A stretch of DNA of 64,000 bases from a phage: NCBI GenBank assembly GCA_019326865.1, contig GCA_019326865.1_4101.1; one strand, 5' to 3'. The notes beneath the pieces were generated by a model, which was given only the letters and a program-made list of their open reading frames with translations, was not told the origin of the DNA and did no database searches. Shown here in pieces: positions 1 to 64,000 of the stretch (the first letter of the stretch is position 1; the number at the start of each line of letters is the position of its first letter). The translations under genes and the position numbers were made by a program.

Positions 1-27
1 TTTTGTAATTTAAACAAAGGTGATTTA

Positions 28-303
28 ATGCACAGTGCGAATGAGTATATTCATTTTATGGATGGTAAATTCACATTCATTGATTACAGTTCATTACAAT
101 ATCCACATCAAGATATGCCGGACTATACAATAATGAATGAGGCTGAACTATTTCAAGCTTCATTAGTATTTGACAAGAAGTACATCTGTACATTTGAAGA
201 AGTAATTACTATACAAAATGAAATGAAGGAGTATGCATCTTTGAATAAACCCAATGAAGGTATTAATCAAGAATACAAATTCAATATAGAGATTCCAAAA
301 TGA
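28..303 (+). CDS. hypothetical small protein, FamA (acidic-aromatic FQ motif family)
   Basis: 91 aa ORF; C-terminal 'NEAELFQASLVFDKKYICTFEE' matches FamA motif. Confidence 0.55.
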   Translation: MHSANEYIHFMDGKFTFIDYSSLQYPHQDMPDYTIMNEAELFQASLVFDKKYICTFEEVITIQNEMKEYASLNKPNEGINQEYKFNIEIPK

Positions 304-659
304 CATATGATTATTCTATGTACTATTATAAGTTACCTAAAGGATGGGACTTGTGCTGTAATCTTATTAAGGGAGACTCGGAACATGAGTTGAATTTATA
401 TATGCACTACAAAGATTCTTGTTTTAAATTTATTCATGTATCACATGATGACTATGACTATGAATCTGAGAGTCTTATAGATTATACAGTACTGGACGAT
501 GGCGAACTATTTCAGGAAGCATTAGTGTTTGATAAGAATAAGTACTCCTGTACATTTGAAGAAATGGTTTCTTTGCAAACTGAAATGAAGAGATTTGAAA
601 AAGAAAACGTATTTAATCCATCCCCATCAAGAACGAATAATTATTATTTCAATATATGA
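300..659 (+). CDS. hypothetical protein, FamA
   Basis: 119 aa; 'LDDGELFQEALVFDKNKYSCTFEE'; ATGA overlap with upstream ORF. Confidence 0.6.
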   Translation: MTYDYSMYYYKLPKGWDLCCNLIKGDSEHELNLYMHYKDSCFKFIHVSHDDYDYESESLIDYTVLDDGELFQEALVFDKNKYSCTFEEMVSLQTEMKRFEKENVFNPSPSRTNNYYFNI

Positions 660-668
660 GATTATAAA

Positions 669-1151
669 ATGACATTACAGAGTTCATTGGAAAAAGCAAA
701 GAAGATTCATGAGTACATGAATATGGCAAAAGAAGGTTCAGTTTACGGTGTTTTCAAAGACACAAGTACTCAATATTATGTGCCGGATAACCTCCTTTAT
801 AATGACTACTCAGATACAGAAACGTGCGTACTGGATACCGACCCTAAAGATTATGAATGTTTCATTGATATGCATTATGAGTACATGGTCTATATTAATG
901 ATGCAGATATTACCATATACAGTACTGACTGCGATTCTGATGACATTATAATTCCTAGTGAAGTTCTGAATGGCCCGTGGGATAGTGAAGAGTATTACTT
1001 CCAACAAAGTACTGTATACAATGAAGAAGTACTTGATGTTATTATAATTATGTGGTACTTTAAAAATATTGGTTCTGATAACTTCTATTTCGATTACAGA
1101 TACGTAAAGAAAGCTATAGATAACGATATTAATAAACCACACGGGGGTTGA
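669..1151 (+). CDS. hypothetical protein, FamA
   Basis: 160 aa; N-term 'MTLQSSLEKAKKIHEY', C-term 'EEYYFQQSTVYNEEVLDVIIIMWYFK'. Confidence 0.7.
   Translation: MTLQSSLEKAKKIHEYMNMAKEGSVYGVFKDTSTQYYVPDNLLYNDYSDTETCVLDTDPKDYECFIDMHYEYMVYINDADITIYSTDCDSDDIIIPSEVLNGPWDSEEYYFQQSTVYNEEVLDVIIIMWYFKNIGSDNFYFDYRYVKKAIDNDINKPHGG
975..1071 (+). repeat. direct repeat copy A (FamA conserved C-terminal coding segment)
   Basis: about 90 percent identical to 2375-2471 by eye, including identical 26-mer 'ccgtgggatagtgaagagtattactt'. Confidence 0.7.
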
Positions 1152-1152
1152 A

Positions 1153-1623
1153 ATGAGTTTAGAAAGAGCATTAGAGATTGCGAAGTTAATTGATTTATGC
1201 AGCAAAGAAATTGTATCAAATTGTCTCAATGGATATCTATTCAAGGAAGGTAAATCATATTGTCGAATGAGATACGATGACAGTAGTGAGTATATTCACA
1301 TGTATGAAGAAGACCTTGATGATTCCGAAATAACACTGAATGGGTGTGATGTTAATCTGGAAGATAATTACATTTACTTCAGTCGTGGTGCTGATATTTT
1401 AATACAAGAAACATCAATTCAACATGTGAATCCAGATGTATATCTTCCATATTCAGTACTGGATAATGACTGGGGAAGTGAAGAGGTTTACTTTCAGCAT
1501 AATACTATCTACGATGAAGATGTGCTTGACAAGCTTGTCATTCTGTGGTACTTTAAGAACACTGATACTCCCAACTTCTATATGGATTTGGATCTACTAC
1601 GAGTTATAAAAGAGGATATATGA
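1153..1623 (+). CDS. hypothetical protein, FamA
   Basis: 156 aa; 'MSLERALEIAKLI' and 'EEVYFQHNTIYDEDVLDKLVILWYFK'. Confidence 0.7.
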   Translation: MSLERALEIAKLIDLCSKEIVSNCLNGYLFKEGKSYCRMRYDDSSEYIHMYEEDLDDSEITLNGCDVNLEDNYIYFSRGADILIQETSIQHVNPDVYLPYSVLDNDWGSEEVYFQHNTIYDEDVLDKLVILWYFKNTDTPNFYMDLDLLRVIKEDI

Positions 1624-2063
1624 GTTTAGCAAGTGCACTTAAACTGGCACACAAAATACATCACTTCCACGATAACATAAAAAGTGGGTTCAATGGTGAT
1701 AAAGTAAGTGCATTGGGTAATGAGTATTATCTATCAGGTATAAAGACATACTCTGATGATATTTTACTTATGGGACATGATAAAGACAATACTATACAGT
1801 ACTCTTCATGTAGTCAATATACTAGTTTTATGGTATATATTCCAGGTACTAAGATTACGTTTGACACATCAAATTCACCTGTTGACTTCGGGGTACTTGA
1901 TGGCCCGTGGGGTACTGAAGAGTATTACTTCCAACAGAGTCTTATTTTCAACCAAGAAATTCTTGATTCCTTGGTTGTTTTGTGGTACTTTAAGGAATTG
2001 AATTTTGAACCATTCTTTCTTGACTGGGGAGCATGTGAGTATTTAAGTACAGGGGATTTGTAA
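1620..2063 (+). CDS. hypothetical protein, FamA
   Basis: 147 aa; 'MSLASALKLAHKIH' and 'EEYYFQQSLIFNQEILDSLVVLWYFK'; ATGA overlap. Confidence 0.7.
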   Translation: MSLASALKLAHKIHHFHDNIKSGFNGDKVSALGNEYYLSGIKTYSDDILLMGHDKDNTIQYSSCSQYTSFMVYIPGTKITFDTSNSPVDFGVLDGPWGTEEYYFQQSLIFNQEILDSLVVLWYFKELNFEPFFLDWGACEYLSTGDL

Positions 2064-2551
2064 TGTCGTTACAAAGTGCATTAAAAGAAGCAAAGAAAAT
2101 CCATGAGTACATGATTATGGTACAAGAAGGTTCAGTCCCAGGTGTGTATAAAACATCTGATACTGAATTTTTTGTAAAAGACCGTGACGATTATGATGAG
2201 TCAGAGATATGTGCAGAAACGTTAGTACTGCACACTGATACTGGTGATAGTGATAACTGTGAATATCATATGTACAATCAATACATTAGTTATTGCCGTA
2301 ATGAAGATATTACCATCTACAACACAGATATTGATGCTGATGACACTATCATTCCGTATTCAGTACTGGAAGGTCCGTGGGATAGTGAAGAGTATTACTT
2401 TCAGAATAGTACTATCTACAATGAAGAAGAACTGGATGTTATTGTGATTATGTGGTACTTTAAAAGTATTGACTCCAGTAGTTTCTATTTTGATTATGAA
2501 TATGTAGAGAATACAGTAGGAGAAGGTAATGTCATTACAAAGTGCTCTTGA
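2063..2551 (+). CDS. hypothetical protein, FamA (close paralog of 669-1151)
   Basis: 162 aa; 'MSLQSALKEAKKIHEY', 'EEYYFQNSTIYNEEELDVIVIMWYFK'; about 90 percent nt identity to 975-1071. Confidence 0.7.
   Translation: MSLQSALKEAKKIHEYMIMVQEGSVPGVYKTSDTEFFVKDRDDYDESEICAETLVLHTDTGDSDNCEYHMYNQYISYCRNEDITIYNTDIDADDTIIPYSVLEGPWDSEEYYFQNSTIYNEEELDVIVIMWYFKSIDSSSFYFDYEYVENTVGEGNVITKCS
2375..2471 (+). repeat. direct repeat copy B
   Basis: paralogous to 975-1071; N-terminal segments 669-750 and 2063-2145 also similar. Confidence 0.7.
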
Positions 2552-2975
2552 AAAAGCAAAAGAACTACATGGATACTTTGAAGATATAAAGGCAGGAAAG
2601 TTCAAAGAAGTATACAAAGCCGAGAACGGTAACTACTACAAAGATGAAATATATAATAATTCCGTTGGTGTAAGGGTTATTCTTGGGTTGAATTCCAATA
2701 GTCCTGTGTCGTTTTCTGAATACAATAGAGATGCAGAATTCATTAGTTATGTTGAAAATGGTAGCATTCGTTTTATTAATAGACAAAAACCATTAATTTT
2801 GAATTATGAAGTTCTGGATGGTCAATGGGATAATGAAGAGTATTACTTCCAAAACAGTACTGTATACGACGATGAAGTACTTGAAGCATTAGTTATTATG
2901 TGGTACTTCAAGAGTATTAACTGTCCTCGATTTTATTTGGATTTCGAAGAACTTGGTAAAGATCCAGAGGTATAG
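2529..2975 (+). CDS. hypothetical protein, FamA
   Basis: 148 aa; 'MSLQSALEKAKELH', 'EEYYFQNSTVYDDEVLEALVIMWYFK'; GGAG RBS. Confidence 0.7.
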   Translation: MSLQSALEKAKELHGYFEDIKAGKFKEVYKAENGNYYKDEIYNNSVGVRVILGLNSNSPVSFSEYNRDAEFISYVENGSIRFINRQKPLILNYEVLDGQWDNEEYYFQNSTVYDDEVLEALVIMWYFKSINCPRFYLDFEELGKDPEV

Positions 2976-2976
2976 A

Positions 2977-3291
2977 ATGAAAAACTTATTCAGTGTTCAG
3001 TACGTTCCAGGTGAAATTAGTTTATTGTATCTCTTTGACCATGATAATTCATTATTACTAGTAGTAAAGAAATGTCAAGCTAGTTCGTTTGTTGAATACA
3101 TTCACGATAATGAATATATACCTGATTTTTTAGAGTGCGATTATTACGATGATCATGAATCATTTATTTTTCAGGAATCGCTAGTATGGGACAAATCGAT
3201 TAACTTCTTTACGTTAATTGAATTACAAAAGCAAGTGAAGTATCATTGGGATTATTTAATTACACAGGATTACATTGAGATAGAAATATAA
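2977..3291 (+). CDS. hypothetical protein, FamA-like
   Basis: ATG after GAGG (track ORF began at TTG 2953); 'HESFIFQESLVWDK'. Confidence 0.55.
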   Translation: MKNLFSVQYVPGEISLLYLFDHDNSLLLVVKKCQASSFVEYIHDNEYIPDFLECDYYDDHESFIFQESLVWDKSINFFTLIELQKQVKYHWDYLITQDYIEIEI

Positions 3292-3599
3292 TGACTAAAA
3301 ATGAATTTGATTCACTTTGTACTGTTTATAATTCATTAACAGAAATACCTAACTTTATTAGTTATATTTCAGCTTTAAATCACATTATGCATAGTTTTGA
3401 ACAATCGTTTGAGGAGAAATATGCTGGAAGAAAAGTTCTATGTCATATGCCAATGTACTTAGGAGATGGTGAGCCTTACACTACAAGTACTACATGTGAA
3501 ATAAAAAAATATAATATATTATTGGGTACTATAGAATTCACAGTATCCAATGGCGGTAGTTATATGTACTTTAGAGATGGAGTGGTTGAATTATTATGA
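3291..3599 (+). CDS. hypothetical protein
   Basis: 102 aa ORF, stop-start overlap with neighbours, no recognised motif. Confidence 0.45.
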   Translation: MTKNEFDSLCTVYNSLTEIPNFISYISALNHIMHSFEQSFEEKYAGRKVLCHMPMYLGDGEPYTTSTTCEIKKYNILLGTIEFTVSNGGSYMYFRDGVVELL

Positions 3600-4045
3600 G
3601 TTACGAAAGTGCAATCAAGAAAGCAAATGATATTCTACGCGTCGTTCAATTCTTCAAAGAAAATCCTGAATACGTAGATGATAAAAACCAAGAGCACGAT
3701 GAGAGATTGAGACGAAAAATTATCTCTTTATTTGACACTAATAAAGATAATTGGAGTCTAATTGAGTTAGCATACGATTATATTTCATTGAACCGAAATG
3801 ATGATGTAGTTAAGATAGAAAGGCATGAATCAGAAGAATCTTTTAAAATTTCAGATATTTTATCCCTGAGTACTGAAGAAGGGTACTTCCAGGGTAGCAC
3901 TCTTTATAATGAAGAAACACTTGACAATCTATGCACATTCAGTGTAATATATCAGAAATCTGTACTAGATATATTTTATCTTGACACTGCTGAACTGCAT
4001 ACCCTAACCAATTTTGTTACTACCGAAGAGGCTACATTCGAGTGA
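3596..4045 (+). CDS. hypothetical protein, FamA
   Basis: 149 aa; 'MSYESAIKKAN', 'EEGYFQGSTLYNEETLD'. Confidence 0.65.
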   Translation: MSYESAIKKANDILRVVQFFKENPEYVDDKNQEHDERLRRKIISLFDTNKDNWSLIELAYDYISLNRNDDVVKIERHESEESFKISDILSLSTEEGYFQGSTLYNEETLDNLCTFSVIYQKSVLDIFYLDTAELHTLTNFVTTEEATFE

Positions 4046-4578
4046 TGAAAGTTAACATTAATGACTTTGATGCATTACAAGATTTATCAAAAAAGATTCG
4101 CACCATCGTACCAGTACTTAAAAAATGCAGTACTGGTTTAATCGATCCTAGTTCTGTTGTCAATGAGAAGTACAATTTTCATCGTGTATTACAGGGGACA
4201 GGTGCATTTCAGAAGTGTGAGGTACGTGAGAAACATGTAATTGATACATCGTTGTTTTCTATTGGTGCACCTGTGTCAAACAATACTATTTTCCTGGATG
4301 CATCTGGAAATATTCAACAATTAACATTTAAGAAAAGGAAAAAGAATAATAACATTGGTGTGTACGCGATGAAGTGGGGACAGCCAGCGTTGATGCGTGA
4401 CATTCACATTCCTAAGTACAATTTCAATGCATTTGAAGAACAGTGTTTTCAACTTTCTTGTACTGACCCTGACTATGCTATCATTCAATTCTATATGGAA
4501 TTGCAGATTGCATTTAATAGTAATTTGTATATTAACTTATTGGCAATGAACATAGATGAAGTATTCAAAAACATTTAA
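4045..4578 (+). CDS. hypothetical protein, FamA-like
   Basis: ATG 4045 (track start 4042 is GTG); 'EEQCFQLSCTDPDY'. Confidence 0.55.
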   Translation: MKVNINDFDALQDLSKKIRTIVPVLKKCSTGLIDPSSVVNEKYNFHRVLQGTGAFQKCEVREKHVIDTSLFSIGAPVSNNTIFLDASGNIQQLTFKKRKKNNNIGVYAMKWGQPALMRDIHIPKYNFNAFEEQCFQLSCTDPDYAIIQFYMELQIAFNSNLYINLLAMNIDEVFKNI

Positions 4579-4774
4579 TCGAATTGAATACATGAGAACT
4601 GTGAGAGCGGTGTGGAATATATGGTACACTACTAAACCAAAAATGGATTACCATGATTTTAAGCTCTTGTTCTTTGTTGGCTCTAACAAACAGGATGTTG
4701 CAATGAAGGGTTATATTCAGCACTTACAGGAACTAATCCAGAAGAGAATATATGAAAATAATAGACCAAAATGA
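4556..4774 (+). CDS. hypothetical small protein
   Basis: 72 aa ORF, weak RBS, start uncertain (alt ATG 4592). Confidence 0.35.
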   Translation: MKYSKTFNRIEYMRTVRAVWNIWYTTKPKMDYHDFKLLFFVGSNKQDVAMKGYIQHLQELIQKRIYENNRPK

Positions 4775-4943
4775 CATTGCTAAACTATTCAATATATATT
4801 CTACTAGAATGATGCAAACAGATTCATATAGTACTAAATTCAAAGAGTTGAAAGTACTGATGTACTTGGGAACACAATATCAGGAACAAGTTATTTTAGA
4901 ATATATTAATTCATTAAAGAAGGATATCCGTGATGTACGATGA
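4752..4943 (+). CDS. hypothetical small protein
   Basis: 63 aa ORF in co-directional gene train. Confidence 0.35.
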   Translation: MKIIDQNDIAKLFNIYSTRMMQTDSYSTKFKELKVLMYLGTQYQEQVILEYINSLKKDIRDVR

Positions 4944-5493
4944 TTTAGATCTTGCGTTTGAACGCATGAAAATTTTAATGCAATGCAATGAAATGCATGA
5001 GACAATCCGTCGCACCAAAGGGATTGAATATACAAGTAAACTATTCTCATACGAAAGTCGTCGAGGGATGGATCATTTTTACTGCACTGATTGTTCAAAG
5101 TTTTCAGTACTGAAATATTATCATCCTACTGTTTCCAATAATAGTTTAATATCCACATATGACGGTGATCTGTTTAGTGTAATGTATGACACATTACATC
5201 CATCAATTTCAATATATAAAGATTGCGATAGTAGTCTATCGTATATAATTGAAGATTACTTATCTCCTAATACTGAAGAGAATATATTTCAAAACAGTGT
5301 ATTGCATGATGAATTAAGTATAAAATGCATCTATATGTTCAATAAGTTAAAAGAATACGTTGATAATAATTACTTAATTGATGAGTTAGCTGTGTTTTCG
5401 GTTTCAGTTTTCAATACAAATGATGTTGATATGAAATACTATAATGAAATTTGTAAAGTACATAACATGTATAAGGAACTCTTATGCTACTAA
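4930..5493 (+). CDS. hypothetical protein, FamA-like
   Basis: 187 aa; 'TEENIFQNSVLHDE'. Confidence 0.55.
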   Translation: MMYDDLDLAFERMKILMQCNEMHETIRRTKGIEYTSKLFSYESRRGMDHFYCTDCSKFSVLKYYHPTVSNNSLISTYDGDLFSVMYDTLHPSISIYKDCDSSLSYIIEDYLSPNTEENIFQNSVLHDELSIKCIYMFNKLKEYVDNNYLIDELAVFSVSVFNTNDVDMKYYNEICKVHNMYKELLCY

Positions 5494-6086
5494 ATGCCAA
5501 TAAATGTTGTAGTGCAGATGTGCATTTGTTTTTTAAGAAATTGGCAAATGATATTATATATATGCAGGAAATGATTTACCACAAACGAACAGATTTAGAA
5601 AAAGCATTAGTACAGTTCTCCTTTATGCTTGATGGTGATATATTTCTACATGGTGATACATTGCGAACAGTACTGGACGGAAATTCAAATAGAAGTTTCA
5701 TTTGTACAAATAATAAATTTTCTTCCACGATGTGCCGTACTTTTTATAATCCTGATTCGGACTTATATCAAGTGTCGTATTCTAAAGGTGCAGTTGAATC
5801 ATCATATTGTGATAGTTCAGCTTTAGGTAAAAGTCGTCCATATATGCAATCATTTGAAATTGAACTCATCAGTACTGATGAAGATGCAATGTTCACAAAT
5901 GATATAACGATGGATCGTGAATCTGCAATGATATATATTACAAATTCTATGCATACATTCTTTCAACGATTAGAATTTGATAATGTATATATATCAAATG
6001 TAAATATTTTCAATGATCTGTGTCAGTACTTGAAAAGTGTTTGTGATTTTGATGAAAGCTATTGTAAGCTTTATACTGAGGTATAA
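5484..6086 (+). CDS. hypothetical protein
   Basis: 200 aa ORF, weak FamA resemblance. Confidence 0.5.
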   Translation: MLLNANKCCSADVHLFFKKLANDIIYMQEMIYHKRTDLEKALVQFSFMLDGDIFLHGDTLRTVLDGNSNRSFICTNNKFSSTMCRTFYNPDSDLYQVSYSKGAVESSYCDSSALGKSRPYMQSFEIELISTDEDAMFTNDITMDRESAMIYITNSMHTFFQRLEFDNVYISNVNIFNDLCQYLKSVCDFDESYCKLYTEV

Positions 6087-6091
6087 AACAA

Positions 6092-6454
6092 ATGAACACA
6101 TTAAGTATTACATACTATACAACTAAAAAATTAGTTACTTGTTTAATATCATTGAAGTCAAAAAATGATGATATGTTTGATATGGCTGCATATGAATTAG
6201 AATTATCAGAAGATGGTTTCAAGATCTATGAAGTATATAGCTATGTTCGTGAAGATGTAATTGACACTACACTAATGCAAGAGGATGAGTTATTCCAAGA
6301 AAGTTTAGTATGGGATAATAAGTACGATTGTAACTTTGATTTCTTATGTTTAATCCAAAAAGAAATGAAAAGAATCTTTGATAATTATCCAATCAAACGT
6401 TTCAGTACTGCACCTGAGCAATATAAAAGGATTATATTCACCTATGAAGATTGA
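6092..6454 (+). CDS. hypothetical protein, FamA
   Basis: 120 aa; 'QEDELFQESLVWDNKYDCNFD'. Confidence 0.6.
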   Translation: MNTLSITYYTTKKLVTCLISLKSKNDDMFDMAAYELELSEDGFKIYEVYSYVREDVIDTTLMQEDELFQESLVWDNKYDCNFDFLCLIQKEMKRIFDNYPIKRFSTAPEQYKRIIFTYED

Positions 6455-6821
6455 ATTTGAAGTTATTACATATAGTATAGGTGATGGTATCCGTTGCTAC
6501 GTACAAGCAAGGCATATTGTTCCTGATGATAAACTGTCACCCAAAAGTTTCCTTATTACACAAGAACTCTTAGATATTAACAGAGAGAACAAGTATACAT
6601 ATTATCTCACTAAGGGTTATTGTGGTTCGCGTGGTTTTAATATTGTAGCTGTTTCTAGAGATGAAATTGATGATTTAACTGAGTACGGTGAAGAAGAGAT
6701 GTTCCAGTACAGTACTGTTTTTAATGATCTGGATGTGTTTCTGTTACGAAAAATACAACACATTATGCAAGAATGTTTGCATCATAAGAGAGGTATTGTA
6801 TGCGACGTGAAATTGAATTAG
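6444..6821 (+). CDS. hypothetical protein, FamA
   Basis: internal ATG 6444 chosen over overlapping 6378; 'GEEEMFQYSTVFNDLD'. Confidence 0.55.
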   Translation: MKIEFEVITYSIGDGIRCYVQARHIVPDDKLSPKSFLITQELLDINRENKYTYYLTKGYCGSRGFNIVAVSRDEIDDLTEYGEEEMFQYSTVFNDLDVFLLRKIQHIMQECLHHKRGIVCDVKLN

Positions 6822-7141
6822 TTAAAGTAATGTACGCTACTCATATTAAACTACTACTTGTGAAATTTGATTATAATAAAAAACATAATGATTTCTATAC
6901 GTTGATTCGTGATGAAAATTCATTCTCCTTGCGATGCAACAATATACAGTGGACGATAAATGATTTTTCTTCACTTGACGAAGGTGAATTATTTCAAGAA
7001 TCATTAGTTCTTAATAGTAATATAAAAATTGATATAGAAGCTATTAAAAAATACCAGATTTTATTAAACAAAATTATGAATTGTTATCCATGTGAAATAG
7101 GCGGTAATATGCAGTTCAAATCAAAAATGTATGAATTATGA
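6800..7141 (+). CDS. hypothetical protein, FamA
   Basis: 113 aa; 'DEGELFQESLVLN'. Confidence 0.55.
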   Translation: MRREIELVKVMYATHIKLLLVKFDYNKKHNDFYTLIRDENSFSLRCNNIQWTINDFSSLDEGELFQESLVLNSNIKIDIEAIKKYQILLNKIMNCYPCEIGGNMQFKSKMYEL

Positions 7142-7148
7142 GGTTTAT

Positions 7149-7685
7149 ATGTTAGATGAAAAAATGAACGCTGGAACTCAATATAATCATCTTAAGTTGG
7201 ATACATTTGAATCAGCTATCAGTACTGCACAAGATATTATCGATATTATTAAGTACATTAAAGAAAATAAGTTAAAATGTGTGAAAACACCCGAACGTAC
7301 AATGTATAAAGATGACTGTATTCACGTATCTGTTGTTAATCCAAAAGATAAGGATGGTAATAGAGATTTCTATAATAACAGTGAGCAGTTCGAATGTGAA
7401 TATGATCCAGAATTCAGAGGCGGTTTCATGTGTTACAGTATGAAGGATACCTCACACATTGAGATACGTTCATCTAAAGGTGGCATACGTACATTAGAGT
7501 TCATTGATATAGTTTTAAATCAGGAATACTACTTTCAACTATCATTATTGTTTCCTGCATACGATTTAGGAGTTCTATTCATGTATAAGTACTTTTATGA
7601 GCACTTGAATGAAGACTTCTATCTGGACTTAGAAGATTACCAATTAGTTTGGGAAGAAATGGTAGAACTTCGCAACCACCCTTGA
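7149..7685 (+). CDS. hypothetical protein, FamA
   Basis: ATG 7149 after GAGG; 'NQEYYFQLSLLF...FYLDLEDY'. Confidence 0.6.
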   Translation: MLDEKMNAGTQYNHLKLDTFESAISTAQDIIDIIKYIKENKLKCVKTPERTMYKDDCIHVSVVNPKDKDGNRDFYNNSEQFECEYDPEFRGGFMCYSMKDTSHIEIRSSKGGIRTLEFIDIVLNQEYYFQLSLLFPAYDLGVLFMYKYFYEHLNEDFYLDLEDYQLVWEEMVELRNHP

Positions 7686-7711
7686 CACCCACCGATTCTT
7701 TGTGATATAAT
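7682..7711 (+). promoter_or_regulatory. sigma70-like promoter (TTGACA-18-TGATATAAT)
   Basis: -35 TTGACA 7682-7687; extended -10 TGATATAAT 7703-7711; 33 nt upstream of CDS 7745. Confidence 0.6.
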
Positions 7712-7744
7712 CCCTTTATATTAATTTTAAAGGGTTATAACACA

Positions 7745-8221
7745 ATGTCAAACGAACTCACATTCACCAATGCACAAAAGATAGCAAAAGACATTATCAG
7801 GGTTTATAAATTCCTTGCGAATGTTACTGAAGATTTTTTAATTGATAAAAATAAAGTTATTAAGCGAAATGGATACCTTTCCTTTATGGATGGGTTGCTC
7901 TATAGTTCAGATGAGTCAGCTTGTAGTATTAGAGTACTTGATACTGTACCAAGTGGTGATTTTATTTCATACCATTTTCCAAGTTCAGATAAGTTCAAAT
8001 ACTACAATAGTATTCTCATAGCAGAAGACTTTGATACGATTGTAATTAACACTGAAGAAGAGTTCTTCCAGTACAGTACTGTGTACCCAGAGAGGATTGT
8101 TTTCAGTTCAGTGATTTACACTACCCTTAAAAATGAACTAAATTCCGATAGTGATCATTTCTACTTGGACCTGAATAATATCGATTGTATTATTGAGTAC
8201 ATGGAGAAAAATGGTTTATGA
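7745..8221 (+). CDS. hypothetical protein, FamA
   Basis: 158 aa; 'EEEFFQYSTVYPE...HFYLDL'; sigma70-like promoter at 7682-7711. Confidence 0.7.
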   Translation: MSNELTFTNAQKIAKDIIRVYKFLANVTEDFLIDKNKVIKRNGYLSFMDGLLYSSDESACSIRVLDTVPSGDFISYHFPSSDKFKYYNSILIAEDFDTIVINTEEEFFQYSTVYPERIVFSSVIYTTLKNELNSDSDHFYLDLNNIDCIIEYMEKNGL

Positions 8222-8721
8222 TTACTACAGAATATGATTACAATAGTGTCCTTGAATTTGCAGAAAATATATATCGTATTGCAAAGGAGTTCAGAAGTCC
8301 TGAGCCGTTTGGTGGTATGTTCGAATACGATGAGTTTAGTTCATCAAAAGGAAGACTTGCATTTACTAATGGTAGAGGTAATCAAATCTACACAGAGTAC
8401 TTTGATGACAATGACTTTCATCACAAAGCCGAATACATTTCATATTGCCCTGGGTCTGATTTGAAGATTCATATTGAAAGAGATATAGAAAATGTATTTG
8501 TTCCATATACTGATTTAGTCTTCATGTCAGAGGAAATGTACTTTCAGGAATCATTGATTCATGATACAAAAGTACTTAATACTATATTATTATATGGTAC
8601 ACTACTTAATCATTACAAATACAATCAAAGATTCTTTTTAGATTTAGTAGTATACCATCAATGTGTGGATTATTTGAATGCAAAATCAGACAACAATTCA
8701 GTACATGACCGATGGTTCTGA
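8218..8721 (+). CDS. hypothetical protein, FamA
   Basis: 167 aa; 'SEEMYFQESLIHD...RFFLDL'; ATGA overlap. Confidence 0.65.
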   Translation: MITTEYDYNSVLEFAENIYRIAKEFRSPEPFGGMFEYDEFSSSKGRLAFTNGRGNQIYTEYFDDNDFHHKAEYISYCPGSDLKIHIERDIENVFVPYTDLVFMSEEMYFQESLIHDTKVLNTILLYGTLLNHYKYNQRFFLDLVVYHQCVDYLNAKSDNNSVHDRWF

Positions 8722-9040
8722 ATACTTTGTTTCAAGATATGTAATAAATCACAACCATTATGTAACCTATATTCCAGAGTACAATCAATTTTATATCCAG
8801 ATTTATCAACATAATGGAAAGAGAAATGATATATATTCAGAAATAAAAATCCCTGATTATAGTTCTTTATCAGAAGAGGAATTGTTTCAGGAGAGCACTA
8901 TCAGTACTGAAGATGTGTACGAAATAATGGAGTACCAGAAGGTACTTAAACATTTTCATGAAACAAATGATATACAAATAGATATTGTTAAACCGTGGTG
9001 TTACAATACATATGAGGTAAATTATGTTAGAAATGATTAA
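8678..9040 (+). CDS. hypothetical protein, FamA
   Basis: 120 aa; 'SEEELFQESTIS'; start uncertain (alt ATG 8705). Confidence 0.5.
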   Translation: MQNQTTIQYMTDGSEYFVSRYVINHNHYVTYIPEYNQFYIQIYQHNGKRNDIYSEIKIPDYSSLSEEELFQESTISTEDVYEIMEYQKVLKHFHETNDIQIDIVKPWCYNTYEVNYVRND

Positions 9041-9437
9041 AATTATGCAACGCTGTCTTATTGACAAATACGGGATATATGGATATCGTTTAAGTGCTCC
9101 TATTGACAAAAATAAAACAACCTATGTAAGTTATAATGCTGTACAAGGGTTTGATATATTCATTAGTACTAATTATCAAATCAAACAAGCTAAAGATGTG
9201 TCTATAATGACCCCTGATGAGTTATTTCAGTACAGCTTAGTTCTTCCTACATGTATCGATTTACAACGTCTAGGAGCGATACAGAAGGTTTTACGCGAAC
9301 ATAAAGTACAACCCAATAAAGTCACGCACATTCCAGAAACAATCTTCAAAACTATAGAAGTAGAAACCCCTGATTATATGTTAAGTGATGATGAATTCTA
9401 CGAGAAGCACTTCCCTGGTAAAGTTTGGAGAGACTAA
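9024..9437 (+). CDS. hypothetical protein, FamA
   Basis: 137 aa; GAGG RBS; 'TPDELFQYSLVLP'. Confidence 0.55.
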   Translation: MLEMIKIMQRCLIDKYGIYGYRLSAPIDKNKTTYVSYNAVQGFDIFISTNYQIKQAKDVSIMTPDELFQYSLVLPTCIDLQRLGAIQKVLREHKVQPNKVTHIPETIFKTIEVETPDYMLSDDEFYEKHFPGKVWRD

Positions 9438-9919
9438 TGAACCGAAAGTACAGAGAAACTATGAAGTTCGCTAAGGAGTGTTTAGAGACATTTGATTTCA
9501 TTTTCGATAACAAAGACTCACTTGGTCATTACTTCGTAATTACAAAAAAAGAAGATGAGAGATACAAGTGTCAAAGATTAGGATACAGTATTGAGTTATC
9601 CTTAATGAGTGATGGTATGATAAACTCCATATATGAATCTGGTAAGACAGATTACATTTCATTTAGATCATGGAGTGATAATATAATGTTCTTGAGTCCT
9701 AATGGAAGTAAATATCCATTCATTAATGATTTATCAGAAGAAAGTTACTTTCAAAACAGTTTAATTTATACAGAAAAAGAACTCAAAATGTTATTCATAA
9801 TGTCGTACTTTAAAAAGTACTGTAAATTTAAATCATTATCTTTTGAGATTTCTGCGATGAAAGTATTCATTAAAAATGTAAAAGAATTAAAGAGGGCTTT
9901 TAATGTACATAGAAAATGA
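9437..9919 (+). CDS. hypothetical protein, FamA
   Basis: ATG 9437 (TAATG overlap); 'SEESYFQNSLIYTEKELKMLFIMSYFK'. Confidence 0.65.
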   Translation: MNRKYRETMKFAKECLETFDFIFDNKDSLGHYFVITKKEDERYKCQRLGYSIELSLMSDGMINSIYESGKTDYISFRSWSDNIMFLSPNGSKYPFINDLSEESYFQNSLIYTEKELKMLFIMSYFKKYCKFKSLSFEISAMKVFIKNVKELKRAFNVHRK

Positions 9920-10445
9920 GAATGTAAAATGCATCACTGACATTTGTATAAAATTAATGAAAATTTTCATTAACCCAAAATACAAGACTCGTTCTTTACG
10001 TCATAATATTGATGAGCATTGTACCATTAATATCCTAGGTAGTATTCTTGATGTAAAATATGATGGTAAACTGTTATTCGGTATAAGAGAAGAGAAAATG
10101 GATGATGCATTCTTTTCTTGTAAAGATAAATTTGAACCTTCTGATTATAAAGTAATTATTCGTGATGATAGCATCTATATTAGTAGTGATTATTCAAATT
10201 ACTTCGATAAAATATACACTGAAAACGTTGATTACCATTATGAAATGCTAGATTTACCAGTAACAGACATTGATATGGAGAGAATCAAATTTTCATTATC
10301 AGATAATGAGTACTTAGGTATACAAACATATTATTCACTACAAGGAAAGATTCCACCTGCTATGTATATAAGGATTGAGATTGGTAATGTATTCAATGAT
10401 AAGGTTATATCAATTGCTGATAAAATATTGAGGGTTGAATTATGA
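9903..10445 (+). CDS. hypothetical protein
   Basis: 180 aa ORF in array, no clear FamA motif. Confidence 0.5.
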   Translation: MYIENENVKCITDICIKLMKIFINPKYKTRSLRHNIDEHCTINILGSILDVKYDGKLLFGIREEKMDDAFFSCKDKFEPSDYKVIIRDDSIYISSDYSNYFDKIYTENVDYHYEMLDLPVTDIDMERIKFSLSDNEYLGIQTYYSLQGKIPPAMYIRIEIGNVFNDKVISIADKILRVEL

Positions 10446-11005
10446 ATGGCCATGATTACCAATTCCATAGACTAGAATTTAGACACTGTGTTGCATATGC
10501 AAAAACATTAATGTGCATCATTGACACTCTTTCATCCGAACAATTTCGTAAGGATAATGATTTATTGCTGAAAAAAGGTCGTATAACATCATCCGATATC
10601 GGTATTGAACTATTTGTTGAAATCAGTGTTGATACCGGAGACAGTACAAGGGCTGGTTGTATAGGTCATATTGGCACACATTGTTTCACATGGAATCCAA
10701 ATACAAGTCAAGTTAGAATTGATTATAGAAATTCACGTTGGGTTGATCTTAGTACTGAATCAGATTTAGAATCAGTTATGTTCCAGCTAAGTTTAATTCA
10801 CGATCCTAATGAACTTCTTTATATTATTACTTTCAGTTATCTGTTACAAAACTACGATAGTCCATCAGGGTTTTTCATAGAATCAGATATAGATGAAATT
10901 ATGGAAGAGATTCCTAGTTTAAAGAATATTCTGGAAGAAAAAGATTTCTATAAGGACTTCAGAGATTTATACGACATGCACTTGGAGTTATTTAAGAATG
11001 GATAA
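10442..11005 (+). CDS. hypothetical protein, FamA
   Basis: 187 aa; 'LESVMFQLSLIHDPNELLYIITFSY'. Confidence 0.6.
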   Translation: MNGHDYQFHRLEFRHCVAYAKTLMCIIDTLSSEQFRKDNDLLLKKGRITSSDIGIELFVEISVDTGDSTRAGCIGHIGTHCFTWNPNTSQVRIDYRNSRWVDLSTESDLESVMFQLSLIHDPNELLYIITFSYLLQNYDSPSGFFIESDIDEIMEEIPSLKNILEEKDFYKDFRDLYDMHLELFKNG

Positions 11006-11516
11006 AGATGATATTCTAATTAGACTAGTTCAGAGTTTGATAAAGTTCGCAAATAATGATATCAATACATACAAAGTAGGTGATATTGAATTCAAATCAT
11101 TTGGTATGTACGGTGATGACGAAACATATTATGCTTCAATGAAATTTCAAGAATTTCACGAGATGTTAATATCGTTATCATACGAAGATGTTGACCCAAG
11201 ATGGAGTTCCAGTATTTCACTATCGAGAATGGTAATTCGTAGTAAGCATCGTTACATTTCGTCAAAGAATACTCCTAACTTGATTAATATTGTGTTGAAT
11301 GAAAATACAAACCCCCTATCTAAATATGATATCGTACCTTTAACCGATGAAGCAATTTTTCAATTGAGTACCATTTGTGATGAAGATGTGATATCATGTA
11401 TGAAAATTTATGAGAAAGTTGGGGGTGATATTCCCATGAACTATTACCTAACTATAGATGAAACGTATCTCCAAGATGATGTTCTGGCGTACATTGACAG
11501 TGTTTTACCAAAATAA
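10998..11516 (+). CDS. hypothetical protein, FamA
   Basis: 172 aa; 'TDEAIFQLSTICDEDV'; followed by terminator. Confidence 0.6.
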   Translation: MDKDDILIRLVQSLIKFANNDINTYKVGDIEFKSFGMYGDDETYYASMKFQEFHEMLISLSYEDVDPRWSSSISLSRMVIRSKHRYISSKNTPNLINIVLNENTNPLSKYDIVPLTDEAIFQLSTICDEDVISCMKIYEKVGGDIPMNYYLTIDETYLQDDVLAYIDSVLPK

Positions 11517-11540
11517 AGACCCGTTATGGGTCTTTTTGTG
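11516..11540 (+). terminator. rho-independent terminator
   Basis: GACCC-GTTAT-GGGTC hairpin then TTTTTGTGTTT. Confidence 0.7.
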
Positions 11541-11548
11541 TTTATGGC

Positions 11549-11577
11549 TTTACAAGAGCATTCAGGTGTGTTATACT
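11549..11577 (+). promoter_or_regulatory. T4-early-like promoter (TTTACA-17-TGTTATACT)
   Basis: between terminator 11516-11540 and CDS 11593. Confidence 0.45.
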
Positions 11578-11592
11578 TGATTTCAAATAGAG

Positions 11593-12168
11593 TTGGAGGA
11601 ATCTATGAGTACTGAATTAATTAAAGAAGTTACCTTACTTCTGAAGCATTGTTTTAAGTTCATTCCTGATACTGGTTCACGCCAGTACATTAAAGTTAAT
11701 GAGAAATATAACATCAATATCCTTGTATCTGAAACTGCGAGCAGCTATGCTAACATTGAGTTGGATTCTGAAGAAAAATATACAGTATTACAAATCATAG
11801 CAGATGTACAACGTAAACAAGATTATCGTTCTTCATTTGACAACGATTATCTGTGTGTTTGCTCAAACTTCAGTGAGAATAAAATTGTGTATAAGAATTT
11901 ATACACACATGAAGTGATTGATACATATAATTATAAAATTTCATCTGATGAATACAATGTGCTAATGTTCAACGCAAACCTTTTGTATGATGCCAGTACT
12001 GTACGCTGTTTAGAGTTAGCATATAAAATTCCAAAGATCATGGAAAGAAAAGATTTGATTCACTTTAAAACTATTTTAAAATACAGTACAAAAGAATTAG
12101 AAGATTTAGTACAGGCTCTTAAGAATTTCATTAATGAACATGTACCTGTTAAATTAGAGGACTTATAA
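11593..12168 (+). CDS. hypothetical protein
   Basis: 191 aa; GGAGG RBS; promoter-like element upstream. Confidence 0.55.
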   Translation: MEESMSTELIKEVTLLLKHCFKFIPDTGSRQYIKVNEKYNINILVSETASSYANIELDSEEKYTVLQIIADVQRKQDYRSSFDNDYLCVCSNFSENKIVYKNLYTHEVIDTYNYKISSDEYNVLMFNANLLYDASTVRCLELAYKIPKIMERKDLIHFKTILKYSTKELEDLVQALKNFINEHVPVKLEDL

Positions 12169-12752
12169 TGCAAGTTGAACACATTCAAATTATGAAATTG
12201 ATGCATGACATTGCGGAACTATCTGATAAGTACGATATTACTGTTCATGAGCCTATTGGAAATTATCGACTTAAAATTGAAAACAAATCACCACATCGTT
12301 TTGGTTCTGTAACTCTTGAATATTATAAAGTTTACGGTTATGAAACGGCAAAAAAAGGTTTCTGGGATACTATGGCAATGTATATCCGTACATCAAGACG
12401 TAGAGAACAAATCGGTTCAATCACGCCACATATGATATTTGTCAATGCTGTACACAGTGATATTAATCGAATTGTTGAATCTAATTTTGGTGACGTTGAG
12501 AACGATACATATTTAGAAATTCCACCAGAACTAGATCAATGTGAAGACATTCGTGAAGCATACATTTTCCAGAGATCATTACTTGACAACTTCAATGAGT
12601 TTGAGTACTTGATGCTTTGCTATGAAACTGCAAAAGCTATTAAGACTGGTGAATTGGTAATGTATAATAATTTCATTAACTGCAAATCCGATACACTTAA
12701 AGAGTTACACACTGCCATAAAAAACATCAAGGATACATATGAACGCTTATAG
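12168..12752 (+). CDS. hypothetical protein, FamA-like
   Basis: 194 aa; 'REAYIFQRSLLDN'. Confidence 0.55.
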   Translation: MQVEHIQIMKLMHDIAELSDKYDITVHEPIGNYRLKIENKSPHRFGSVTLEYYKVYGYETAKKGFWDTMAMYIRTSRRREQIGSITPHMIFVNAVHSDINRIVESNFGDVENDTYLEIPPELDQCEDIREAYIFQRSLLDNFNEFEYLMLCYETAKAIKTGELVMYNNFINCKSDTLKELHTAIKNIKDTYERL

Positions 12753-13317
12753 TTACATGACAGAACGTCATCAGATATTATATGATATCAGTACTAAAAT
12801 GTTATCAATTGTTAGTAGTGCGAAAGAAATTGAAAAACAATACCTCATCCGTGATGTAGCAATTTCATCTAAATGTTGGTCCAATGAATATTACGATCAT
12901 GGTATTCTTACTATTTCTGGGGCTAGAAATATTTGTATTGTAAAAAATAAGAAAAAATGCAATGAAGAGTGTGAGATTAGAACCGATATACAAATTAAGG
13001 ATGATGGAAGTTTTTCACACCACCCATTCCATATTAGTACTGTTGGTGTTTTATATAATATTAAAGTACTATTCGGTGATGAAGAGTATGTGTTAAAAGC
13101 TATCAATCCAGAATCAAGTACAGTTGAAGAAGAACTGTTCCAGATGAGCACGGTTATACCTGAAGAGGTTCTTAGTACTGTTATTTTTTGTAGTTTAATT
13201 TATCATGAATACAAAAAGAACCAGTTCGATTTCCACATGTTAGGAACGTACATCTTCAATAATTTGAGCGTAGATCGTTTAAAAGCATTAAATTCAGCGA
13301 TGGATAAGGTTCTATAA
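12739..13317 (+). CDS. hypothetical protein, FamA
   Basis: 192 aa; 'VEEELFQMSTVIPEEVL'. Confidence 0.6.
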   Translation: MNAYSYMTERHQILYDISTKMLSIVSSAKEIEKQYLIRDVAISSKCWSNEYYDHGILTISGARNICIVKNKKKCNEECEIRTDIQIKDDGSFSHHPFHISTVGVLYNIKVLFGDEEYVLKAINPESSTVEEELFQMSTVIPEEVLSTVIFCSLIYHEYKKNQFDFHMLGTYIFNNLSVDRLKALNSAMDKVL

Positions 13318-13745
13318 TGACAAGAGATGATTGTTTGTACATATGGGATGTAGTTGAAAATACACTTTCAAATCCAGAAAATTATAAAACACAAAAAAGA
13401 CAGCGACACAAAACATGGATAGATTTGTTCGTTGAGGACATACATGCAGTGACTATTTGGGATTCACCGAGGGCATCAGCATCTACTCTATTGGACAATG
13501 AATGCATTGATTGCATTAATTCCACTTTTCATCTACACGGTTCTACAATTTTTGGTACATTTCTGGATATTGAAAATAAAGATGATATTGATTCACTTGC
13601 GTTACAATATCAAGTACTGTATAATACTAAATTAATTTACGATTTAGTACTAGCTTCTTATGTGTATAAATTAATGATGAAATATAATCACATTTCAGTA
13701 TCAGTTTATACCAAGGATATTCTTTCATTAAGAGACAAAACATGA
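13317..13745 (+). CDS. hypothetical protein
   Basis: 142 aa ORF, ATGA-type junctions. Confidence 0.5.
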   Translation: MTRDDCLYIWDVVENTLSNPENYKTQKRQRHKTWIDLFVEDIHAVTIWDSPRASASTLLDNECIDCINSTFHLHGSTIFGTFLDIENKDDIDSLALQYQVLYNTKLIYDLVLASYVYKLMMKYNHISVSVYTKDILSLRDKT

Positions 13746-14251
13746 GTTTATTAAATGCACGAGAATTAGTTGAGATGTATGAGATCTTATCTTCATATAA
13801 AAATTCCCCAAAAGATGTAATTCTCAACAAAAAGTTCCATGTCAATGTTGATCATATGAAAAATATAGATATGATTTCTTTAGTGGAAAGTAGTAAATCG
13901 GGTCTTGAGCGTGATATCATGCGTTTGATTTATATTACCAAACCATCATATACTAATGATAGTTCAATTAGTAATGAGACATTTTTGTACACTCCTTATA
14001 CTGATTGTACTTTAGTTTCAGTGTCTAATCAGAAACAAGATACTATCCAATTCATCAATACCAGTACTGATAACATTGAAGAAAATGAATTCCAAAACAA
14101 TACATTAAGTTCATGTAGTAGTGTTATAACCTTTATGTCATATCTGTGGTCAATAAAATCAAATGCAATTGTATATAGTTCTAATTACACACAAGATAGT
14201 ATTGTTGAATCATATAAAGCTCTGAAGGAATACTATGAAAATAACAAATGA
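13742..14251 (+). CDS. hypothetical protein, FamA-like
   Basis: 169 aa; 'MSLLNARELVEMYE', 'IEENEFQNNTLSS'. Confidence 0.55.
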   Translation: MSLLNARELVEMYEILSSYKNSPKDVILNKKFHVNVDHMKNIDMISLVESSKSGLERDIMRLIYITKPSYTNDSSISNETFLYTPYTDCTLVSVSNQKQDTIQFINTSTDNIEENEFQNNTLSSCSSVITFMSYLWSIKSNAIVYSSNYTQDSIVESYKALKEYYENNK

Positions 14252-14816
14252 TTTTTTTAAATGTTTAGTACACCCTATGCTGAGTGTTATGAAAAAATTA
14301 CAGAATCTACCGGAAGACAACGATTACAAGTTTAATCGTTTTGATTCAGATGTATTTTGTATTGAAATTGAAATGAATAATAATCGTAATTTGCATTTAA
14401 AATTCAAAGAATCGTCAAGTCCGTATTACAACTTTGATATGAATTTTAAAATAGATACTGACATTGAAGAAAACGTAATATCAAATCATACTAGCAAAAA
14501 TGGTTTTAAGCATAGAACTACTATGTACAATAATAAAAATAGTATTATATCTAAATGGTTTCACCAATTCACCAAAATTGGTGAAATTGAATATAGTGAT
14601 TTTGGTGAAGAGCAATACTTTCAGTTGAGTACAATTCATGAACTTCCACCATATGATTATGTTAAAACATGGTTTGATATTCATAATATAATTGATGATG
14701 CAATCAAACTTCCATTTGGGGTATCAATATCATATACTGCTCCTAAAACATTTGTTTTTACGGAAGATATGATTATGAAAAAGATATGGGCAATTATCCC
14801 ACTTATGATGGATTAA
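14235..14816 (+). CDS. hypothetical protein, FamA
   Basis: 193 aa; 'GEEQYFQLSTIHELPPYDY'; terminator downstream. Confidence 0.6.
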   Translation: MKITNDFFKCLVHPMLSVMKKLQNLPEDNDYKFNRFDSDVFCIEIEMNNNRNLHLKFKESSSPYYNFDMNFKIDTDIEENVISNHTSKNGFKHRTTMYNNKNSIISKWFHQFTKIGEIEYSDFGEEQYFQLSTIHELPPYDYVKTWFDIHNIIDDAIKLPFGVSISYTAPKTFVFTEDMIMKKIWAIIPLMMD

Positions 14817-14820
14817 ATTT

Positions 14821-14848
14821 ATACCAGGGGTTGACTCTGGTATTTTTG
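14821..14848 (+). terminator. rho-independent terminator
   Basis: ATACCAG...CTGGTAT stem, 9-nt loop, TTTT. Confidence 0.55.
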
Positions 14849-14877
14849 TATGATACATTATCCTAAAGGAGAATTTT

Positions 14878-15429
14878 ATGAACTACAATCATGATCTTTT
14901 TACATTATGTGCATCAAAATGTGTTGATGGTTGGGCAGATAAAATCAATACCATAATTCATCGATATCTCGTCTTTAGTTCCCGTGCACGAAGTGAGGGG
15001 GCTATGGATTTCAAATATACACTATCTATTGATGGTGTAACTATCCATGCAGACGAAGAACGTCTGAGCATTAATTTGTATGATTCCTGTGTATTTGCTA
15101 TTCACCAAAAGATGGGGAAAGGATGGGGTTGTAATAACATTAACTCCAAAGCTATCTTTTGGGTTGGTCACCATCAGACAGTACTTGATCCTTCAATTAA
15201 ATCTAATCTTTTATCCGATAATATGGTTTATGATTTATTGTACTCCGAAGAACAACATTTTCAATTAAGTACATTGCATGATCTGGCACAGTACGAGGAT
15301 TGTTACAAAACATTAGAACTATGCCATTCCCTTGAACTCAAAGATAAATTGATACAAGTTTACCCTTCATTCTTTCATGAAGAAGTACAATGCACACTAG
15401 AACATATTTTATATGGGTACGACAAATGA
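14878..15429 (+). CDS. hypothetical protein, FamA
   Basis: 183 aa; AGGAG RBS; 'SEEQHFQLSTLHDLAQYED'. Confidence 0.6.
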   Translation: MNYNHDLFTLCASKCVDGWADKINTIIHRYLVFSSRARSEGAMDFKYTLSIDGVTIHADEERLSINLYDSCVFAIHQKMGKGWGCNNINSKAIFWVGHHQTVLDPSIKSNLLSDNMVYDLLYSEEQHFQLSTLHDLAQYEDCYKTLELCHSLELKDKLIQVYPSFFHEEVQCTLEHILYGYDK

Positions 15430-16028
15430 GAAAAAGTTATCAAAAAACTATTGACCTAATTAGAGAAGTTATTAAAGTGGCTCCTGGTGCGATAGCATTC
15501 AAGAAGTCCCTATATAAAAAGTATGGCTCCATGTCAAATATGTGTTGTCAAAAGAAACGTAGTAAATTCACTACGCAGTACTGGCATGATTCTATTATTC
15601 TTAGTAATGAACATCATCGTATTTTAACAATCGAATCAGTAGATAATCAATATGGTGAAGGAATGATTTGTGTACCTGATTATGATGAAATTAACTTCAA
15701 CTGCGGTGATTTTGAAACAACATTATTACTTCACGAGGGTTATCCAGAAGGTGATGTATTAGCTGAGTACAATCCAAAAACTAAAATTCTCAAAAGAGGA
15801 ATCCAGTTCACTATTAATAACAAAGATGATGTTGAAGCAGCACTAATGCAACTGAGTACAAGTGAACCTATTACTATTAGTGTAGAAGAGTTATGGGGAA
15901 TTATTTCAGTACTTAATGAGTGCTACAAAGTAAAATCATTACGTAATCACACCCTTATATTGCATACTAATATAGCACATATAAAATGTAAGCACATTCA
16001 AGAAATGGCGGTTCCAGATGGACTTTAA
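15426..16028 (+). CDS. hypothetical protein
   Basis: ATGA overlap start at 15426; weak motif 'AALMQLSTSEP'. Confidence 0.5.
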   Translation: MRKSYQKTIDLIREVIKVAPGAIAFKKSLYKKYGSMSNMCCQKKRSKFTTQYWHDSIILSNEHHRILTIESVDNQYGEGMICVPDYDEINFNCGDFETTLLLHEGYPEGDVLAEYNPKTKILKRGIQFTINNKDDVEAALMQLSTSEPITISVEELWGIISVLNECYKVKSLRNHTLILHTNIAHIKCKHIQEMAVPDGL

Positions 16029-16611
16029 AGAAATTGAAAGTAAATTAAAGTACTTCAAAGATATCAAACTTCTTTGGGAAAAGTATAAAATTGATTACAA
16101 ATTCAGTGATGATGAGACAATAAAATCCATTGATATTAATATCAAAATCAAGTTCAAGAATAATAATTATGGTGAAGTAAGCTTAAATCATACTGGTGTA
16201 TCACTCAGGGACTATGATGGTTCAACACTCGCATATTTCGACTTCATTCCAGAACCAGGTGAAACACTACTTAGTGAGATAAATTCCTATGATATGGAAA
16301 TATTCGGCGGGAATCCGTTACTGTTCCGACTGTCCGAAGAGTGGAGTGAAGAATACTACACTTACAAAGATGGTGTAGTACTTGACATTCATGGAGAAGT
16401 TGTGAATGACTTGGAAGAACGTTTGTTCCAAGAATTGTGTGTTTCAAATACTTCATATGCATACAATCATATCCTTGACATGTTTGATTTATATAGTAAA
16501 ATAGATGCTGAAATGAATGCACATGGTATTCATTACCTTACAATTAACGACTATGCACAACTCGAAACCGCTGTGACAGCATTGTCTAAAGTACTGAAAA
16601 TAGGAACGTAA
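16018..16611 (+). CDS. hypothetical protein, FamA-like
   Basis: 197 aa; 'EERLFQELCVSN'. Confidence 0.5.
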   Translation: MDFKEIESKLKYFKDIKLLWEKYKIDYKFSDDETIKSIDINIKIKFKNNNYGEVSLNHTGVSLRDYDGSTLAYFDFIPEPGETLLSEINSYDMEIFGGNPLLFRLSEEWSEEYYTYKDGVVLDIHGEVVNDLEERLFQELCVSNTSYAYNHILDMFDLYSKIDAEMNAHGIHYLTINDYAQLETAVTALSKVLKIGT

Positions 16612-16612
16612 T

Positions 16613-17026
16613 ATGAAACTGTACCATGCGAGTACTGTAAAAATTGATAACTTTTATATCCCGTATGGTGGTCTACATATGGGAGGCAAACACAGTGCTT
16701 TGGAAGCTGCATTACGCAAGCTGAGAAGCCCACTGAACGTCGTAGACGCATGTACAGTATACTTGCATACCTTAGAAGTTGATGTTGATAACGTGCTTCT
16801 GTGTGAAGATTTAGGCAGTGATGATGAGTGGCGTTCACTTATTGAGAATTGCACTGTTCAAGGATATGATGCTGTTCAGTACAAAAATGATTACGAGCCA
16901 GACAATGTTCCTAGTTATATGATTTGGGATGCATCTAAAGTTCGTATAGTTGAAGTTGATGCTATGCATATGGATGATGCTGAAATGATTATCGAAGATT
17001 TTCTTGATGAATATGAAGGTGTATAA
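16613..17026 (+). CDS. hypothetical protein (locally GC-richer)
   Basis: 137 aa ORF; composition visibly GC-richer than neighbours. Confidence 0.5.
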   Translation: MKLYHASTVKIDNFYIPYGGLHMGGKHSALEAALRKLRSPLNVVDACTVYLHTLEVDVDNVLLCEDLGSDDEWRSLIENCTVQGYDAVQYKNDYEPDNVPSYMIWDASKVRIVEVDAMHMDDAEMIIEDFLDEYEGV

Positions 17027-17562
17027 TGTCTGACCCGATGGTAGCACTGGCACGTACTAAATTACTATTAAAGATTGGTGAGATATTCACAGATCTTCTG
17101 TGCAATAAAATTGATATTACCGATCTAGATATTAAGCAACCGTGGGAAGTGACTATGTTCTCGGCGTTCCACCGATTGTCATATAAAGGTGAAAGTGTTC
17201 TTGATTTTAACCCCAAAGCAAAATTCATAGATTATGCCGCGTTGTACCGAGCGTTGCACAAAAATAGTTATTCAGGTTGTATAACCAATAACTTTGAACG
17301 AATTCAAGTTCAAACAGCATCACATGAGTTCAATGATTTACTCTATCCAGAATTTAATCTAACTGAAGAATTACTATTTCAGTACTCGTTAATTCTTACA
17401 AATCTCGAAACGCTAGAGTACTACAAAGAGTTAGTAGATATTTTTATGAATACACGACTTTCAAAAGATATTGTGATATTCTGGTATACAGAGCATATTA
17501 CAGAGGAATTGCTTAATGAATTTCTTCTAAATATGACAGCTATAAAGGAGAAGTTATGTTAG
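17026..17562 (+). CDS. hypothetical protein, FamA
   Basis: 178 aa; 'TEELLFQYSLILTN'. Confidence 0.55.
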   Translation: MSDPMVALARTKLLLKIGEIFTDLLCNKIDITDLDIKQPWEVTMFSAFHRLSYKGESVLDFNPKAKFIDYAALYRALHKNSYSGCITNNFERIQVQTASHEFNDLLYPEFNLTEELLFQYSLILTNLETLEYYKELVDIFMNTRLSKDIVIFWYTEHITEELLNEFLLNMTAIKEKLC

Positions 17563-18029
17563 ATATTTTAGGAAACATCGATACTGCAAATTATTTTATC
17601 CAAGACGCACTATTTAATACACTACAAAAAGGTTTAGAAGTTCGTTACAACGTATATCAAGGTGATGGATATTTTGTTGATATTCTAGAAACACGTAAAA
17701 ATACATTTAATGTTAACATTACGACGTTTGGAAGACAGAACATTGCACGAATTTTAGTAAGTAAAGATGAAATAGTACTGAGATACAGTGCTAAGTTTAT
17801 GTTGACGTACAAGAAAAAAACAGACATGTTCAGTACTAATTTATTTGATGAACCATTTGACCTTGTAGATATTGAAGCTACTTTCTTTACTCAAAGTACT
17901 ATGGTAAAATACACTGATGTTCAATTTTCATCAGACGTTATGTCTGAAACATTACAAATGATCAAGGTATTATTTTATGCATTTGAGCAATTCAGAGAAG
18001 AAAGAAACAAGGTTAACAACCACAGATGA
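17556..18029 (+). CDS. hypothetical protein
   Basis: 157 aa; degenerate motif 'ATFFTQSTMV'. Confidence 0.5.
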   Translation: MLDILGNIDTANYFIQDALFNTLQKGLEVRYNVYQGDGYFVDILETRKNTFNVNITTFGRQNIARILVSKDEIVLRYSAKFMLTYKKKTDMFSTNLFDEPFDLVDIEATFFTQSTMVKYTDVQFSSDVMSETLQMIKVLFYAFEQFREERNKVNNHR

Positions 18030-18390
18030 ACTAATAGAGGCGATCACTAAGGAGTCAAAATACCACAAAGGGATTCGTCTATATTTTATAGATCTTGGTT
18101 CAATGGACGGCATATACATTTATGGTTCACAATCTTTATCTTATGATGTAATGCCAAAAAAATATGTAAAAATCTTTTTAGGGTCAAATAAGAAAACTTT
18201 CTTGACAATTAATGATAAAAACGTTATTATGAATTCTTTGGGTCATGATAAAGTGAAAATTGATCTAAACACGCTGGATGATATTGATTTTTTTCAATAC
18301 GAATGTTTAGGTGTTGACTTACATGGAATCAGTAGTGATATGATAAAATCATTAATCAAATATTTCGAAGGCGTTCATAAATGTATCTAA
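17977..18390 (+). CDS. hypothetical protein
   Basis: 137 aa; 'DIDFFQYECLG'; 53 nt overlap, start uncertain. Confidence 0.45.
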   Translation: MHLSNSEKKETRLTTTDELIEAITKESKYHKGIRLYFIDLGSMDGIYIYGSQSLSYDVMPKKYVKIFLGSNKKTFLTINDKNVIMNSLGHDKVKIDLNTLDDIDFFQYECLGVDLHGISSDMIKSLIKYFEGVHKCI

Positions 18391-18887
18391 CTAAATCGAT
18401 GAAAAATTCATTTGATAAAATCAAGAGTTGTCTTGATGGAGAGAATATTACAAGTGTTACACAATCTGCTGACCAAATTCAATGCAGTTCAAGTGATTGT
18501 ACTGTTATTTTGGGTTTACATAGTCTGCGTTTGTCAATAGTAAATAATATTGACAACACTGCTATTGTAATCACACCGTGCAATATTCAAAATGAGAATG
18601 GTGTATATCTTCATCACATGGGAACCGCATTTTATATTTTCAATACAAACAATACACTCGAAACAATCGTTAAGGAATATAATACACTTAACATTGATCC
18701 TGGTGAGTTATTTCAGATGAGTACGTTGTATTCATGTGATTTTACTGATACCTCACGTATTTTACCATTTTTCTTGGAAATTTTAAAGAAAATGGATAAT
18801 TTAAATCGTCAATACAATAAAAAAATGGTTCCAGAAGCTATATTAAATATTACTGATGCTATGGAAAAATATAAAGCAGTGCCTTAA
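18381..18887 (+). CDS. hypothetical protein, FamA
   Basis: 168 aa; 'DPGELFQMSTLYS'. Confidence 0.55.
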   Translation: MYLTKSMKNSFDKIKSCLDGENITSVTQSADQIQCSSSDCTVILGLHSLRLSIVNNIDNTAIVITPCNIQNENGVYLHHMGTAFYIFNTNNTLETIVKEYNTLNIDPGELFQMSTLYSCDFTDTSRILPFFLEILKKMDNLNRQYNKKMVPEAILNITDAMEKYKAVP

Positions 18888-18930
18888 TAAAAAACGCACA
18901 TGGAGTGCATATGAAGATCAAGGATAGATC

Positions 18931-19404
18931 ATGGAGATTAAAACTGTTGAAAATGGGAAAATTGATGACATTTTAGACTTGGACGCATTCAAAGTTCATG
19001 ATATAATGTTTAATGTGAAGGACATTATTCAATGTCTGTTTTTATGCAGCAAGACTATGCATGATTTTTTTCACAACCCGAATACTAATGTTTTTATACT
19101 TACAATCAGTACTGAAAACTCGTTTATCATGGGTATGCCCATGAGTACAAATGAACAGTATATTGATTGTGTTATTCGCAATAATGATTGTATTACCCCA
19201 CAATCTGAAGTTCGCAAAAAGAAAAACACTTACACAATCAAAGATGATAAAATCATGATGTGTTGCAGTAAAGGATTTATATTGGACAATTTCATCGTCA
19301 AAGATAGTTATCATGACTTTAAAATTTCCGAAAATCAATCCAATGTAGTTCTTTATGCTAGTGATATCGAAAGTTTAACAGTCAAAGATCCTAGTTTGGA
19401 GTAA
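18931..19404 (+). CDS. hypothetical protein
   Basis: 157 aa ORF. Confidence 0.5.
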   Translation: MEIKTVENGKIDDILDLDAFKVHDIMFNVKDIIQCLFLCSKTMHDFFHNPNTNVFILTISTENSFIMGMPMSTNEQYIDCVIRNNDCITPQSEVRKKKNTYTIKDDKIMMCCSKGFILDNFIVKDSYHDFKISENQSNVVLYASDIESLTVKDPSLE

Positions 19405-19406
19405 GT

Positions 19407-19538
19407 ATGGCTAAGAAAGTAAACAATTTCGTACAGAAACACATGAATGAGTTTAACAAGCCTCAGACACATGTGGATCGTAAAAAAGAAATGAAAAATG
19501 GTAAAGTAAAACACAAGTCGAGATTTATTCTCGACTAA
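19407..19538 (+). CDS. small basic protein (43 aa)
   Basis: GGAG RBS 6 nt upstream of ATG; Lys/Arg-rich; terminator overlaps 3' end; not in ORF track (<60 aa). Confidence 0.4.
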   Translation: MAKKVNNFVQKHMNEFNKPQTHVDRKKEMKNGKVKHKSRFILD

Positions 19539-19545
19539 TTTTTTG
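19517..19545 (+). terminator. rho-independent terminator
   Basis: GTCGAGA-TTTAT-TCTCGAC then TAATTTTTT. Confidence 0.6.
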
Positions 19546-19561
19546 TCTAAATTTTTGAGGA

Positions 19562-20416
19562 TTGTATATGTTGGACATTTCAGATTTTCTTAATTTTAAA
19601 AAGTATTCAGTACTTGAACATATCAACGAATTTCTGAATTCCCCAACACCATTTGGTATCAGTACATCAGATTCATACGATGGATATAGAATCTTCCCAT
19701 GCAATGACTTTCAAATTTCTGTCAAAAAAGGTTTTACAAAAGAAGTTGCAATTCGTGATGTAGTAATGTATAGCGATTCTTCTATTTCTTACTGTCATGA
19801 TGTGAACAATTTTGAATCTCTTTCAACACCTAATTGTTCATACTACAAATCCCATGACACGATGATGTATAAAGAACAACATATCAATGGTGTTTCGTTC
19901 TACAAAACTAGCAGTGATAAATCATATACATCTAGAGATGATTTTGGAAAATACACATGTACTATGCACACGGATAATGAAAAAACAAATTACACTCATT
20001 CATTCGAGTCCAAATTCCAAGAGAGTGAAGTTTCAAATATCACTATACAAGAACAGGTTTCAGAAGGCATTGTATATCGTAGTACTGCATTCTTTCGCAT
20101 GAAAGATGTTGCCACAGGCAGACCAATGATGTACAATATTGACATATACATGAAAGGTGATATATCAGAAGTAGTGATTAGTACTGGTTATCGTGAAAAA
20201 TATACAGTTACAATGGAATCACCAGATGCATCGTTAGTTCACCTCTTTAACAATTTATATACATTCCAATTCGAACTTAGTTTAGACTACAATGAATATC
20301 AAATATTCGATATATTAAAAAGTAATATTATTAATAAGTTAGAATATTACTACAAGTTAGGTGGTAAGATGTGCATAGTTAATACTATGTTACATAACAT
20401 AAAAGAAACATTATAA
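19562..20416 (+). CDS. hypothetical protein
   Basis: 284 aa; GAGG RBS. Confidence 0.6.
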   Translation: MYMLDISDFLNFKKYSVLEHINEFLNSPTPFGISTSDSYDGYRIFPCNDFQISVKKGFTKEVAIRDVVMYSDSSISYCHDVNNFESLSTPNCSYYKSHDTMMYKEQHINGVSFYKTSSDKSYTSRDDFGKYTCTMHTDNEKTNYTHSFESKFQESEVSNITIQEQVSEGIVYRSTAFFRMKDVATGRPMMYNIDIYMKGDISEVVISTGYREKYTVTMESPDASLVHLFNNLYTFQFELSLDYNEYQIFDILKSNIINKLEYYYKLGGKMCIVNTMLHNIKETL

Positions 20417-20432
20417 ATCTGGAGGATTTGGT

Positions 20433-20726
20433 ATGGATACTAAATTCAAAATTATTTTTAAAACTAAGCCGTATATTCCACATACAGCAGAACGTTTTAT
20501 ACCACATGATGCAGAGGAAATTATTCATCAAGATGGTACAAAGTTATATCTAGTGCCATGTTCATATGAACGTGCAGTAGAAATGTTACTCATGAATTCT
20601 AAATTATGTACAAACAAGTACATTAGTTACTTATATAATGAACATATTTTAGATTTTAATGATGAAAATATGTTTATTCTGGCAATTGAAGATTTTAATA
20701 ATTGGTACAACATTATTAAAATCTGA
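20433..20726 (+). CDS. hypothetical protein
   Basis: 97 aa; GGAGG RBS. Confidence 0.5.
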   Translation: MDTKFKIIFKTKPYIPHTAERFIPHDAEEIIHQDGTKLYLVPCSYERAVEMLLMNSKLCTNKYISYLYNEHILDFNDENMFILAIEDFNNWYNIIKI

Positions 20727-20733
20727 TAAAATA

Positions 20734-20770
20734 TTGTGAACATATTAAATCTTTATGATATAATGTTCAC
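20734..20770 (+). promoter_or_regulatory. promoter with extended -10 TGATATAAT inside an inverted repeat
   Basis: TTGTGA 20734-20739; TATAAT 20759-20764; arms GTGAACAT 20736-20743 and ATGTTCAC 20763-20770. Confidence 0.45.
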
Positions 20771-20796
20771 ATATTTTTTTGATAATGGAGATATAG

Positions 20797-21183
20797 ATGA
20801 ATACAAGTTCAATCCTAAAAGCAATTGGTGGTGTTTTACTTATTGAAGTGAAAGGTGAACCAAAACTGTGCTGTTTGGAAGATATGAAGAATACAAAACA
20901 CTTCAGTACTGGTCAGATTTTTAATGCCATTCGTGTTCTAAATGATAAATCAATCGCTGATTATGGTAAAGTTTGGCCTGTATATCAAAACGCAGATGGT
21001 GATATCAGTTCTGACTGGAAAACCATTGAAGCAGTCCGACAAAGTTGTGATAGCGACTGGGACTTCATTGTAGAAGTATGTGACCAACTTCAAGAAGATG
21101 TACCAGAAATTGTGGAACGAAAGGAAGTTCTGGCAAATCTAGAAAAGTTCCGTCATGGAACACTACCATATGATACAATCTAA
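20797..21183 (+). CDS. hypothetical protein
   Basis: 128 aa; GGAG RBS; promoter with inverted repeat upstream. Confidence 0.55.
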   Translation: MNTSSILKAIGGVLLIEVKGEPKLCCLEDMKNTKHFSTGQIFNAIRVLNDKSIADYGKVWPVYQNADGDISSDWKTIEAVRQSCDSDWDFIVEVCDQLQEDVPEIVERKEVLANLEKFRHGTLPYDTI

Positions 21184-21233
21184 TCTACTTATTAAAAAAT
21201 AGCTAGTTAACATTATATAAAAAGGAATTTAAA

Positions 21234-21539
21234 ATGGAAGATAATGGAATGAAATTTGATATGTTTGAGGGTGTACCTGAGTTTGATTTTAACAAACTAG
21301 AAAATGGTGAAGAGTCAGAACTCGTTAGTGTTACACTTAAAGCAGATTCTAAGAAGAAATATTCATCAGCAGTACGTTCACGTTCACAAGAAGAATACGA
21401 AACATTTATTGAAAGTATTCATTATGAAACATTCCATCATGCAGATGGAACTCCATATGAAGTACGTGTAACAGTACTGAAGCCTGAAGTAAATCCAATG
21501 GAAAATCTACGTCCTGTTTACTGCTGGGCAAGTCACTAA
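21234..21539 (+). CDS. hypothetical protein
   Basis: 101 aa; AGGAA RBS; terminator downstream. Confidence 0.55.
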   Translation: MEDNGMKFDMFEGVPEFDFNKLENGEESELVSVTLKADSKKKYSSAVRSRSQEEYETFIESIHYETFHHADGTPYEVRVTVLKPEVNPMENLRPVYCWASH

Positions 21540-21547
21540 TAAACCAA

Positions 21548-21580
21548 AGGACGGGATTTGTTATTTCGTCCTTTTTTTTG
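21548..21580 (+). terminator. rho-independent terminator
   Basis: GGACG...CGTCC stem followed by eight T. Confidence 0.65.
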
Positions 21581-21591
21581 TCTGGAGATGT

Positions 21592-22446
21592 ATGAAACTT
21601 TATCTAATCGTTGACTACAATAAGGATTATGCTGGTAACTTCACCGAAGATTCGGATGGATATTGCACATCGACTAATGTCAATGTACGTAGCAGTAGTG
21701 CTCATGAACATGAATCTTGTAAAAATCTAAAAGATTTTATCACATACCGAGCATTTGAAAAGAACTTCTGCCGCAGTAGATATTCTAAGTTTGAGTACCC
21801 ATTAATTGATGTTCCTGATGAATTGATGTTCCAGCTAATGTTAACTGGAGTTCAAGATTATGATTATATTGCTTATAATCACATAACAAAGAAGATTTAC
21901 ATTGGAACATCAGTACACGATACTTCCATGTATGCATCATGCCCAGATGATCGAATGAAGCATAGAAATTCATACTATAGTGGATCAGTTGGTTCAAATA
22001 ATTCATCAAATAAAAATTCATTCTTTGAGTACGTGTATGATTACCATCACGAGAAAAAAGAACGTGAAGATTACTGTATAGAGATTGATAGTACTAATGG
22101 ATATGAAGACGTAAAAGAAGCTCTTATGCCATACATTATAGAAAAATACTACAAAGATTTTCAGTACTGTAGTAATTTTCTAATCAGAAATTCTATTCAA
22201 ATCGGTCGTCAATCCACTGCATACGCTATGTACTACAGTGATTCTCCAGTTGTAGCAGGAAATGAAAGGGGTGATATCCTACCAATTCCACGTGAAGATA
22301 TGACATTCATTTTTACATCTTTTATTGAGGATGATGAATTGTACGTTAAAAATAAGCATCGTTTCATGCCAAGTAAAATTGAGATTATTAGAAGCATCAG
22401 TGTTGATATATTAACCAATTTTACTGAAAAAACTGAATATAACTGA
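21592..22446 (+). CDS. hypothetical protein
   Basis: 284 aa; contains 'DVPDELMFQLML'; strong terminator downstream. Confidence 0.6.
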   Translation: MKLYLIVDYNKDYAGNFTEDSDGYCTSTNVNVRSSSAHEHESCKNLKDFITYRAFEKNFCRSRYSKFEYPLIDVPDELMFQLMLTGVQDYDYIAYNHITKKIYIGTSVHDTSMYASCPDDRMKHRNSYYSGSVGSNNSSNKNSFFEYVYDYHHEKKEREDYCIEIDSTNGYEDVKEALMPYIIEKYYKDFQYCSNFLIRNSIQIGRQSTAYAMYYSDSPVVAGNERGDILPIPREDMTFIFTSFIEDDELYVKNKHRFMPSKIEIIRSISVDILTNFTEKTEYN

Positions 22447-22463
22447 GACAAAATAGAAGTTAA

Positions 22464-22472
22464 TGATATAAT
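22464..22472 (+). promoter_or_regulatory. extended -10-like TGATATAAT element
   Basis: exact motif 5 nt upstream of terminator hairpin; functional status unclear. Confidence 0.25.
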
Positions 22473-22476
22473 GTGA

Positions 22477-22506
22477 GGTGACAGTATATACTGTCACCTT
22501 TTTTTA
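22477..22506 (+). terminator. rho-independent terminator (22-nt perfect palindrome)
   Basis: GGTGACAGTATATACTGTCACC then TTTTTTT. Confidence 0.8.
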
Positions 22507-23123
22507 ATCCTGAAAGGTTCCTATAAGGAAATGATTAAAAGCCTAATCCACTCGAAAATGTAGAGGGTAGATGAGTAGTCCTTTCAGTACGAACAGCAGA
22601 TGAAACCCGTTAGATGATGGCATAGTTTGAACCACTCACGGCAATGCGGCTGTATAAAGAACTCCAATAGGATAAAGAGAGTTCCTAGATAGACATATAA
22701 GGATCGCACCTTACCAATTATCTAAGGGAGATTTCATAAGAAATATGCGGTCGGAATTATACAATATAGTTGCGTCCAAATTTTGTGAAATCAAATACAA
22801 GTACTGGTCATATGGTATTTGTATTATGTGTCGGGATGTTTAAGACCGACGACCGTTGCTACAAGAACCGCGATAGAGAGAAACAGAGCAACCCGCTTTC
22901 GTCTCGTAAGAGAATTCGTGATATGAACTATGTGAAGGCCACCAGCGTCAAACTTTTTTGTTCTTTCCCCTGCGGGGGGATGAAATATGCTCAAGCAAAC
23001 CTCGTCAATATTAATTAAAAGACTTTATAATACTTGTAGAATTGTACATGCACCGCATGGAGAATTCTACTGATGTTGATGTAATCAACATCACGTATAT
23101 TCATTGATGTTTCCATAGGAATA
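22507..23123 (+). other. GC-enriched non-coding island (candidate structured RNA or foreign remnant)
   Basis: no convincing ORF; sampled 60-nt lines 42-48 percent GC vs about 27-33 percent in flanking genes; bounded by terminator and palindrome. Confidence 0.4.
23071..23093. repeat. perfect inverted repeat TGATGTTGAT-gta-ATCAACATCA
   Basis: 10-bp arms, 3-nt spacer, 30 nt upstream of CDS 23124; no T-run. Confidence 0.6.
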
Positions 23124-23669
23124 ATGATGGCATTTATTAAAAAAGAAAAAACTATTACTTATAAAACTTTGAATTTTGATGATTGTATTAATCAATCACA
23201 GGACGAAAATATTTTTACTGGATATGTGGTTATTAAAGAAAAAGGATGCATTTCTTATATAAAGGAATTGCAAAATGGCATTGAAGTCACTTCAGTTAAA
23301 TTACTTCCTACACAAAAACCAACAATATCAAAAGCCCAGTACGGTAATTATTTCGAGGAAAGATACAGTAATAATTTAATAAGTGTTAAAGCTCATATTG
23401 TAAAAGGAGAACTAGAAGGAGAATATAGAAAATTCAACCCACAAGGAAAATGTGTTTGGGTTAAATACTACAATTCAGGTGTTGATATAACATCTGAAAT
23501 TATAGAGTTCTTAGGGTTGTCATGTACACCTGAAACTCTTCATGACTACAAATTTAATACTGAAGAAGAGTTTAATCTGATGATGCGTTATGGATCACAT
23601 TTTAAATTTTTATATGAATATAACGTTGACAGTAGTATTTTTGATAAAATAGTACATAACTGTCTATAA
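23124..23669 (+). CDS. hypothetical protein
   Basis: 181 aa; AGGAA RBS; palindrome just upstream. Confidence 0.55.
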   Translation: MMAFIKKEKTITYKTLNFDDCINQSQDENIFTGYVVIKEKGCISYIKELQNGIEVTSVKLLPTQKPTISKAQYGNYFEERYSNNLISVKAHIVKGELEGEYRKFNPQGKCVWVKYYNSGVDITSEIIEFLGLSCTPETLHDYKFNTEEEFNLMMRYGSHFKFLYEYNVDSSIFDKIVHNCL

Positions 23670-23685
23670 CAAAAGGATTTATATA

Positions 23686-24207
23686 ATGTCGAAGAAGGAT
23701 ACTTCGAATAAGCACTCAGTTCATTTCAGTACTGGAAAAGATAACTGGACAACCCCAAAAGATTTTTTTGAAGATTTAGATGAGTTATGGGGATTTACAC
23801 TTGATGCTGCTTGTGTAGATGAGACTGCATTGTGTGATAATTTTTTCACTCCAGAAGATGATTCACTGTCACAGGATTGGGGAAATAATATAGTTTGGTT
23901 GAATCCACCATATAGTGACTTAAAAACATGGTTATCTAAAGCTGTAGATGCATATAATAACGGAGCAACTGTAGTTATTCTTGTACCCTCAAGAACCGAT
24001 ACAATTGCTTTTCAGGATTATGCTGCTAAAATATGTGATTGTATTTGTTTTATTAAGGGAAGATTGCGATTTGGTATACCAGAAGAACCCGATAAGAAAA
24101 CTGATTCAGCACCATTTCCTTCGTGTCTGATAGTTCTGGATAAGTACTTAACCACTGCTAAAATCAATTGTCTTAAATCTCTCGGATTGGTGATGAAGAA
24201 TTTATGA
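23686..24207 (+). CDS. DNA methyltransferase, phage Dam-like (N6-adenine type by NPPY motif)
   Basis: 173 aa; catalytic 'WLNPPYSD' (D/N-P-P-Y/F) motif; size typical of small phage MTases. Confidence 0.7.
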   Translation: MSKKDTSNKHSVHFSTGKDNWTTPKDFFEDLDELWGFTLDAACVDETALCDNFFTPEDDSLSQDWGNNIVWLNPPYSDLKTWLSKAVDAYNNGATVVILVPSRTDTIAFQDYAAKICDCICFIKGRLRFGIPEEPDKKTDSAPFPSCLIVLDKYLTTAKINCLKSLGLVMKNL

Positions 24208-24737
24208 AAGAAACATGTATATTATCATTTATGAGATGTAACCCAGTCCACAATGGACATGGTTTAGTTTTTGAAAAGGCCAAAACATTACAAGAACAGT
24301 ACAATGCTGATTTAAAAATTTATCTAAGCACTAGTACTGACAATATAAAAAACCCACTACCACCTGAACTAAAAATGTATTATACAGAGGGATTCTATCC
24401 TTCAGTGCAAGAGAACATCTACACAGAGGACAATCTATTTGATATAATGAGAGAACTGGATGGAAAGTACTTAGATGTTCTCTTCATATGTGGTTCTGAC
24501 CGTATTGATTCTTTTCAGAAAACCCTTGACACTTACAATGGGAAGTTGTATAATTTTTGTAATATAAAAGTAATTCAAGCAGGTATTGACCGCCAATCAA
24601 GTCGATATAGCTCAACACAAATGCGTAAGTTTGCCAAAAATGAAGATTTTGATAGTTTTCGTGAGTTTTTGCCTGGAAATGACGAGAACTTAAAAATTCA
24701 ATTATTTGAAGATGTTATAAAATACATGAGGAAATAA
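24204..24737 (+). CDS. HIGH-motif nucleotidyltransferase (NMNAT/PPAT-like)
   Basis: 'SFMRCNPVHNGH' (HxGH) and 'SSTQMR' (ISSTxxR-like) motifs; ATGA overlap with MTase. Confidence 0.65.
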   Translation: MKETCILSFMRCNPVHNGHGLVFEKAKTLQEQYNADLKIYLSTSTDNIKNPLPPELKMYYTEGFYPSVQENIYTEDNLFDIMRELDGKYLDVLFICGSDRIDSFQKTLDTYNGKLYNFCNIKVIQAGIDRQSSRYSSTQMRKFAKNEDFDSFREFLPGNDENLKIQLFEDVIKYMRK

Positions 24738-24739
24738 TT

Positions 24740-25033
24740 ATGTCAGTACTGTTCAAAACTAATCCAGTACTTTGGGAACAAAATGAACAATCAGGATTTC
24801 GTTCCATCCATGTTGAATACAAAGGTAATACAGTAGTTGCAATTATTGCTAACAAAACTCTAGGAAAATGGACCGCACAGGTTGTTCCTATGGGCTATTC
24901 TTATACATCTGATGAGGTTCAATTTTTAGCTGAACTTTATCGTCAAGTTCCTTTTATTATTAATGTGTTAGAAGGCAATGATACATTATCACATGAAGAT
25001 GTGATTGATTTTCTTGGAAACTTACATGTGTGA
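24740..25033 (+). CDS. hypothetical protein
   Basis: 97 aa ORF. Confidence 0.5.
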   Translation: MSVLFKTNPVLWEQNEQSGFRSIHVEYKGNTVVAIIANKTLGKWTAQVVPMGYSYTSDEVQFLAELYRQVPFIINVLEGNDTLSHEDVIDFLGNLHV

Positions 25034-25313
25034 TGAAATAAATCTTACAGGATATTTTTTACAAGAATCTATGATCAAATTTAGTGAACATTTCCCAGTA
25101 CTGGATGGTATCGAAATGTGGCATGTCAAACCACTGTTTCACACTTTCAGTAAAGAGCACAAAATGTTATTGACTGAAGCGAGTAAATCAAATAACATAT
25201 GTGAAATCAAAATTGGTGTAAATGTCTATAAAGGGATGGTTATCTTTTTTGACAATAACAGCAACTACTTTTATATTGTTAAGGAGCAATACGTTGACAA
25301 ATACAAATACTAA
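25005..25313 (+). CDS. hypothetical protein
   Basis: 102 aa; alt in-frame ATG at 25026. Confidence 0.45.
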   Translation: MIFLETYMCDEINLTGYFLQESMIKFSEHFPVLDGIEMWHVKPLFHTFSKEHKMLLTEASKSNNICEIKIGVNVYKGMVIFFDNNSNYFYIVKEQYVDKYKY

Positions 25314-25902
25314 TACATACTTCCGTTATCTTCGTTTAGGTCTTTCCCTTCGACCAATCCGTGGAAAGTGTGATTCACTCGCAGACCTTGACTATGCATA
25401 TGCATTACATCATGAGGGTGTACAGTATGTATTGGGTGATTATGGTGAATTTGAAGAAACAAATGACAGTACTGGAATTAATGCTGGTGTAGAAAATCTC
25501 AACAACATTGCAAACAGTTCGCGTCATGATATTGTGTTACAGATTCAAAACTTTATTGAGCAACACACTGGTAAACGTGTTTGGTGTTATGTCGGAACTG
25601 ATGCACAAATGTCTATTTCATTCGGTAATGATGACGGATATGTCGCACAGCTAATTATGGATTTTGAATCTGAAGAGAAGTTTTTAGAATTTAAAGATAA
25701 AATCATCAAATCACTCGTTGATATGGGTATCCCAGAAGATAAAATGCCAGAAGTTCAAAACATTGATGAATTTGTTTTGATTCCATCTGATGAGAAATAC
25801 GATGCTATGTTTTCTGCTCTTAATATTCCAGGAGTCATTGTGGAGTACTTTGATGATGGTGATGATAGCATCTATATCGATTTAGATGACGATGATGAAT
25901 AA
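25294..25902 (+). CDS. hypothetical acidic protein
   Basis: TTG start 7 nt after AAGGAG (25281-25286); Asp-rich C-terminus 'DLDDDDE'; terminator downstream. Confidence 0.45.
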   Translation: MTNTNTNTYFRYLRLGLSLRPIRGKCDSLADLDYAYALHHEGVQYVLGDYGEFEETNDSTGINAGVENLNNIANSSRHDIVLQIQNFIEQHTGKRVWCYVGTDAQMSISFGNDDGYVAQLIMDFESEEKFLEFKDKIIKSLVDMGIPEDKMPEVQNIDEFVLIPSDEKYDAMFSALNIPGVIVEYFDDGDDSIYIDLDDDDE

Positions 25903-25906
25903 TATA

Positions 25907-25935
25907 TAGCCCGACATAAGTTCGGGCTATTTTTG
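25907..25935 (+). terminator. rho-independent terminator
   Basis: TAGCCCGA-CATAAGT-TCGGGCTA then TTTTT. Confidence 0.75.
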
Positions 25936-25946
25936 TAAGGGGAAAT

Positions 25947-26222
25947 ATGAATTATAAATTTCTACAATATACATACACAATATTATTTGATTTACATCAC
26001 AATGGACGATATATCAACACAATACGAGAAAACACATTTACTCATATGTTATGGATTGATTACTTAGAAACGATTCGTGCATATTTTGTTAATACTGAGA
26101 TAATCATTCGTGGTAAAAAACAGAAGATTCAACATGTTAATAGTTATGGTGGTAAATTAACTCTAACATTTACCGATAATAATACTAATGAAATGTGTTG
26201 TATCGAGTTGGTGAACATATGA
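25947..26222 (+). CDS. hypothetical small protein, FamB
   Basis: 91 aa; 'KFLQYTYTILFDL' N-term and 'GGKLTLTFTDNN' C-term. Confidence 0.55.
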   Translation: MNYKFLQYTYTILFDLHHNGRYINTIRENTFTHMLWIDYLETIRAYFVNTEIIIRGKKQKIQHVNSYGGKLTLTFTDNNTNEMCCIELVNI

Positions 26223-26485
26223 ATTATAAAGATTTCCAATTAACATATAAGATTATTCGCAATCTAGCACACAGCAATAATAGCCCTAGTCTAGAAGACA
26301 CATGCACAGAAATGATCCATACGATTCGTGCAAAGATTGAAGAAAATTTCAGTACTGTTATTATTAATGATGACCATGCAGAATTTTCTGATATAATCAT
26401 TAGACGTGATGGTAAAGTTGAGGTTCAGTACTACACTGATTTTGGATTTACAAGTGTACCGTTGGAGATATTCCCTTGGGATTAA
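26195..26485 (+). CDS. hypothetical small protein, FamB
   Basis: 96 aa; 'DFQLTYKIIRNL', 'DGKVEVQYYTD'. Confidence 0.55.
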   Translation: MLYRVGEHMNYKDFQLTYKIIRNLAHSNNSPSLEDTCTEMIHTIRAKIEENFSTVIINDDHAEFSDIIIRRDGKVEVQYYTDFGFTSVPLEIFPWD

Positions 26486-26787
26486 ATTTAAATGATATAC
26501 AATTCACTTATAAGGTACTATATGATTTGTATGATGCATACCTTGTTAGTAACAAAATAGGTTCACATAACCCAACCAAAGAACAATCATTTATTGATTT
26601 ATATATTGAGTACTTAGATTCTATTGAAAACTATCTCAAAAAGAATTACAGTACTTTTATCGATGGAAATGATACATTCGATTTCTATGGTGTGCAATCA
26701 TATGATGGTATAATCCATGTTCAATTTCAGGAAAGAACCGATAGGGAATTTATCGAAATTAAAGTTGTGAAGTTGGTGAATTTATAA
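26476..26787 (+). CDS. hypothetical small protein, FamB
   Basis: TTG start after GGAG; 'DIQFTYKVLYDL'. Confidence 0.5.
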   Translation: MGLNLNDIQFTYKVLYDLYDAYLVSNKIGSHNPTKEQSFIDLYIEYLDSIENYLKKNYSTFIDGNDTFDFYGVQSYDGIIHVQFQERTDREFIEIKVVKLVNL

Positions 26788-26797
26788 GAGGTTACAT

Positions 26798-27109
26798 ATG
26801 TTATTAAATGATATACAATTTACATACAAATTTTTGTATATCCAATTCGCAACGGTTGATGCTGGTGAATATATCTACAGTGAAGTTTATCGTTCGATAT
26901 GGATAAAGTTTTTAGATGAATTACATGAATATTACCATGATTTGCGTATAGTTCGTAATAATAAAATATACAAATTCCGCGATATTGTTAGTCATAGCGG
27001 TAAGCTACGATTGGAATTAAGTACTGATAGTGATGTTGATTGGATTGGTGTAAATTTACTGGAGTTGGAGAATGAAAAGCAACTTAAAGGAAATACAAGT
27101 ATTTTATAA
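26798..27109 (+). CDS. hypothetical small protein, FamB
   Basis: 103 aa; 'DIQFTYKFLY', 'SGKLRLELSTDSD'. Confidence 0.55.
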   Translation: MLLNDIQFTYKFLYIQFATVDAGEYIYSEVYRSIWIKFLDELHEYYHDLRIVRNNKIYKFRDIVSHSGKLRLELSTDSDVDWIGVNLLELENEKQLKGNTSIL

Positions 27110-27356
27110 ATTCTTATACTTGTCATATGTTAAAGATGAGTACTATGAAAGTGTGTATTATTTTTTATGGCAACATTACCGTACTATAGTAAGAGATTTA
27201 TATCTAGGAAAATCTATCATATACAATGGTGAAAAATGTACATGTACGGATGTAGTTAGTTTTAATGGTTCTTTAACACTGTGTTTCAGATGCGATAATA
27301 ATAGTGGGTCATTTTCATTAAACGTATATCAGTTAGAAGGAATAAATTTTGAATAA
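27072..27356 (+). CDS. hypothetical small protein, FamB
   Basis: 94 aa; GGAG RBS; 'EIQVFYKFLYL', 'NGSLTLCFRCDNN'. Confidence 0.5.
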   Translation: MKSNLKEIQVFYKFLYLSYVKDEYYESVYYFLWQHYRTIVRDLYLGKSIIYNGEKCTCTDVVSFNGSLTLCFRCDNNSGSFSLNVYQLEGINFE

Positions 27357-27549
27357 GTGTCCATATTGTAACAGTACTCAATTAGCTCGTTTCCGTTTAG
27401 ATTCAGACTGGGCAACTGGTGCTGGGGATTTCTTCCCTATTAATGATGATGCGGAATACACCGAAGAACAACACAAAGATTTTGATAAATCATGGCGACC
27501 GGACATTGAGTGCATTTATTGCCTTAATTGTGAGCGTGTCCATGACTAA
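27349..27549 (+). CDS. small zinc-ribbon protein
   Basis: 66 aa; 'CPYCNS...CIYCLNC' paired CxxC. Confidence 0.5.
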   Translation: MNKCPYCNSTQLARFRLDSDWATGAGDFFPINDDAEYTEEQHKDFDKSWRPDIECIYCLNCERVHD

Positions 27550-27805
27550 AGCTGAACTAATAGTTCATACATATAAAATGATATCAAGTACTGAGTTATC
27601 ATATAGTGAAGATAATCCGGTACTGGATTATTTTGTGGAATTATTGAAAGACCATTATATTGGTAAATCACTGAATCTTAATAATATTAATTTCACTGTA
27701 AAGGATGTAGCACCAGGTAAAAACGTACTAATAGTATGTGTTACTTCATCTGATAACCCAGTATACCCAATATCAATAACTTTTGAGATATTAGGGGATG
27801 TATGA
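27542..27805 (+). CDS. hypothetical small protein, FamB/C-like
   Basis: ATG 27542 overlapping upstream stop; 'HYIGKSLNLNN'. Confidence 0.5.
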   Translation: MTKAELIVHTYKMISSTELSYSEDNPVLDYFVELLKDHYIGKSLNLNNINFTVKDVAPGKNVLIVCVTSSDNPVYPISITFEILGDV

Positions 27806-28092
27806 ATATCATTTTAATACAAAAAACATATACTCTACTAATGAAAGAATATGCTAATACTTATGATGAAAGGTGTAGTGCAATTCATAATATGTATGAA
27901 TTTATTACTCAAGAGTACAGGGATTATATATATGCTGCGTTAGTGGGTAGATATTTCAGTACTAGAAAATACCCAAAACTTCAAATAGTTGATGTTTCTT
28001 TTTATTTCAATGGTCATATTACTATTCATAGTTTAGACCAAGATTCAACAACGTACTTAAACTTTTCATTTGATGAGGTAACATTTTTATGA
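27802..28092 (+). CDS. hypothetical small protein, FamB
   Basis: 96 aa; 'IQKTYTLLMKEY', 'NGHITIHSLDQD'. Confidence 0.5.
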   Translation: MNIILIQKTYTLLMKEYANTYDERCSAIHNMYEFITQEYRDYIYAALVGRYFSTRKYPKLQIVDVSFYFNGHITIHSLDQDSTTYLNFSFDEVTFL

Positions 28093-28271
28093 GAACAGTA
28101 TTTTTTATCTGGAGTCTTTTTTCATTGGCAGTACTGACAGTTTCAGGTGCTTATTCATTTTTAACAATGAACACATGGTATGTTAATTTACTATTCCCAA
28201 TTGTTGGTGTTGGTTTAGGATTTAGTTTACATAGTGTATGTAAGGATTACAATGACAAATACAACAAATGA
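28089..28271 (+). CDS. small membrane protein
   Basis: 60 aa, two hydrophobic helices. Confidence 0.4.
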   Translation: MRTVFFIWSLFSLAVLTVSGAYSFLTMNTWYVNLLFPIVGVGLGFSLHSVCKDYNDKYNK

Positions 28272-28536
28272 AGTTCTTATTGCTGAAACAATGAAGATGA
28301 TTTACTTTATTACTACGGCACAGGATTTGTCTTATCCAGTGAAATCGTTACTTAGGTCAATGTATCTTGATATTGTAAAAGAATATTATAAATCTAAACA
28401 CAGAAGCATTATTAGTGTTTATCGTGATTATGAAAGGATTCGTATTTTATTCTGGAACAAGAATCGAGTACGTTCTGAATGTGATCTAGTAGATTTTAAA
28501 TTAGAGAATCTTTATTCTTACAAAGCGGGACAATAG
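28234..28536 (+). CDS. hypothetical small protein, FamB-like
   Basis: 100 aa; alt start ATG 28252. Confidence 0.45.
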   Translation: MYVRITMTNTTNEVLIAETMKMIYFITTAQDLSYPVKSLLRSMYLDIVKEYYKSKHRSIISVYRDYERIRILFWNKNRVRSECDLVDFKLENLYSYKAGQ

Positions 28537-28554
28537 TTTAAATCATGATATAAT
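28527..28554 (+). promoter_or_regulatory. promoter-like element (GGGACA-16-TGATATAAT)
   Basis: upstream of CDS 28595. Confidence 0.4.
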
Positions 28555-28594
28555 AATGGATAAGGAACAATAACTAACACAAGGAGTGTGTAAA

Positions 28595-29323
28595 GTGCTT
28601 GACCGTATCCGTTTCGCTACAGAGATGGCGAATGAATTAAACATGGCAAATTTCCAAATGTTAACATCAGTAATGGCTGAACATGCATGTGCTTATTCTG
28701 TAAGCGGGGTGCAGTGTGGTCAGGAAAATATGTTAGCAGATGTTTATAGTGAAGTTCAAAGTAAACAATATAGTGTAAAGACTTACAAGGACAAGTTTGT
28801 CAGTCTTTACATGAATGAAGATATTAAAGAAGATCGTAAATTCACTGATTTTATTATTGAACGTCGAGTATCGGGTGTATCTAATCCTAATGCATCAAGT
28901 GATGAAGTATTTGTGGAAGTACTTCAAGATATATATGAAAATGAATTGAAAAGTAAGAATCATTACAATGTACGTGAAACTAGCACAGTGCTCTTGGGAT
29001 ATGATGAAGACGAACAATATTATTATTTCCGTATGACTGAAGTTCCATTTGAATATAAATCACCAAACACCACATCAGTTAAAGAATTTACTGAAAAAAG
29101 TAAAAATTACATGAAACATGAAGGTAATCGCTGTAGTGTGAATGGTTATGATGAAAATGGTGTTCATGTTTACGAGTGGATTCATCCTAACTGTCAGACA
29201 TACACCCGTTGCTTGAAAAAACGTTATAATTTAGAAGAGCATGACTCATTCTATTTTAAGGTAAAGAAACAAGATTACCGTCGCCCTGATGATTCTGAAT
29301 TAATGGGGATGGTCTATTTCTAA
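28595..29323 (+). CDS. hypothetical protein
   Basis: GTG start 8 nt after AAGGAG; 243 aa; promoter-like element upstream. Confidence 0.6.
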   Translation: MLDRIRFATEMANELNMANFQMLTSVMAEHACAYSVSGVQCGQENMLADVYSEVQSKQYSVKTYKDKFVSLYMNEDIKEDRKFTDFIIERRVSGVSNPNASSDEVFVEVLQDIYENELKSKNHYNVRETSTVLLGYDEDEQYYYFRMTEVPFEYKSPNTTSVKEFTEKSKNYMKHEGNRCSVNGYDENGVHVYEWIHPNCQTYTRCLKKRYNLEEHDSFYFKVKKQDYRRPDDSELMGMVYF

Positions 29324-29333
29324 AGGAATCGTC

Positions 29334-29618
29334 ATGGATTTATACTCACATGCTTGGACATTCGAACAGTATATTTCATTATATAATGAAATTTACAATA
29401 CTGATATGTCATACTGCAATTATTTTCGCAATATGATCGATGAATATTCAAAGGAATTTAATAGTTTATACCTTTATGTTAATAAAGAAGTTACACATAA
29501 GACTATGAATAAAACAGGTACAATTGATGAAATTTCATTTGATTCCTATGGTGTGTATTTCTATATTACATTTTCTGATGATACTTTAGGTATACACACT
29601 TATAGTGAGTTAAAATAA
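29334..29618 (+). CDS. hypothetical small protein, FamB-like
   Basis: 94 aa; 'SYGVYFYITFSDD'; terminator downstream. Confidence 0.5.
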   Translation: MDLYSHAWTFEQYISLYNEIYNTDMSYCNYFRNMIDEYSKEFNSLYLYVNKEVTHKTMNKTGTIDEISFDSYGVYFYITFSDDTLGIHTYSELK

Positions 29619-29625
29619 AAATATA

Positions 29626-29650
29626 GGCCAGCGTTTGCTGGTCTTTTTTC
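29626..29650 (+). terminator. rho-independent terminator
   Basis: CCAGC-GTTT-GCTGG then TCTTTTTT. Confidence 0.65.
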
Positions 29651-29662
29651 GCAGGTACAAAG

Positions 29663-29965
29663 ATGATCAGTATAGATTTAATTGATAGTACTATAAAAAT
29701 GTTGGCTGATTTAGTGAGACAATCCAATGAAACTTTATACCAATCAATGTATAAAATGTTTGACCGATACATCAAGGATTGTAACATATCATTATATGGA
29801 CTTGCTGTTGATATAGACGATTACTATGGTATTAATACTTCATATGAAACAGGAATTTTAATTGGTATTAATATAAAGATGGGATATTATCCTTATTACT
29901 GTATAGGATTACCAGATAATACGTTGGTAGAATATCCAGCCAGTACTATTAAATTAAGAGGATAA
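29663..29965 (+). CDS. hypothetical protein
   Basis: 100 aa ORF. Confidence 0.5.
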   Translation: MISIDLIDSTIKMLADLVRQSNETLYQSMYKMFDRYIKDCNISLYGLAVDIDDYYGINTSYETGILIGINIKMGYYPYYCIGLPDNTLVEYPASTIKLRG

Positions 29966-29972
29966 AACTAAA

Positions 29973-30551
29973 ATGAATGTATTAGAATTAAGTACGAAGC
30001 TGATTAGTATGCGTAACGAGTGGTACGATTGGTTTTATAATGGTACTGATATGGATTTTTCAAAATATCCATTTATGGAATCAGGATGTGATTCAAGATA
30101 CCGCTGGTTGAGCAAAAGTGGTTCTGGTTTATTCATTCGTGTTGATGATAGTGGTCGAGGAATTATAAAAGATTTCATTCAAGTTGAAGAACTCGTCTAT
30201 GATAATTGGGGTGATAACGATCCATACCTTGGAAATATGATTTATGTAAGTGAAAATGATTGCATATTCGTTATCCAGCGTCATGGTGATTCTATGTTTT
30301 ATGTAGCGGACAACAATACACCTGACGGTGCAGCAGCCGATGGACTTATGCCTAAGATTGATATATTGGAATTTGGATTACCTGAGCATTTTCAGATTAG
30401 TACTTTATACGATATCCCACCACTTGAGTTCTTTGAAGAATTTAAATTATACTACAATGAACTTCAAAAATTGAGTACTGAACATCGAATTGAAATAACA
30501 GTCAAGTACATAGATGGGACAAAATTAACCGATACGGGGATAGAATTTTGA
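29973..30551 (+). CDS. hypothetical protein, FamA-like
   Basis: 192 aa; 'GLPEHFQISTLYDIPPLEFFEEF'. Confidence 0.55.
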   Translation: MNVLELSTKLISMRNEWYDWFYNGTDMDFSKYPFMESGCDSRYRWLSKSGSGLFIRVDDSGRGIIKDFIQVEELVYDNWGDNDPYLGNMIYVSENDCIFVIQRHGDSMFYVADNNTPDGAAADGLMPKIDILEFGLPEHFQISTLYDIPPLEFFEEFKLYYNELQKLSTEHRIEITVKYIDGTKLTDTGIEF

Positions 30552-31237
30552 TTAAAGATTTAGATAGAATTTTATATGTACTAAGGGGTGTAATTACATT
30601 ACATCCACACATCAATCGAATTGAAAGTACATTTCAGTTGGAGTCAAGAGAAACTCAATATTCACATATATCAAATGTAGTTGGCTCACTTAGTACTGAA
30701 GACTCGCCTTACGATATTTGTGTATGTGAAGTACAACCAAGTTCGGATCTTGGATTTGCTATTTTTGATAAAAATCAAAATCTCATTAGTATGTTTCAGT
30801 GCAATAATCCTTTTTGGAAAACATGCCTGTATCCAGAGTGGGCTATGCTTGATCCAACCAAGAGCACCATTAAAGTTTATGACTCTAAAAATGATGAAGT
30901 CGTTATTGATTTGGATGAGTCAATGTCCGAGGAAGAACACTTTCAGCTAATGATGATGCGTGCTATGCCTGAATACAATGCAATGATTAACACTGTGCAA
31001 TACATTAAGGATACCATGCCATCATTGCGTACACATGAGTTTTGTCATCCGGTATTGTATGAACATTTAGATTTAGATTTCAGTACTATTAAATTTAAAG
31101 ATAGTGTCATTGAGTATATCCAAGAGGTTACTAAATTCGATTTCATTAGTACAATGAATAATAACCCTGAAACAAATTTCAGACGACAATACAATGAATC
31201 TTTGTCTAATGGACGTGATACAAGTTGGTGGAAATAA
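30548..31237 (+). CDS. hypothetical protein, FamA-like
   Basis: 229 aa; 'SEEEHFQLMMMRAMPEY'; ATGA overlap. Confidence 0.55.
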   Translation: MIKDLDRILYVLRGVITLHPHINRIESTFQLESRETQYSHISNVVGSLSTEDSPYDICVCEVQPSSDLGFAIFDKNQNLISMFQCNNPFWKTCLYPEWAMLDPTKSTIKVYDSKNDEVVIDLDESMSEEEHFQLMMMRAMPEYNAMINTVQYIKDTMPSLRTHEFCHPVLYEHLDLDFSTIKFKDSVIEYIQEVTKFDFISTMNNNPETNFRRQYNESLSNGRDTSWWK

Positions 31238-31238
31238 T

Positions 31239-31502
31239 ATGAATATTCAAGATAGATTACAATTACTATACACTATTGAACAGGCTGCTTTTGAACTTGT
31301 TAATAAAATCTCCGAAGAACTTCCCAAAGGAACTATAGTTCGTGTACGTGAGAGGGATTATGAATCTGGAGAAATTGAAGAACTAGTACTGACCGTGAAT
31401 AAAGTAACATACTATGAATCTGAGTTGGCTATCCAATGTAGATCGGAAGATGGTAAAATATACTATTATGACACTGGTGTAGATATAGAGGTAATAAAAT
31501 GA
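31239..31502 (+). CDS. hypothetical small protein, FamC
   Basis: ATG 31239 (TAATATG junction); 'LPKGTIVRVRERD'. Confidence 0.5.
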   Translation: MNIQDRLQLLYTIEQAAFELVNKISEELPKGTIVRVRERDYESGEIEELVLTVNKVTYYESELAIQCRSEDGKIYYYDTGVDIEVIK

Positions 31503-32641
31503 CCCTTTTGCAAATATATGAAGATTTAATGCACTTGTGCAATACAAACGATGCGTTCTTTTATGTGGATCATAAAAGTCCTGCTGGTGGAACGTATCGT
31601 GTATTCAGTTATCGTCTAGCATCATATACTGATTTCATGCAACCCAATGCATTAGAAACCCGTGGATCTATGTGGGAAATTGATGAAGAAGGTAATATGA
31701 TTCGTTGTGCTGCTCGTACTATGAAAAAGTTCTTTAATGCTTACGAGAATCCTGCTACAATGTTCCCTGCTAACACCACATGCGATGACATTGCAGTAGT
31801 GATGCCTAAATTGGATGGTTCAGTGATCAGTACTTACCGTGACAATGATGGTGAGATTCGTTGTAAATCACATACTGCATTGTATTCTGACCATGCGATT
31901 AACAGTACTCGACTTATTAACGAGAACCAGAATCTATATCAGTACATCGATGAAGCTGAACGTTTAGGTTACACAGTTAATATGGAGTATACAAGCCCAG
32001 AGTACCGAATTGTATTACCGTATCAGGTAGAACAATTGTTTGTGCTGAACGTTCGTCATCGTGTAAGTGGTGAGTTGCTATGTGGTAAAGCATTACGTGA
32101 TAAGTTTCCATGTCTTTCACAGTACAGCACTAATATGACAGGAAAAGATATTCATCACACTTTTCCTGTGCGAAATTCATTCCGTGAAAGCGTTGATGAA
32201 GTTCATAAAATGCTTGACATTGAGGGTTTTGTTTGCATTTTAAAAGATGGGACAATGTGTAAAATAAAGACTGACTGGTACAGTTCATTACATCTTACAA
32301 AAGATAGTATTATTATTGATTCTCATTTATATGAAGCTGTATTAAATGGTTCAAGTGATGATTTAAAACAATTGTTCAGTTCTGACGAATATGCTATGCA
32401 AAAGATATTAAGAATGGAACAGTTGGTTTTTTCGTGCTATAATGCATTACAAGATGAAGTAGAAAGCTTCGTCAATGAACACAAGCACTTAGAGCGAAAG
32501 GAATTCGCATTGAAGGTTCAGACGTGCTTATCTAGTGAACTGAATCGTCAGGGCTTGGCATTTGCAATGTATAATAATAAGAAAGTTGATTACAAAGATA
32601 CACTTATCAAATACATGAAAATTATACTAAAAGATTTTTAG
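31499..32641 (+). CDS. rnlA: RNA ligase 1 (T4 RnlA-like)
   Basis: 380 aa; KxDG motif 'MPKLDGSVIS'; N-term 'FYVDHKSPAGGTYRVFSYRLASYTDF' parallels T4 Rnl1. Confidence 0.9.
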   Translation: MTLLQIYEDLMHLCNTNDAFFYVDHKSPAGGTYRVFSYRLASYTDFMQPNALETRGSMWEIDEEGNMIRCAARTMKKFFNAYENPATMFPANTTCDDIAVVMPKLDGSVISTYRDNDGEIRCKSHTALYSDHAINSTRLINENQNLYQYIDEAERLGYTVNMEYTSPEYRIVLPYQVEQLFVLNVRHRVSGELLCGKALRDKFPCLSQYSTNMTGKDIHHTFPVRNSFRESVDEVHKMLDIEGFVCILKDGTMCKIKTDWYSSLHLTKDSIIIDSHLYEAVLNGSSDDLKQLFSSDEYAMQKILRMEQLVFSCYNALQDEVESFVNEHKHLERKEFALKVQTCLSSELNRQGLAFAMYNNKKVDYKDTLIKYMKIILKDF

Positions 32642-32671
32642 TACTAACTAGCCTAAGCACAAGGAGAAGTG

Positions 32672-32926
32672 ATGGCTAAACCTAAGTATAAAAATGACGG
32701 TTCCCTTTCTCCAACTGAGTTCAGGAAAATACAACAAGAAATCGATGAATTACAGCACAAACGCTCAATGAAAGGTGTGAAGATAAGTAAGAAGAGAATC
32801 GAGAATACTTTCGGATGTAGTAGTACTGAATATAAGAAGAAAAGGAAACCGAAGGGTGTTAAGCCGAGAATACATGATGTAACTCGCTATACATCAAAAC
32901 GTGAAAATAAATTTGATCCACTATAA
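32672..32926 (+). CDS. small basic protein
   Basis: ATG 32672 after AAGGAG; Lys/Arg-rich 84 aa. Confidence 0.5.
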   Translation: MAKPKYKNDGSLSPTEFRKIQQEIDELQHKRSMKGVKISKKRIENTFGCSSTEYKKKRKPKGVKPRIHDVTRYTSKRENKFDPL

Positions 32927-32935
32927 GGAGTTCAT

Positions 32936-33166
32936 ATGAAAGTTGAAGTTCAGCATAGTATTGTTCAAGATATGTCTGTAGTTAAATTTCTTTCATTAAA
33001 AGATTACTTTAGATGTATCAAGTTCCTAGAAGAATCTCATTTAAAATGGACTCCATTAAAGTACAGTTCATCCAAAGACACTGCTAGTATTCGTTGTGAT
33101 GAAGCTGTACTCGTAAAAATCTCTAAAAGATTTGGGATAGGTAAAGTGAATGAGCACAGTAAATGA
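32936..33166 (+). CDS. hypothetical small protein
   Basis: 76 aa; AGGAG RBS. Confidence 0.45.
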   Translation: MKVEVQHSIVQDMSVVKFLSLKDYFRCIKFLEESHLKWTPLKYSSSKDTASIRCDEAVLVKISKRFGIGKVNEHSK

Positions 33167-33404
33167 ACTAAAATACTACAACAAAATTGCGGATACGTTT
33201 ATTACTCATTTATATGAAGAATTCAGTAGTATCCGCAAGGAATATACAGGTAAATGTATTTTATATAGTTCTTATCTTAGTGGAAGAATTGAACGTGCTT
33301 ACATTACTAAAGTGAAGTTTTCTGATGATTATCAATTACTATTTGAATTGGATGATTGTTTAGTCATTGAAGCTGATTTAATAGTAGATGTGCTGAACAA
33401 TTGA
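33150..33404 (+). CDS. hypothetical small protein, FamC
   Basis: 84 aa; 'KEYTGKCILYSS'. Confidence 0.45.
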   Translation: MSTVNELKYYNKIADTFITHLYEEFSSIRKEYTGKCILYSSYLSGRIERAYITKVKFSDDYQLLFELDDCLVIEADLIVDVLNN

Positions 33405-33410
33405 GGACAT

Positions 33411-33725
33411 ATGAATAAAGAACTTGCATATAAGGGTATCGAAAAGCTAAAGTTCGTTGAAAAGGAACTAATAGAATCAGTTGAAACAATGGTTGAAGAT
33501 TACGTTTTTGATTTTAAGAAAACATTAATTGGATGTAAAGTCAAATGCTGGGATCATACCATTAGAGAATGGTTCAGTGCTATAATTCTTGATGTTAAAG
33601 TATCTCGAACTGGTATTGGTAACTTAGTAAATGGTGAATGCTTTGTATACACTGAATACAATAACGGTACAAGACACCTTTCAAAAGGATGGCACAATCT
33701 CGAAGATGTAGAATTCATTGAGTAA
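33411..33725 (+). CDS. hypothetical small protein, FamC
   Basis: 104 aa; 'KKTLIGCKVKCWDH'. Confidence 0.5.
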   Translation: MNKELAYKGIEKLKFVEKELIESVETMVEDYVFDFKKTLIGCKVKCWDHTIREWFSAIILDVKVSRTGIGNLVNGECFVYTEYNNGTRHLSKGWHNLEDVEFIE

Positions 33726-33737
33726 CAAGGAGTAATA

Positions 33738-34670
33738 ATGCCAACTATCACCTTAACAATTGGGTTGCCTGGGTGTGGTAAAACTACATGGGCAGTGCAA
33801 GAGATTAAAAACGCCAAATCTAAGACTATCAACATCAACCGTGATGATATTCGTGAATCTATGGCGGGGTCACATGATGCTTACAAATTCAACGATGCTA
33901 ATGAGCAGTACGTAACTACTTTACAGTTCAGTGCAGCAAATTTAGCAGCAGAGAATGGTTGGAACATCATCATATCCGATACGAACCTTAAACAACATTT
34001 CCGTGATCTCTGGAAAGTATGGGCTAAAGATAATGATTATGATTACAAAGAAAAGAACTTCTATGATGATTTTGTACCTAATGAAGACCGTGGTGCAGAT
34101 GTTCATGAATTCTTTAAGATTAAAGAGTTCGTAAAACTTTGTAAGAAATATAACCGCCAGCGTGAGCGTTCAGTACAAGATAATATCATTGACACTATGG
34201 CAGATACTTACTATTATAGTAAAGCAATGCACATTGGTTACTATGGTAATTCAAGAGAAGCCGCTGTTATCGTTGATATTGACGGAACTCTTGCTCATAA
34301 ATGGGGTCGTAATCCTTACGATGAAAGTACTGTACTACAAGATACACCAGATGAAGAAGTTATTTTGTCTATTATCGCTGAAGCAGTTTTCCATAAACGT
34401 AAGATTATTGTAATGAGTGGGCGTACTGAAGGGTGTCGTGCAGACACAGAACAGTGGCTTAAGAATTGGGGTGTTCCTTACGATGCATTGTTTATGCGAG
34501 GCATCGATGATAAACGACCCGATGATGTGGTAAAATATGAGTTGTATATGAATAACGTCGTGCATCATTACGATGTTAAAAAAGTATACGATGACAGATC
34601 ACAAGTCGTATTCATGTGGCGTAAACTACTTGGATTAAAAGTGATGCAAGTTGCAGAAGGAAATTTCTGA
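33738..34670 (+). CDS. pseT: polynucleotide 5'-kinase/3'-phosphatase (T4 Pnk/PseT-like)
   Basis: 310 aa; Walker A 'GLPGCGKTT'; HAD motif 'VIVDIDGTLA'; terminator downstream. Confidence 0.9.
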   Translation: MPTITLTIGLPGCGKTTWAVQEIKNAKSKTININRDDIRESMAGSHDAYKFNDANEQYVTTLQFSAANLAAENGWNIIISDTNLKQHFRDLWKVWAKDNDYDYKEKNFYDDFVPNEDRGADVHEFFKIKEFVKLCKKYNRQRERSVQDNIIDTMADTYYYSKAMHIGYYGNSREAAVIVDIDGTLAHKWGRNPYDESTVLQDTPDEEVILSIIAEAVFHKRKIIVMSGRTEGCRADTEQWLKNWGVPYDALFMRGIDDKRPDDVVKYELYMNNVVHHYDVKKVYDDRSQVVFMWRKLLGLKVMQVAEGNF

Positions 34671-34677
34671 CACAAAA

Positions 34678-34705
34678 GGGATCAATGTATGATCCCTTTT
34701 TCTTT
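34678..34705 (+). terminator. rho-independent terminator
   Basis: GGGATC-AATGTAT-GATCCC then TTTTTCTTTT; follows pseT. Confidence 0.7.
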
Positions 34706-34719
34706 TAAGGTATATTATA

Positions 34720-34895
34720 ATGAATGTAAAAACACAGATGTTATTACAAAAAGAATACTTAGAAAATATAGAAATGTTCTATAGATTGTCTTTATACGAA
34801 AATAAACATAAAAAATATAACTTTTCTAAACAACTAACCACAAGTACTAATGATTATCTATTTTCATCAATGTTTTATGTGAGAGGTTTATTATA
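34720..34895 (+). CDS. possible small protein (58 aa)
   Basis: ORF below track cutoff; TAATG junction with next gene; weak RBS. Confidence 0.25.
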
Positions 34896-35153
34896 ATGGA
34901 TAAATTTCACACAGATATAACACAGATAGGTAATCTTATCAATAGTCTAATTACTGATTTAGAAGAAAAGTACTTAGGTCGAAATGTATACGTTGAAATG
35001 TATGAAACATATGGTGTTATTGATATGATTTATTACAGTGCATTGAAGTGTGAAATACGTTTAACAGTATGTTTGTTTGAAAAAGATACATTCAACAGAA
35101 GTACTGCAATTCGTCAGGTTGGTGTAGATGACATTGAATTATATGAGGAATAA
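34896..35153 (+). CDS. hypothetical small protein, FamC
   Basis: 85 aa; 'EEKYLGRNVYVEMYE'. Confidence 0.5.
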   Translation: MDKFHTDITQIGNLINSLITDLEEKYLGRNVYVEMYETYGVIDMIYYSALKCEIRLTVCLFEKDTFNRSTAIRQVGVDDIELYEE

Positions 35154-35407
35154 TGATGTTTGAACAGGACGTAGAGCTATTCAAAAGACATATTGAATAT
35201 TTGACTGTTTTAGAGAATGATTTAACCACAAAATACAAAGGAATTAGAGTCCAGTGTTGGTATGATGACTGGGATTATAAAAGGGAACTTACTATTGACC
35301 GAATTTATTTCAGTGATGGTGTACTGAATGTACATGGTGTAAATGATTTTGGTCATTCATATACATATTCTAATAATGCTAAATTTAAAAGGATCTGCAA
35401 TGAATGA
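35153..35407 (+). CDS. hypothetical small protein, FamC
   Basis: 84 aa; 'TTKYKGIRVQCWYD'. Confidence 0.5.
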   Translation: MMFEQDVELFKRHIEYLTVLENDLTTKYKGIRVQCWYDDWDYKRELTIDRIYFSDGVLNVHGVNDFGHSYTYSNNAKFKRICNE

Positions 35408-35702
35408 ATATTATCATAATTTATTCGATTACATAAAACTAATAGATGATCTTTCTTTTGAATTTCTCAGTACTGAAAAAGTTGATGAACCTCTCTATTA
35501 TGATTGTATTAGTTCACTGTGTTTAGATGAAAAAGAGATATTAGCAAATAACTTACCATCCACGGTCTGTGTAATCAATGGTTCCAAGGCTGTGGTGTCT
35601 GAGGTTAATTTTCATAAATCACTTAATACAATTGTTTACAAGTTCGATAACACTTGGTTTAATCACGTAACTAGTAATATTAAATCTGTGAGATTTTTAT
35701 GA
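35400..35702 (+). CDS. hypothetical protein
   Basis: ATG 35400 after AAGGA; 100 aa. Confidence 0.45.
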   Translation: MNEYYHNLFDYIKLIDDLSFEFLSTEKVDEPLYYDCISSLCLDEKEILANNLPSTVCVINGSKAVVSEVNFHKSLNTIVYKFDNTWFNHVTSNIKSVRFL

Positions 35703-35995
35703 ATATAAAAAAATTATTTGAACAAGTAAATTTATTGTACTGGTGTTCAGACGGCTCAGATAAGGAATATAGTGAAGTTTATTTAGAACTATTTAGAACT
35801 GAAATACATCTAATTCGAAGATACCTAATTGATAACAAAACTGAAGTAAAAGTTAGATACCATAATGGTACTTTAAAGAATGGTATAATTATTGGATTGA
35901 TAGTTACACGAATGTCCAGTAATATTAAAGTTGCAGTAAGATTAATGACTGATGATGGTGTCTACACAATAGAAGCTAATGAGATTATATATTAA
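35699..35995 (+). CDS. hypothetical small protein, FamC
   Basis: 98 aa; 'RRYLIDNKTEVKVRYHNGT'; ATGA overlap. Confidence 0.5.
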   Translation: MNIKKLFEQVNLLYWCSDGSDKEYSEVYLELFRTEIHLIRRYLIDNKTEVKVRYHNGTLKNGIIIGLIVTRMSSNIKVAVRLMTDDGVYTIEANEIIY

Positions 35996-36301
35996 ATGGA
36001 TATACAAACATTCAATAAACTAAAGTACTATGATAATGGTTTTGTATTAATAATTAACGAACTTGATAGTATACCATACGAATATCATAATCAAGTAATG
36101 AATATAGTAAAAAATATATGTGAAGAACTAAAAAGTATATTTAAAAATGAATATGTTTATGATTTAGGTAATAATAGAACAAAACTATACATAAAGAAAT
36201 TCTGGGGAACACATTGTGGTTTGATGGTCGATTTGGGTTTAAGTTTAGACAATAATTTCGAATCATGTTCATTATATTTGGACGAAATGAGAATCTCATG
36301 A
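35996..36301 (+). CDS. hypothetical protein
   Basis: 101 aa ORF. Confidence 0.5.
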   Translation: MDIQTFNKLKYYDNGFVLIINELDSIPYEYHNQVMNIVKNICEELKSIFKNEYVYDLGNNRTKLYIKKFWGTHCGLMVDLGLSLDNNFESCSLYLDEMRIS

Positions 36302-36318
36302 GACATAAGGACATTCGG

Positions 36319-36327
36319 TGATATAAT
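36319..36327 (+). promoter_or_regulatory. extended -10 element TGATATAAT
   Basis: 32 nt upstream of CDS 36359; no clear -35. Confidence 0.35.
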
Positions 36328-36358
36328 TTGATTATATCATTAATAAGGAGAGGTTGAA

Positions 36359-36685
36359 GTGAATGGGTCGTTTTTAGAAATACTAGAAAAGACAACTGGG
36401 ATGCTTTCAAGTTCACTAATGCACATTTTCAGTACTAGTAATTTTTACGATTCGCGTGTGTTAGATGTAATTTGTAATAGCTATGTTGAATGTGTGTCTA
36501 ATACAATATGTCCATTTAACGCTTATTCAAATGATGGTGTTGAAAAGTTTATTATATCCAAGATTCAATGTGGTTTTGGTGATTGGATAGTTCTATGTGA
36601 ACGTAGTGGTGTGTCTTTATACATCGAAGAAATTGGAAAATTTATATACAAAGGAGTAGAATATGTTAGTCCCAATTATTATTAG
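36359..36685 (+). CDS. hypothetical protein
   Basis: GTG start after AAGGAGAGG; 108 aa. Confidence 0.5.
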   Translation: MNGSFLEILEKTTGMLSSSLMHIFSTSNFYDSRVLDVICNSYVECVSNTICPFNAYSNDGVEKFIISKIQCGFGDWIVLCERSGVSLYIEEIGKFIYKGVEYVSPNYY

Positions 36686-37310
36686 TAGTGCATATGTCAT
36701 CGGTATTATTATTTCTGGTATGCTTGCATATAACTATAACAGAAGTATTCTAGGTTATGCAGTACTTGGTGCAGTTCTAAGTCCAGTAATTGCAATTGGT
36801 GTTCTTATCATCTTAGGTGAGAAAAACACAAAATATTTTATTACTGAAGAACTTGATAAAATCACTCCAGCACCGGAGACGGTTATTCCAGAAGTTGAAG
36901 AAGAAGTAAAAGAAGTTGAAGTTCAAATGCAAGTTAAAGTACATAATACACTCGAAGAAACTGATCCTAAAGTTGTGGTGAATGTAGTTCCTGTCGTTGA
37001 AGATGTAAAACCAAAAGCCCAAAGATCCAAAAAAACCACTAAAACACAGAAAAATACTAAAACTGCAAAAAAATCACGTAACACTAAAGGTAAGAATAAA
37101 GGGAAATCGACGGATGAACAACAACTAGGTGTTCATAACCATACTGCACAAATTACATCGGCAGCGGCAGCGGGGGCAATCGTAACATCACCAATCTACA
37201 ACAATGATGATTACAGTGATTATAGTCGTCACAGTAGTTCCCCTTCTGATTCTTGTTCTTATGATAGTTCTAGCTCTGATTCAAGTTCATCTTCTGGAAG
37301 TTGTGATTAA
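36663..37310 (+). CDS. membrane protein with low-complexity Lys/Glu and Ser/Asp-rich tail
   Basis: two N-terminal hydrophobic helices; KKTTKTQKNTKTAKK stretch; C-term 'SSSDSSSSSGSCD'. Confidence 0.6.
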   Translation: MLVPIIISSAYVIGIIISGMLAYNYNRSILGYAVLGAVLSPVIAIGVLIILGEKNTKYFITEELDKITPAPETVIPEVEEEVKEVEVQMQVKVHNTLEETDPKVVVNVVPVVEDVKPKAQRSKKTTKTQKNTKTAKKSRNTKGKNKGKSTDEQQLGVHNHTAQITSAAAAGAIVTSPIYNNDDYSDYSRHSSSPSDSCSYDSSSSDSSSSSGSCD

Positions 37311-37639
37311 TGTCAATGAAACCACTAATTCAACATAATATTTTTTATAGTTCATTATTCAAAATACAAGATGATTTTTATCAGACGTTGAGTAATGATC
37401 TTATAGGTAAAACTGTACGATATTCGGACCAATACATCAAACGTATGACAAGTCAGTATATTGACCCTGAATACGAATACGACATTGAACACATTAATCC
37501 CAATACTAGAATGAAAATCATTGAGATATTTAAGAATGGGAGAACTATAGGTGCTGAAATTGAGTACTTGAATTGTGATTGTTATATAGATACAGAGTTG
37601 AGTTTGGATTATCTTGTTTTAGTGGATGATGAGGAATAA
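37310..37639 (+). CDS. hypothetical small protein, FamC
   Basis: 109 aa; 'NDLIGKTVRYSD'. Confidence 0.5.
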   Translation: MSMKPLIQHNIFYSSLFKIQDDFYQTLSNDLIGKTVRYSDQYIKRMTSQYIDPEYEYDIEHINPNTRMKIIEIFKNGRTIGAEIEYLNCDCYIDTELSLDYLVLVDDEE

Positions 37640-37641
37640 TT

Positions 37642-37857
37642 ATGATAACATTTTTCGCAATATATGGATTTGTGGTATTTGTCACATTTATAACCAACTT
37701 TTTAGTACTTAATTGGGGTTGTTTTAAAGATGAAATCATGATTGCCATGAATCTCCAAACAGCCGCACTAATGGCTATTATTTGGCCTGTAACGTTAGTA
37801 TACCTTTTTATTTCACTTACTCAAGATATTATTAACAAATATAAGAGAAAGAACTAA
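37642..37857 (+). CDS. small membrane protein
   Basis: 71 aa, two hydrophobic helices. Confidence 0.45.
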   Translation: MITFFAIYGFVVFVTFITNFLVLNWGCFKDEIMIAMNLQTAALMAIIWPVTLVYLFISLTQDIINKYKRKN

Positions 37858-38114
37858 TGTTCAAAACCGACTTATCACATTTTCGATATCTTAGGTCTTT
37901 GGCTGATGATTTTATAAATGATCTTAAGCCAAAATATATTGGTCAAGAAGTACGATTAATAAACTCCAGAGGGTATGGAAAGTATATTATATCGGATATG
38001 TATATTAGTGCAGGTGAGTGGCGTTTTAAAATTAACACTTATCTTAAAGATGGTTCTTTTGCTGGAACACAAGTTACTAAACATACTAATATTATATGGT
38101 TGGAGCAACAATGA
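37857..38114 (+). CDS. hypothetical small protein, FamC
   Basis: 85 aa; 'KPKYIGQEVRLIN'. Confidence 0.5.
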   Translation: MFKTDLSHFRYLRSLADDFINDLKPKYIGQEVRLINSRGYGKYIISDMYISAGEWRFKINTYLKDGSFAGTQVTKHTNIIWLEQQ

Positions 38115-38854
38115 AACACTTTTTAGAAGTAACCGTGCCTGATGATAAAGATTTATATATTGTAGGTGATTTGCATGGTAATGGTAAACTATGGGATGCT
38201 ACAGTAAAAGAATTTGGTATTACACACAATGATTATGTTTTCAGTGTAGGTGATGTTATCGACCGTGGAGAACAAAATTCAAAGCTCCTATTTGAATTTT
38301 TGTTCGGAGAAAATCGTTACATGATTGCTGGAAATCATGAGATGATGTGTGTTGATTCAGAAACACTTCGAGATTGGTATCATTGTTGGATAAGTAATGG
38401 CGGTGATAAATTCCTTGATGAAGTTGGGGGAACAGGCATTCAATTCTTTCGTCAGTACTTGAAAGATTTACCTATGATTATCCAAATCAACCATAGAGGC
38501 TTGAAGATCGGGTTAGTTCATGCTGGAGTTCCTTTGGAATATACAACATGGGAACGATTTGTTAATGGGACAAAATCACTTAGTGCTGATATAGTTGATA
38601 AGTGCTTGTGGGATAGGAAAACATTCGATTATTGTAGAACAAATAATACCTATTATGCACCTAAGTTAGATGGTGTGCATTGTGTCTTTAGTGGACATAC
38701 TGCCGTTACTGATCCACTCATTTATGGTAATCGCATTTGGATTGATAGTCAGTTCTTGACGGGTGACTTAACTCTCGCTACTCCACAAAGTGGTGGGATG
38801 AGATACTTACGTAAAGAAAAAGATGAGTACTCATTCAGTCGTTTCAAAAGGTAA
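38111..38854 (+). CDS. PPP-family Ser/Thr protein phosphatase-like metallophosphoesterase
   Basis: 'GDLHGN', 'GDVIDRG', 'GNHE' signature; ATG 38111 after GGAG. Confidence 0.8.
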   Translation: MKHFLEVTVPDDKDLYIVGDLHGNGKLWDATVKEFGITHNDYVFSVGDVIDRGEQNSKLLFEFLFGENRYMIAGNHEMMCVDSETLRDWYHCWISNGGDKFLDEVGGTGIQFFRQYLKDLPMIIQINHRGLKIGLVHAGVPLEYTTWERFVNGTKSLSADIVDKCLWDRKTFDYCRTNNTYYAPKLDGVHCVFSGHTAVTDPLIYGNRIWIDSQFLTGDLTLATPQSGGMRYLRKEKDEYSFSRFKR

Positions 38855-38859
38855 TAATT

Positions 38860-39129
38860 ATGCATGATGTAGTTAAAAAATATTTGAATGATAGATATAT
38901 CATGGAAAAATCTATTAATTCTATCCTAAAAGATCATGATAATCAAATACGTGAGATTCTATCAAATAAACTTATTGGTTGTTCAGTTGAGTTCAACTAC
39001 AAAAAGAATGTAGTGAAGATTGGAGTTATTAAACGTGTAGTTGCTGTTTATGTCCAAAATGTATATGTTGAAATTGAATATGATGGTAAATTATCACAAT
39101 TAAGTACTGAAGATTTAACATTTTTATAA
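38860..39129 (+). CDS. hypothetical small protein, FamC
   Basis: 89 aa; 'NKLIGCSVEFNYKK'. Confidence 0.5.
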   Translation: MHDVVKKYLNDRYIMEKSINSILKDHDNQIREILSNKLIGCSVEFNYKKNVVKIGVIKRVVAVYVQNVYVEIEYDGKLSQLSTEDLTFL

Positions 39130-39139
39130 GGAAATAGAA

Positions 39140-39367
39140 ATGAAAGTAATTCAAGTTATGGTAGAAAAATACCAAACTGAAGATGGTCGTATTTTTGATT
39201 CAGCTAAACAAGCTGAACATCATGAACGTATTATTTCGGGTACACGTAAAGTGTGTCCTACATGTAATGGAACACAACAAGTGCCGTCAGAAGATTACCG
39301 CAGCTTTTATGCTTGTCCATACTGTGATGGGAAAGGCTATGTAGAAAAACAAGAGGTATGGAAATGA
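39140..39367 (+). CDS. small zinc-finger protein (DnaJ-type CxxCxGxG repeats)
   Basis: 'CPTCNGTQ' and 'CPYCDGKG'. Confidence 0.5.
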   Translation: MKVIQVMVEKYQTEDGRIFDSAKQAEHHERIISGTRKVCPTCNGTQQVPSEDYRSFYACPYCDGKGYVEKQEVWK

Positions 39368-39777
39368 AATTGTATTGCTTAACTAATATGTACTGTCAAG
39401 GTGTCCAAGCTGGTATTCAAGCATTTCATGCTGGTGTTAAACTAATCAAAGAATATGAAGGTACTGCTTTCAGTACTATGATTGATGAATGGTATAATGA
39501 GCACGAAACTATTGTAGTACTAAATGCGGGTGGACATGATAAATTAAATTCTTATTATAAAGACCTTAACAAACAGGGAACAGTTCCGTTTGCCAAATTC
39601 AATGAAGCTGGATTGAATGATGCTATTACATGTATCGCAGTACTGTGTACATCTGAAATGATTGAAGACATGGCTGTTATGCGTATGAATCTTCCTGCTG
39701 GTGATCAGCTAATGCAAGTGAAATATGGTGCATTGTTTGACACACTTAAAGCAATCAGTACGATGAGGACAATTTGA
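39358..39777 (+). CDS. hypothetical protein
   Basis: 139 aa ORF. Confidence 0.5.
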   Translation: MEMKLYCLTNMYCQGVQAGIQAFHAGVKLIKEYEGTAFSTMIDEWYNEHETIVVLNAGGHDKLNSYYKDLNKQGTVPFAKFNEAGLNDAITCIAVLCTSEMIEDMAVMRMNLPAGDQLMQVKYGALFDTLKAISTMRTI

Positions 39778-40976
39778 TGGATTTTCCAGAGAAGTTATTT
39801 GTTGCACGTTCCTATGTAAACCACAACCAAGTTGATGGTTTTATCATTGATGCAACCAAATCACACACAAAAGCATTTGAGACAAAGAAAGAAAGAGCAG
39901 AGTATTGGGCAAAGAAGAACAATCTTCCATCGTTGTTTATTGACAACGTTCCAACCACTGGATTTTGTGTAGTTGATAAATTAACAATTCATGCACGAGA
40001 AACATATTTCACAATCCGTCACCCAGAAGGATTTGAATTTATGATTAGTGCAAAAAACATGAATGATTTAATTATCAATAATGATATCATTAAAGGTGTT
40101 TTTGTAGACCCAATGTTTTTTAACAATAACTTAGAATTGATTAATGGTAAAACAAAAACATTTGCTAAGTTAGTTGAAAAACAAAATAAAAAAGAACAAC
40201 AAAAAGAAACTGTGGCAAGTCTTAAAGTTGGTGATGGTTTCACTTATCTTAAAGAAGATTACTATTACTGCGGTAAAGTACATGCAATTTGTATCAAGAA
40301 AACTAAAGAATTTGCATATCCAGATAAAAGTTCAATATATCATTTAGTTTTTAATAGTACTCGTGGAACTTATGCATTGAATCAACGTTTGGATAATTAC
40401 AATCTGGAACCTCGTGCACTCTTGAATAAGAAGACTACGACAGATGAAGAAATTAAACTTGCTAATGAATTTTGGCAAAGCTATAGAACAAACAGACATA
40501 ACCCATTAGGTGAATCTAACATTCCAGTACTGGTACACAATAAATCATTTAAAGCAAAAGACCTAAAAATTAAATACGAAGAAATAAATGTTGATGACCT
40601 TATGAATAATGGACGTTTTAACGAGAACGTACCATTCATGACTAAAGATAATGAACAATCTTATCGCGTATTTTTTGGTGTAAGTAATAATACAACGCGT
40701 AGTTATTATGGACGTAACGGGGATTATACTATTCATTATATTGATAAATTTGAACGCTTTAGTGCATACCCAGTTCAAATTGATGATAATGGAATTATGT
40801 CAATGGATGTTGATATTAATGAGCACACATCATTTAGTACATGGAATGGTTATCGTTCTCCATTCTTTCCACCAAATGAACGCAAAACATCAAGTACTCG
40901 TTACTATCAGGATAAACCATGTCACGTCCAATTATCAATTAGCAATCCACTTTTTATTGGAAAGTATTATCTATAA
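39777..40976 (+). CDS. hypothetical protein
   Basis: 399 aa; ATG 39777 overlapping upstream TGA. Confidence 0.6.
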   Translation: MDFPEKLFVARSYVNHNQVDGFIIDATKSHTKAFETKKERAEYWAKKNNLPSLFIDNVPTTGFCVVDKLTIHARETYFTIRHPEGFEFMISAKNMNDLIINNDIIKGVFVDPMFFNNNLELINGKTKTFAKLVEKQNKKEQQKETVASLKVGDGFTYLKEDYYYCGKVHAICIKKTKEFAYPDKSSIYHLVFNSTRGTYALNQRLDNYNLEPRALLNKKTTTDEEIKLANEFWQSYRTNRHNPLGESNIPVLVHNKSFKAKDLKIKYEEINVDDLMNNGRFNENVPFMTKDNEQSYRVFFGVSNNTTRSYYGRNGDYTIHYIDKFERFSAYPVQIDDNGIMSMDVDINEHTSFSTWNGYRSPFFPPNERKTSSTRYYQDKPCHVQLSISNPLFIGKYYL

Positions 40977-40987
40977 AGGAATATACA

Positions 40988-42406
40988 ATGAGCATTTTAG
41001 CAATTCTTGAAAGCATTAAAAATACTAGCAGTACTCTGGGTAAAAAAGCTATCCTTGAACAAAACAAAGATAACCAAACATTACAAAAAGTACTGAAATA
41101 TACACTAGATCCTTCAATTGTAAGTGGGTATAAAAAGCTACCACAAGCTGATGATGTATACCAACATATGACATTAGATGAAGCAATTGATAAGCTAGAA
41201 TGCATTTACAAACGTGGTGTAACCGGAAATGCTGGACGTGACTTCATTGCTTCAGTACTGGGTTCTGTATCTGAAGATGATCAGGAAGTTCTACGAAGAA
41301 TGCTCACTAAGAACCTTGATTGTGGTATTCAAGAAAAGAACTGCAATGATGTGTTCGGGAAAGGTTTTATCAAAGACGAACCATACATGCGTTGTTCTTT
41401 GATTGACAAAAAGACTGCAAAGAACATTAACTTCAAAGATTATGGTTATGCTATATCAGAAGTGAAAATGGATGGTCAGTACTTGAACCACGTTGTCATT
41501 AATGGTTCATTAACTTCTACATCCCGTAATGGTAAACTATACGACTTCCTGGGTTGTCGTGATGGTGAGATGGCAGGTCTTGCTCACATCATCCAAAGTA
41601 AAGATGAACGTTTTAGTAGTGGTGTAGTCTTTATGGGTGAAGGTGTAGTACTGGACAATGATGGAGAAACCATTCTCCCACGCACTACTGGCAATGGTAT
41701 AATTCAGAAAGCTGGAAAAGATAGTATCAGTCAGAATGAAGCAATGCGTACTGTATTTGTTCTATGGGATGTTGTTCCATATGATGCATTTTGTGAAGGT
41801 GTATGGGATGTAAAACGTAAAGAACGTCGCGAGATCTTAGTAGATGCAATTAACGAACTCAGTAGTGATTTTGTTCGTATGGTTGGATTCCGTAAAGTTC
41901 TAAACATCAAAGAAGCATTTGAGTACAATAGTGAACTAATGAACGAAGGTGAAGAGGGTTCAGTACTGAAATGTGAAGATGGTATCTGGAAATCTCACAC
42001 TTCTCCTAAGCAATTGAAAATGAAACTCAAAATGCAACTGGACTTGCGTATTGTTGGTTTCAATGAAGGTGAAGGTAAGCGTAAAGGTAGCCTTGGTTCT
42101 TTACAACTGGAAAGTGCGTGTGGTACATTGAAAGTTAATGTAGGTACAGGTATCCGTGAAAAAGATGCCGAATGGACATTTAAAACTATCTGGGAAAGAA
42201 TGCAAGAACTTATTGGTAAAGTGGTTACAGTTGAGTGTAATGACATTGTATTCGATAAGCGTACTGGTGAACCATCACTATTTTTACCTGTATTTATTGA
42301 ATTTAGATTTGACAAAAACACTTGCGACGATTATACTCGTATCTTAGAAATTCGTGATAGTGCAGTTGAAGTGTTTTCAAACAGTATTATTGAAGCATTA
42401 GGTTAA
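40988..42406 (+). CDS. lig: ATP-dependent DNA ligase (T4 gp30-like)
   Basis: 472 aa; KxDG adenylation motif 'EVKMDGQY'; N-term 'GKKAILEQNKDNQTLQKV' parallels T4 ligase. Confidence 0.9.
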   Translation: MSILAILESIKNTSSTLGKKAILEQNKDNQTLQKVLKYTLDPSIVSGYKKLPQADDVYQHMTLDEAIDKLECIYKRGVTGNAGRDFIASVLGSVSEDDQEVLRRMLTKNLDCGIQEKNCNDVFGKGFIKDEPYMRCSLIDKKTAKNINFKDYGYAISEVKMDGQYLNHVVINGSLTSTSRNGKLYDFLGCRDGEMAGLAHIIQSKDERFSSGVVFMGEGVVLDNDGETILPRTTGNGIIQKAGKDSISQNEAMRTVFVLWDVVPYDAFCEGVWDVKRKERREILVDAINELSSDFVRMVGFRKVLNIKEAFEYNSELMNEGEEGSVLKCEDGIWKSHTSPKQLKMKLKMQLDLRIVGFNEGEGKRKGSLGSLQLESACGTLKVNVGTGIREKDAEWTFKTIWERMQELIGKVVTVECNDIVFDKRTGEPSLFLPVFIEFRFDKNTCDDYTRILEIRDSAVEVFSNSIIEALG

Positions 42407-42425
42407 CCATTTATTGGAGGTAATT

Positions 42426-43217
42426 ATGAAATTTGTCGTAACATCTGATGTACACGGTAGCACTGATTACCTTCATAGTGGGGATTACAGCGATACAGTA
42501 CTGTTCATTGCTGGAGACTTCGATGAAGTTAAACGCAGTCGTTACCGTACTGGTATCGAATCACTATGTAAGCAGTTCAAAAATGTAGTGCTGGTTCCTG
42601 GCAATCACGAATACTATGGTTCTAATATCCACAAAACGCATAAAGTTCTGTCTGACATGCAAGATGAGATTCCCAATTTCATCTTTTTGCAAAACAAATT
42701 TGTATGGCTGGATGGGGTACTTCTTGTTGGTAGTACTCTGTGGACAGACTTCGATAAAGGTAACTCTTTGACTAAGTTTGATGCTCGTCAGAAGATGAAT
42801 GATTATAAACATATCCGTCATGGAACAACATCCGAGCCTTGGCGTAAGAAGTTGACACCAGATGATACGGAGTTCATGCATTATAAAGATAAACAATTTA
42901 TTAAAAATTCTATTGACACGGCTCGCTTTATGCATGATAATGATTTCAAGGTAATTGTGATTACACATCACGCACCAAGTTATCAAAGTGTTTCACCAAA
43001 ATATAAAAATGATTCCCTGAATGGCTGTTACTGTTCAGATATGGATCAGTACATTGAAGATTTGGGTGCTGATATTTGGATTCATGGTCATGTTCATAGT
43101 AGCTTTGACTACCACATTGGTAAGACACGTATCATTTGTAATCCACGAGGCTATGAATCGTACAGTGGTGCTTGTGAAAATTTTGATTACAATCCTAAAT
43201 TAGTATTTGAAATTTAA
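42426..43217 (+). CDS. calcineurin-like metallophosphoesterase
   Basis: 'SDVHGS', 'GDFDE', 'GNHEYYG' motifs; ATG after GGAGG. Confidence 0.75.
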   Translation: MKFVVTSDVHGSTDYLHSGDYSDTVLFIAGDFDEVKRSRYRTGIESLCKQFKNVVLVPGNHEYYGSNIHKTHKVLSDMQDEIPNFIFLQNKFVWLDGVLLVGSTLWTDFDKGNSLTKFDARQKMNDYKHIRHGTTSEPWRKKLTPDDTEFMHYKDKQFIKNSIDTARFMHDNDFKVIVITHHAPSYQSVSPKYKNDSLNGCYCSDMDQYIEDLGADIWIHGHVHSSFDYHIGKTRIICNPRGYESYSGACENFDYNPKLVFEI

Positions 43218-43229
43218 TAAGAGGATATT

Positions 43230-43613
43230 GTGTCATTAATTTATTTTGAACTACCAGAATATACCAATTATCCAAGCCGAGTTATTTGCTCAATATATAG
43301 TAATGCATATCATCACTTGTTATTGAATAGTAATAAAGCTGTGCATTATTATCGAGATAAAGAACCAATTATATTAAAGAATCGTTATGGATTTAACTCA
43401 ACTGATCCTGAAGTTAAACTCTGTGATTTATCAGGGGAAGTGTTGGTTGTGATGAAATGTGATACTAATCTTTTCCATACATACAAACTTAATCAGTACT
43501 TTATGGAAACACTTTCTATACGTTCACATTCTCCGATGATTAAAGTTGATTTGAATGATGTTGAAGATAAATTGAAATACGATTTTATTAACTCAATTGT
43601 GTATTTGGAGTAA
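43230..43613 (+). CDS. hypothetical protein
   Basis: GTG start after AGAGGA; 127 aa. Confidence 0.5.
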   Translation: MSLIYFELPEYTNYPSRVICSIYSNAYHHLLLNSNKAVHYYRDKEPIILKNRYGFNSTDPEVKLCDLSGEVLVVMKCDTNLFHTYKLNQYFMETLSIRSHSPMIKVDLNDVEDKLKYDFINSIVYLE

Positions 43614-43614
43614 T

Positions 43615-44019
43615 ATGAATATGCGTTCAGTACGAATATTTTCATTTGTTGATAAGAATGAAAAACACTCTTATGTGTTTGAAAGTGTCAATAAGTTAAA
43701 TCCACATACATCAAAAATGCTTGAAACAATGAAAATCTTTAGTTGGCAGATAGAACAGTACTGTCTCCATGATGATTCTGTTTTTATATATGATGATGGA
43801 TGGTATGACGGTGTATTTTATGAGGACATTTTCACATCAGCAGATTACTACTTTCTAGTGAGTAATCCACTTTTCAGTACTAACACGTTGTTTGACATTA
43901 CCATTTCAAACGCGTATGAAACAAGTCATGTTGAGTTACTTAAGTTTGATCCCGTATTATTCAATAAAGAAACAGCTTACTGGATGACTGATTTCTTTTC
44001 AAATATTCCAGTAAAATAG
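43615..44019 (+). CDS. hypothetical protein
   Basis: ATG 43615 after GGAG; 134 aa. Confidence 0.5.
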   Translation: MNMRSVRIFSFVDKNEKHSYVFESVNKLNPHTSKMLETMKIFSWQIEQYCLHDDSVFIYDDGWYDGVFYEDIFTSADYYFLVSNPLFSTNTLFDITISNAYETSHVELLKFDPVLFNKETAYWMTDFFSNIPVK

Positions 44020-44020
44020 T

Positions 44021-44049
44021 TTGGACATTTTAAATCTTAGTGATATAAT
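44021..44049 (+). promoter_or_regulatory. sigma70-like promoter (TTGGAC-17-TATAAT, extended TG)
   Basis: TTGGAC 44021-44026; TGATATAAT 44041-44049; upstream of clpP. Confidence 0.6.
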
Positions 44050-44083
44050 ACTCACAACAACGAAATAATAGAGGAAATTAATA

Positions 44084-44779
44084 ATGGTTGAACAATTCAA
44101 TTTTGGTGGTTATGCTAATGGTGAAGTAAGTAACATTTCTATTCCGTATGTAGTTGAAAAAGTTAATGGTTCAGAGCGTACATATGATCTAGCATCTCGT
44201 ATGATGCAAGACCGTATCATTTTCCTTGATACTGATTTCAATGACCAGATGGCACATATCATCAAACAACAATTGGTGTGGTTAGACTCACAAGGTGATT
44301 CCCCTATTACATTCTATATTAGTTCACCAGGTGGTTCAGTACATGCAGGTTTGGGCATCGCTGATATTGCTAAATCTTGTGTATCACCAATCCGTACTGT
44401 AGTAATGGGTTATGCAGCATCAATGGGGTGTTATACACAATCTGTTATTGGGACTAAAGGTTTCCGTTTGGGTGGTAAACGTTCCTACTTCATGTGTCAC
44501 CAAGTAAGTTCTGGTACGAAAGGTCTAATTACTGACCAGAAAATTTCACTTAAACATTCTGATGAACTGAACACGTTGCTGACGAAAGAAATCGCTGAAG
44601 CTGTTGGCGTTTCTCATGAACAACTACTGAAAGATGCAGACCGTGATTTGTGGTTGAATGCTGAAGAAGCACTCGAATATGGTGAAAAAGGATTTATCGA
44701 TGGTATTATCCTTGGACCACGCAACGAGAAAGGTCAATACCTAGTCAAGCGTCGTGGTGGTGTTGAAGAGTGGGTTTGA
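44084..44779 (+). CDS. clpP: ClpP-family serine protease
   Basis: 'SSPGGSVHAGLGI', Ser in 'GYAASMGC', His in 'MCHQVSSG'; strong promoter at 44021-44049. Confidence 0.85.
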   Translation: MVEQFNFGGYANGEVSNISIPYVVEKVNGSERTYDLASRMMQDRIIFLDTDFNDQMAHIIKQQLVWLDSQGDSPITFYISSPGGSVHAGLGIADIAKSCVSPIRTVVMGYAASMGCYTQSVIGTKGFRLGGKRSYFMCHQVSSGTKGLITDQKISLKHSDELNTLLTKEIAEAVGVSHEQLLKDADRDLWLNAEEALEYGEKGFIDGIILGPRNEKGQYLVKRRGGVEEWV

Positions 44780-44834
44780 TTTAGTGATGATTACACTTTA
44801 TACCCACATTGTGTGGTATTTCTAAGGAGCAAAA

Positions 44835-45131
44835 ATGACAAAAACTTTAGTTCGTAATAATTCAGCACAAGAGGCTGATGTTCTTGAAGATTCAGAATTC
44901 ATCACTGTTGCACTGGAACAAATTAGTACTCAAGCATTGGCACTAAAAGATACTACACAGTCAGAAGACCTACTGGTTGGGATGGCTAATATCCTTGAAC
45001 TAATGCAGGAAGTTCTAGTAAAGAACAATATTACACCAATTGATGCAGTACAATATGCTGCAAATCTACGAGCAGAATTCGGTTCATTCTGTGATAAGAA
45101 ATATATCAGCACTGAAGAGGAAAAAGAATAA
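44835..45131 (+). CDS. hypothetical protein
   Basis: 98 aa; AGGAG RBS. Confidence 0.5.
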   Translation: MTKTLVRNNSAQEADVLEDSEFITVALEQISTQALALKDTTQSEDLLVGMANILELMQEVLVKNNITPIDAVQYAANLRAEFGSFCDKKYISTEEEKE

Positions 45132-45132
45132 T

Positions 45133-45579
45133 ATGTCTAATGCACAATACAAAGAAGGTTCTGCCGCGTTTAAAAACAAAGTAGTTTTTAACAATGAACA
45201 GCTAAAATCACAGCACCCACTATTCCGTCAAGGTTATCGTGCTGCACAAGCTGAAGCAATGAAGAAAAGTAATGTGACATTCCCAACTACATTATATGAT
45301 ATTCCTAAACGTCCACATATTTTTAAAGCAGAATGGACTGATATTATGGCAGCGACAAAGCGACCTCGTTTTGCTAAACTTCATACTGATCAAGGACGTT
45401 GGCTACTAATTGGTATTATGAAAGCAGTAGAAAATCAATCACATAAGATTTCCCGATATAAAGATGTTATTGCTATGGTCGATAAAGCATTTGATCTTGT
45501 TCTGCAATATGGTTATGACGAAGGTGTTCTAACTGTTGCTGATTGTGAGCAATATCAGTACACTCCATATCAAAAATGA
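45133..45579 (+). CDS. hypothetical protein
   Basis: ATG 45133 preferred over overlapping 45040; terminator downstream. Confidence 0.5.
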   Translation: MSNAQYKEGSAAFKNKVVFNNEQLKSQHPLFRQGYRAAQAEAMKKSNVTFPTTLYDIPKRPHIFKAEWTDIMAATKRPRFAKLHTDQGRWLLIGIMKAVENQSHKISRYKDVIAMVDKAFDLVLQYGYDEGVLTVADCEQYQYTPYQK

Positions 45580-45587
45580 TATAAAAA

Positions 45588-45620
45588 ATAGGAATCCCAC
45601 ACAAGGATTCCTATTTTTAT
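45588..45620 (+). terminator. rho-independent terminator
   Basis: ATAGGAATCC-CACACAA-GGATTCCTAT then TTTTT. Confidence 0.8.
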
Positions 45621-45670
45621 TATTGCACGTCAAATTGGATTCATTGATGTTTATAATCTAGAGGGACATA

Positions 45671-46195
45671 ATGAAATATACACACCTAAGTATAGATGAT
45701 ACTAATATCTGGTTAGATAACATAATCAAGACATTAGAATTAATTAAGCTTACATTACAGAAATCAATTGATATTGAAACTAATATTAAACACGAAATAT
45801 TAAATTATTATCACAAAAACAAATATTGTAAGTTTTTCTCTAAATTAATTTATGGATTATATGATAGTGAAGATATTTGTATCGGTTACAGTACTGGTAT
45901 TTGCTTTACAATTAATGGTCTTATGAATGATTTAAATTTCCGTCTTTCAGAAGAACAGCGAAATTTTCGTCTATTTTGTAAGGATATTATGGATGAAGAT
46001 GAAATATCATTTGTTGTTGAATTGAATAGAACATGGTCTACATATGCAGATAAACCATTTGAAATCAATGAAACCGATGTGTTAAACTATTTTCGAGTTA
46101 TGAAAATTCATGATTTGTGTAAAAACGCATTGTTAAGTATTGGAGCTTATAATGAAACATACGACTTGGTTGAAGATAGCAGAAGTAGTTGCTGA
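45671..46195 (+). CDS. hypothetical protein
   Basis: 174 aa; GAGGG RBS. Confidence 0.5.
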   Translation: MKYTHLSIDDTNIWLDNIIKTLELIKLTLQKSIDIETNIKHEILNYYHKNKYCKFFSKLIYGLYDSEDICIGYSTGICFTINGLMNDLNFRLSEEQRNFRLFCKDIMDEDEISFVVELNRTWSTYADKPFEINETDVLNYFRVMKIHDLCKNALLSIGAYNETYDLVEDSRSSC

Positions 46196-46631
46196 AGAAA
46201 GTAAATGTATTTCACAAAAAGTTGGTTGTGTTATTGTTAAAAATAATCGAGTATTGAGTACTGGATATAACGGTACACCATCAAAGCAACCTAACTGTTG
46301 TGATGTTAATAAACATCTCGTAAACAATGGTCAATTTCAAAATTGGATTGATGACGATGCTAAACACTTACATCACGAGTGGAGTAATATTCATGAGATC
46401 CATGCAGAAATGAATGCATTACTATATAGTTCACCACAAGAACGTCAAGGTGCAACACTTTACACCACACTCCAACCGTGCTATACTTGTTCTAAGTTAA
46501 TTGCCGGTAGTGGTATTTCTCGTGTAATTTACGAAAAATCGTATCGTCGTACTCCACCAGAAGCTATTAAAGTACTGGAAGATGCTGGAATTATTGTTAA
46601 TTGCATTTATGATAAGGGTCTTGATAAATGA
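46152..46631 (+). CDS. cd: deoxycytidylate (dCMP) deaminase
   Basis: 'HAEMNAL' and 'PCYTCSKLI' zinc-binding motifs; ATG after GGAG. Confidence 0.85.
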   Translation: MKHTTWLKIAEVVAEESKCISQKVGCVIVKNNRVLSTGYNGTPSKQPNCCDVNKHLVNNGQFQNWIDDDAKHLHHEWSNIHEIHAEMNALLYSSPQERQGATLYTTLQPCYTCSKLIAGSGISRVIYEKSYRRTPPEAIKVLEDAGIIVNCIYDKGLDK

Positions 46632-46885
46632 CAGTAATAATTATTATTGCTTTTCTAATAACAGTGTTTTTTATTTTTATGTTATATATAGTTGCTATGG
46701 ATGAACCTAATAGTTCTTTTAGAAATTATGAAGTTCGTTTTTCTGCACAAAATAATAAGTACTATATTGTAAACTGTGTACATTGTAGTGAGAAAAAGGT
46801 AACTGGTAGGTTTGGGTTTACAATTTATTATAAAGATCGAGTAGAAGCTGATATGGTTTGTCAAAAACTTAACACAGTAGAATAA
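46628..46885 (+). CDS. small membrane protein
   Basis: 85 aa; N-terminal TM 'VIIIIAFLITVFFIFMLYIVAM'; bidirectional terminator follows. Confidence 0.5.
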   Translation: MTVIIIIAFLITVFFIFMLYIVAMDEPNSSFRNYEVRFSAQNNKYYIVNCVHCSEKKVTGRFGFTIYYKDRVEADMVCQKLNTVE

Positions 46886-46912
46886 AAAAAGGAGCCGCAT
46901 GGCTCCTTTTTT
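46884..46912. terminator. bidirectional rho-independent terminator
   Basis: AAAAAAA-GGAGCC-GCAT-GGCTCC-TTTTTT between convergent genes. Confidence 0.75.
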
Positions 46913-47111
46913 ATGTTTTTACGTAAGATGTATAGATCATTATGTAATTTGATTTTGTTAATCATATACATAGTACAAAAACCTTCAACATCTGCTTTTT
47001 CATCTTTCAATTTAATGAAGAAAGTATCATCTCTTAGACTTTCATCTGAATTTTCGATACTATCAATAGAAAAAGGAAGTCTTCCGGTTAATGTAATTAT
47101 TCTTCTCTAAG

Positions 47112-47135
47112 GAAAGTGCATGATAATTATCATGC
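47112..47135. repeat. 24-bp perfect palindrome AGTGCATGATAATTATCATGCACT
   Basis: 17 nt downstream of the stop of minus-strand gene 47152-49824. Confidence 0.6.
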
Positions 47136-47151
47136 ACTATATTATTAAAAA

Positions 47152-49824
47152 TTACGCACTGATTGTTACAGTTGCAGTATCTTTTTTATTACCATCCACA
47201 GTAGTCACTGTAATGATTACAGAACCTTCTTCTAGAGCAGTTACTAATCCATCATCACTAATAGATACTTTAGTAGGTTCATCTGCACTATAAGTTACTG
47301 ATTTGTTAGTTGCTTTAGCTGGAAGAACTTCAGGAACTAGTTGAACTGTTTTAGTTCCTGATAGTGAAAGTTCAGTAGTTTTAGGTGTTAAACTAACACT
47401 GGATACTGGAACTGGAATATTAACGATTACTGATGTTTGACCAGTAACATCACTACCATCAGCGGCAGTAGCGATAATATTTGCAGTACCATTAGTTAGT
47501 GCAGTTACGATACCAGTATTAGCATCTACTTTAGCAATTTCTGGAGCACTGGATGACCAAATTACTTTTTTATTGGTTGCATTACTTGGGGTAATTGCAG
47601 CAGTCATCTGTTTAGTTGCATTCAATGTAGTCAAAGTTTGATCTTTAGGAGTTACATCAATTGCAGTTACTGGCACTGGAATATTAACAGTAATAACACC
47701 TTGACCTGTTTTACCACTTCCATCAGCAGCAGTTGCGATAATGTTTGCAGAACCGTTAGTTAACGCAGTTACAACACCAGTACTAGCATCTACTTTCGCT
47801 ACAGCAGGTTTACTGGAAGACCATGTTACAGATTTATTTGTTGCGTTAGTTGGAAGAACTTCAGCAGCCATTGCTTGAGTTGCGTTAACAGCAGTCAATG
47901 TTTTAGTTGCTGGAGTAACATTAATAGATGCGACTGGAACTGGAATTGCTACAGTTACCGCACATTTTGCAGTTTTTGCTCCATCAGCAGTTGTTACTGT
48001 GATATCAGCAGTGCCATTTGCTACAGCAGTGATTAAACCAGTTGGACTAACAGTTGCCACTCCATCAGCAGAAGTACTATAAGTTACTGCTTTGTTGGTA
48101 GCATTAGGTGGTAGTACAGTTGGTGTTAGTTGTTGAGTATCACCGACTGAAGTTAATTTAGCACTTGTTGGAGATACTGATACACTTGCAACAGGAACTG
48201 GAATATTAACATTTACCACGCAAACTTTAGTAAATCCACCATCAGATGTGGTTGCTGTAATATTTGCAGTACCGTTTGCAACAGCAGTGATTAAACCAGT
48301 TGGACTTACCGTTGCGACACCCTCAGCAGAAGTAGTGTATGAAATATCTTTACGACGAGCGTTATCTGGAATAACAGATGCAGTTAGTTGTTGAGTAGCA
48401 CCTACAGAAGTTAGGGTTGCTGTCAACGGAGTCATATTAATACCAGTTACTGGGATCGTTACATCAATCACTGATTCAGCAGTTTTAGCACCATCATCAG
48501 TGGTAACAGTAATAGTTGTAGTACCGTTATCAACCGAAGTTACTAGACCAGTATTACTAACTTTTGCCACGTCTGGATATGAAGAAACATATGAAACTGC
48601 TTTATTGGATGCAGTTGTAGGAGCAACGGTTGTTTCTAATTGTTTAGTATCACCTAATGTTGAGAATGTATAAGTACTAGGAGTCATAGTGACACCAGAT
48701 ACAGGTGTTTTCACAGTGATAGTAGTAGTATCAGTTTTAGCACCATCTTCGGTTGTTGCTGTAATCACCACTGTACCGTTAGCAACACCAGTTACTAGAC
48801 CAGAAGTAGGGTTAACAGTTGCTATATCAGGTGTTGCTGAAGACCACGTGACGTTTTTATTAGTTGCATCATCAGGAGATATTGTAGCAGTTAATTGTTG
48901 AGTACCGCCAACGTTAATTGTTGCAGTTTTAGGAGAAACAACAACACCACTAACTGGAGTTGTTACAGTAACAGTACATTTTGAAACAAATATGCCATCA
49001 ACAGTAGTTGCAATTACATCAGTACTACCATCTGCAACACCAGTTACCATACCAGTTGGACTTACAGTTGCGACGCGTGGTATACTAGATAACCAATTAA
49101 CACGTTTATCACTTGCATCATCGGGTGATACGGTAGCTGTTAGTTGTTGAGTTTTACCAACACTAAGAGATAGAGTTGAAGGAGAAACAACAACACCACT
49201 AACTGGAGTTGTTACGGTAAATGCACAAACATCCGTGAAACCACCATCATGAGTAGTAACTGTTACATTTGCGTTACCATTAGCACGGGCAATTGCTAAA
49301 CCAGTTTGAGCATCAACTTCAACTATTGTTGGAGCAGAGGAACTATAACTTACTGTTTTATCATTTGCATAATCTGGATCAATTGTAGCTGATAGCTGTT
49401 GTGTACTACCAACTTTAAGTGCTACTACTTTAGGTGAAATAATTACACCATCAACTGGAGTAGTATAATCACGTTTAACCACACGACCATTGTTCAATTT
49501 AATAATACGACCCATATAAAGAGTAGTATATCCTTTACTAATCCCATCATCTACATAAATCATGAATGAATTGTCTTGAACCATATTAATTGCGTCTACT
49601 GGTTTAACGGAATTTGGAATGTCGATACCACGGGTATCATACCAACACATGGAAACTTTGTAATAGATATCACCATTATCATTTATGAGATCATAAACGT
49701 TACTGGAACGTTGACGGTTAATATATAAAGTTTCGGTTAACACCTTACCATCGATTTTAGCGACAGAAACTTTAATACCACCAATACCAAATGGCAATTT
49801 ACCTTCACTAGATATTGCTTTCAT
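47152..49824 (-). CDS. virion surface/decoration protein with nine Big_2 Ig-like repeats (Hoc-like or fibre-associated candidate)
   Basis: 890 aa; nine copies of 'NATNK.V.WSSS.P..A.V...G.VTA...G.A.I.AT..DG' pattern; only minus-strand gene; TATAAATA upstream. Confidence 0.8.
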   Translation of the reverse strand: MKAISSEGKLPFGIGGIKVSVAKIDGKVLTETLYINRQRSSNVYDLINDNGDIYYKVSMCWYDTRGIDIPNSVKPVDAINMVQDNSFMIYVDDGISKGYTTLYMGRIIKLNNGRVVKRDYTTPVDGVIISPKVVALKVGSTQQLSATIDPDYANDKTVSYSSSAPTIVEVDAQTGLAIARANGNANVTVTTHDGGFTDVCAFTVTTPVSGVVVSPSTLSLSVGKTQQLTATVSPDDASDKRVNWLSSIPRVATVSPTGMVTGVADGSTDVIATTVDGIFVSKCTVTVTTPVSGVVVSPKTATINVGGTQQLTATISPDDATNKNVTWSSATPDIATVNPTSGLVTGVANGTVVITATTEDGAKTDTTTITVKTPVSGVTMTPSTYTFSTLGDTKQLETTVAPTTASNKAVSYVSSYPDVAKVSNTGLVTSVDNGTTTITVTTDDGAKTAESVIDVTIPVTGINMTPLTATLTSVGATQQLTASVIPDNARRKDISYTTSAEGVATVSPTGLITAVANGTANITATTSDGGFTKVCVVNVNIPVPVASVSVSPTSAKLTSVGDTQQLTPTVLPPNATNKAVTYSTSADGVATVSPTGLITAVANGTADITVTTADGAKTAKCAVTVAIPVPVASINVTPATKTLTAVNATQAMAAEVLPTNATNKSVTWSSSKPAVAKVDASTGVVTALTNGSANIIATAADGSGKTGQGVITVNIPVPVTAIDVTPKDQTLTTLNATKQMTAAITPSNATNKKVIWSSSAPEIAKVDANTGIVTALTNGTANIIATAADGSDVTGQTSVIVNIPVPVSSVSLTPKTTELSLSGTKTVQLVPEVLPAKATNKSVTYSADEPTKVSISDDGLVTALEEGSVIITVTTVDGNKKDTATVTISA
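47155..49452 (-). repeat. intragenic tandem repeats encoding nine Big_2 Ig-like domains
   Basis: about 255 nt coding unit repeated nine times within CDS 47152-49824. Confidence 0.7.
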
Positions 49825-49860
49825 ATACTTTCCTTTATAAATTGTATTGTATTGTTATAT

Positions 49861-49868
49861 TATTTATA
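49861..49868 (-). promoter_or_regulatory. T4-type late promoter motif TATAAATA (minus strand)
   Basis: plus-strand 'tatttata' 37-44 nt upstream of minus-strand start 49824; AAGGAAAG RBS between. Confidence 0.5.
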
Positions 49869-50136
49869 TTATAACAAAATTATTTTAGTATTAAAAAGGA
49901 GTTCTAATGTTCCTTTATATTTTAAAGGAACATACTGTGTAAATCTGGTTTGGTCAGGTAAATCTTTCGGAGAGAAGGAAGTAGTGAATGACATTTTATC
50001 ATTAAAATCATCTCCTTACCTTTAAAATAGAATTGTAAACTGCCTCCTAATATGATACCATAGTTCAAATGGTAAATCAATGAACTTAACAAAAAAAACA
50101 CTTGATACTACAGTCATAATTGTTCAGTTTTTGTGC

Positions 50137-50165
50137 TTGACATAATTAATCAATTATTGTACTAT
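50137..50165 (+). promoter_or_regulatory. candidate promoter (TTGACA-17-TACTAT)
   Basis: in 376 bp divergent intergenic region upstream of CDS 50201. Confidence 0.35.
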
Positions 50166-50200
50166 TAATAATGTTCCTTAACTCAAATCCGAGGTAATTA

Positions 50201-50806
50201 ATGAAACGATTATTGAAAGAGATTATACAAACCGTTGTTATAATTGCTGCATTAAACTTTCCAGCGGCGGCAGAAGTTTCAAAAAAAGCATCTGTTTTTC
50301 TATTAAATGATCATGTTGGGTCAATTGATGGTGAACTAAATGATAAAACTGTACAAGATGTGGAGCAGTTGTGGAAAGAAAAAAAATTTAAAATTTTAAC
50401 AATTACATCACCTGGGGGTGATTTTGATGCTGGTATTAAAATGGGAAATTTTGTTAGAGACAATGGTATAAATTTAATTGTTTCTAGATATTGCAATTCA
50501 GCATGTACTGTGGTATTCTTTAGTGTGTCCCCTGAAAAACGATATATGACAAATCAATCAGTACTGGGATTACATAACATTTCAATCAAAAGTAACGTTA
50601 GAGATAGGGATAATACTTTTGTATCTGTTAGACAATTATCAACATTTACTGAAGAAATGGCAACAAAAGTAGGATTTTTATTTACACTATATTCAGCTAA
50701 TGGAATTCCACCTAGCGTTCTATATAGAGTTAGTCGTGCACGTGGTGAAGATGTTGTTATCTTAACAAAAAAAGACCTAATTCATTACGGTTCGGTAAAT
50801 CCATAA
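50201..50806 (+). CDS. secreted ClpP-fold (S14/S49-like) serine peptidase-like protein
   Basis: N-terminal signal-like 'VVIIAALNFPAAA'; 'ITSPGGDFDAGIKMGNFV' resembles ClpP SPGG core. Confidence 0.55.
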   Translation: MKRLLKEIIQTVVIIAALNFPAAAEVSKKASVFLLNDHVGSIDGELNDKTVQDVEQLWKEKKFKILTITSPGGDFDAGIKMGNFVRDNGINLIVSRYCNSACTVVFFSVSPEKRYMTNQSVLGLHNISIKSNVRDRDNTFVSVRQLSTFTEEMATKVGFLFTLYSANGIPPSVLYRVSRARGEDVVILTKKDLIHYGSVNP

Positions 50807-50874
50807 AAATAATTATAATAACAGGATGATTATGTTGTTCTTCCTTTGTTATTAACTATATCGGAAATATAACT

Positions 50875-51135
50875 ATGACAAACATCCAGAATTTGACGTC
50901 TATTATTTTTTATGCTACAGTGGTGATGTATGCTATTGTACTTATTTTAACAGTTTTTATTTACAAAGATTACAAAAAAGGCTTTATTAATAGTACAACA
51001 ATGAAGTTCAATTCTAAATTTGAAGCAATTATATTTTATGTTTTGACAACATCATATTTGTTGTGTATAATGTTACTAGGGTCATTGATTTATATTTTAT
51101 ATACAACATTATTTGCAATTGGAGCTATTTTATGA
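50875..51135 (+). CDS. small membrane protein
   Basis: 86 aa, multiple hydrophobic helices. Confidence 0.5.
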   Translation: MTNIQNLTSIIFYATVVMYAIVLILTVFIYKDYKKGFINSTTMKFNSKFEAIIFYVLTTSYLLCIMLLGSLIYILYTTLFAIGAIL

Positions 51136-51728
51136 CATGTATTATTGCACACACTGATGGTGTAACTTCATTTATTGCAGGGGACAAGATGGGGAGTGAT
51201 GGTTTTACGAAATCAATCCAAACAGAGCCTAAAGTGTTTGAGAAAGAATTTGTAAAGATTAGTGGTGATGACGGCTTGACTCGTACAAAAGATGTTATGA
51301 CAATTGGATTCACTACATCATTTCGTATGGGTCAACTGCTAACTTATAATTTAAATTTACCAGACCAAAATTCAAATGAGACGTTTCTACAGTATTTAGT
51401 ACTGAAAGTTATTCCTCTTATTCGTCAAATGTTTAAAGACGAATGGGGTGCACGTGATACAACACAAGATGTTGGTGGTGGTCAATTTATTATTTTACAC
51501 AATCATACGATTTATGAAATTCAGGAAGATTTTTCGGTTCTCCAGTCAAAATCAAGAGTTGCATCTGTTGGTAGTGGTACATATCATGCAATTGCAGCTA
51601 TGCAAGCATATATTGATCTTGAGAAAGAAACTAACGTACAACTACATGAACGTATCAAATCCATTTTCAAAATTGTTAGTGATAATGTATCGAGTGTAAG
51701 CGAAGAGTTTGATGTATTAAAATATTAA
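51132..51728 (+). CDS. HslV/proteasome beta-like Ntn-hydrolase peptidase
   Basis: ATGA start; 'MTCIIAHTDGVTSFIAGDKMGSDG' vs HslV 'TTIVSV...VIAGDGQATLG'; 'VGSGTYHAIAAMQAY' vs HslV GSGG motif. Confidence 0.55.
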   Translation: MTCIIAHTDGVTSFIAGDKMGSDGFTKSIQTEPKVFEKEFVKISGDDGLTRTKDVMTIGFTTSFRMGQLLTYNLNLPDQNSNETFLQYLVLKVIPLIRQMFKDEWGARDTTQDVGGGQFIILHNHTIYEIQEDFSVLQSKSRVASVGSGTYHAIAAMQAYIDLEKETNVQLHERIKSIFKIVSDNVSSVSEEFDVLKY

Positions 51729-51743
51729 AATTATAAGAGAGAA

Positions 51744-51938
51744 ATGATGGCATACACAATTTATGAATGGATTTTGAGTTTTATTATAGTATTTTTTATG
51801 GTTGTAATTTACAATAATGCTAAATGCTTATATAGAGATTTAAAATCCAATGGTTATCATGCAAACAATAATTTAATGTATGCCTATCATATTGGAATCA
51901 TTCTATTATTATCAATATATTTAATTGGTTTTATTTAA
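51744..51938 (+). CDS. small membrane protein
   Basis: 64 aa, two hydrophobic helices. Confidence 0.45.
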   Translation: MMAYTIYEWILSFIIVFFMVVIYNNAKCLYRDLKSNGYHANNNLMYAYHIGIILLLSIYLIGFI

Positions 51939-51947
51939 GGATTGCGT

Positions 51948-52700
51948 ATGATATCAGAAAAATTTATAAGTAATGAGGGAAACAAGAGATTACTTATTAT
52001 CTCAGGAGCAGGTCTTTCCGTTGAAAGTGGGATGGAGCCATTTCGATTTGATGATGGCTTATGGGATACATTTAAAATTAATGACGTATGTAATATTGCA
52101 AATTTAGATACAAAATATCATGTTGTTCATTCGTTTTATAACACACTGCGTGTTAAACTGGGTCAATGTGAACCAAATGCAATGCATTATTTTATAAAAT
52201 CCTTAGAGGACCAATATGGTGATTGTTTTCTTCATATGACCTCCAATATGGATGATCTTTATACACGTATTGGTGGCAAAGAACTAAAACTTCATGGTAA
52301 TTTATGTGAAGTGATAGAAAATTATAGTATTAATGGTGATGATTATAACATTGTTAACTGTGGTTATGAGCCATATATACCAAAACATGATGTTTTTGCT
52401 AAACCAAATGTAGTGATGATTGGTGAATATCACCGTTATGTTGATGGTGTTCGTTTGCCAATATATGAAGAAAGAAATAATGTTTTAAAAACACTTAATG
52501 AAAACGATACTGTGATTGTTATTGGAAGTAGTGATACAGTACTTGTGTGGTCCAGATTAGCTGCGGCATTACCCTGTTATAGCGTTAATGTTAACATTCG
52601 TAAAAATGATAATGATTTTCTGTTCAATGAAAAAATTATTCAACCAGCTACCAAAGCAATACCACAATTAGAGACTATAATTAAGGAACGTATGAAATGA
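51948..52700 (+). CDS. Sir2-family (sirtuin-like) NAD-dependent enzyme
   Basis: 'ISGAGLSVESGMEPFR', 'TSNMDDL', catalytic 'LHGNL', 'PNVVMIGEY'; ATG after AAGG. Confidence 0.75.
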   Translation: MISEKFISNEGNKRLLIISGAGLSVESGMEPFRFDDGLWDTFKINDVCNIANLDTKYHVVHSFYNTLRVKLGQCEPNAMHYFIKSLEDQYGDCFLHMTSNMDDLYTRIGGKELKLHGNLCEVIENYSINGDDYNIVNCGYEPYIPKHDVFAKPNVVMIGEYHRYVDGVRLPIYEERNNVLKTLNENDTVIVIGSSDTVLVWSRLAAALPCYSVNVNIRKNDNDFLFNEKIIQPATKAIPQLETIIKERMK

Positions 52701-53248
52701 GTGTTAAAGAAGTTCCCTTTGGTGAATATGGTTCACGTGCCAATTTTGTATTTTGCTATTTCTTTGCAAGAAAATGTAACCCTTACGAAAATTACGAATT
52801 GAATGATATACCAGAAGTAAATTTAGTATTACTTCAATTACGTTGGGATGGCCTTCTAGGGGGATGTGGTGGGACAGTTGAAAGTACTGATATCTCACTA
52901 GAAGATGCGTTACGTCGTGAAATTCAAGAAGAGATGGATTACAATATTTTTGTTTCCCATCTTCGACCACTTAAAACTTTTGAAATTTACCCAGGTGCAA
53001 ACAGTCATAGTTTTAGCTATGAAGTAACCTATGATGAGTTGAAACACATTAGAGATGGATACACTAATGCTAAACATGCGAGTGCTGAAGTGGCTGGTGT
53101 AAATTTATGTCATATTTCTCGTTATTCTAAGGGACAAAATCGAGAAGCGGGATATAATAATCTTATGACTCAGAACTTCATTGGTACAGCAAAACAAGAA
53201 TTGGAGTATCTGGTTCAAAAAGAAAACTTACTAATTAGTTATCTATAG
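52697..53248 (+). CDS. Nudix hydrolase-like protein
   Basis: Nudix-box-like 'GGCGGTVESTDISLEDALRREIQEEMDY'; ATGA overlap with Sir2. Confidence 0.6.
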   Translation: MSVKEVPFGEYGSRANFVFCYFFARKCNPYENYELNDIPEVNLVLLQLRWDGLLGGCGGTVESTDISLEDALRREIQEEMDYNIFVSHLRPLKTFEIYPGANSHSFSYEVTYDELKHIRDGYTNAKHASAEVAGVNLCHISRYSKGQNREAGYNNLMTQNFIGTAKQELEYLVQKENLLISYL

Positions 53249-53257
53249 GAGTTTAAC

Positions 53258-53578
53258 ATGTCTTACTCAATGTTTTTGGATGATATCCGTGATGCAAATC
53301 TATATTATCCAAACCAAGATATGGTGGTATGTCGTGACTTTAAAAGTGCATGTGAATATGTTATTGAAAATGGAATTCCAGCATTTGTATCATTCGACCA
53401 TGACTTGGGTGATGTGAGCGAAGACGAAAAGACTGGATATTCTTTTGCTAAGTTTCTTATTGATTATATGTTTGATAATAATATTAAAGAACCGTTTGAG
53501 TACTTTGTTCACAGTAGTAATCCTGTTGGTAAAATTAATATTGAAACATACTTAAACAATGGGTTTAACGCATTATGA
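53258..53578 (+). CDS. hypothetical protein (possible receiver-like domain)
   Basis: 106 aa; acidic 'FLDDIRD' and 'SFDHDLGD' pattern; assignment tentative. Confidence 0.45.
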   Translation: MSYSMFLDDIRDANLYYPNQDMVVCRDFKSACEYVIENGIPAFVSFDHDLGDVSEDEKTGYSFAKFLIDYMFDNNIKEPFEYFVHSSNPVGKINIETYLNNGFNAL

Positions 53579-53877
53579 TTCAAACACACATCAAAAGTCT
53601 TATTTGTACTGTTCTGTTAGGTGTAGGTGTTCTTTGGTTCGGATATTATCACGAGAACACTAAGCGTACTAACATTCACTACAATACCGCAGAAGTTGTT
53701 AGTTTAGGGCAATGTAGTGAGTCAAAATGTGCATTTACGTACAAAACCAGTAATGGTGAAATACGTAATGGACTATCAAGAGAACCAGTTTCGATTGGTC
53801 AACTTGTTTACCAGGAGTGCTGGGAAGAAAAGGTTCGAGGTTCACGTTGCTATGTTGAATACGAACCAAATATGTAA
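53575..53877 (+). CDS. small membrane-anchored protein
   Basis: 100 aa; N-terminal TM 'LICTVLLGVGVLWFGYY'. Confidence 0.5.
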   Translation: MIQTHIKSLICTVLLGVGVLWFGYYHENTKRTNIHYNTAEVVSLGQCSESKCAFTYKTSNGEIRNGLSREPVSIGQLVYQECWEEKVRGSRCYVEYEPNM

Positions 53878-53937
53878 TAATCCAAGTCAATAACATTAGT
53901 CGAGTACAAGGATGTACTCATAACTCAAGGATGTTTT

Positions 53938-55377
53938 ATGAAAAAATATACAATTGACACAAACGTACTACTATCTGATCCAAATGCGTCTGTTGCTTTT
54001 GATGGTGCTGCAATCATTCTACCATTTACAGTACTGGAAGAATTGGATTCGATTAAGAGTCGCAATGTTGATGTTTCACGTGATGCTCGTGTTGCGATTC
54101 GTAACATTGAAGCAATTATTGCAGAGGCATCACATAATGAGATTAGTTGTACTGGTGTTAATATTGCTGATGTTCATACCAATATGAATCCTGATAGCAA
54201 ATTGTTTGTTATTACAACCGAAGAAGCTGAGGCACTAATTCGTACTAAAGGTTCAGACGAGAAAGTTCAAACCCTTCTTAAAAGTACTGTACCTGATGAT
54301 AAAATTATTCTGGTTGCTTTAGCAACCGAATCAGTACTGGTAACTCGTGATATCAACATGCGTATCAAAGCACTAAGTTATGGTGTCGAGGTACAAGACT
54401 ATCGTCATGATATTGTTATTGGTGATAGTGATTTGATGCACATTGGTCAACATCATTTGGAACTCAATTTTTGGGATGTATATAGCAATTTAGCAAATAC
54501 AAATATTAAAACTGAACAAATTGGTCGTCGATTGTATCATTACATTCCTAAAAGCTTGATTGGTCATTTACTTCCACAAAATCTATGCATTGGTGATTAT
54601 CTATATGATGATGCTGATGTATTATTTGTATATGAAGGCCAATCAGCCATTGAGGAAGATGATGGCACACTAACACCAGAAGATATTTTGGTATTCCAAG
54701 ACATTGGTCAATCTGTAGCTTTGCGTGCTAAAGTATGGGATATTAAAGCAAAGAATATTCAACAAGCACTTGCAATCAACAGTATTCTCGATCCTGATGT
54801 ACACCTAACAGTGCTGCTAGGTTCTGCTGGAACTGGCAAAACATTAATTACGATTGCTACTGCACTAGAGTTAGTACTGGAAAAACGCAAATACGACCGT
54901 ATTATCTTCTCTAAAACACAAGATTCACAGTTTGAAGATATAGGATTCTTGCCAGGTTCTGAGACAGAGAAAGTTATCCCATTCTGTGGACCTGCAATTG
55001 ATGCTCTTGAGTATCTTCATAAAGATGATGTATCACCACAAGGTAGCATCGAAGAGATTCTCAAACGTAACGTGATGCAATTTAAAGCATTGAACTTTAT
55101 TCGTGGTCGTTCTTTTGCCAATACAATTCTAATTGTGGATGAAGCACAGAACTTAACACCAGCCCAGTTAAAAACTGTCTTGACAAGAGCCGGAGAAAAC
55201 TGTAAAGTAATCATACTTGGTAACCTAGCACAGATTGATAACAAGTTTATCAGTCCAGTAAACAGTGGTTTGACATATGTAACTGAAAAATTCAAGGATT
55301 GGAGTGGTTGTCGTATCATTGAATTAGAAGGTGTTGTTCGTTCACCACTTGCTGAATTTGCTGAAGAAAATATGTAA
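53938..55377 (+). CDS. phoH: PhoH-like ATPase with N-terminal PIN domain
   Basis: PIN 'YTIDTNVLLSDP'; Walker A 'GSAGTGKT'; Walker B 'LIVDEAQN'. Confidence 0.85.
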   Translation: MKKYTIDTNVLLSDPNASVAFDGAAIILPFTVLEELDSIKSRNVDVSRDARVAIRNIEAIIAEASHNEISCTGVNIADVHTNMNPDSKLFVITTEEAEALIRTKGSDEKVQTLLKSTVPDDKIILVALATESVLVTRDINMRIKALSYGVEVQDYRHDIVIGDSDLMHIGQHHLELNFWDVYSNLANTNIKTEQIGRRLYHYIPKSLIGHLLPQNLCIGDYLYDDADVLFVYEGQSAIEEDDGTLTPEDILVFQDIGQSVALRAKVWDIKAKNIQQALAINSILDPDVHLTVLLGSAGTGKTLITIATALELVLEKRKYDRIIFSKTQDSQFEDIGFLPGSETEKVIPFCGPAIDALEYLHKDDVSPQGSIEEILKRNVMQFKALNFIRGRSFANTILIVDEAQNLTPAQLKTVLTRAGENCKVIILGNLAQIDNKFISPVNSGLTYVTEKFKDWSGCRIIELEGVVRSPLAEFAEENM

Positions 55378-55405
55378 TATAATATGGGATGTACTGTCCC
55401 ATACA

Positions 55406-55414
55406 TGATATAAT
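55406..55414 (+). promoter_or_regulatory. extended -10 element TGATATAAT
   Basis: 31 nt upstream of CDS 55446. Confidence 0.35.
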
Positions 55415-55445
55415 GTTGTTATCATAATACAAAAGGAGATATAAA

Positions 55446-55634
55446 ATGGCTAAACAACCCAAGAAAAAAGAACCAGTAGCTAAAGTTAAAAAAGAAAAAG
55501 TTATTCAATCCAAAGAACAACGTATGTACGAACAACGTAAGAGTGAAACTCTATCTGGGCTACAAGCTCTACGCAAACAAGGTATTCTAACTCGTGCACA
55601 ATATCGTGAACTAGTATCTATGAAAGGTTTTTGA
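55446..55634 (+). CDS. small basic protein
   Basis: 62 aa Lys-rich; AAGGAG RBS; TGATATAAT element upstream. Confidence 0.5.
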   Translation: MAKQPKKKEPVAKVKKEKVIQSKEQRMYEQRKSETLSGLQALRKQGILTRAQYRELVSMKGF

Positions 55635-55737
55635 TTCATTTGAAGCAATATTATGGAGTTCTTAATAAATACTTTTATAAGAATAATAATACTTTTTATT
55701 AAATTAAAAAGAACTCCATGTGTTATTTCAGTTTTTT

Positions 55738-55765
55738 ATCCCTGTCAATTGGCAGGGATTTTTTC
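55738..55765 (+). terminator. rho-independent terminator
   Basis: ATCCCTG-TCAATTGG-CAGGGAT then TTTTT. Confidence 0.7.
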
Positions 55766-55860
55766 TATCTCTATCTTGACAAAAGGTTTAAAACATGAGA
55801 ACATACATTAAAGGTAGAATGACATTCCATTAGGTTATTTTTAACTTAAAGGAGATATAT

Positions 55861-56418
55861 ATGTTTTTTGACCAAACATTTACGTTGTATCACGATTCTG
55901 GTAAAGTTGAGATTATTGATAATCTGCTACTGTACATTTCTGAGCATGAAGGGATAGACCGTTTTCATAGTAAGATGAAATTCGATTTAGCTGAATTCAA
56001 CAAAAAGAATCGTGAAACTTTTTGGAAGAACCGATTCTATTATGAAATGTTCCCAGAAAGGTTTGTTGGTTATTATCTTTGTACTGAGAAAGGTTTATTA
56101 GTATCTCCAGATTTACTTATGGGTGAATACATGGTTCTCTATAATGAGTACTGGAAAAATAAACGTAACGCTCGTGACATTGAATGGAGACACAAGCGTT
56201 CGTACATGTACAAACACAACCACTCCCGATACAAACGTCCTAAGACTCAACAAGAGCGTCGTATGGCGTGTGCGGTATTGAAGGATGAGGGGGAACCTGA
56301 TATACGTGGTAAGCGTAAAATGCGTTCAATACCTTCATACTGGGATGATATCAGAACAAGACACAGTACTGGCTGGAAATACAGTACTAAGCGTAAAAAA
56401 CAATACAAAGGGAGCTAA
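55861..56418 (+). CDS. hypothetical protein with basic C-terminus
   Basis: 185 aa; AGGAG RBS; terminator overlaps stop. Confidence 0.55.
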   Translation: MFFDQTFTLYHDSGKVEIIDNLLLYISEHEGIDRFHSKMKFDLAEFNKKNRETFWKNRFYYEMFPERFVGYYLCTEKGLLVSPDLLMGEYMVLYNEYWKNKRNARDIEWRHKRSYMYKHNHSRYKRPKTQQERRMACAVLKDEGEPDIRGKRKMRSIPSYWDDIRTRHSTGWKYSTKRKKQYKGS

Positions 56419-56433
56419 TGCTCCCTATTTTAT
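56410..56433 (+). terminator. rho-independent terminator
   Basis: GGGAGC-TAAT-GCTCCC then TATTTTA; overlaps stop of 55861-56418. Confidence 0.6.
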
Positions 56434-56445
56434 AGGTTAAACTTT

Positions 56446-56775
56446 ATGAGCAAAATTAATGTTGATGTAGTTATTGGTTATATTGAAATTGAACCGTGTA
56501 GTATTGATACAATGATTGACACTCTTAGTAAGTATCGTTTAGAGTACAGGGGACATATTAGTATTTCGCCCGACGGTGGTTACGGTGGATTCCATGGATA
56601 CAATGTAATTTGGACCAGAGAAGAAACTGACGAAGAATATAATACACGAATTGAAGCTGAATCTAAAAGACGTGAAGAAATTGATCGTCAAGAAATGAAA
56701 CAATTAATGAACAAGAAATCATTAAGTTCCGAAGAGAAAGAAAAACTTCTAACATACATCAAGGATTACATGTAA
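56446..56775 (+). CDS. hypothetical protein
   Basis: 109 aa ORF. Confidence 0.5.
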   Translation: MSKINVDVVIGYIEIEPCSIDTMIDTLSKYRLEYRGHISISPDGGYGGFHGYNVIWTREETDEEYNTRIEAESKRREEIDRQEMKQLMNKKSLSSEEKEKLLTYIKDYM

Positions 56776-57614
56776 TGAAAAATGTAACTCAAGAAAAGAT
56801 TCTGTACCTTGCAAAGTACAATGGTGGTTTCAATATCATTAGCCGTGAGTATCGTGGTAATTTGGCTAAGTTGATTGACAGCTTGTTAGAATTCGATTTC
56901 ATTAAATGGGAAACTAATGAACTTTGGTATGAATATGCTGGTCAGAAATGGGAAAGTGATTATGATAATGCAACACATACCTATACTATCACCAAAGCAG
57001 GTGAAGTTCGTCTATTGATTTATCGTCTAGCATATGCTTATAAGAATCATAAAGATACTGATAAGCACCAACGTAGGATTGATGAATTACAGCAAGCACT
57101 TCAACAATATGATTTAGATATTAATAATTTCAAAGATTGTTGTTCTAAGAATGAACTTAAAGCAATTAATGATTTCAATAGTAAGACCACAAATGTTGAA
57201 TTAACTGATTCTGTTGACTTAGAACTTTCACCATACAATACCAATCCTACTTGGGGAAGAACTCTTACTAATATCAATGATATTGATTTCAGCCAACCAG
57301 CACTGAATAATATGTTCCAAATGAGTTCAATGCTGGGTGCTAAAGGTTTTGATGCGTCAAGAACTGATGATTATGTTCTTCGTAAAATAAATGAAGAACT
57401 TGGTGAAATGACACTTGAAATGAACATCCGTGATGGGTTATCATATAAAGAAGCAGGTAAAGATGGTGTCAAAGGTGAAGCTGTAGATCTTTGCATTTGT
57501 GCACTTGACATGTTCGCTTTGCAATGCGATAATATGAGTCCAGAAGAGATGGAACGTGAGTTCCTTACTTACATGAATGTTAAACTAGCCAAATGGCGTA
57601 AATCAATTCAATAG
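56775..57614 (+). CDS. protein with MazG-like NTP pyrophosphohydrolase domain
   Basis: C-terminal 'INEELGEMTLEM...KGEAVDLCICALDMFA' (EExxE...ExxD pattern). Confidence 0.55.
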   Translation: MKNVTQEKILYLAKYNGGFNIISREYRGNLAKLIDSLLEFDFIKWETNELWYEYAGQKWESDYDNATHTYTITKAGEVRLLIYRLAYAYKNHKDTDKHQRRIDELQQALQQYDLDINNFKDCCSKNELKAINDFNSKTTNVELTDSVDLELSPYNTNPTWGRTLTNINDIDFSQPALNNMFQMSSMLGAKGFDASRTDDYVLRKINEELGEMTLEMNIRDGLSYKEAGKDGVKGEAVDLCICALDMFALQCDNMSPEEMEREFLTYMNVKLAKWRKSIQ

Positions 57615-57622
57615 GTTTTTTA

Positions 57623-58594
57623 ATGAAAACTAAAATTATTTCTGAACAAAAAATCGGCAATACTACAGTACTGAATCTTGAAGTTCAAGATCTTAGTAAT
57701 GTTCGTTCTCTTACTGTTTGTACTCAGAGAGATGATTTGACTGATTTTTATAACTCCGAATACATGTCAGAAGAACATTGGGATATGGGATGGTTAGACG
57801 GTAGTAGTTATATCAGTTCTCGTTATAGTTTTGGTTCTCATGAAAATATTGAACAAGTAAAAAATGAGTATATTAAACTCAGTGATACTATTGAAATGAA
57901 AGAAGAAGATTGTGTAGAACTTTTCATTTTTGAATTCGATGCAGGAAATGGTAATTCATTACTAGTAAGTAATATTGAAGAACATTTAATGTATCATGAT
58001 ATTGAAGATGTAGATTTTAAAAGTATTAAAAATGTTGTTCATATGGTTGGTGGTAGTATTACTGATGATTCAGATATCGGTCATAATATTTCACTGTGCT
58101 TAATTTCTCATCCAAAAACTCGTGGTTTTAAAGTTCCACAAGATGAAACTTACGTGTTTGAAACTGCTGATGAAGGAATTTATCCTTGGAATGATTATGT
58201 AGAATACTATGGTCATTTCTGTTCTGATATAAAAGAACTGAAAAAAGGCGAACGATATTTTGATATGTTCCGTGCTGCACAGCGTTTAGTACTGAATAAT
58301 ACTGAACTATTTCCTGAACGCGGTGAAGAAAATATGATTGATATTATCTTCAAGAACTATGATTATGTGCAGAACATTCCTGATAATGTACATTTGGAAT
58401 ATGTTCACGGTTCTTCAAACAAATTCTATAATATTGAATTGAATGCTCCAGTGTGTGAAGTAATCATTGAGTACGGTGCTATTGGTAAAACCAGTACTAC
58501 CGATGGTGAAGAATTCGAAACTATTGAAGAAGCACGTAAGTTCTTCGAGAAGAAAGTAATTTCCAAAATTAAAAGTGGTTATATCCCAAAATGA
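57623..58594 (+). CDS. protein with C-terminal WGR-like domain
   Basis: 'SSNKFYNIELNAPVCEVIIEYGAIGKTSTTDGEEFETIEEARKFFEKKVISKIKSGY' fits WGR pattern. Confidence 0.5.
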   Translation: MKTKIISEQKIGNTTVLNLEVQDLSNVRSLTVCTQRDDLTDFYNSEYMSEEHWDMGWLDGSSYISSRYSFGSHENIEQVKNEYIKLSDTIEMKEEDCVELFIFEFDAGNGNSLLVSNIEEHLMYHDIEDVDFKSIKNVVHMVGGSITDDSDIGHNISLCLISHPKTRGFKVPQDETYVFETADEGIYPWNDYVEYYGHFCSDIKELKKGERYFDMFRAAQRLVLNNTELFPERGEENMIDIIFKNYDYVQNIPDNVHLEYVHGSSNKFYNIELNAPVCEVIIEYGAIGKTSTTDGEEFETIEEARKFFEKKVISKIKSGYIPK

Positions 58595-58604
58595 GAAAAA
58601 TATC

Positions 58605-58838
58605 ATGAAAAATATATTCATTACATTAACAATATTTGTATCCATTATTCTCTGTGGTTGTGCTCCTAAAGTTGATGAGATGGATGCTGAAATCATCCGT
58701 CAAGGTTTAACAAAACTAAATCACCAAGGAACACTATACGCATGTCATACTATGCGTCATGGGCAAGATCTTAATCTCATGTGCAGGAAGATTGTGAACC
58801 GCAAACGTCTTAATACTATTCCGAAGGATGCACAATGA
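58605..58838 (+). CDS. putative small lipoprotein
   Basis: signal plus lipobox-like 'FVSIILCGCAPK'; start chosen at ATG 58605. Confidence 0.45.
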   Translation: MKNIFITLTIFVSIILCGCAPKVDEMDAEIIRQGLTKLNHQGTLYACHTMRHGQDLNLMCRKIVNRKRLNTIPKDAQ

Positions 58839-59005
58839 AAGAAGTAATTGGCTACAAATGTAAAAATTGTGGCAAAGATATGGGTAAGCATTCAGTACAA
58901 GGTATGGCTTGTCCAAATCCAGGACGTGGTAATTTTAGAGGGTTCAGCACTGAAAAGTCTTACGAACCGGATCATACCAAACCTGTAATGGGTTATAAAT
59001 TATGA
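58835..59005 (+). CDS. possible small zinc-ribbon protein (56 aa)
   Basis: ATGA-coupled at both ends; 'CKNCGK...CPNPG'; below ORF-track cutoff. Confidence 0.35.
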   Translation: MKEVIGYKCKNCGKDMGKHSVQGMACPNPGRGNFRGFSTEKSYEPDHTKPVMGYKL

Positions 59006-59361
59006 GTGATTATGTAGCATTTCTTCATCGCTTTGGAGAAGCTAAAGAAAAACATATTATCCGTATGCCATTATATGGTGAAAAAGACTGGTACAAAAGT
59101 ACTATAAGTGTAGGTGCATTTCGTGACCGTGAAGCTGGATTCTTTCTGAGTAAGCAACATGAACGAGAGGTACTTTGCTCACTGTGGCGTTTGGATGAAT
59201 GGGATAGTGAGAACGTAAGAACTGCTGAATCAATGCTGGCTATTGTTGGTATTGCGAACTATCAGCACCCATATGACCTATTACCTACATTTGAACATGC
59301 TTCTTTGTTTGACTTTTACAAAGCAGTAGGGTATGATTATACAAAGAAACGTTACATTTAA
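59002..59361 (+). CDS. hypothetical protein
   Basis: 119 aa; terminator downstream. Confidence 0.5.
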   Translation: MSDYVAFLHRFGEAKEKHIIRMPLYGEKDWYKSTISVGAFRDREAGFFLSKQHEREVLCSLWRLDEWDSENVRTAESMLAIVGIANYQHPYDLLPTFEHASLFDFYKAVGYDYTKKRYI

Positions 59362-59364
59362 TAT

Positions 59365-59393
59365 CAGTACTGTCATAGTGGCAGTACTTTTTA
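59365..59393 (+). terminator. rho-independent terminator built on AGTACT motif
   Basis: AGTACTG-TCATAGTGG-CAGTACT then TTTT. Confidence 0.6.
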
Positions 59394-59406
59394 ATTGGAG
59401 ATTACT

Positions 59407-60021
59407 ATGACTACATCGGAAAAGTACTGGTGGATTTTGGGTCATCCTAAATTCATAAACAAAGATATGGTTCCAGCTAGGATTGATATAGAACCTCATG
59501 ATGTGTGTCCAATGACAAATCGAATTGAAGATTTCAAAGCATTGAATACAAAGACTCAATTTTGGGTAGAATTTCTTTCACCAATGTATATTGAGCAAGA
59601 CGACGAATGGGTACAAGCACATGATTATGAGTTAGATTGCGGTGGTGATACTTATGATGAGGCAATTGACGCACTATACAAAAATGTGCTAAACACTTAT
59701 GGTGATTACACCCAACAAGAAGCAGACGATACGTTTAATAAGATCCATGCAGCCATTTCTACATCATCAATTTACAATCCAGCAAAAACAGTTTGGGAAG
59801 AACGTCACGGGTGGAGTTCATCTGTAATTGATGCAGAAGCCAAAGAAACAATTCTCGAAGACATAAAAAATATAAAAAGTACAATAGAAGCCTTGCGTGA
59901 ATTTATAAAGTCTTGTACAATAGAACAACAGAAAGAGGCAAAGATGCATTTGGAAAGTGAAGAATGTAAACTTTGGGTTCTAGAGAAATCTATTGAAAAG
60001 GGTATAGACTTAGACTTATGA
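59407..60021 (+). CDS. hypothetical protein
   Basis: ATG 59407 after GGAG; 204 aa. Confidence 0.5.
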   Translation: MTTSEKYWWILGHPKFINKDMVPARIDIEPHDVCPMTNRIEDFKALNTKTQFWVEFLSPMYIEQDDEWVQAHDYELDCGGDTYDEAIDALYKNVLNTYGDYTQQEADDTFNKIHAAISTSSIYNPAKTVWEERHGWSSSVIDAEAKETILEDIKNIKSTIEALREFIKSCTIEQQKEAKMHLESEECKLWVLEKSIEKGIDLDL

Positions 60022-60386
60022 ATAGTAAATTGGAGAAATTAATCGAAGAATTACGCCAGATGCCGCCGATTGAACAAGTAGGTAATTATAAACGGTATCG
60101 TATTATTGCTCGTGCACTTGATAAAAAAGGTCGAGTTCTGGCAACTCGCACCAATTCTTATACACAGACACATCCAGTACAGAAGGGTTTCGCCATCCGT
60201 GCTGGAAGACCACAAGGTGAGTTTCTTCATGCTGAAATTTCATGTTTATTAGCTGCACGTGCTGATGTTCATACTTTGTTGATTGCACGGATAAGTAAAG
60301 ATGGAATTCCTGTTCCAGCCAAGCCTTGTGAGATTTGTACGTTGGCAATAGCAGAATATGGTGTGAAAGAGATTATCCACACATGA
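60018..60386 (+). CDS. cytidine/deoxycytidylate deaminase-fold protein (small, second deaminase)
   Basis: 'LHAEISCL' and 'PCEICTLAI' zinc-binding motifs about 30 aa apart; 122 aa. Confidence 0.65.
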   Translation: MNSKLEKLIEELRQMPPIEQVGNYKRYRIIARALDKKGRVLATRTNSYTQTHPVQKGFAIRAGRPQGEFLHAEISCLLAARADVHTLLIARISKDGIPVPAKPCEICTLAIAEYGVKEIIHT

Positions 60387-60607
60387 AGAAAATCGAACGC
60401 CACAAAAACCATACAGTTGTGGCTGAAGATGATATATTTTATTATTATATTTTCAGACCCACACACTGTTTACAAATAACGACATTTGAGAATGATAATT
60501 TCAAAGATGTCAACTTCCATATAACAGATTTAGCTAAATATTCCAGTACTGAACACTTTAGTAATCTAGTATTTGTGTACTGTATTCCAAACTCAAATAA
60601 TAAGTAG
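60383..60607 (+). CDS. hypothetical small protein
   Basis: ATGA-coupled start at 60383; 74 aa. Confidence 0.4.
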   Translation: MKKIERHKNHTVVAEDDIFYYYIFRPTHCLQITTFENDNFKDVNFHITDLAKYSSTEHFSNLVFVYCIPNSNNK

Positions 60608-60616
60608 GAGATTAAA

Positions 60617-60976
60617 ATGGCTAAAACAATTTCTTTAAAAAATGAAAAGGTAGGACAACGAAAAGATGGCTTCTATGGCTTTTCTTGGACTACATTATTT
60701 TTTGGACCTTTCCCTGCATTGTTCCGTGGTGACTTTATTACGTTTATCGGTGCATTTGTAATTTACTTCATCCTAAACGCAGTGTCTTTTTGGATTGTAG
60801 GTTCTATTGCCATGATCGTATGGGCATTTCTTTATAATAAGTACTACACAGTGAATCTCATCAAGAATGGGTATAAATTCAATGGCACACATGAAGAAAA
60901 TGCTGAAGCTGCAATGGCTTTGCAAATTGATTTGAATAAAAACAACACAGTTGATAAAAATAAAGATCCTGAGTAA
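60617..60976 (+). CDS. membrane protein
   Basis: 119 aa; GGAG RBS; hydrophobic helices. Confidence 0.5.
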   Translation: MAKTISLKNEKVGQRKDGFYGFSWTTLFFGPFPALFRGDFITFIGAFVIYFILNAVSFWIVGSIAMIVWAFLYNKYYTVNLIKNGYKFNGTHEENAEAAMALQIDLNKNNTVDKNKDPE

Positions 60977-61195
60977 ATGGAAAAATACGATATAATTTAC
61001 GATTATTATGGTAAGGCTTATATGAAGTGTGGGCGTTATGTTGAACTCTCTAATAGAGATTCAATAGATCCTCACACTATTATAACAATTCACAACTCTT
61101 ACTATAAAAAAGTTACAATAGCTAATTTTGCAACATACGTAAATAATCCTTTATTTCCTTACATTATTCAGTACTACTGTCGAGTTATAAAATAA
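60977..61195 (+). CDS. hypothetical small protein
   Basis: 72 aa ORF. Confidence 0.45.
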   Translation: MEKYDIIYDYYGKAYMKCGRYVELSNRDSIDPHTIITIHNSYYKKVTIANFATYVNNPLFPYIIQYYCRVIK

Positions 61196-61206
61196 GGTAA
61201 AAAGAC

Positions 61207-61617
61207 ATGTTAGCCGATGATTTTATGTCTCTAAGTACCAAAATATTTGATATATTAGGAGATGAAATCGATTTTCATCTAAATGATGCAACTATACCGT
61301 TAGAAGATGGTGGTTATTTTTTCGCAATTGGTTATAAGTACAATGTTGATTTTTCAATTCCGATTCCTGATGGAAGTGATTACACATCATCAACATATTT
61401 TGAATTTCAGTTCAGAGGACACAAAGAGCGTTTACTAACATATAGACGTAAAGGTAATTTCAGTAGACCAGAGATTATATTAATGGATATTGAAAAACGC
61501 ATAGAAATTGCAAAGAATAATCCATTCTTCAGTTCTTATGCGTTAAATCAACTTATTGAACTATTTGATGGCTATCCAGACAGAATACGAGGGTCGTTAC
61601 GTATAAATGCAGAATGA
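61207..61617 (+). CDS. hypothetical protein
   Basis: 136 aa ORF. Confidence 0.5.
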   Translation: MLADDFMSLSTKIFDILGDEIDFHLNDATIPLEDGGYFFAIGYKYNVDFSIPIPDGSDYTSSTYFEFQFRGHKERLLTYRRKGNFSRPEIILMDIEKRIEIAKNNPFFSSYALNQLIELFDGYPDRIRGSLRINAE

Positions 61618-61792
61618 AATCTTTAAAAAAGAATATGATGGTGAAAGCCTTTATGATATTCAGAGAGATGTTCATGAAGCCTTTGATTCAAAATTTAACC
61701 CATTAGCTGAACAAATCCCACAAGATGAATTTGGTTTTCAGGAAGGCACTTTCACAGTGACTATTACATGGAGTCCAGATGAGACTAGCTAA
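61607..61792 (+). CDS. hypothetical small protein
   Basis: 61 aa ORF. Confidence 0.4.
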   Translation: MQNEIFKKEYDGESLYDIQRDVHEAFDSKFNPLAEQIPQDEFGFQEGTFTVTITWSPDETS

Positions 61793-61896
61793 ACTTGTCA
61801 TAGGGTGTAGTGCAATTGCTGCATATATGATTTTTTCACCTCCAACCAATGTATTACTGCTAATTTGGGCGGTTGTTATATTAGCAGTACTTTAAA

Positions 61897-61918
61897 AGCA
61901 CCTTAGTGGTGCTTTTTA
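61897..61918 (+). terminator. rho-independent terminator
   Basis: AGCACC-TTAGT-GGTGCT then TTTT. Confidence 0.6.
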
Positions 61919-61951
61919 TATTTGTGCAAATAAAAACCAATGTGACTTTTC

Positions 61952-61994
61952 CTTGATATATATCAAGAGAAATAGCCTGTTCTGACGCTATAAT
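61952..61994 (+). promoter_or_regulatory. 16-bp palindrome CTTGATATATATCAAG plus TATAAT upstream of nrdD
   Basis: perfect palindrome 61952-61967; TATAAT 61989-61994. Confidence 0.35.
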
Positions 61995-62055
61995 ATTGTC
62001 TGGTGATATTAAATATCTTCACCCCCAGATGATTTCAAAATACAAGGAATGTACA

Positions 62056-63861
62056 ATGCAGCTAGATAAATTATATAATGACGTAACGAATTTCCTAAAT
62101 CAGAGTAATACAGATCTCACAAATGAAAATGCGAACAAAGATGCGAAGTGCGTCAATACACACAGGGATTTACTTGCAGGTATCCTATCTAAACATTATT
62201 CACAAGATGTTATCCCAAATGAACTAATGCAGTGGCATAATGATGGTTATGGACATATTCATGATTTAGACTACTATATCAGTCCATTAACCAACTGTTG
62301 CTTAGTCAACTACCCAGATATGCTAAAAAATGGATTTACTATTGGCTGTGCTAAAATTGAAGAACCAAAAAGTTTTAGTGTTGCATGTACAGTACTAACA
62401 CAGATTGTACAAGCTGTAGCTAGTTCACAATACGGAGGTCAATCGTTGGCTCACATTGATGTCGGGTTGGAACCTTACGTTAAAAAGTCATGGTATAAAC
62501 TATTAGAAAAACAAAAGAAATATAATCTAAGTGATGAATACATTGAAGAAGAATTACGAAAAGAAGTATACGATGGATGTCAAACATTACTTTATCAAAC
62601 TAATTCAATGATTAGTACTAATGGTCAAGCTGCATTTATTTCTCTTAGTTTAGGTTTGAATACTTCCAAATTTGGTAAATTAATCACCGAACAGTACTTA
62701 AAAGTTCATGAGAATGGTTTAGGTAAAGATAAGATTACTCCAGTGTTTCCTAAAGTTATTTTCTTTTTACAAGATGGTATAAACATGAATACCAATGATT
62801 GTAATTATGACCTTAAACAGTTAGCTATGCGTTGTGCATCAAAGCGAATCTACCCAGACTTTGTTTCAGTTCCATTAAATCACAAAGTGACGGGAAGTAG
62901 TAGTACTGCGGTAACACCAATGGGTTGTCGTTCATTCTTAGGAAAATGGGAAGATTCAAATGGAAATGAACAATATAACGGTCGCTTCAATTTAGGTGTA
63001 GTTTCTATCAATTTACCACTAATTGCTCTTGAAAGTGCTACAGATGGAGAGTTTTTTGATAAGATAGATGAGCATATGAATATTGCATATCGTGCTCAGA
63101 TGAACCGCGTAGAGCGTTTAAAAGGTACAAAAGCGAAACAGAATCCAATTTTGTTTATGGAAGGTGCATTAGCACGTTTAGATGCAGAAGAAACTATTGA
63201 CAAGCTATTTTACAATGGTTATGCTAGTATTAGTATTGGTTATGTTGGACTTGTTGAATGTTCGGAAATCCTCACTGGTTCTATCAGTAAGGAGTTTTGT
63301 ATGTCAGTACTGAATTATATGAAAGTAAAATGCGATGAGTTTAAAAAAGAAAGTAATATTGCTTTTAGTTTATATGGAACTCCAGCAGAGTCACTTTGTT
63401 ATAAATTTGCACGTTGCATTGAAGCAAAGTATCCGTCTGTTCTAAAACGTAATTATATTACAAATTCATTCCATCAACCAGTATGGGTTGAAAGTTCTGC
63501 TTTTGAAAAGTGGGATTATGAGGAAAACTTTGCTTATCTAAGCAATGGTGGTAATATTAGCTATGTCGAAACACCAAACTTAACAAACAACATTCAAGCA
63601 CTTGAAACATTAATCAATTATGCCTATAAAAAAATTCCATATTTTGGAATAAACCAGCCTATAGATCATTGTCATAAATGTAATTTTGAAGGTGAATTCA
63701 GCGTCGATAAAAACGGTTTCCACTGTCCAGTTTGTAATAATAGAGATGAAAAATCTATGTCAGTTATTCGAAGAGTTAGCGGATATCTTAGTGCACCAAA
63801 TAGTCGCCCATTCAATAAAGGAAAGCAAGATGAAGTGATTCAGAGAATTCGCCATTTATAA
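62056..63861 (+). CDS. nrdD: anaerobic ribonucleoside-triphosphate reductase
   Basis: ATG 62056 after AAGGA; 'DLTNENANKD...RDLLAGILSKH' parallels T4 NrdD; glycyl-radical 'RRVSGYL'; C-terminal 'CHKC...CPVC'; uninterrupted. Confidence 0.9.
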   Translation: MQLDKLYNDVTNFLNQSNTDLTNENANKDAKCVNTHRDLLAGILSKHYSQDVIPNELMQWHNDGYGHIHDLDYYISPLTNCCLVNYPDMLKNGFTIGCAKIEEPKSFSVACTVLTQIVQAVASSQYGGQSLAHIDVGLEPYVKKSWYKLLEKQKKYNLSDEYIEEELRKEVYDGCQTLLYQTNSMISTNGQAAFISLSLGLNTSKFGKLITEQYLKVHENGLGKDKITPVFPKVIFFLQDGINMNTNDCNYDLKQLAMRCASKRIYPDFVSVPLNHKVTGSSSTAVTPMGCRSFLGKWEDSNGNEQYNGRFNLGVVSINLPLIALESATDGEFFDKIDEHMNIAYRAQMNRVERLKGTKAKQNPILFMEGALARLDAEETIDKLFYNGYASISIGYVGLVECSEILTGSISKEFCMSVLNYMKVKCDEFKKESNIAFSLYGTPAESLCYKFARCIEAKYPSVLKRNYITNSFHQPVWVESSAFEKWDYEENFAYLSNGGNISYVETPNLTNNIQALETLINYAYKKIPYFGINQPIDHCHKCNFEGEFSVDKNGFHCPVCNNRDEKSMSVIRRVSGYLSAPNSRPFNKGKQDEVIQRIRHL

Positions 63862-64000
63862 TATAGTATAACATGATTACCTCGATTTAACATAAATATT
63901 TAAAATTAAATCGAGTAAACTAATTATGAAATGAAAAATGAACAAAGAATCTAATTTTTTGTTCATTTGTTTATGAAATATCGTTTGATGATAGAATATT

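Follow-up and report, generated by a model that had tools for sequence, protein, structure and literature searches.

The phage DNA analyzed here, a stretch of 64,000 nucleotides referred to as the window, encodes a mini-deaminase that belongs to a distinct phage-borne clade, that of phiKZ ORF260 and 121Q gp490, and that is probably an active zinc deaminase. A second deaminase in phages of this kind was already known; what is new is that this protein does not qualify as a dCMP deaminase, the name under which it has been annotated.

Gene, fold, and predicted active site

The sequence-only reading of the window proposed a second, minimal protein of the cytidine deaminase fold, carrying the signature HAE...PCxxC and encoded in addition to the phage's dCMP deaminase, Cd. 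These proposals were borne out. The mini-deaminase matches Pfam PF00383 at 27.4 bits (gathering cutoff, 25), a profile also matched by 96 of the 96 family members scanned, and PHROG 174, "dCMP deaminase," at 1.8e-13. Its AlphaFold2 model (pLDDT, 91.2; pTM, 0.84) has the three-layer alpha/beta/alpha fold of the superfamily, with strand order 2-1-3-4(-5), but lacks both helix 4 and strand 5; the chain ends one residue past strand 4. Across four Asteriusvirus orthologues, dN/dS is 0.03 to 0.07 (dS, 0.24 to 0.80), which rules out a chance or artifactual open reading frame (ORF). Judged from its sequence, the ORF is a functional gene and encodes a predicted zinc-dependent, hydrolytic member of the cytidine deaminase superfamily.

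The translation contains the strings EFLHAEISCLL and AKPCEICTLAI, with P103-C104-E-I-C107 encoded by nucleotides 60324 to 60338. All 96 diverse homologues aligned (mean column identity, 25%) retain H71, E73, P103, C104, and C107. Neither of the two outcomes that would have refuted the original proposal, a non-deaminase fold upon structure prediction or loss of zinc ligands upon alignment, was observed. H71, C104, and C107 are positioned as predicted ligands of the catalytic zinc, with E73 as the predicted proton shuttle. Our literature search found no activity measurement for any member of the family.

The assignment of Cd likewise held, with a PF00383 match of 7e-22, a PHROG 174 match of 1.4e-61, and the canonical motifs SKC..KVG, GYNGTP, HAEMNAL, PCYTC, and VIYEKSY. 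The mini-deaminase is not a recent paralogue of Cd; BLASTP between the two detects no similarity (E = 11), and they are linked solely by profile-profile comparison (hhalign against canonical Cd: probability, 99.1%; E, 9e-19).

The earlier comparison with the canonical T4 gene set proved to be the wrong frame. The window is an Asteriusvirus-like (121Q/PBECO4) jumbo coliphage, not a T4 relative, with DNA 90 to 94% identical to that of the Asteriusvirus jumbo phages UE-S1, TH47, ph0011, 121Q, and PBECO4, in which the gene is already annotated. The 121Q orthologue gp490, a member of the same family that is 96.7% identical over 122 amino acids, is publicly annotated as "dCMP deaminase"; the ph0011 record names both genes "CMP/dCMP-type deaminase domain-containing protein"; and GAP32_134 (56% identical) is recorded as "dCMP deaminase, similar to phiKZ ORF260." [quoted passage not shown] The phiKZ ORF260, GAP32_134, 121Q gp490, and CBB proteins share with the window protein their length, T-H-P-x-Q, HAE (HSE in phiKZ-like phages), and PCxxC. 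The window gene is an ordinary orthologue, which nothing essential sets apart from them. The public name of the family derives from the generic PF00383 match. In the literature, we found no experiment supporting this name and nothing on the function of phiKZ gp260 or on "two dCMP deaminases."

Table 1. Features of the mini-deaminase locus and of the predicted protein (window nucleotides unless residues are indicated)
Feature	Position	Strand	Remarks
Canonical dCMP deaminase (Cd), 159 aa	46152..46631	+	Comparator; all clade motifs
Terminator-like hairpin	59366..59388	+	10-bp stem, then T run; directly upstream of the deaminase gene block
Upstream gene, 204 aa	59407..60021	+	Alternative TTG start at 59395
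Mini-deaminase ORF, 122 aa	60018..60386	+	ATG start; from the ORF listing of the window
N46 codon	60153..60155	+	Strand 2 end; at least 90% conserved in the family
Segment with H52, P53, Q55	60168..60182	+	Each at least 90% conserved in 96 sequences
H71-A72-E73	60228..60236	+	HxE signature; predicted zinc ligand and catalytic Glu
R91	60288..60290	+	Strand 3 end; nearly invariant
K102-P103-C104-E105-I106-C107	60321..60338	+	Predicted zinc-ligand cysteines (PCxxC) after the family-typical A-K
Downstream ORF, 74 aa	60383..60607	+	Its ATG overlaps the mini-deaminase stop (ATGA)
Terminator-like hairpin	61894..61916	+	Closes the gene block, before nrdD
nrdD	61996..63861		Downstream of the gene block
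Helix 1; strand 1; strand 2; family-specific helix	Residues 3-14; 28-34; 40-45; 53-61		Predicted, mini-deaminase model
Helix 2 with HAE; strand 3	Residues 72-80; 86-92		Predicted, mini-deaminase model; then hairpin loop
Helix 3 with PCxxC; strand 4	Residues 105-114; 118-121		Predicted, mini-deaminase model; then stop codon

A compact phage family outside the dCMP deaminase clade

The family was defined in this analysis; no curated model exists for it. An exhaustive profile search retrieved 4,458 cluster representatives at E values of ≤1e-3 and 1,071 at ≤1e-10. Members are 96 to 166 amino acids long among the 150 matches listed and apparently all come from phages, with the mini-deaminase present in 196 database records from many genera. 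The motif set comprises N...(K)-T-H-P-x-Q, HAE(I), an R ending strand 3, A-K-P-C-x-x-C, and G-(I/V)-K-x-(V/I)-x-(Y/H)-T. N46, H52, P53, Q55, and R91 are near-invariants peculiar to the family, and A101 and K102 are invariant in one family alignment. The window protein conforms to the family in length, motif set, termination at or shortly past strand 4, and basic pI.

Charge and C-terminal length both set the family apart from canonical Cd. The pI has a median of 9.63 and exceeds 8.5 in 97% of 200 members, whereas only 4% of the canonical phage Cd homologues (n = 120; median, 6.43) exceed this value. The median C-terminal tail is 18 residues, compared with 44 in canonical Cd; half of 200 members end 15 to 17 residues past PCxxC, and the others have only 8 to 14 residues more. 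In the longer members, the sequence of the short tail that immediately follows strand 4 resembles that of an antiparallel, hairpin-type strand 5. The best structural matches in BFVD are unnamed viral proteins of 109 to 138 amino acids (TM, 0.73 to 0.83), and the best profile match among characterized proteins is the S-TIM5 dCMP deaminase (E, 2.7e-12).

As criteria for the dCMP deaminase/ComE and TadA/Tad2 clades, we used the synapomorphies of Iyer et al. 2011 (PMC3239186). Like the T4 Cd/S-TIM5 dCD/ComEB clade, the family belongs to the superfamily, has a zinc site made of HxE plus PCxxC, and ends strand 2 with an Asn. Missing from it are the second zinc site, NxxP, HAExNA, a Tyr following strand 4, helix 4, and strand 5. 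Where dCMP deaminases have the zinc-stabilized cap, the mini-deaminase has the segment with H52, P53, and Q55; this insert is a single helix, without conserved Cys beyond PCxxC. Since H52 is the only conserved Cys/His besides the catalytic ones, the family has no second zinc site. S17, C19, and C49 are invariant in the canonical Cd alignment. Of NxxP (GYNGTP), the Asn alone aligns, the window sequence being N46-S-Y-T-Q-T-H-P53 and that of the family N-S-Y-x-K-T-H-P. Likewise, HAExNA is represented by HAEISC in the window and HAEIxAL in the family, without the Asn that is invariant in canonical Cd (Asn88). In place of TxxxT with PCxxC directly behind it, strand 3 has the sequence H-T-L-L-I-A-R, and a hairpin of 10 residues comes next. 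R91 starts this loop of 8 to 10 residues ahead of PCxxC, which dCMP deaminases do not have, and the spacing from HAE to PC is 32 to 36 residues in the family versus 25 to 27 in Cd. Finally, dCMP deaminases have a Tyr between strand 4 and helix 4 and, after that helix, a strand 5 that runs parallel; the window protein stops one residue past strand 4, and the tails of the family leave no room for helix 4 together with strand 5.

Relation to other deaminase groups

TadA/Tad2 enzymes have E-P-C-x-M-C where the mini-deaminase has A-K-P-C-x-I-C, and their C-terminal tRNA-binding helices after strand 5, with a Glu and a Phe contacting the tRNA (PMC3239186), are absent from the mini-deaminase. A search of NCBIfam returned no TadA match. 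The small tetrameric cytidine, blasticidin-S, and MafB19-type deaminases, which make up the C-terminal hairpin division, resemble it in size (about 100 to 135 amino acids) and in the long loop from strand 3 to PCxxC, and the longer family members resemble them in their tails. In addition, the strand-2-end Asn and the strand-4-start Gly listed for MafB19 (PMC3239186) are both matched, and HxE is shared with the MafB19-like toxins. However, tetrameric cytidine deaminases carry CxE and PCxxCR, with an Arg after the second Cys, whereas the mini-deaminase has HxE and no PCxxCR. Its scores are 13.3 bits for TIGR01354 (tetrameric cytidine deaminase; cutoff, 113.65; E, 0.075) and 14.7 bits for PF14437 (MafB19-like; cutoff, 27). 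MafB19-like toxins form the C terminus of secreted polymorphic toxins and are accompanied by an immunity gene; the mini-deaminase, in contrast, is a stand-alone 122-residue product of a phage operon in which neither is present.

Phage methylation-selective cytidine deaminases of the PF00383/PF14437 type, annotated as dCMP deaminases, act on noncanonical substrates, including single-stranded DNA (ssDNA); of 194 phage "dCMP deaminases" that were soluble, 56 proved active on ssDNA in vitro (bioRxiv 10.1101/2024.12.05.627091). Among the methylation-selective enzymes, mSCD-B5 has 154 amino acids and a prototypical dCMP deaminase fold and is linked to a thymidylate synthase homologue (bioRxiv 10.1101/2024.12.05.627091), whereas the mini-deaminase is shortened to 122 amino acids, and no thymidylate synthase is encoded beside it in the window.

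Genomic context

The mini-deaminase gene lies in a block of eight small plus-strand genes (59395 to 61895) between two terminator-like hairpins (Table 1). Its start overlaps the stop codon of the 204-residue upstream gene (ATGA). This upstream protein, restricted to Rak2-like jumbo phages, adjoins the deaminase in GAP32 too (36% identity) and is the sole cotraveling neighbor, only within that group. The 74-residue downstream ORF was not seen beside the deaminase outside Asteriusvirus. The nrdD/nrdG genes lie 1.6 kb downstream both in the window and in GAP32. Apart from a WGR domain and a MazG-like region, annotation of ten neighbor genes with Pfam and PHROGs returned nothing but uncharacterized families, and we found no common neighbor across the phiKZ-like, cyanophage, T5-like, T4-like, and other contigs carrying the family. 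The mini-deaminase and a canonical Cd occur together in Asteriusvirus, CBB, and Limnohabitans phage DC31; in DC31, the two genes are two apart, with ThyX nearby.

Candidate substrates and roles

We tentatively favor, slightly ahead of a free nucleotide, a substrate base, most likely cytosine, within a phosphate-rich polymer, either single-stranded DNA or RNA. Every element by which dCMP deaminases enclose a free base (the zinc-stabilized cap, the Tyr behind strand 4, and the pair formed by helix 4 and strand 5) would have been lost or never present, and the short T-H-P-x-Q helix and the basic hairpin from R91 to A-K may stand in for them. With these enclosing elements missing, their replacements basic, and the family as a whole strongly basic, the active site is therefore most likely open and basic, as also suggested by a model that stops at strand 4, the short tails, and the missing second zinc site. 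In such an arrangement, N46 would hold the sugar moiety, while backbone phosphates may be contacted by R91, K102, and the basic residue that precedes T-H-P. In related deaminases (CDA, dCD, and TadA), the Asn equivalent to N46 touches the substrate sugar.

The pI contrast with Cd (medians of 9.63 versus 6.43), the co-occurrence with Cd, and the ssDNA precedent (56 of 194) all argue for the nucleic acid reading. Against it, the closest characterized relatives by sequence profile are mononucleotide enzymes, and nucleotide metabolism genes lie near the mini-deaminase in several lineages (nrdD/nrdG; Cd and ThyX). An unspecific ssDNA or RNA deaminase would threaten the phage's own genome and transcripts, and a defined small ligand would be equally compatible with a number of strongly conserved polar residues that surround the site. 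Cytidine deaminases of the tetrameric type, comparable in size, have active sites closed by adjacent subunits, so an open monomer model is no proof of an open site. Nor is basic charge a rule among nucleic acid deaminases, given that the pI of Escherichia coli TadA is 7.1.

A serious contender, though still a doubtful one, is deamination of a free pyrimidine nucleotide or nucleoside, be it dCMP, dCTP, CMP/CTP, (deoxy)cytidine, or 5-modified dCMP. In that case, the mini-deaminase would supply dUMP/dTMP as a minimal enzyme free of regulation, working next to a Cd that is under allosteric control, and would probably form an oligomer in which each active site is completed by a neighboring subunit. 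In phages, deamination of free nucleotides or nucleosides is the most frequent role of the fold as well as the ancestral one (PMC3239186), and canonical Cd is present in 3,662 phage records. Moreover, dCMP deaminases are the top profile matches, PHROG 174 bears their label, and N46 aligns with the sugar-binding Asn of GYNG. The spacing from HAE to PCxxC is 32 to 33, the short hairpin-like tails recall the small tetrameric cytidine deaminases, and there is the weak TIGR01354 match (E, 0.075). The position of the gene is also consistent with such a role, near the nrdD/nrdG module in the window and GAP32 and, in DC31, two genes from Cd and near ThyX; however, no nucleotide metabolism neighbor conserved across lineages was found. 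Of the features defining dCMP deaminases, only the catalytic motifs and the Asn are present, the uniformly high pI is unlike that of Cd, and a complete Cd co-occurs, so plain dCMP deamination would be redundant.

It is conceivable, if rather unlikely, that the family constitutes the smallest natural nucleic-acid-editing deaminase (about 100 to 125 amino acids, four strands), editing ssDNA, RNA, tRNA, or an immune-signal nucleotide during infection by large virulent phages. If so, it would represent a previously unrecognized phage takeover or counterdefense activity as well as an ultracompact base-editor scaffold. More generally, action on nucleic acids or signaling nucleotides would be a new phage activity, and an unregulated nucleotide deaminase would refine models of phage dNTP supply. 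Over a thousand clusters filed as "dCMP deaminase" or hypothetical fail every clade-specific dCMP deaminase test, and several phage lineages retain the mini-deaminase alongside a complete Cd. Either way, a confidently folding predicted zinc deaminase of 100 to 122 residues would be useful for compact base editors and methylation-sequencing enzymes, for which phage "dCMP deaminases" have already been of use (bioRxiv 10.1101/2024.12.05.627091).

Editing of tRNA by a TadA-like adenosine deaminase, for example, conversion of A34 to inosine in phage or host tRNAs, is improbable. Three family members are labeled "tRNA(Arg) A34 adenosine deaminase TadA" by JGI, and the second-best profile match is a Mycoplasma tRNA deaminase, but neither EPCxMC nor the pair of C-terminal helices bearing the Phe that contacts tRNA is present. 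Phage groups in which the family is seen contain tRNA genes, and close relatives of the window phage have a tRNA-Ser, conserved without any change, whose unusual anticodon, ACU, contains A34. However, inosine 34 on this split-AGN-box Ser tRNA would misread AGA (Arg) by established wobble rules. The ACU tRNA occurs in only 18 Escherichia phage records, compared with 196 for the deaminase, and the tRNA cluster of DC31 has no A34 tRNA although the deaminase is present. The distribution of tRNA-Ser(ACU) does not follow that of the deaminase, which is much the more widespread of the two.

Slightly more improbable still is a counterdefense enzyme acting on an immune-signal nucleotide or on a depleted or poisoned nucleotide pool, for example, on cCMP or cyclic oligoadenylates or by reversing or preempting a host dCTP deaminase defense. 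The family is apparently restricted to large virulent phages and lies in fast-evolving early regions rich in small ORFs, like many antidefense genes, and polyanionic ligands would suit its basic charge. One distant member lies beside a NAMPT plus NMNAT-Nudix NAD reconstitution module and another near the tRNA repair genes Rnl1, Rnl2, and PNKP; no defense neighbor is conserved across lineages, though, and the idea rests wholly on context. A literature search found no such deaminase among antidefense proteins, and a PADLOC search found no relative.

A noncatalytic zinc module, whether a regulatory or inhibitory partner of Cd, host TadA, or a host defense deaminase or simply a nucleic-acid-binding protein, would fit the shortened core, from which parts needed for a complete active site elsewhere in the superfamily are missing, but is the least credible role of all, as the catalytic Glu, which is not needed for zinc and is lost in ADAT3 (PMC3239186), is invariant in 96 members, and the substrate-sugar Asn is at least 90% conserved.

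Results

The mini-deaminase ORF (122 codons; product MNSKLEKLIEELRQMPPIEQVGNYKRYRIIARALDKKGRVLATRTNSYTQTHPVQKGFAIRAGRPQGEFLHAEISCLLAARADVHTLLIARISKDGIPVPAKPCEICTLAIAEYGVKEIIHT) is a real deaminase-fold gene. The HAE and PCxxC motifs quoted in the sequence-only reading recur unchanged in it, PF00383 scores 27.4 bits (barely over the Pfam gathering cut-off of 25), and PHROG 174 ("dCMP deaminase") matches at 1.8e-13. The AlphaFold2 model, computed from a 22-sequence alignment (pLDDT 91.2, pTM 0.84), has the deaminase fold, with a complete and conserved zinc site and catalytic Glu. Neither reservation of that reading, lost zinc ligands or a non-deaminase fold, applies. Across four Asteriusvirus orthologues, dN/dS is 0.03-0.07 at dS 0.24-0.80, and the gene is thus under strong purifying selection. 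It lies among eight small plus-strand genes bounded by two terminator-like hairpins, a class found 7 times versus 2.0 ± 1.6 in shuffles; promoter-like sites showed no enrichment in the same scan.

Features of the window in the mini-deaminase region and at the canonical deaminase
Feature	Position	Strand	Basis or remark
Cd, canonical dCMP deaminase, 159 aa	46152-46631		PF00383 7e-22; PHROG 174 1.4e-61
890-aa ORF just downstream of Cd	47152-49824	-	sole minus-strand gene amid plus-strand genes
Adjacent ORFs, 252 and 183 aa	51942-53248	+	synteny only
479-aa ORF following this pair	53938-55377		counterpart of 121Q gene annotated PhoH-like
279-aa protein	56775-57614	+	residues 192-278 match PHROG 1247 "MazG-like pyrophosphatase", 5e-16
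323-aa protein, C-terminal WGR domain	57623-58594	+	PF05406 1.9e-10
Terminator-like hairpin, block flank	59366-59388		hairpin scan vs shuffles
204-aa upstream protein	59407-60021	+	
ATGA, upstream stop overlapping mini-deaminase start	60018-60021		
Mini-deaminase ORF	60018-60386	+	ATG start, 122 codons
H71-A72-E73	60228-60236	+	read from sequence
P103-C104-E-I-C107	60324-60338	+	read from sequence
ATGA, mini-deaminase stop overlapping next ORF's start	60383-60386		
Terminator-like hairpin, other block flank	61894-61916		hairpin scan vs shuffles
nrdD	start 61996		

The sequence-only reading was right about the fold and the minimal scaffold; its framing against the T4 set was misplaced, as the DNA of the region is 90-94% identical not to T4 but to the Asteriusvirus jumbo coliphages UE-S1, TH47, ph0011, 121Q, G17, Sharanji and PBECO4 (about 350 kb each). 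A second deaminase is already known from these and other relatives: 121Q gp490 is recorded as "dCMP deaminase", GAP32_134 (the GAP32 mini-deaminase) as "dCMP deaminase; similar to ORF260 of phiKZ", and both ph0011 homologues, of the mini-deaminase and of Cd, as "CMP/dCMP-type deaminase domain-containing protein", while two CMP/dCMP deaminases supplying thymidylate synthase were described in phage CBB (PMC5259590). We found no experiments on the second deaminase in the literature.

Our analysis adds that the mini-deaminase represents a large, basic and ultra-compact phage deaminase family, here the mini family (phiKZ ORF260/121Q gp490 type). By tblastn it occurs in 196 of 50,697 phage records, spanning phiKZ-like phages of Pseudomonas, Aeromonas phages, Rak2-like jumbo phages that infect enterobacteria, Erwinia and Xanthomonas, Salicola SCTP-2, Limnohabitans DC31 and 57 Synechococcus myoviruses. 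When 1.84 billion cluster representatives were searched exhaustively with a profile, 4,458 matched at E≤1e-3 (1,071 at E≤1e-10), and all 150 matches listed are 96-166 aa long. Nearly all sampled clusters are unnamed metagenomic proteins; three of four readable contigs look like phage genomes, one contig carrying T5 A2, NAMPT, DnaB and ligase genes, a second T4 DsbA and RNase H, and a third Rnl1, Rnl2 and PNKP. In a 96-sequence alignment (mean column identity 25%), H71, E73, P103, C104 and C107 are invariant and N46, H52, P53, Q55, A72, R91 and A110 at least 90% conserved; a tighter set additionally fixes T51, L70, I74, G96, A101 and K102. The closest viral-model structures are likewise unnamed proteins of 109-138 aa (TM 0.73-0.83), with annotated dCMP deaminases ranking below them.

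BLASTP between the two window proteins gave no match (E = 11), and only profile-profile comparison links the mini and Cd families (hhalign probability 99.1%, E 9e-19, 18% identity). According to Iyer et al. 2011 (PMC3239186), the synapomorphies of the dCMP deaminase/ComE group include NxxP after strand 2, NA two residues past HxE, TxxxT in strand 3 and, between strand 4 and helix 4, a Tyr. An alignment of 35 canonical homologues of Cd recovers these synapomorphies (S17, C19, G38, N40, C49, H84, E86, N88, P109, C110 and C113 invariant, Y131 nearly so), whereas the mini family retains only the catalytic residues and the Asn, has no further conserved Cys, and is modelled with a single helix as its insert. 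Spacing from HAE to PC is 32-36 residues versus 25-27 in Cd, and the median tail past PCxxC 18 residues versus 44. The modelled chain stops one residue past strand 4, and without helix 4 its topology recalls the small enzymes of the hairpin division. About half of 200 members end 15-17 residues past PCxxC, typically with a conserved (H/Y)-T at the end; the others carry 8-14 extra residues (e.g., TTDDGYGYE), an extension long enough for a hairpin strand and too short for helix 4 and strand 5 together.

The mini-deaminase also lacks the TadA synapomorphies EPCxMC and two C-terminal helices bearing the tRNA-contacting Phe (PMC3239186), scores 13 bits with the tetrameric cytidine deaminase model (cut-off 114) and 14.7 bits with MafB19 PF14437 (cut-off 27). 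Against PDB sequences, the mini-family profile ranks S-TIM5 dCMP deaminase first (2.7e-12), followed by a Mycoplasma tRNA deaminase (3e-9), other dCMP deaminases (2e-8 to 7e-6), TadA proteins (5e-6 to 2e-4) and, last, B. subtilis cytidine deaminase (3e-3). Given this order and the missing dCMP-deaminase, TadA, tetrameric and MafB19 features, we treat the mini family as a separate clade, to which the dCMP-deaminase/TadA group is nearest in sequence.

Charge also separates the families. Median pI is 9.63 (5th-95th percentile 8.77-10.18) and median net charge +9 in 200 mini-family members, 97% of which exceed pI 8.5, versus 6.43 and -2 in 120 canonical Cd homologues, of which 4% do. The contrast persists when the comparison is limited to more distant members; the window's own proteins have pI 9.58 (mini-deaminase) and 7.62 (Cd).

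Genes neighbouring the mini-deaminase contain no known domains besides a WGR domain and a MazG-like region, and no neighbour common to lineages was found among the contexts compared. The translationally coupled 204-aa upstream protein is confined to Rak2-like jumbo phages and is adjacent in GAP32 too (36% identity). Its confident AlphaFold2 model, an N-terminal alpha/beta domain plus a long helical hairpin, retrieved only coiled coils and no informative PDB match; its invariant H13, H31, C34, H72 and D77 (C78 at least 90%; 17 homologues) suggest a metal site. A WGR-domain protein is annotated at the matching position in Sharanji, and another lies a few genes upstream of the mini-deaminase of Xanthomonas phage XaC1. 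In 121Q and ph0011, no gene of the 323-aa protein's size is annotated at that position, so this gene appears to be a variable insertion. The MazG-like protein is another nucleotide-metabolism-type gene nearby. The 252- and 183-aa ORFs match in size and order the annotated sirtuin-type deacetylase and Nudix hydrolase genes of ph0011; by synteny, they and the 479-aa ORF could form an NAD/ADP-ribose-related cluster a few kb upstream of the mini-deaminase.

Limnohabitans phage DC31 (PQ492658.1; 76 kb, Pakpunavirus-like) is the clearest case of both deaminase types side by side. Its 114-aa mini-deaminase, annotated hypothetical (4992-5336 of the L005 stretch), lies two genes upstream of a 151-aa canonical deoxycytidylate deaminase (5582-6037), in a block that also holds a flavin-dependent thymidylate synthase.

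Close relatives also encode, outside the window, a class II tRNA-Ser with anticodon ACU (Sharanji OR545507.1 95470-95561, i.e., 11471-11562 of the L015 stretch, minus strand; identical in 121Q 75464-75555, ph0011 302740-302831 and UE-S1 66918-67009). With A at wobble position 34 in the anticodon loop CUACUAA, it does not vary among 18 Escherichia Asteriusvirus records (100% identity), versus a coding-DNA dS of 0.24-0.8 in the group. Bacteria and phages seldom have A34 tRNAs; this one may be an AGU specialist or an anticodon variant escaping a host anticodon nuclease.

Discussion

From what is established about catalysis in the superfamily, H71, C104 and C107 would hold a zinc-bound water, E73 would shuttle the proton for hydrolytic attack on cytosine C4 (or adenine C6), and N46 would contact the sugar. 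On either side of the site, the loops bear conserved basic residues (R91, K102 and the Lys that precedes T-H-P in the consensus of the family), and the mini-deaminase accompanies a complete Cd in three or more lineages. In our reading, these features and the overall basicity point to an open active site that would suit a base on a phosphate-rich chain, and we tentatively favour ssDNA or RNA as the substrate. There is precedent: of 194 phage "dCMP deaminases" that were soluble, 56 proved able to deaminate ssDNA in vitro (bioRxiv 10.1101/2024.12.05.627091).

Action on a free nucleotide is only slightly less likely. The dCMP deaminases are the closest sequence relatives, the gene has an nrdD/nrdG neighbourhood in both the window and GAP32, and in DC31 it lies close to Cd and ThyX. 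An open site in the monomer may also mislead, as active sites of small tetrameric deaminases are closed by adjacent subunits, and an unspecific nucleic-acid deaminase would be dangerous to the phage itself.

Deamination of tRNA A34 gains some colour from the invariant tRNA-Ser(ACU) and is nonetheless improbable: the distributions of this tRNA and of the mini-deaminase do not fit, TadA features are missing, and in the split AGN box I34 would misread AGA. We consider a counter-defence role on a signal nucleotide very improbable as well, and a non-catalytic role, at odds with the invariant catalytic Glu, the least probable of all.

The features that define the dCMP-deaminase clade do not justify the public label "dCMP deaminase" for the mini-deaminase. 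Cd fits it well, with motifs SKC..KVG, GYNGTP, HAEMNAL, PCYTC and VIYEKSY and, as top NCBIfam matches, ComEB and an anti-phage dCTP deaminase domain (ComEB 1.5e-19 versus TadA 8e-8); the name "tRNA-specific adenosine deaminase" that UniRef gives to the canonical Cd homologue (cluster P0234) is therefore probably an annotation error. The ph0011 counterpart of the 890-aa ORF beside Cd is annotated hypothetical.
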